Shown piece after piece: positions 1 to 64,000 of a stretch of 64,000 bases of DNA. Every line of letters begins with the position of its first letter. Within the stretch, counting starts at the first letter, position 1. A program made the translations under genes and the position numbers. The notes beneath the pieces are model-generated. The model did not search any database. It saw nothing but the letters and a program-made list of their open reading frames with translations, and was not told the origin of the DNA. Location of the stretch: NCBI RefSeq assembly GCF_009914755.1, contig NC_060939.1; one strand, given 5' to 3'. The stretch is from the human T2T-CHM13v2.0 reference genome, Homo sapiens.

Positions 1-1145
<1,145 letters not shown>

Positions 1146-1827
1146 TAGTGGGAGTTTCAAATGGTGACTATCTTTCTAGAAGGCAAGTTGACAATAACTA
1201 TCAAGCTGAATTAAATAATTAAAATTTAAAAACAAGAGGCTTTGGTGTTAGGCCTGGCTTTGTATGCTGGTACTACAAACTGAATAATCCTGGGCAAGCT
1301 GCTTTGACCTATTTGGGCCTGTTTCCTTACCTATAAGTACTATTATTATTATTCCCATTACATAAACAAGGAAACATCTATGGTTTAAATCAGAAAGGGG
1401 TCATTTCTTACAGCTAAAACAAGTACTATATTTAAACTTATTATAAAAACAACATTACACAATTCATTGGAATATAGAGAAGAAAGGCATCCTTGATTCC
1501 AAAGCCCTAGAAAAGCAAGGACTTTTTTTTAATGTCCTCCCATTTTCCCCCATGTAAATAGTATCACCTCCAGCTAGAAAGAATTCAGGCTAAATGCTTA
1601 CTTGTTTCTGCCCATCAAGACACCAGAATCCTGATGCCAGCCCAGTGGTCAAACTAAGAAGTTTTCCTGTTACCTTCATTTAGTATGTTGTTTTCCTTTT
1701 CATTTTAGCTGTTTTTGCTGCCTATTTATTTATTTATTTAATTGTGTCACTTTTATTTGTTGTATTTGCTTTGTTTTTAATACCAAAAGTAACTTGTTGG
1801 TAGTAACAGTGTCAAAAGACACATTCA

Positions 1828-2140
<313 letters not shown>

Positions 2141-2149
2141 TTTTTAAAA

Positions 2150-5620
<3,471 letters not shown>

Positions 5621-5681
5621 GGGAGAGAGAGCTTTAGGTAAGAGGATCCTCTCCACCATCCATGGTGGGGATAGGATGATT

Positions 5682-6369
<688 letters not shown>

Positions 6370-6571
6370 TAGCTTTGGTTTACTTTTGTCTTATTCATTT
6401 CTAATTATATCCTTCATAGTTAGTTTATATTTTTTGGCTGTCATTGTGACTAGAATATCTTTTTTAAAATTATGTGTCATTTCTTGTAAGCATTCAATAC
6501 AAGAATGCTACTGAATAGTATTTTTGTCTTCTGTATGACTTTATTCTACTAGGATTTTTGCGGGGGAGCGG

Positions 6572-6770
6572 TGTCCTAGTCCATTTTGTGTTGCTATAAC
6601 TGAATACCATAGACTGGGTGACTTATAAAGAATGGAGATTTATTTAGCTCATTGTTCTGGAGGCTGGGAAGTCCTAGAGCATGGTACCAGCATCTTGTAA
6701 GGGCCTTCCTGCTGTGTTGTGACATGATGGGAGGCATCACACGGTAAGACAGAGCAACTGTGCTAGCTCT
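6572..6770. mobile_element. MaLR LTR fragment (MLT1A/MST-like)
   Basis: tagtccattttgtgttgctataac...ttctggaggctgggaagtcc motif. Confidence 0.75.
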
Positions 6771-7264
6771 GTGTAACTATACAATTACATGTCTACAAAT
6801 AATTTTTTGTTCAAATCTTCTTTTCTAATATTGATAACACTCCATACCCACTGGCCTAAACTAATAATGTCAATAATGGGCATTTTTGTTGTATGTGTGT
6901 GTATATTCTGTTCTGTAACCCTTTTATAGCTCAATACATGAGGATGTTTTCTACTATAAGTATTAGTTTCTAGTATCAATTTTATTGGCCTTGTACTATT
7001 CCACAGGATGTGTGTCACTATATCACCTAGAGAGGGGGGAGTATCCCCTCTTTGTCATTTACTCAGGGGGCCACAGGAGACTATTGGGGATGGTGTCTTC
7101 CACTGTTGAAGGAGAGTTGGACTTGGAGTGAGGTATCTTTTCTGGTCCCAGCTGGCTCTTTCATTCATTCATTTTTCTACACAAATAGTTATCAGGTACT
7201 AGGTACCTAGGTACTGGGGGTGGGGACGTGGTGGGAGTAGAAAGTCCAATAAGACATCGTTCCT

Positions 7265-7535
7265 ATTAGCTAAGTATCCTTGGGTAAGTCATTTAAGTTT
7301 TCTGAACTTCAGTGTTTCTGTTTGTAAGATGAAGATACTAATAAGAACACCATCCCTATATACTTCCTAGGTTGATGTGTGGATTAAATGAGATGTCAGA
7401 GAATCTTAAGGTATTGTTGCTAGGAGGGACCATGGCAAACATCACTTGCCAGATGAAGAGTAGCAGAGAAGGGAAATGACTTGCCCGAGGTCACATAGTG
7501 AGTTCCTGACATAGCAGGTCTCACCCTTGGGTCTT
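7265..7535. mobile_element. MIR fragments
   Basis: ccttgggtaagtcatttaa...ctgaacttcagtgtt and aatgacttgcccgaggtcaca core motifs. Confidence 0.65.
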
Positions 7536-7726
7536 CAGACCCTCACCCATCTAGAGGATCAGTTTGGGGCTCCAGGAATTCAAGCTTTGGGACCATAATT
7601 GCCTAAGGCCACCCATGTCATCCAAGAAGCTAAAAGGGCCAAACCCAGAAGCACTATACTCTTCCCTCCTCCTGTCCCCAGCACCAGCCTGCAGCTGGGC
7701 AGTCCTGGGAGGGACTGGTCGATTGA

Positions 7727-7942
<216 letters not shown>

Positions 7943-8763
7943 TGAGGAATCACTTTTTTTTTTTTTTTTTAGCTTTTAGAAAGTAATCTAAATAGTTGCT
8001 GAAGGGAATATCATTTTGTTCATCATTCCCCTCTTTTGACATTTGGGTGTTCCCAAGTTTTGGCCACGGTCTATAACATTACAGTGAACATCTTTTTACA
8101 TTCAACCTTTTCCTTTCATTGCTTTTTTTCCTTAGGGAACATTCCCAGGGCAGGGGTGACTGAGGCAGTCTTGTGTAACAAGAGGCCTCTGAGTCCTGAA
8201 GCTGTGATCAGTAAAGCCCTTTTAAATCCTGTCCCCACAATCTACCCACCAACCATATAATTCTCAGTACCAGCAAGGGCATGGCTCACAGAGCCACTGG
8301 GAGCTGAAAGCAATTTGGCAGAATATGTCATATACCTTTAAATGATATGTGTGAGCACTGCTGGGAACTCAGCCTTGAGAAACATATTAAAAGCTCATGC
8401 ACAGAGATATTTACTGCAGTATTATTTATCAGTCTTCAATTTGAAAATGGCCTAAATATTTAATAATAGGGAAGTGGTTAGGTAAATTATGGCACAGACA
8501 AAAATAGGCTAGTATGGAGTTATCAAAAATGGCGTTTATCAGAGTTTATAGTACACAAAAAGTGTCATGTTGGGGTAAAAAAAATAAGATGTAAAATGTA
8601 CATATAAGATGATCTCATGTATGTAAAACCAACAAACTGAAAACATTCTGCATTAAAGAAAAGACTAGAAGAAATATACTAGGATCATTGTGGGGGCTGA
8701 CTTAGGGTAGTGGGCCACCCCTACATGCTTTTCACTTACCTATTCCCTTGGCTTCTCCCCTAG

Positions 8764-9096
<333 letters not shown>

Positions 9097-9926
9097 TGAA
9101 ATGATTGCTTTCTCCTTTATGGCCCCCATCAGACTGTGACCTCCTGAGTCACCTGGTAGGGTTGGGAAGTAGACGAATACCACAGTACTGCCCAACAACC
9201 CCCATATGTGGGACAGGGTTTGGGGAAGCTTCCCAGCTCATTAGCACAGCTACGTCCACAGGTGCTAGTGGTCTCAGAAGAGCCAAAGACTTGGTATGAG
9301 GCTGGGAGGTCACAGGTGTTTGAGGGGAGGGGCACCTGCACATGTGACTCAGCGAGGCCAGCCTAGTATGGTGTGGGGTAGAGCTGGGGGGCAGGATCAG
9401 ATCCTGAAGCTGGACCTGGGAGGGGGCCCCTTCTTTGAGCTAGGCCCCATGGCAGCTGGCCAGATGTGAAGGGGAGCTTCCCATCTCACTGCAGGTCTGT
9501 GGAGGTAACTGTCTGGGAGGCCTGGAGAAAAGGAGGCCTGACCAGAGGTGGGCAAAAGGCAAAAGTGACATGATAAACCCAAGCCCCCATCTCTGGGCTC
9601 TGATTTCTTCATCTGAAAAGTGGGTGGGAACCCCTATTTCACAGGAGATGTTGAAGAGTTAATGAGGGCTGAGTTTCATAAGCTCTAGAGCTTCCTAATT
9701 TCTAAAGAAACACAAGAGGTGGTCATTGGAATTATGTATTGCTATTGCTTTATTCTATTTGTGACTTTTCCATATCCCCTTCATGCCCAGAAAACCAGAA
9801 AACCTTTCTGCTCTCAGCGTAGACTGCTGGAAAGCACTTCCTGTGGGCAGGAGGGTTTGTCCTCAGTGCTAGAAACCCTTGTGTACCCCTCCTGTAGAAA
9901 CTCTGGCTTCTCTTCTTGCCTCTTAA

Positions 9927-10046
<120 letters not shown>

Positions 10047-10591
10047 TGATCTTTCCTCATTGGAAAGGGAGTGATTTTGGCTCCAGATGGAGCTGGCTTT
10101 GAACCCTAGGCCTGACCAATTCTGGGTCCCTCAGTCTCCAAGCAGGTGATAATCACCACCTTGTATGTTACCACAGTTGTTTGTGAGGATCTGGTGAAGG
10201 GCAAGTGTCCAAACAGGCTGAAACAAGGCAGACTGAGGTCCATGCCAGCGTGGAGATACTGCTGGACACTGCTGTAGCTTCCAGCTGATGAATGCATGCG
10301 TGCATGAATGCATACAGACATGTGAAAAAGAGAGGGCAGGTGGTTCCATCTTATGCCATCTCCAGGTGATTGAACTGCTGCTTGGGATGCTATGCTCAGG
10401 CAACTTTCTGAGCCAGAAGTAAGTGTGTTGCAATTCATTAGTAGTGTCTCCTGTGGACTTGGGACAGAAGAGTGGCAGAATATTTGCTATTCCAGTTAGC
10501 AAATGGAGGTAGGGAGTTTTTTGGTGTCCTTGGGGCTTGTTTTTATATACAGAAGATAATTTTGCATTTACTTCAGTTTTCAAAGTTAATA

Positions 10592-11285
<694 letters not shown>

Positions 11286-11844
11286 TGTTGAATCTGCTAA
11301 GTTACAAATTTAAAAACCTAGTTTTTCTTAAACTTTAAAATTCATTTTATAAATCTTATTATTCTATTTATACAACTAGTAAATTTTTCCTGTCAGTTTC
11401 AAGGAAGTCTTTTGAGTAATGTTGGGTCCCATGTTTAAACTTAGTTAAACTAACTTAAACATTGAAACTGAATAAATAAACTTAATATAACAGATTTTCT
11501 TTTTAAGCACTTCAAATGCTTCTTAAATTCTTAAATTATCCTAATAAGACCATTAACTTAAACCTATAAATAATCTCAAATATCTTAAACATTCCAATGT
11601 GGTTTACAAACTTAGTAAACTTCTTATCCCTTTCAAATAAAAATCACTGTTTCAGAATCAATTGGTAGATAAATTTCAGTAGGAATCATAAGATGTTCTC
11701 CCACTGATATGCTAGATTCCCTTAAACATGACAACCCCTTTACATACAACAGATTATTCCTAAATATAATCCCAAAATGTTAATACTGAGGGTTGGACTA
11801 GCCGATTCATCTCTGTGCTGAGTACTAAGCCACTTCAGGCTTTA

Positions 11845-12010
11845 CAGGTCCTCACCACTAAGGCAGTGGCTGCATGTCAGAATCACAAATCTCCCCTGGA
11901 CCCCTAGGCCAATTCAGGTAGAATCTCTGAGGTAGGGGCCAGACATCAGTGGTTCTTAAAGTTCCCAGATGGTCTCAATGTGCAGATGGGGCTGAAAACA
12001 CTGCCCCAGG
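11845..12010. mobile_element. MER5-like hAT-Charlie fragment (similar pieces at ~14545-14680, ~35160-35360 and ~63770-63910)
   Basis: agaatctctgaggtaggggcc...aagttcccagatg motif. Confidence 0.6.
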
Positions 12011-12669
12011 GGACCAGTTTTTAATACCCCAGGTGAGAACCAAGCTTCACCTCACAGTGATTGCCAGAGACTGTTGACCATGACATAAGCTTTGGAACTG
12101 CAGACACCAGGATGATTTTTTTCACCCTGAACTTAACAACCAGAACTCTGCATCCATTCCCTTTAGAGGGCCTTAGGCTTCTGTGGGCATCATTTATGCT
12201 ATGACAGAATTCTTTAGTAACCTCTAATTTCATTGCCTGCTTTGCTAGAAAGGATTTTGTAATCCCACCCTTTACTACCCCTTGTGATTCAGCAAATCCG
12301 ATTCTTGCCCTGCCTGGTTTTGGCCAAAGCTTCGGAGTACTTCTGCTGACACCCATGCTATAAGAACACAGGAAAGAGAGGCAGGTGACCGGAGGAATCT
12401 GGAAAGGCTCCCTGGAAGTAGCACATGGGTAGTCTTTTGACTATGACAATGAGGTTGAGGGGCAGGAAGGTGAGCAGAGGAATTCCGGGTGGAAGAACAG
12501 TGGGAGCAACTTGGGTTCCAGAGGTCAAGGCAAGGCATGGAGTGAGAAACCAGAAGAGAGGACATTAAGCCCCTGGCCCTTGCTGACTCCAGCTCCCAGG
12601 CACCCCAGCAGAGGTGGTAGGAGGGTCATAGGGGCCTCGGCTCGGCACTGCCCCTGTCTGGGATCATGA

Positions 12670-12951
<282 letters not shown>

Positions 12952-13189
12952 TGAAATGTGTTCAGTTTTCTGTGCTTCTGGTGAAAGGGCCTGTGCAACC
13001 CACAGCCTGGTCCCACACTGTCCAACACACCTGGTGCTCTGTCCCTCCTCCAGGCCTCTGCACAGGGTGCACACTCTGCCTCTCCCCATTGATTGTGAAT
13101 TTCACATTCTTCACCAATCAGCCCAAACTGATACCCACTGTTTATACCTAAACTAAAACCATTCTTGGTAAAAAGAAGAGGGCCTGCTG

Positions 13190-14310
13190 TTGTCACTATT
13201 ATTCAACATCTATATGGAAATTTTGGCCCTGGTACTAAGGTGTGAAAAGGAAATAGAAATAAGGAGTGTAAATATTGTAAAGGAAGAGAGAGACTTATTG
13301 ATTTCAGATGGAATACTTAATATACATAGGACGTCCAGAGGAATCAACTAAAAAAAATCTTAGAATTAATCAAATAATTCAAGGAAATGGCTAAATATAG
13401 AAAATATACTAACACCACAGAACTCCTATGAACCATGGCTAAATGGGCAAAAAATATAGAGAGAGAATCTTTTAAAAGAGATTCCATTTACAATGGTGTG
13501 TGTGTTTCATCTGGAAAACCTAAAAGACAAATACAGATGACACATATGAATAAAACAATAATGGTTCAACTATAAAAGACTTGTGTAAATGGAATGACAT
13601 TCTGTATTTGTGGCAAGAAAAAGTATCATATAAATATCAGTTTTTCTCCAATTAGATTAAAACTTTGATCTAATTTTAATCAAAATAGGTTTTTGAAACT
13701 TGACTGAAGTATTCTACAATTTGTCTGGAAGAATAAACAGGGATATAAAAGTGAACATTCTGGGGGAAAACAATAAAGGGGATCTAACCCAAGCAGACTC
13801 AGCCTTTTATAAAGCCAAAATAAAATTAACATAAAGAGATATCTGGATCAGGCATAGTGGCTCCCACCTGTAATCTCAGCACTTTGGGAGGCCAAGGTGG
13901 GCAGATCACCTGAGGTTAGGAGTTTGAGACCAGCCTGGCCAACATGGTGAATCCCCCGTCTCTACTAAAAATACAAAAATTAGCCGGGCATGATGGTCGG
14001 GTCCTGTAATCCCAGCTGCTCGACAGGCTGAGGTTTAAGAATCGCTTGAACCCGGGACACAGAGTTTGCAGTGAGCCGAGATCCCACCACTACACTCCAG
14101 CCTGGGGGACAGAGTGAGACTCTGTCTCCCAAAGGAAAAAAAAAAGATTCCTGACACAAAAATATGCAAATTGACATTTGCATATCAATTTGGGATAGAG
14201 CAGAGTTCAAAAGTAAACGCTGCTACGGATAAGAACTTTCATATATGATAAAGAAGCACTTGTACATTACAGTGGCGGGGGCAGAGATAGTTAATAAATG
14301 GTGTTGAGAC
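13190..14310 (+). mobile_element. Old L1 ORF2 fragment with an Alu at 13846-14146 (+)
   Basis: ctattattcaacat..., ggaaatagaaat and aataaatggtgttgagac L1 motifs; Alu consensus. Confidence 0.7.
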
Positions 14311-14992
14311 TGCTGGGTCAAGCGGAAGTGCCACCACACCAAGGGCAGTACCGTGAGGACATGCCTGCTGAGGGCCCCAAGAGGGGCACGGAAGGTCAGA
14401 GGGGCGAATGGAGTGACCTGGACCTGATGGGCGTGGCCCAGCATCTGTCTGTTTCCACAGCACTGGAGAGCCAGCTGAATCACAGCCAGCTGAATAACAT
14501 GTTAACCCCATGCCGTGTGGGCAATTATTTTCCAAACATGGTTGTATGTTGGAACCACCTGGGAAATTTTGAAACCGTTAAATGCCTAGGCTGCACCCAG
14601 TCCCAGGTACATGAGAATCTCTGGGGGTGACATGGGCCCTAGGTGTTTCCAAGGAGCAGCTGAGTCTGAGAACCACTGGTGCAGGGGAAAGCATGGCCAG
14701 CTCCATCTCTGACTAAGCTGTATTCTCATCTGTAAATTAGGACCACTATCATGCAAGACACAGATTATTTTGAGCAGCCAGAGAGGTGAAGTATACAATT
14801 TGTGCATCATGGTACCACAACGATGAAAGTCAATTCTTTCTCCATTCAGAGTGACACCAACAGAGTGCATAGTGGGTGTTCAGGAGAAGGCCTGGGGCTG
14901 GGGAGGTTCTAGAGACCAAGACACAAACCCTTCCCACCCCATCTGAGAGGCTGCTCCTCCACTCCCCTTACCTATCTCCAGGCTGAGCTTGA

Positions 14993-15406
<414 letters not shown>

Positions 15407-16252
15407 TAGCCCTGCCCTCTTTTCCCTTGGGCAAACTACAGTGCCTCCTGGCCCTGGTTTCCCCATCTGTGCAATGAGGGTGTTGGCCCAAACTGAACCC
15501 TGTGACCTTCACAGCCCCGGAGCCAGTGATGCTGTCCATAATCTCTTCCTTACCAGCCCTCTATACCTTGACATTTTTTTTCCATTTTGGAATAAGCCTG
15601 GAACCACCTCCAGACTTTTTTCACAAACATTAAGACATAGGAGCCAAAACTGACTTAATATGAGTTGAACCAGTCAAATCTGGTCAAATAAACCTTCTGA
15701 GGTCATCACAACTTATTTGAGTATGCCAATCTCAAAAGCCTGATATGGGATTCAGTGTTCTGTGGAATCATCAGACAAGCAGGATAGAAGGTTCTAGTAC
15801 TAATCCCTCATTAAAAACAAAATCAGCTCATGATGAAAAAGCCTTAAACGCTGTGATACCCACTGACGTGGTACATAATGGGGCAACCACAGAATGGGGC
15901 ACTAGGCAGCCACTGATAGTTGTGAAGTCTCCATTAGATATGAGGCAACAAAGAAAACCACTCCTGACATATTTCTAGTATATTGCTGAGGGAAATGTTT
16001 CTAGCATATTATTGAGGGAAAAGAAAGGACCGCCCCCCCCCCCCCGCCCATAGCTGCTATAGGCAAGGTGGAAAAGCTAAGACTCATTTCAGGGTAGAGA
16101 GATTAGGGACGCTACCTTTCTTTCCCCAAAATGTTCTTAAATATAGTTGTTACATCTTTTAACACAAACTGTGGCATGCAATTAAAACATAAAACCAGTC
16201 CTGTGAGGCAGAGCTTAGGCAACAGAGGAAGTAAGATTCTTGTTTTTAACAG

Positions 16253-16314
16253 AAAATATCAGGAAGAAAGCAAACGCAGCCCCGAGTGCCCCCAGGAGGT
16301 GCACAGCCATGTAA
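16253..16314 (+). CDS. ANKDD1A: ANKDD1A alternative terminal coding exon (ENIRKKANAAPSAPRRCTAM*), ending in a CaaX box
   Basis: Acceptor ttcttgtttttaacag|AA; a phase-1 join to 15275 gives GRRDLAENIRKK (helix-like); TAA at 16312-16314; non-repetitive sequence. Confidence 0.8.
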
Positions 16315-16559
16315 CCGGAGGGGCCAGACCTTCAGGCACGTGGGACCTCAGCGTGTGGAGCCACCTGAACAGAAGATGACCATCATTTAAGGGCTTTTTA
16401 AAAAATCACTGTTAACAGACCTCCAGGTGATTCTACTGAAATGCACAGTCATGCAGAGCCCAGGAGGCAAATGTTTGTACACTGATCTTTTTCATGAGGA
16501 TGGGTCCAAGGGCCTGTAATCCCGTCCAACAGGTATGGTCCTTTTGAGCTCTTGGCACA

Positions 16560-20715
<4,156 letters not shown>

Positions 20716-20741
20716 TCCCCAGGGATGGGGTGTTCCATCTT

Positions 20742-20890
20742 CTGCCCTGTCCGGCAGAGTAGCTGCTTGCCACCTGAGGCTGTCATGCACCTGAAATGTT
20801 GGCTAGAGGGACTGAGAAGCTGAAATTTCTTATTTCTCATTATTTGAAATTGCAGGCACCCATGGCAAGTGGCATCCATGGTGCTTGGCT
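20742..20890. mobile_element. MER3/MER33-like DNA transposon remnant
   Basis: ctgtcc...gtagc...gccac...tgaaatgttggctag...gactgagaagctgaa pattern. Confidence 0.6.
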
Positions 20891-21652
20891 TTGAGGTGCC
20901 AGGCAAGCACAGCTTGTTCTGGGGCTTGGCTGTACCAGCAGGGGGATGTGTTTCTGGGGAATTGTGGCTCTGGAAGCTTCACGGTTTCCCAGAATGTGGA
21001 AAATATATCTGTGCAGGATAGAAATCCTGCCCAGAGGCTGTTTCTGTCTCATTTGAGCTCTCCTTCATGTGGCAGAGCTGGCTGTGGCGTTTAGGAGCCT
21101 ACATTTTAGAAAAGCTTACCTCAAAGTTCTGCATTGAGCCTGAGACTGGAAAGGAGATAAAATAAAACAGCTGACAGGAGCTTTGGTAGTCACACATGCC
21201 TGATGGGGTGCACAGGGCCACAGTCTCTGAAAGGCAATTTGGCATTGTCTGTCCACAATATACTTTTATCCATTGGTCCAGCAATCCTACTCTAGGAATT
21301 TTTCCTACATATAAACCTGTATGCATACAAAATGATAGACATACAAGGTTATTACTCTGAAAAAGCAAAAGATTGGAAACAAACCAAGTGACTGGCTACA
21401 GGGGACTGGTGAAATAGAGTATGTTCCATCCACACAGTGGAATTCTGTTCAGCAGTGAAAAAAGGATGAGAGTGCTTTCCAAGTGTTGTTATGGAAAGAG
21501 CTCCAGGATAAATTAAGTGGAAAAAAACCCCAAGATACAGGTACATTAAACCGAAGGAAATTGGTTCAGAGGATAGCTGCACCATTTTTAGAGAAAAAGC
21601 TTCCTTTCTCTCTTCACCTTTTGCAGGTGATGTATTTTTTTCTTTGGATTCC

Positions 21653-22272
<620 letters not shown>

Positions 22273-22428
22273 ATCTTTGGATTCTTAAAACTTAAGAAAA
22301 ATTCTAAAACATATTTGTGATCTATTACGTTATGATATATGATAGGGAAAAAATAGACAACTTTACCTACCACTAAGTTATATTTAATCAGCATTCTTTT
22401 GTTTCCTAACATATATGTTGCGAGCTAA

Positions 22429-22784
<356 letters not shown>

Positions 22785-23499
22785 TAAATGCTATGGCTTA
22801 TCACAGTTACAATGTGTTTTCTGAAAGTAAAGATTATTTTACCTTGAAATTACAAAAATTATTTTCAGTTTTCCAAAATTCTATCTTTAAACCTAAATAA
22901 TTCAATTTCATGGATGCACAAATGTTTATTGAGAGTCTCATATTCATGCTTTTCTTCACAGCACTATAAAGTTGGACTTGGAAAATTTGGACAGCCATTT
23001 GCCATTGTAATTTTTATTCTTTTTTCTCCTGATTATTTGACAAAACTTGTATCCACATTGTAGCTGTTCATGTGTCTGCTTCTATTGCATATTGTAAAAT
23101 TATTAACTACTTCCCAAAATAGTATTTCTCTCAGCAGATATTTCTTTGGTACTACCATGTATTGTGTAACTTTTGGGAAAGTAAGGTGGCTTCCCTGCTC
23201 TCAGTGAAGCATTTTATTAAAAGAATAATTATAATTAAAAAAACACGATACAGATCAGTGCATATAGTATATTACTAATAGTATGCTGTTAATTGTGTAA
23301 GAAAGAAAGGAAATTAGAAAACATATTTGCATAAATAAAAGCTAGACAAAGGCTAAGAAACTAATCAGGTGGTTTCCCTGGGGTAGTAGGATAATGGGGA
23401 ACAGTGGGGCTGGGACCGGGTGGGAGAAAGAGTTCTCAGTGGTTCCTTTCTATACAGTTTTAACTTTTGAAATGTGTGAGAGTGTTACTTACTGAAAAC

Positions 23500-23925
23500 T
23501 GAAAGGATATGACATGCTGGAACAGGCAAAACTACAAAGACAGTAAAAAGATCAGTGATTTCCAGGAGCTGCAAGGGCAGTGAGAGGAAGGGAGGGATGA
23601 GGAGGTGGAGTGCAGGGGATGTTAGGGCAGTGAAAGGTTCTGTATGACACTGTGATGGTGGGTACATGACATTGGGCATTGGTCAAAACCCATAGCATGT
23701 ACAGCACAAAGCGTTTGCTCTAATGTGAGCTATGGACTTTAGTTAATAGTAACGTGTCAATATTGGTTCATCAGTTGTATCAAATGTACCACACTGATGC
23801 CAGATGTTAATAATCGGGGAAACTGTGTGTGCTGAAGAGTACGTGGGAGCTCTCTGTGCTATCTGCTCAATTTTTCTCTAAACCTAAAACTGTTCTAAAA
23901 TAGAAAGTCTGTGAAAAAAAACAAA
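23500..23925 (+). mobile_element. L1M 3'-end fragment
   Basis: ggcaaaactac...tattggttcatcagttgtatcaaatgtaccacac...ctaaaactgttctaaaata motif. Confidence 0.75.
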
Positions 23926-24086
23926 AGTAAAGTTATAAAAGGAAAAGAAAACAGAGGCTTTAAATTAAATCATCTATTCCTTGGGAAAGGTATTTTGTAC
24001 CATATGGGACTGAAATCATTTCTCTGGATGAATTTTATAAAATGAATTTTGTAATTTTTTTCTGAGAAAAAAAAGTTCTTAAATAC

Positions 24087-24092
24087 AATAAA
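24087..24092 (+). terminator. ANKDD1A: Candidate ANKDD1A poly(A) signal AATAAA (others at 22783, 21161 and 15687)
   Basis: Hexamer seen directly, followed by a T-rich tract at ~24132-24143. Confidence 0.6.
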
Positions 24093-24779
24093 ATTGAAAT
24101 GTTGAAATATATCTCTCAAATCCAGTACTCATATCTTTTCTTTGGGAAATACAGGGTGAAATTCCAGGTCAGACAAGCTGTCACAGATTGGTGCTATGTA
24201 AGCACAATGGCTCAACTCACGGACAGTGAATACTTCCTGAGTGGATTTTGTGCCAGGTGGCCTGCCAGGAGTGGGTACAGAGATGAGAGCCCACAGTTCC
24301 CTCCCCTTCCCCAAGCTTAGGGTCTAGTAGGGGAGAAAGGCTTGCACACCAATAACTGTAATAAGGTGCAGTCCACGCTGTAATGGATGGGTGCAAACAA
24401 CTATGGGACTCCTTCCTGGGGGAAGGAAGAAAGGAAGGGGAGGAAGCAGCTCACAGAGGAGACAGAAGTGGGGAAAAGGGCAGTCCAAGCCAAGAGCACA
24501 GCCTAAGCAATAGCCCAGAGGTGTGGAGAGGGACCCCCCACCTTGGGGAGTAGCGTGGCTGGAGCACAGGATGCGTGGAAGGAGGGGGAGCTGTGACCTG
24601 AGGGGCAGGAGGGGGAGGGGTGCAGATGCATTGGAAATTGTTCCCCACCCCATCACCAAAAATTAGATGTCTCATAAAGTAGAAACTGAACAGAATAGAC
24701 TCCGCCTTTGGAAATGCACATCTGCTTGTCCTTTCAGAGTCTACTTTACCTTGCTAATTGTGACTCTCCTTGTTTCTAA

Positions 24780-25124
<345 letters not shown>

Positions 25125-25639
25125 CCTTTTTAAGATATATACTGTACTTAAAACTATTCACATATAGTCTGCAGGTTTATATACTTAAAAAGTGCGAAGT
25201 CTTTCTCCTGTGGATCCCAAGATAACTTCTAGAAGCGGGTACAGGCCCTGGATCACATCATGTATCAAAATGAACCCATAAAACTCCCAGGTTAAGAACT
25301 GAGGTGAAGGAGTCCCTGGCTCTTAGTGGAGGTTGCTCCCCGCATCTCTTCCTGTGTGCAGAGCTTCACTAAATGGTTACAGCCCCACTTCAGAGTTTCT
25401 GAAACTAGTCTGATTTCCACAACAGAGGTCCCTTAGTGTTCGTGCACTGGCAAGTGACAAGATCAGACCTGTGTGTGGACCACACAGAGGATGGGTGGGG
25501 GTGGGAGGAGATGGCTGGTGGAGCCAGTGAGGACTGTAGTAGTCTGGGCAAAAGATGCCAAGGCCTAACTTGTAGTGAGGAAGGCTCAAGTTTGCAGGCA
25601 AGTTGCTAGATCTCTGAGAGTCAGGGGATATAGGTGTAG

Positions 25640-26355
25640 TAGATGTGGAAATGCATTGCCCGGACCCCCTTCTTCCAGGAAGGCCTTTCCATCCAGCTGC
25701 AGGAGTGAGCTGGGCAGATGGCCTCCAGCTGTCAGCCCTTCAGGGTCTGCCTCAGCTGCAGAGTGTTGCCCCACCCAACACCCTGCCCTCCCCAGGGCAG
25801 CTGCCTCTGGGAACTGAGCTACGCGGGAGCATAGAGACCCAGCCATTTTAGTCCTCCATGAAAATATTCCAGTGGGTGCTTCAAGCTCCTGCGTGCCCTA
25901 CTGAGTTGGTGGGTACTTGATCGGGCCTGCATCACAGTTCAATTTCGCTCTCTGCCCAATCCATCTTCCCTTCACAGATGTTGTTTTTTTGTTTTGTTTT
26001 GGAGATTGAGTCTCACTCTGTTGCTCAGGCTGGAGTGCAGTGACACCATCTCAGCTCACCGTAACCTCTGCCACTCTGGTTCAAGTGATTGTCCTGCTTC
26101 AGCCTCCTGAGTAGCTGGGATTACAGGCACGTGCCGCCAGGTCTGGCTAATTTTTTTGTATTTTTAGTAGAGACTGGGTTTCTCCATGTTGGCCTGGCTG
26201 GTCTTGAACTCCTGACCTCAGGTGATCCACTCCCCTTGGCCTCCCAAAGTACTGGGATTACAGGTGTGAGCCACCACACCAGGCCACAGATGTTGATCCT
26301 TAATAAACATCTTGCACCCAAATTTTCATCTCTGCATCCGCTTCAGCCTGAGACA
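25640..26355 (+). mobile_element. LTR16-like (ERVL) solo LTR interrupted by an Alu (25983-26285, -)
   Basis: gatggcctccagctgtcagccc...taataaacatcttgcac...gagaca; the Alu has TSD CACAGATGTTG. Confidence 0.65.
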
Positions 26356-26989
26356 TGGGGGTGGAGGAGTGAGTGGGGGTGGAGGGTCCAAGATGGCTGA
26401 GTTTCTAACTGGGGATTCCAAGAAATAGTGATGCCAGGACCTAAGAAAATGGGGCTAGAAGAGGAAGGGCAGGTTTGGGCAGTGGGGCCATGGGCATAGC
26501 TTTTGACTGGTTGCCTGTCGAAGGCTGAGATGCCTGTTGAAGGCTGGCCTAATAGGCCTGAGTACGCATTCAAGGCCAGTACTCAAAATTGATCAGGGCT
26601 GGCAATGACAACTTGCAGTCATCAGGGGGCAGAGCTGGGGAGTAGTTAAAGTTGTTGGACGGCTCTAGTAGCCTCAGACGCTACTAGTTAAAATGTCAAG
26701 CTTCGCCCTTATGGTTTACCAAGTGTTTCCATAACTCATGACTGTTGTCAAGCCACAGATAGAGAAGACAATGTGGCCCCTTTGTGGAAAGATCACTGGC
26801 TTTAGGGATGGTCAGATTCAAGGTGGCATCCCAGCTCCACCCCTTACTGCCTGACCCAGTCTCCAGGTCCTCATCTGTAAAGTCAGGATAATCAGGGCTG
26901 TATTGGGGATGAAGTCTAAGAAGGTATGGCCAACCCAATATTCTGAAACCTGGCACATAAAGGGAAAGAAGCACTGATGCTTATTTTTC

Positions 26990-28235
<1,246 letters not shown>

Positions 28236-28457
28236 GGGAAAGAAGATGAGAAAAGTACCTGGCACACAGTAGCAGATCAATAAATGATAGCTTAGGGTTA
28301 TTTTATGATGTGCAAACTGTACTTCAGGGAGATTAAGTAACTTACCCAAAGTCACACAGAATTGGCAACCATGACCTACTTCTCAGAAAGTCCTAGGCCT
28401 GTGTAGCCCAGTTGGGCAGCAACAATAATCACAAAAGCGACTCAGTGAAATTGAATT

Positions 28458-28463
28458 TTTATT
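28458..28463 (-). terminator. SPG21: SPG21 poly(A) signal AATAAA
   Basis: tttatt on the + strand; GU/U-rich element downstream on the - strand (~28415-28437). Confidence 0.85.
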
Positions 28464-29039
28464 CCAAATGACTAATATCTAGAAAGGCAGTAGCTAACAC
28501 TCAAAACAATTTGTTTAAGTGTAAATTAAAAGCAGTTGATTTGCAGGAGAGCAAACAGTGGGGTAGTGGCCATGGCACTCTGATCATGGTTATATCCAAG
28601 AAAGCATAAAATAACCAATGTCCTGATATGCAATCTGGATGTGCAGCATTTACAGCAAACAACATAAAAAGAAAGAAAGAAGAATGGAAAAGAAAAGAAG
28701 AAAAAAACCACCACAAAGTCCCAAACCTCAGAAATTAACATTCACTTAAGAACACAGTGGTGAAGACTTTTGGTAGCAAAATTTGCACGGTTCTTAAAAT
28801 GGGAGTCTTCAAAAGTACTTCTTCAAATTCAAAAGCTAAGAAAACCAAAGAGGGAACAGTTACACAGGCTTAGTGGAGATGCCGCCTGTCATGAAGATGA
28901 CCATCAGTCCTACTTCCCAGACACAGTGAGAACCGGTGAGCCTGACGAACCTGAAGGAAAAGGCCGGCTGACGGGTGCTGATGCCACTGACTATACAAGA
29001 ACACACCGGGTCAACTCATCATTGACAGCGAGAGACACA

Positions 29040-31420
<2,381 letters not shown>

Positions 31421-32037
31421 TGGGGTCGGGGGAAATTCTACCATGAATTTCCTTTTTCCTCAAATATAGCTAAGTAGATTAACAGAATATTAATAGAGAA
31501 CAATCATTGCAAATGTCAATAAGTTTCAAAAAGATCACGAAGCCCCAAAAGAACTTTTTACTTTTATCATTAATTTAAAGCAATAAACTAAGTCATTTAG
31601 GCTCAGTGAAAAAAATTCCAAAAAAATGTAGAGTACAAGCTATTCTTTCTTGGGGAAACCAGTTTGCAGCATATGATTCTAGACATCCTTCAATACCCAT
31701 ACACATTTACGTTTTTACATGCAACAAAATTTTTCAAAAAGTAAAATAAGCAAAAAAAATTGTATACTAAATATACCATACCAAATCTGTATGTTTAAGT
31801 GCATCTCCAACTAAAACTTACAGGCTGTTTTCAGTGACCATGAACCCAGGCAGTGAGCACAGCTTTGAAAGAAGGGCAGGCAGAGCAAATGTCCTGTGAG
31901 GACCATTGAAAAACTTGTTCTATGTTATGGCAAATGTCAGAATGCAGCGATTATGGCAGAGGATGATAAGAAGTTGTTTACACGCTTATAATGAATAATT
32001 TCCCAACAAAAACCAATTATTAAAAATACCATATTAT

Positions 32038-34445
<2,408 letters not shown>

Positions 34446-34658
34446 TATTTTGATTTCAATGGTGTTATTCCTGCCAGAAAGAAATCCAAGATAAGCAATA
34501 AACAGATTATTTTGGAATTGAGAAAGCTGGAGGGTAAAAACAAAAGCCAAGGCAGCATTTGAAGAGGCACATTGAAAGTTATCAAATAGTTTTATAGGAG
34601 ATCTTGACATACACATTTTAAAAAGTAAAGCAGCTATTTTACTTAAAAGGAAGCTTAC

Positions 34659-34766
34659 ATCCATAATAGTTACAGGTATGTCCCGAATTTTATGAGGTTC
34701 CACATAAGAATTTTGACAATTCAAGGTAAGTCTTGAAGCCAGTTCACTCTGACCCAAACTTTCTAG
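34659..34766 (-). CDS. SPG21: SPG21 exon 7 ([16 protein letters not shown]...PVTIMD)
   Basis: 108 nt, phase 0/0; ttcctgcag| and |gtaagc. Confidence 0.97.
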
Positions 34767-35518
34767 CTGCAGGAAGAAACACAGGTAAAGTTTTTGAAAT
34801 AATTTTGTTTTTCACATTTACATTAAATCCACAGACAACATTTGTGCTTATAAAGGTGGTATCATCTGTGGTGGGGCCAGAAAAGTCATCAGTGAGGAAC
34901 CACAACTTAGGTGAGAGACCATGAACTGGGCTTCTCAGGAGGTTGTGGCATTTTTCTATTCTGGAAACCTGGGTACAAACCAATGAAACCCGGCCTTCTA
35001 CAGCCCTCAGCCTACACTGCCTACTCCAGCCAGGTGCCCATGGGCAGCAAGCCAATTCCTACTGCTCAAAGGTGACAGATATATGTTTTTGTTTTTGTTT
35101 TTTTTTTTAAGATAAACCTTTAAGGGATCTTAAAAGAGATTTGAGAAATCATCTAGCCCAGCAGTTCCTAAATGCAAGCCAACAGACCTGGTTCATCAGA
35201 TTTACCTGGTGGGTAGAGGAAAAGTGTGAAGTAAAAATAGATTCCCAGATCCCATGCCCAGGGATTCCAGATGGATGATCTGCTGTGAGGCCTTACAATC
35301 TGTATTTTTGAAAGCTCCCCTAAGTGATTTTGATGAATAGCTGGTGGGAAGCACTAATGTAGGCAAGCCCTTACCAGCAATAATATCTGCTCAGATGTAT
35401 TACTCTGCTTAGCAAATACCTCTTACACATACTTGTGAGACAGATCTATCTTCTGGAACCAAGTAGATGTGAAAATTCCCAATACAATGTGTCCCCAACC
35501 CAATGTCATGATCCTTAC

Positions 35519-35627
35519 CCTGTCTACCATGAAATCAATGGCATCAGCCATCATAGGGTCCACCGGGCCAGATGAAAAATTTCCAAGAACTATTTTTTTG
35601 AGCATAAATGCAGGCATCAGCCAAAAG
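35519..35627 (-). CDS. SPG21: SPG21 exon 6 ([12 protein letters not shown]...DFMVDR)
   Basis: 109 nt, phase 2/0; ttttacag| and |gtaagg. Confidence 0.97.
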
Positions 35628-36138
35628 CTGTAAAACACAAAGACCTTATAATTTAAACTTCCAAGACTACACATGGCAAATATTCATTCAACATTAAAGC
35701 TTTGTATTAGCTTGGGATCTAGAAATAAAAAGTCCTAATCCCCTCCTCCAAAGAGCTCAGCATCTAGTTTTTACACACACTTTCCCAAGCTTCCAAAGAG
35801 TTATGGCTTCATATAATTAAACTTTTATTTGAGGATTTAGGATAATTATAAGAGATATTTCAAAATACCTTTACTGAGATAGACATTCTGATGAGTCCAA
35901 GATTGTTTTTTTTCTCTAATTGGCCCTATTTCCAAGGATTAAACTATTTCTTTTGGAAAACTGAATATTAAGAGAAGTATTCTTTCCTTCTGGTTGATAT
36001 TATGTTTTTATCGATTGATATTTCAAAACAGATTTCAAAATACCAATATGAAAGCTATTGCACCTCCCCAAATTTGCTACTATTAGATTCAACTTGGCTA
36101 ATTCAAGGCAAATTGATATTTATAGATTTATTTTTTAA

Positions 36139-39946
<3,808 letters not shown>

Positions 39947-40002
39947 TCAAAAGCCAACATTTTCAAAATTTCACTGAACAAAAAAAGTAATTTTGTTCTT
40001 AC

Positions 40003-40148
40003 CTGTTTGCAGTCCAAGTTTGGTTGAAGATAGAGGTGTCACTGAAGGAATTGCAGAGGATTAGGGAATGGACTCTAGGAGATTTGTGAGTGTATTCAGC
40101 AAATTTCTGGGCCAAAAAGCCTCCCAAAGAAGCGCCAAAAAGATGAAC
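40003..40148 (-). CDS. SPG21: SPG21 exon 5 ([10 protein letters not shown]...QTWTAN), containing the nucleophile-elbow motif
   Basis: 146 nt, phase 0/2; aattag| and |gtaaga; G-x-S-x-G-G motif. Confidence 0.97.
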
Positions 40149-40409
40149 CTAATTATAAACAAATATAAGGCAGATTCTGAAATACTGATCAATCTTGAAC
40201 CTGAGTATTAAAAAGTTGCTTCAATTATCACTAACCACAGAATATGTTATCACTAGCCAATAGACTAAAATATTTACAGCAGCTAGAAATTTAGAAAATA
40301 TTGTATTTAAATGCAATTTATACAGTCCATCAAGATAATACAACTTGGCATCCAAGTTATATAATTAAAAAAAATATCATTCACAGATTGCATTAGAAAA
40401 CAAAACCAG

Positions 40410-41842
<1,433 letters not shown>

Positions 41843-41875
41843 TTGTATGTATGTAATTAGTTTCAGGGTACTCAC

Positions 41876-41956
41876 TTTATCCAATTGTAAATGGTCTAAA
41901 AGTTTTCTGAATCCATCACAGAACTCGAGATGGTCCCAATAAACTGGATACTGCAA
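41876..41956 (-). CDS. SPG21: SPG21 exon 4 ([27 protein letters not shown])
   Basis: 81 nt, phase 0/0; tatttcag| and |gtgagt. Confidence 0.97.
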
Positions 41957-42474
41957 CTGAAATAATAACGATAATTTTATTTTTAAAAATCATAAGAGTA
42001 AAAATGCAACTCACGTATTTGAAAAACTTAGGACTCAAACAGTGACATTTCTCGTTTGCTCAAGCGCTGCTCCTTATTCAAAATATGTAAAAATAAGCTC
42101 TCACTTTTTACTAAACTTCATATTTCACATTTTTCTAACAGACCAAATTAAAAGAGTATAAAAAGTAAGCACACTCTAATGATATTACGTGAGTAACAAT
42201 TTCAATTCCCATCAATTTCCTTTCTAAATAGCTGAAAAAGTCTGGGGTTCAAGGATGAATACAGCAGAACCCATTCCAGTAAAGAAATACCGTTTTCTCT
42301 TAAATCTAATTTCATTCAGAATTATGGCTCAGGAGAGATGGAAACAAAATTTGTTCTAAGGAGAGCTTCCTCTCTTTTTGGTAGCATTTCTTTAAGAGGG
42401 TATTCAGTAAAATTGTTCCTCTTCTTTTAAATGACTTAGTTACTCTATTTCATTTATTGTACTTTGGGGTGTCT

Positions 42475-43875
<1,401 letters not shown>

Positions 43876-45688
43876 CTCCCCCAAAAACCTCGTCTAACAG
43901 GCTTACTGTTTAAGCACTTAGGTTCATTTTGTTATTGATGAATCACTGGAATGGATACTGCCATATGAATTATGGAATCATTTTAGATTTGATGTATGAC
44001 TTTCATTATTAAAATTCTATTTGTGGATAAGACTTCCACCATTCCAAGAAAGAATGGGGAACTGATTCTACCTAGCAGAAAGTTTGAGAATTTGAGTCAG
44101 ATGATAGCCTAAAAGAAAGGGGATGATACTTTCATGGAGTCTTTAATTTATAAATATCCATGCCCACACAGGTGACAAAATTATATGCAACTTAATACAT
44201 ACAAACAAATGAGTTCAAGCAGAACTGGGGAAGCCTGAATGAGATTGGTAGATTGTAGTAATATCAATATCCTGGTTGTGATTTTGTACTACAGTTTTGC
44301 AAAGGTTCGGCAGAAACTGGGGAAATGTGTAAAAGGTATATTTCTCTTTACTATTTTTTACACTGCATGTGAATCTACAATTACAACAACAAAAAAATTT
44401 AAATTAAAAAGATCTGTGCATTTTAACTGCTAGATACTAACAAATATTAAATAAGTTCCAAAACCTCATGGAGCTGAACATTCTGATCACATCTTGATGA
44501 CAAAATAATTTTGAAGACACTGTTGACCTTTTCTTGATTAACTCTCCTCCTAATGAAACAGGGAAAGCGCACAACAAGAACCTTGAGAGTGAAGAAGAAA
44601 CATCCAGCCAGAAGCCAAGGCTCTCATGACCTGCCACTGTGGAGCGAGAAACACACTGCTGGACAGCACTCCCGAGTGGGACGGGCGCCTATGGGTTGCT
44701 CGGTTTCCCCCTCCCTGGCTGATCAACAGGGGCCACCAAAAATGGTAGTGTCATGTCTCAGGCTGCAGAGGGCTGGGATGAGGGCAGTTCCCACCCTGTT
44801 CTAGAATGCTGTTTGTGAAGAGGAATGACTGAAAATCTGAACAAAGGAGGATTATGTTGCAGAGGCTCAAACATGTCACGTGAGGAATGGTTAAAGAAGC
44901 TGGAGAAATTAAGCCAGAGAAGAAAAGACCCAGGAGAAAAGCAGCAGGTAGTGATGATAACTGTTTTCTCAAGTAAGAGACGGGCTCTCAGGAGGAAGAG
45001 GAACTGATTTCCTTTGTGTGGCCTCAGTTGGTGGTAACCTCAGTAGAATTTTCAGTTACCTTCCAAAAGGAGAGACGTGACCTGCCTTTTCATCCCTTTA
45101 AACAGTAAATAAAACGTACACTAACAGCAGTACTCCCACTGGGAGTACCACTTACAAGTGAATACTGCAGGCGACTGCCAGCTAAAGAGACTCTCTCCTT
45201 CCTGGAAAATTAGGAGACCAATGTCCTGACCAATGTGGAAGCATGCAAAAAAAAAAAAAAAAAATCAGTCACCAGGAAGAGTGCCTTTCCCACACACCTT
45301 TCTCCCAGAGAAGACTCAAGAATGATCAGTGGGAAACTGGATTTAGACCAAACTCAGCTATAAAGTAACAATCAGGAACAAAAAAACTTCCTAACCAAAT
45401 GCTAACATATGAGCTAATTAATGAATCTCACCTCAAATATCAAAGATTTACATGAAAAGCCAGCTTTTCAAGTCACTTGTATGTTAGCAAATCCCTTTGT
45501 TGTCTAATATTCCATGCTCAGCAACCCTGGAAGCAGTGCTGTGATAAAATGAGGAGCAGAAACAGAGCCAGGAGACGGAGCTCAGTTCCTCCCTCCACCA
45601 CTACTGGCTGTGTGAGCCAGACCTCAGTTTCTTCATCTGTAAAGAAGGACAACGCTTCCTACCGCTCTGAGTTGAGAGAAGGGCGTCA

Positions 45689-48700
<3,012 letters not shown>

Positions 48701-48913
48701 ATGAGTACAGTTACACTTGCTTTCACTCTAAAATGAGTCTCAAAAGTTGACTGTACATGACAGGGAAGGAGTGAACTTAATCCTCTGCAACCCACAGTCA
48801 TGATACTCGGCAGTAACCTTTACTCTCAAACACTACTAAGACATGACATCTAAATCACACACAAAAACAATACAAGATTTTGCAAATAAGAGGTATAGTA
48901 AAACCATACATAC

Positions 48914-48976
48914 CTTTTTAAGGGGAACTGTACCTCTAAACCAGTTATAATCAGGAGAGACTTTAATCTCTCCCAT
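48914..48976 (-). CDS. SPG21: SPG21 exon 2 coding part ([21 protein letters not shown]); exon spans 48914-49000
   Basis: Acceptor tttatttcag| at 49000; in-frame upstream TAA; Kozak ATCATGG; donor AAG|gtatg. Confidence 0.97.
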
Positions 48977-49192
48977 GATTAGCTGAAATGGAGGTTAATC
49001 CTGAAATAAAAGCATGTGATATTTCACGTCAAGAATTCATGTTTACATCAGAACTAAATGTAGAGTCTCATCTAGCTATACCAACAATATTTTAAAGAAG
49101 AAAGCCAAGGAAACTGGCTATTTTGTCAGTATATAGTCCAACTACAGAAAACAATTTGGTGAAATACTACAATCACAGAATCAGAAGCACTC

Positions 49193-54403
<5,211 letters not shown>

Positions 54404-54679
54404 TTACTCCTTAATTTGTTGAATCTTTGTGCCAAAAGGAGCTGAACCAGTGTAGGTGGAGACAAAGGAAGCAGCATAAATGTCTAACTTATAACTCCCC
54501 AGGAAAACGAGAAGAGGAAAAATGAGACACTCCGGTCCCGCTCTGTTCCTCATCCCCCGTTTACAAACCTTACACCTGGCCCACACTCAGTAACAACAAA
54601 GACATCTATCACTTTCAGGCCGAGGTCCTGTCTCCAAAATTACTGGCCTCTGCTCACAGTTCTTAAAAGTTTGCTGAGA

Positions 54680-54709
54680 AAAAAAGAAAGAAAGAAAGAA
54701 AGAAAGAAA
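54680..54709. repeat. (GAAA)n microsatellite
   Basis: About 6 units, seen directly. Confidence 0.85.
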
Positions 54710-54759
54710 TGTTCCTGGGCTGCAGTCGTGTAGCCCCAGGATGGGTTTACAGGAGGATG

Positions 54760-55700
54760 CCCCGGTTAAGCCCTGTGCCGCCCCCACCTCCCGCTGGAGA
54801 CTCACACACAGCTCCCCGCCAGTCCCACCGGTGACAGCCACACAAAGGCAGGGTCACAAGCACACCGACCACCCCACAGCCCAGATTCGGCCCCAGACAC
54901 ACACTCACAAGGGCACGTGATCACGTGCGTGGTCACATGGACCGGCCCACTCAGAACACACTCACAAAGTCACACCAACCAAGGCAGCCACGCGCCACAC
55001 ACACACACCTACAACCCCGCATACCGCACACCCAGCCGCTTCCCAGGGCTTCGCCCACCCTCACCTGCCGTGGCCGCCCCCACGTCCCTTCCCCTCCTTC
55101 AGGAGGCCGCTCTTCGCTCCAGTACGAGCGCGGGCCGTGGAGGCGGCTGGGCCCGGGTCGGGGCGGGCGGCGGAGCACTCGGGACCCACGGGCACAGCAG
55201 GCTGCGCGGTGCGTGCGGGAGGCCGGCCTCTGAGGGGGCGGGGCGCGTGGCCGAGCGAGCTTGGGCCGCCGCGCTCCCCCCGCCCGACCGCCGCTCAGCT
55301 GGCGCGAGACTCCCGCTTCCGGGTTCTCAGAGGGCGGGGCCACGTCGCGAGGAAGGGGCGGTGCTGCGTGGCCCCGGCGGTCGCCACGGCGACGGGCGCG
55401 GGGGGAGGCTCCGTGGGATGCTTGGCTGCGGCTGGCGTGAGGAGAGGGCTGAGTTACGTCTGGGTCAGCCTTAGTTCTGCCCTACGTACCTAGGAGGAGG
55501 AGGAGGTGGAGGAGGCGCCTGGCCCCTTGGGACCTGCTTCTTCTTTCAGTTCGCGTTTTCTCTGTCGTGTACAGCTTTGGAGGGACACCTTTGGGTTCCA
55601 GACTTTGATGAACACAACTTTGTATACTCTTTTCTTAGGAACATTTTTTTTCCTTTGGCACAACCGTAGACGCTCTCCGTAGTCCTCCACTCAAAGCCTC
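54760..55700. promoter_or_regulatory. SPG21: CpG-island promoter of SPG21 with GC boxes, an ETS site and E-boxes
   Basis: Very high CpG/GC content; GGGGCGGG(G)-type GC boxes at ~55160, 55235 and 55332; CCGGAAGCG (ETS/GABPA) on the - strand at ~55314-55322; CACGTG at 54914 and 54922. Confidence 0.9.
55065..55330 (-). other. SPG21: SPG21 exon 1 (non-coding 5' UTR; TSS approximate)
   Basis: Donor CAG|gtgagg on the - strand at 55065/55064; lies within the CpG island; no upstream ATG seen in this segment. Confidence 0.75.
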
Positions 55701-56554
55701 CGCTTCCTTTTTGACGTTCTGGGGATTTCTGGGAACATACGCCCACCCATCTTCCTGTTCCTTCATCACTTTTCCCTTAAAATCAGAGAGAATATTAATA
55801 CATTTGTAATCATTGTTCTTAAGGTGTTGCAGACGTCACGTCTTAAGGTGTTCCAGACTTCACGACTCCTTTTTTATTAGTAAAATATTTCTGAAATTAT
55901 GATAAGGTGAATAACATGTAAATCTCCTTGTTTTGAATTTTTTTTTTAGGGATCCTGCAACAAGGTCCTGTTGAAAGTGCCTCTCTCTAATATGTTTTAG
56001 GGAAAGCTTGTACCCTGTTTTAGGGCCTGTAGACTTTGCCTTTACCTAGGCAACTGTTTATGGGATTAAGGTCAGGGAAGATTCCAACTAAATTGCATCC
56101 TACTTAGTTATCACTTCTGTCCCCTGGCCCAGGAGCCTTGGGTTCCACTCTAGAACTTGGACAAATCCCAAAAGCATTTTCCAAAAGCACGGTGACATAC
56201 TTACCTTTTTCTTTCTTTCTTTCTTTTTTTCTCTAAATCATTTCTTTCGGGGTTGCAACTCAGTCGCAGGAATTCATCTTTTATTGTAAGCACCACATAG
56301 ATGTATAGAGCACGTTTCCGTGGAGTATTTTAAGTTGGGGGCCTTTTCTCCAACATTTGGAATCGTTTAATGGGTGGAATAACTTGCAAACTACTGGTTG
56401 TCTCTGAAACTGGTTATGGATATTCATTACATTAGTTGTCTATTTTCCCAGGTGGTCTCGAAGCTTCAATCTAGAGCAAAGGGAATAGAGTGATTCCACC
56501 AGTCCATTAGCACATGATTAGCCCATAAATAATAGGTACTAAATGTATATTGAT

Positions 56555-61096
<4,542 letters not shown>

Positions 61097-61639
61097 GTGA
61101 GCCACCACGCCTAACCAAGTATATTATTTCTATTCCTCATGACAATCTTTGCAAAGTAGGTACAATTTTAATTTCATGGATAGGGCCATACATGGAGAGG
61201 CTCAGTAACCAGCCTAGGCTTACAGTCAGTGGCAGGGCTAGGCTCATGTGAGGTTTGTTGACTCTAAGACTCTGCCCCTCAAAGTCATATATTTTCACCT
61301 TGAAATTGTTTGATAAATATGAAGAAAAATGGTGAAAATAGGTTGAACTGACTTAAATACAAAGTATAAAGCAACAAACATCCTTTGGGTAGCTATTCTC
61401 GAGAACTCAATTTTATGCTCAGAAATGTTTCTTTTGTCCCCCAAACCAAATGAAGAATAAAATCCTTCTTTAAAACAAAATCTCCTGTAGTCTTTGGGTT
61501 CTAATCCTAGTATTGTCACTACCTAGCTGTTGCTAGGCCCCTGTTTCATCATCTCTAAAAAGAAATTTTGAGTTATATAGATCCTTCCCTACTTGAAAAT
61601 TCTTTTGCTCCTATTGGTCTAAAGACATTTCCAATAGCG

Positions 61640-62490
61640 TAAAAGTTCCTCTAAAAACTACAAATAGAGCTACCATATGATTCATCAATCCCACTACCAG
61701 GTAGTCATCCAAAGAAAGAGAAATCAATATATCGAAGAGACATCTACACGCTCATGTTTATTGCAGCAGTAGCCTCAATAGCCAGGATATAGAATCAACC
61801 TAGATGTCTAACAACTGAAGAATGGACAAAGAAAATGAGGTATATATACACAATGGAATACTATTCAACCATAAAAAGAATGAAATCCTGCCATTCAAGG
61901 CAACATGAATGGAACTGTAGGACATTATATTTCTCAGGGTCCTCCAGAGAAACAGAACCATCAGAATGTATGTGTAGAGAGAAAGATTTATTATAAGGAA
62001 TTGGCTCATGTGATTATGGAGGCTAAATCCCCAAATATGCAGTTGGCGAGCTTGACAAATAAGTGAAATAAACCAGGAACAGAAAGTTAAACACTGCGTG
62101 TTCTCATTCGTATATGGAACCTTAAATGAAGCTGATCTCATAGAAGTAGAAAGCAGAATAGAGGTTATTAGAGACCTGAAAGGGTAGAGGAAAGGAAGGG
62201 ATAGGGAGAGATTTATTAAAGGATGCAAAATTACAGCTAGATAAGAGGAACAAGTTCTAGTGTTTCATAGCACTGTAGGATGACCATAGTTAACAATAAT
62301 GTATATTTTCAAACAGCTACAAGAGAGAATATTGAATGTTTCCAACACAAGAAATGATAAATGTTTGAGATGATGGATATCTAATTACGTTGATCTGATC
62401 CCCTCACATTATTATATGTGTCAAAGCATCACAATGTACTCCATAAATATATACAATTATTATGTGTCAATAAGAAATCAAAATAAATAA
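61640..62490 (+). mobile_element. L1MA-like 3' end
   Basis: aaatagagctaccatatgattc...caatggaatactattc...gtttgagatgatggatatctaattac...A-rich tail. Confidence 0.88.
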
Positions 62491-62582
62491 GGGTATCTTC
62501 TTCCACAAGCTGTTGCTACCATTCAGAGGAGAAAATGTTGTAGGCCCAAAGAAGGGATTATAGTAGCATTTGACTGTGGTGA

Positions 62583-63380
<798 letters not shown>

Positions 63381-64000
63381 GATGACAACAATAGCTACCA
63401 TTTATTGAGGGTGTACTATATGCCAGGCACTTCCCAGATGTATTCCTATTCTGCAAGGCAGGTATTACACATGTTTTTAAACTGAGAAATGAGTTTTAAA
63501 ACTTTCAGCAACTTGTCCTGAGTCACTCAACTAGTAACTAGCAAGAAAATTTGTTTTTGAGTCTGATGCAAAGCATATGTTTTTCAGCAATGACAAGAAC
63601 CAAAATAGAAGCATCTTGCATAAGGAGGCAACGTATTTGCAAATACATCCTTTCAACTAAAGCATAAAGTAGACTGTGTTCTACCTTCCTGGGAGGACTC
63701 TGGACTCTGGGCCAACACGTAGCTCAGATTAACATGCATCTCTTATGCTAGTTAAAACTATTACCGCTGTAGCAGAAAAATTATTTGATGAGTGTGGTAA
63801 ACTGCAGAGTCCCATATCCAGAGATTCTGATTCAATGTCGGCAGTAGAGTCCAGGAATCTATTCCAGGTGATTCTGGTTCAGATGAGAAACGCTACTCAG
63901 TCACACTGGATTGTGGTTTCTACAGGGGCCTGAAAAAAGAGTGGGTCATATGGTTTCCTGAGGCCTGTCTGGGATGTGCATCATTTACTTTCTTGAAGAA

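What the first reader, a model, noticed from the sequence alone, without database searches (positions are those of the whole stretch)
16253..16314. Hidden CaaX (prenylation) terminal exon of ANKDD1A: ...RKKANAAPSAPRR-CTAM*
Seen: a strong acceptor (ttcttgtttttaacag) 977 nt after the last death-domain exon splices in phase to give GRRDLA-ENIRKKANAAPSAPRRCTAM-stop. The 6-frame track misses this frame. Established: a terminal Cys-a-a-Met is the farnesyltransferase recognition pattern, upstream basic residues are the usual second membrane signal, and death-domain helix 6 normally continues past GRxDLA. Inference: this is the ancestral C-terminus, making ANKDD1A a lipid-anchored ankyrin/death-domain adaptor. 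The Alu-derived end at 22523 would lose both the helix cap and the anchor, so exon choice could act as a membrane/cytosol switch. Caveat: Ala at a2 is less typical than I/L/V.
Basis: partly seen in the sequence, partly recalled or inferred. Interest (0 to 1): 0.82.

Follow-up and report, generated by a model that had tools for sequence, protein, structure and literature searches.

The report
Conserved CaaX-ending last exon of ANKDD1A
A short exon missing from the human reference model of ANKDD1A is the gene's ancient last coding exon, found from lamprey to mammals, and it ends in a likely lipid-attachment signal that the primate-specific Alu-derived reference ending lacks.

Summary
An AG acceptor lies 977 nt after exon 15144-15275. 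It opens a phase-matched 62-nt coding segment (16253-16314) that reads E-NIRKKANAAPSAPRRCTAM-stop.

The sequence alone is not beyond chance. Conservation settles it. The same roughly 20-residue tail ends ANKDD1A in lamprey, sharks, teleosts, coelacanth, amphibians, reptiles, birds, marsupials and placentals. Of 121 distinct spliced-type tails retrieved across the wider ANKDD1 family, including ANKDD1B and invertebrate homologues, 118 end Cys-x-x-X. X is Met in 80 and Ser in 30. The other 3 are mis-picked read-through or alternative-exon models.

The annotated human ending (22523-22608) lies in a high-copy Alu-type repeat and appears only in primates.

An unnamed spliced contig encodes exactly the window's four exons joined through 15275→16253.

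The Pfam match and an AlphaFold model both place the second half of the last death-domain helix in this exon, followed by a flexible basic linker and the CaaX box.

Farnesylation is strongly implied but was not tested here. I found no paper linking ANKDD1A to prenylation.

How much human tissue uses this exon is open. No canonical poly(A) signal follows within 4.8 kb.

Verdict: real, ancestral, probably a lipid anchor. It is a new member of a known kind.

The parts
15144..15275 (+). Penultimate coding exon of ANKDD1A. It encodes the later death-domain helices and ends ...GRRDLA plus one base (phase 1).
   Evidence: hub annotation; Pfam Death match.
16237..16252 (+). Splice acceptor: pyrimidine-rich tract ttcttgtttttaacag ending in CAG.
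   Evidence: 10 of 16 pyrimidines in my -20..-5 measure and C at -3. Strength was not scored with a trained model.
16253..16314 (+). Conserved terminal coding segment: (G)AA = Glu, then NIRKKANAAPSAPRRCTAM and a TAA stop. It encodes the second half of death-domain helix 6, a flexible basic linker and the CaaX box.
16300..16311 (+). CaaX box codons TGC ACA GCC ATG (Cys-Thr-Ala-Met). The Cys is the predicted farnesylation site.
   Evidence: Cys is present in 118 of 118 conserved-type distinct tails. Ydj1-CTAM ratio is 1.17 in the yeast FTase screen.
16315..16557 (+). Unique sequence after the stop, a putative 3' UTR start. It holds no AATAAA or ATTAAA, only TTTAAA at 16397. Donor-like sites lie at 16424 (CAG|GTGATT) and 16530 (CAG|GTATGG).
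16558..20721 (.). 4.16-kb low-complexity block, 95% pyrimidine on the + strand, immediately downstream of the conserved exon.
   Evidence: C 0.356, T 0.595; masked as repeats in the hub table.
22523..22608 (+). Coding part of the annotated human terminal exon. It reads [32 protein letters not shown] and is derived from an Alu-type repeat.
   Evidence: This tail type is seen only in primates among named hits.

Best explanation
16253-16314 is the ancestral last coding exon of ANKDD1A. It completes helix 6 of the death domain. It then adds a roughly 10-residue flexible linker that ends in two basic residues and a CaaX box (CTAM).

The protein made with this exon is most likely farnesylated on Cys at -4 by protein farnesyltransferase. 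That would tether an ankyrin-repeat/death-domain adaptor to cytoplasmic membrane faces. The modest basic patch (RKK...RR) would act as a weak second signal.

In primates an Alu insertion about 6 kb further downstream supplies a competing terminal exon. The human reference transcript uses that exon. It replaces the helix end and removes the anchor. Human ANKDD1A can therefore exist as an anchor-less form (the reference) and an ancestral CaaX form.

Shown: the exon's anatomy, its deep conservation, its place in the domain, and the Alu origin of the reference end.

Inferred: farnesylation, membrane binding, and any regulated switching between the two forms.
For: 1. Exact in-phase exon.

2. Of the 120 listed mammalian hits, 62 carry the conserved tail and all 62 end C-x-x-M: CTAM 49, CMAM 4, CAAM 3, CTVM 3, CTTM 2, CIAM 1. 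Another 17 carry Alu-type tails: 16 are named primates and 1 is unnamed. The rest are 26 intron read-through models, 3 that end at the exon boundary and 12 other alternatives.

3. Of 70 new cluster representatives, 66 end CxxX, 65 of them with the conserved tail. They include lamprey, three sharks, sturgeon, teleosts, coelacanth, frogs, newt, tuatara, snake, turtles, birds and marsupials. CTAM itself occurs in coelacanth, tuatara, turtle, birds, trout and opossum.

4. Across all retrieved proteins, 169 carry a spliced-type tail, giving 121 distinct tails. Of these, 118 end CxxX. X is Met in 80 and Ser in 30. In 107 of 118 there is a K or R in the three residues before the Cys. In 12 of 118 there is a second Cys within 8 residues upstream; the named ones among these are invertebrates (molluscs, Lingula, a centipede). 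This pattern resembles palmitoylation second signals.

5. I printed 29 of the 120 hits, chosen for death-domain-type names or coverage. Of these, 20 end CxxX. They include amphioxus, starfish, Lingula, molluscs, an annelid, a nemertean, a centipede and a fluke, plus turtle, bird and chinchilla ANKDD1B.

6. Human ANKDD1B (A6NHY2) is listed with the ending CVVS in Table S2 of PMC11152559. CVVS, tested there as a viral sequence, was modified by human FTase in a yeast reporter.

7. In the supplement of PMC10320760, Ydj1-CTAM has a ratio of 1.17. Its neighbours CTAK, CTAP and CTAR score 0.10, 0.17 and 0.15.

8. The Pfam Death match and the AlphaFold model place residues 142-149 in the last helix with pLDDT 88. 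The final 11 residues have pLDDT about 60.

9. P0005, from a 926-nt unnamed contig, equals the window's exons 9930-10028, 12706-12895, 15144-15275 and 16253-16311 joined.
Against: No experiment or proteomic record of prenylation was found for ANKDD1A or ANKDD1B.

The a2 residue is Ala in most vertebrate ANKDD1A tails: 56 of 62 and 60 of 118 distinct tails. This is not the classical aliphatic residue.

The yeast screen used yeast FTase on a Ydj1 reporter. I did not see the column header of the table I read.

The human RefSeq table lists only the Alu-terminated transcript.

After the stop there is no AATAAA or ATTAAA for 4.8 kb (the first is at 21161). A 4.16-kb pyrimidine block starts 244 nt downstream. 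The exon may therefore be poorly used as a terminal exon in humans.

P0005 is identical to the window at protein level but could come from a close ape.

Published work saw tagged ANKDD1A in the cytoplasm. The construct's death domain was numbered 263-399, so it was probably not the CaaX form.
Confidence: 0.75

Rival explanations
1. In humans the exon is a well-preserved relic. The Alu exon has taken over, and transcripts that include 16253 are rare. Alternatively they splice onward from a donor such as 16530, which would leave the stop more than 200 nt before the last junction and make them targets of nonsense-mediated decay. Little or no CaaX protein would then be made in people.
For: The hub annotation lists one transcript, and it is Alu-terminated. 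There is no canonical poly(A) hexamer between 16315 and 21160. A 4.16-kb pyrimidine block begins at 16558. Donor-like CAG|GTATGG lies at 16530. Published human functional work apparently used a non-CaaX form.
Against: The acceptor, frame and stop are intact. The 20-residue human tail is identical to the macaque and gibbon models. P0005 shows a spliced contig with this junction whose 160 residues equal the window's exons. An alternate-terminator event, ANKDD1A|31138|AT, is recorded in a TCGA-based study, although that paper does not say which terminators are involved.
Confidence: 0.3
2. The conserved C-terminal Cys-x-x-X serves a purpose other than prenylation. Examples would be metal or disulfide chemistry, a C-terminal degron, or a docking motif.
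For: No direct lipidation data exist. The a2 residue Ala is atypical.
Against: The Cys sits exactly four residues from the end in 118 of 118 conserved-type tails. The a1 and a2 positions vary freely, X is almost only Met or Ser, and the preceding linker varies in length from 17 to 29 residues. This is the pattern expected of a CaaX box. CTAM and CVVS behave as FTase substrates in reporter systems.
Confidence: 0.08
3. Chance open frame behind a chance AG, with no biological meaning.
For: By sequence alone, CxxX-ending phase-1 frames are not rare in this intron: 3 distinct ones.
Against: The encoded tail is conserved residue by residue across vertebrates and is annotated as the terminal exon in dozens of species.
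Confidence: 0.01

Closest known systems
ANKDD1B (human paralogue, UniProt A6NHY2)
   Same: It shares the ankyrin-repeat plus death-domain architecture. Its tail has the same build: AE-x-IR, a linker, basic residues and CaaX. It ends CVVS in humans and CAVS or CAIS in turtle, bird and chinchilla models.
   Different: Its reference human protein keeps the CaaX box. X is Ser rather than Met and a2 is Val or Ile rather than Ala. In the papers I could search it appears only as a table entry, with no study of its prenylation.
OAS1 p46 isoform (CaaX CTIL)
   Same: Choice of the terminal exon decides whether the protein carries a CaaX box and so whether it reaches membranes. OAS1 P00973-1 is listed with CTIL. 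The biology is recalled, not checked here.
   Different: The OAS1 choice is set by a polymorphic splice site, and X = Leu points to geranylgeranylation (recalled). In ANKDD1A the competing exon is an Alu insertion fixed in primates, and X = Met points to farnesylation.
PPP1R16A/B (MYPT3/TIMAP), prenylated ankyrin-repeat proteins
   Same: These are ankyrin-repeat scaffolds with a C-terminal CaaX box. [quoted passage not shown]
   Different: They have no death domain and are not homologous outside the repeats. ANKDD1 is not named in the passages I saw.
Alu exonisation creating primate-specific protein ends
   Same: The annotated end starts at an AG inside an antisense Alu-type repeat and is confined to primates.
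   Different: Here the Alu exon does not merely add a minor isoform. It is the reference end and displaces a terminus conserved since early vertebrates.
Ras-type hypervariable region (KRAS4B CVIM, HRAS CVLS)
   Same: Both have a flexible C-terminal linker, basic residues or extra cysteines, and a CaaX box (listed).
   Different: The ANKDD1A basic patch is much weaker than that of KRAS4B, and vertebrate tails have no upstream Cys. Weak or endomembrane binding is therefore more likely than strong plasma-membrane binding (inference).

Membership tests
CaaX prenylation substrates (FTase) | Cys exactly four residues from the C-terminus | tested here: met
   CTAM followed by a stop. All 118 conserved-type distinct tails have Cys at -4.
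CaaX prenylation substrates (FTase) | X residue of the FTase class (Met, Ser, Gln, Ala, Cys) | tested here: met
   X is Met in humans and in 62 of 62 conserved mammalian tails. Family-wide, X is Met in 80, Ser in 30 and Cys in 1 of 118. The class definition is recalled.
CaaX prenylation substrates (FTase) | Aliphatic a2 residue (classical rule) | tested here: inconclusive
   a2 is Ala in humans and in 60 of 118 distinct tails, and Val, Ile, Leu or Met in 47 of 118. In the Ydj1 yeast screen CTAM scores 1.17, against about 0.1-0.17 for CTAK, CTAP and CTAR.
CaaX prenylation substrates (FTase) | Accessible, flexible segment before the Cys | tested here: met
   In the AlphaFold model residues 150-161 are non-helical with pLDDT about 60.
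CaaX prenylation substrates (FTase) | Isoprenoid demonstrably attached to the Cys | not testable with these tools
   This needs metabolic labelling or mass spectrometry. I found no report. Supplements of prenylome papers were not searchable as a whole.
Death domain (Pfam PF00531) | Profile match above the curated cut-off and a six-helix bundle | tested here: met
   P0005 scores 30.2 bits against a cut-off of 22.6, covering profile positions 12-85 of 86. The model has six helices between residues 53 and 149.
Alu-derived exon (the annotated human end) | Exon sequence belongs to a high-copy primate repeat and is absent outside primates | tested here: met
   37 copies of its 31-mer occur in the window against 0 expected. 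Of 17 Alu-type tails, 16 are from named primates and 1 is unnamed. The family name Alu is recalled from the sequence's look, not from a repeat library.
Used terminal exon in humans | Junction reads and a poly(A) site | tested here: inconclusive
   One unnamed spliced contig matches the window's exons. There is no canonical poly(A) hexamer within 4.8 kb. No RNA-seq data were available.

The most novel reading that the evidence does not exclude
The ANKDD1 family is an ancient, bilaterian-wide, farnesylated and therefore membrane-tethered death-domain adaptor. Primates have largely unhooked ANKDD1A from membranes by adopting an Alu-derived last exon. If so, human functional work on this 'tumour suppressor' has studied a lineage-specific, anchor-less form with an altered last death-domain helix. 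The ancestral form would persist as a minor, possibly tissue-regulated isoform.
Probability: 0.45. Interest if true: 0.7.

Novelty: new member of a known kind. Interest (0 to 1): 0.58.

Why it matters
ANKDD1A and ANKDD1B are barely characterised death-domain proteins.

A CaaX box conserved across vertebrates and many invertebrates gives a concrete, testable idea of where they act: at membranes. It also tells how to study them. Tags must go on the N-terminus, because C-terminal tags and the human reference cDNA both destroy the signal.

It also gives a clean example of an Alu exon displacing a terminus conserved across vertebrates. That matters for reading human variants, for isoform-level expression studies (an alternate-terminator event of this gene has already been used as a prognostic marker), and for transferring mouse results to humans. 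All 62 conserved-type tails in the mammalian search end C-x-x-M, rat and other rodents among them.

Tried and rejected
Chance ORF: rejected on conservation.

Splice-site strength: no trained scorer was available. My crude pyrimidine count ranks the acceptor as fair, not outstanding: 10 of 16, below my own 12-of-16 filter. I therefore do not endorse 'strong acceptor' beyond the visible T-run and CAG.

First alignment-based protein search: it searched only proteins of 637-2000 residues and was swamped by unrelated ankyrin-repeat proteins. Only 29 of its 120 rows were informative.

Representative search: most of the 150 listed hits were single-exon fragments that end just after the query exon, so they say nothing about the C-terminus.

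Literature: ANKDD1A with prenyl* gave one review where the words are unrelated. ANKDD1A with farnesyl* gave three papers, seen as listings only, whose titles are gene-list studies. ANKDD1A with Alu gave one review that lists a Q/R editing site. CTAM with farnesyl gave only bacterial haem papers. The ANKDD1B query was too loose to isolate that gene.

Model of the Alu-terminated form: it still draws a helix through 415-429, but pLDDT falls to 51 and then 34. The alignment for that tail is shallow (15 primates), so loss of the helix is not shown.

Full report
**The observation**

Exon 15144-15275 of ANKDD1A translates to ...[43 protein letters not shown] and leaves one extra base, G. The next 977 nt are intron. 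The tract ttcttgtttttaacag sits at 16237-16252. From 16253, G+AA gives Glu and the frame continues NIRKKANAAPSAPRRCTAM, then TAA at 16312-16314. The lengths 190+132+62 = 384 nt keep the annotated frame. The stop-to-stop frame is only 31 aa, which explains why a length-filtered view would miss it.

The sequence alone would not be convincing. Of 265 AG sites in the 15276-22522 intron, 12 open phase-1 frames that end CxxX, from three distinct stop contexts. My crude measure gives the acceptor tract 10 of 16 pyrimidines.

**Conservation**

I searched about 5.8 billion proteins with the 43-residue exon peptide. This gave 153 hits at E ≤ 0.01, of which 120 were listed, almost all named ANKDD1A of mammals. 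I classified all 120 by what follows ...RRDLA:

| Class | Count | Notes |
|---|---|---|
| Conserved tail | 62 | 61 tails are 20 residues, one is 19. All end C-x-x-M: CTAM 49, CMAM 4, CAAM 3, CTVM 3, CTTM 2, CIAM 1 |
| Alu-type tail (GWS.../GRS...) | 17 | 16 from named primates, 1 unnamed |
| Read into the intron | 26 | |
| Stop at the exon boundary | 3 | |
| Other alternative ends | 12 | |

Macaque, mangabey, gibbon and squirrel-monkey models exist in both the Alu form and the CTAM form.

A second search used a carp-like fragment (P0136) as query and listed 120 of 229 hits. Of its 70 new representatives, 66 end CxxX, 65 of them with the conserved tail. The other four are read-through or frame-shifted models. 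The species include lamprey (CAMT), three sharks (CAVM), sturgeon, many teleosts, coelacanth, frogs, a newt, tuatara, a snake, turtles, birds and marsupials. CTAM itself is found in coelacanth, tuatara, a turtle, birds, trout and opossum.

The exhaustive representative search listed 150 of 167 hits. Most were single-exon fragments. The full-length ones end in CaaX-like sequences.

From the alignment-based search I printed 29 of 120 rows, those with death-domain-type names or coverage. Of these, 20 end CxxX. They include:

- amphioxus (CAVS)
- starfish (CSIS, CTVS)
- Lingula (CSIS)
- molluscs (CTVS, CLLS, CAVS)
- an annelid (CTVM)
- a nemertean (CVIS)
- a centipede (CSVV)
- a fluke (CRVH)
- turtle, bird and chinchilla ANKDD1B (CAVS, CAIS)

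Pooling everything retrieved gives these counts:

- 169 proteins carry a spliced-type tail, giving 121 distinct tails.
- 118 of the 121 end CxxX. The three exceptions are read-through or alternative-exon models caught by my loose pattern.
- X is Met in 80 and Ser in 30.
- 107 of 118 have Lys or Arg within the three residues before the Cys.
- 12 of 118 have a second Cys within eight residues upstream. The named ones among these are invertebrates (molluscs, Lingula, a centipede).
- Tail length ranges from 17 to 29 residues, with 85 tails at 20.

**Place in the protein**

P0005 is a 161-residue protein from an unnamed 926-nt contig. It matches the window's exons 9930-10028, 12706-12895, 15144-15275 and 16253-16311 joined end to end. 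A spliced sequence with the 15275→16253 junction, identical to the window at protein level, therefore exists in public data. It could be human or a very close ape.

Pfam's Death profile matches P0005 at residues 71-147, profile positions 12-85 of 86, with 30.2 bits. In the Alu-ended P0004 the match stops at ...RRDLA, profile position 79, with 23.9 bits.

An AlphaFold model of P0005 used a 67-sequence alignment and has mean pLDDT 88.0. It shows six helices from residue 53 to 149. The last is 138-149, that is RDLA plus ENIRKKAN. Block 141-150 has pLDDT 88, and the final 11 residues have about 60 with no secondary structure. Eight of the twelve residues of the last helix therefore come from this exon, followed by a flexible linker and the CaaX box.

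A model of the gorilla Alu-ended form, whose tail is identical to the human one, still draws a helix at 415-429. Its pLDDT falls to 51 (residues 421-430) and then 34, and residues 427-446 are all under 50. The alignment for that tail is shallow, so this is suggestive only.

**The annotated end**

The exon at 22523-22608 reads [28 protein letters not shown]. Its last 31 bases recur 37 times in the window with up to 3 mismatches, against none expected. This shows a high-copy repeat. I recognise it as antisense Alu from memory, not from a repeat library.

**Is the Cys farnesylated?**

This was not tested here. The pattern fits a CaaX box and little else. The Cys is fixed at -4, a1 and a2 vary, X is nearly always Met or Ser, basic residues sit just upstream, the linker is disordered, and the named tails with extra cysteines are invertebrate.

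From papers I saw the following:

- In PMC10320760 (passages and supplement parts 89 and 131), the table of Ydj1-CXXX frequencies gives CTAM a ratio of 1.17. CTAK, CTAP and CTAR score 0.10, 0.17 and 0.15. I take this ratio to be the paper's enrichment factor, but I did not see the header.
- The same paper's text gives 0.41 and 0.49 for the canonical CVIA and CVLS, and 1.61 for CASQ. This is yeast FTase on a reporter.
- In PMC11152559 (passages and supplement part 3), Table S2 lists human ANKDD1B (A6NHY2) among proteins ending CVVS. CVVS, tested as a viral sequence, was modified by human FTase in yeast.
- In PMC1847700 (passages), PRENbase names PPP1R16 in a cluster with other ankyrin-domain proteins. 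ANKDD1 is not named there.

**Not in print, as far as I could search**

- ANKDD1A with prenyl*: one review, in which the words are unrelated.
- ANKDD1A with farnesyl*: three papers, seen as listings only, with unrelated titles.
- The four-term search found no paper combining ANKDD1A with the prenylation terms among its top rows.
- CTAM with farnesyl: only bacterial haem papers.

Supplements are not covered by these searches, so prenylome tables may hold hits I cannot see.

**Human usage**

The hub table lists one RefSeq transcript, and it is Alu-ended. After the stop there is no AATAAA or ATTAAA until 21161, only TTTAAA at 16397. A 4,164-nt block that is 95% pyrimidine starts at 16558. Donor-like sites lie at 16424 and 16530.

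The exon may therefore be a weak terminal exon in humans. It may instead be spliced onward, which would put the stop far upstream of the last junction and invite decay (inference).

A TCGA-based study lists an alternate-terminator event, ANKDD1A|31138|AT (PMC8034091, passages). It does not say which ends are involved.

The main functional paper (PMC6318269, passages) numbers the death domain 263-399 and sees tagged protein in the cytoplasm. Entries of 399 aa in my hits are Alu-ended apes (P0007, P0039). The CaaX form was therefore probably not the one studied (inference).

**Comparison and verdict**

The anatomy works like a Ras-type C-terminal anchor attached to an ankyrin/death-domain scaffold. 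The exon choice resembles other genes in which the last exon decides whether a CaaX box is present (OAS1 p46, recalled).

- The exon is real and ancestral: confidence about 0.97.
- Farnesylation of the form that carries it is likely: about 0.75.
- Meaningful use in human tissues is open: about 0.6.

This is a new member of a known kind. The exon is already in many species' gene models, but I found no published account of the ANKDD1 family as CaaX proteins, or of the primate Alu replacement.

I had no vertebrate genomic alignments, RNA-seq junction data, Ensembl or UniProt isoform tables, or prenylation predictors.

Noticed in passing
window 16558-20721: A 4,164-nt block that is 95% pyrimidine on the + strand (C 0.356, T 0.595) begins 244 nt after the conserved stop codon. 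It may have displaced the ancestral 3' UTR and poly(A) site. Its age in the primate lineage is unknown.
   Followed up: partly
window 16424 and 16530: Donor-like sites CAG|GTGATT and CAG|GTATGG lie 110 and 216 nt after the stop. If either is used, the 16253 exon would be internal and the transcript a likely target of nonsense-mediated decay.
   Followed up: no
window 16033-16052: A run of C residues (ccgccccccccccccccgccc) lies in the intron about 200 nt upstream of the acceptor.
   Followed up: no
window 22523-22608 (probable): A review table lists a Q/R A-to-I editing site in ANKDD1A (PMC11995373, one passage). The Alu-derived coding end has three Gln codons and is a natural place for it, but the position was not given.
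   Followed up: no
P0277, P0279, P0286, P0288, P0292, P0296: Several turtle, bird and fish gene models fuse DNA polymerase kappa domains to an ANKDD1B-like protein. This suggests the two genes are neighbours and are often merged by gene predictors.
   Followed up: no
P0119, P0447: Some read-through gene models translate the homologous terminal exon in the wrong frame (RKY..K...VH.HVT, matching the window's other frame 16107-16379). This shows that the exon's nucleotide sequence is conserved in those species too.
   Followed up: partly
P0023 (Eulemur), P0030/P0057 (Macaca), P0014/P0017 (colobines): Alu-type tails differ markedly between primate groups: GWSAVASS in a lemur, GWSAVAGSRL... in macaques, GRSTTARSQL... 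in colobines. More than one Alu exon, or rapid drift, may be involved.
   Followed up: no
P0204, P0205, P0226, P0232, P0236, P0238, P0254, P0257, P0258, P0275, P0283, P0291: These homologues (the named ones are molluscs, Lingula and a centipede) carry a second Cys 2-8 residues before the CaaX Cys. The arrangement resembles palmitoylation second signals.
   Followed up: partly
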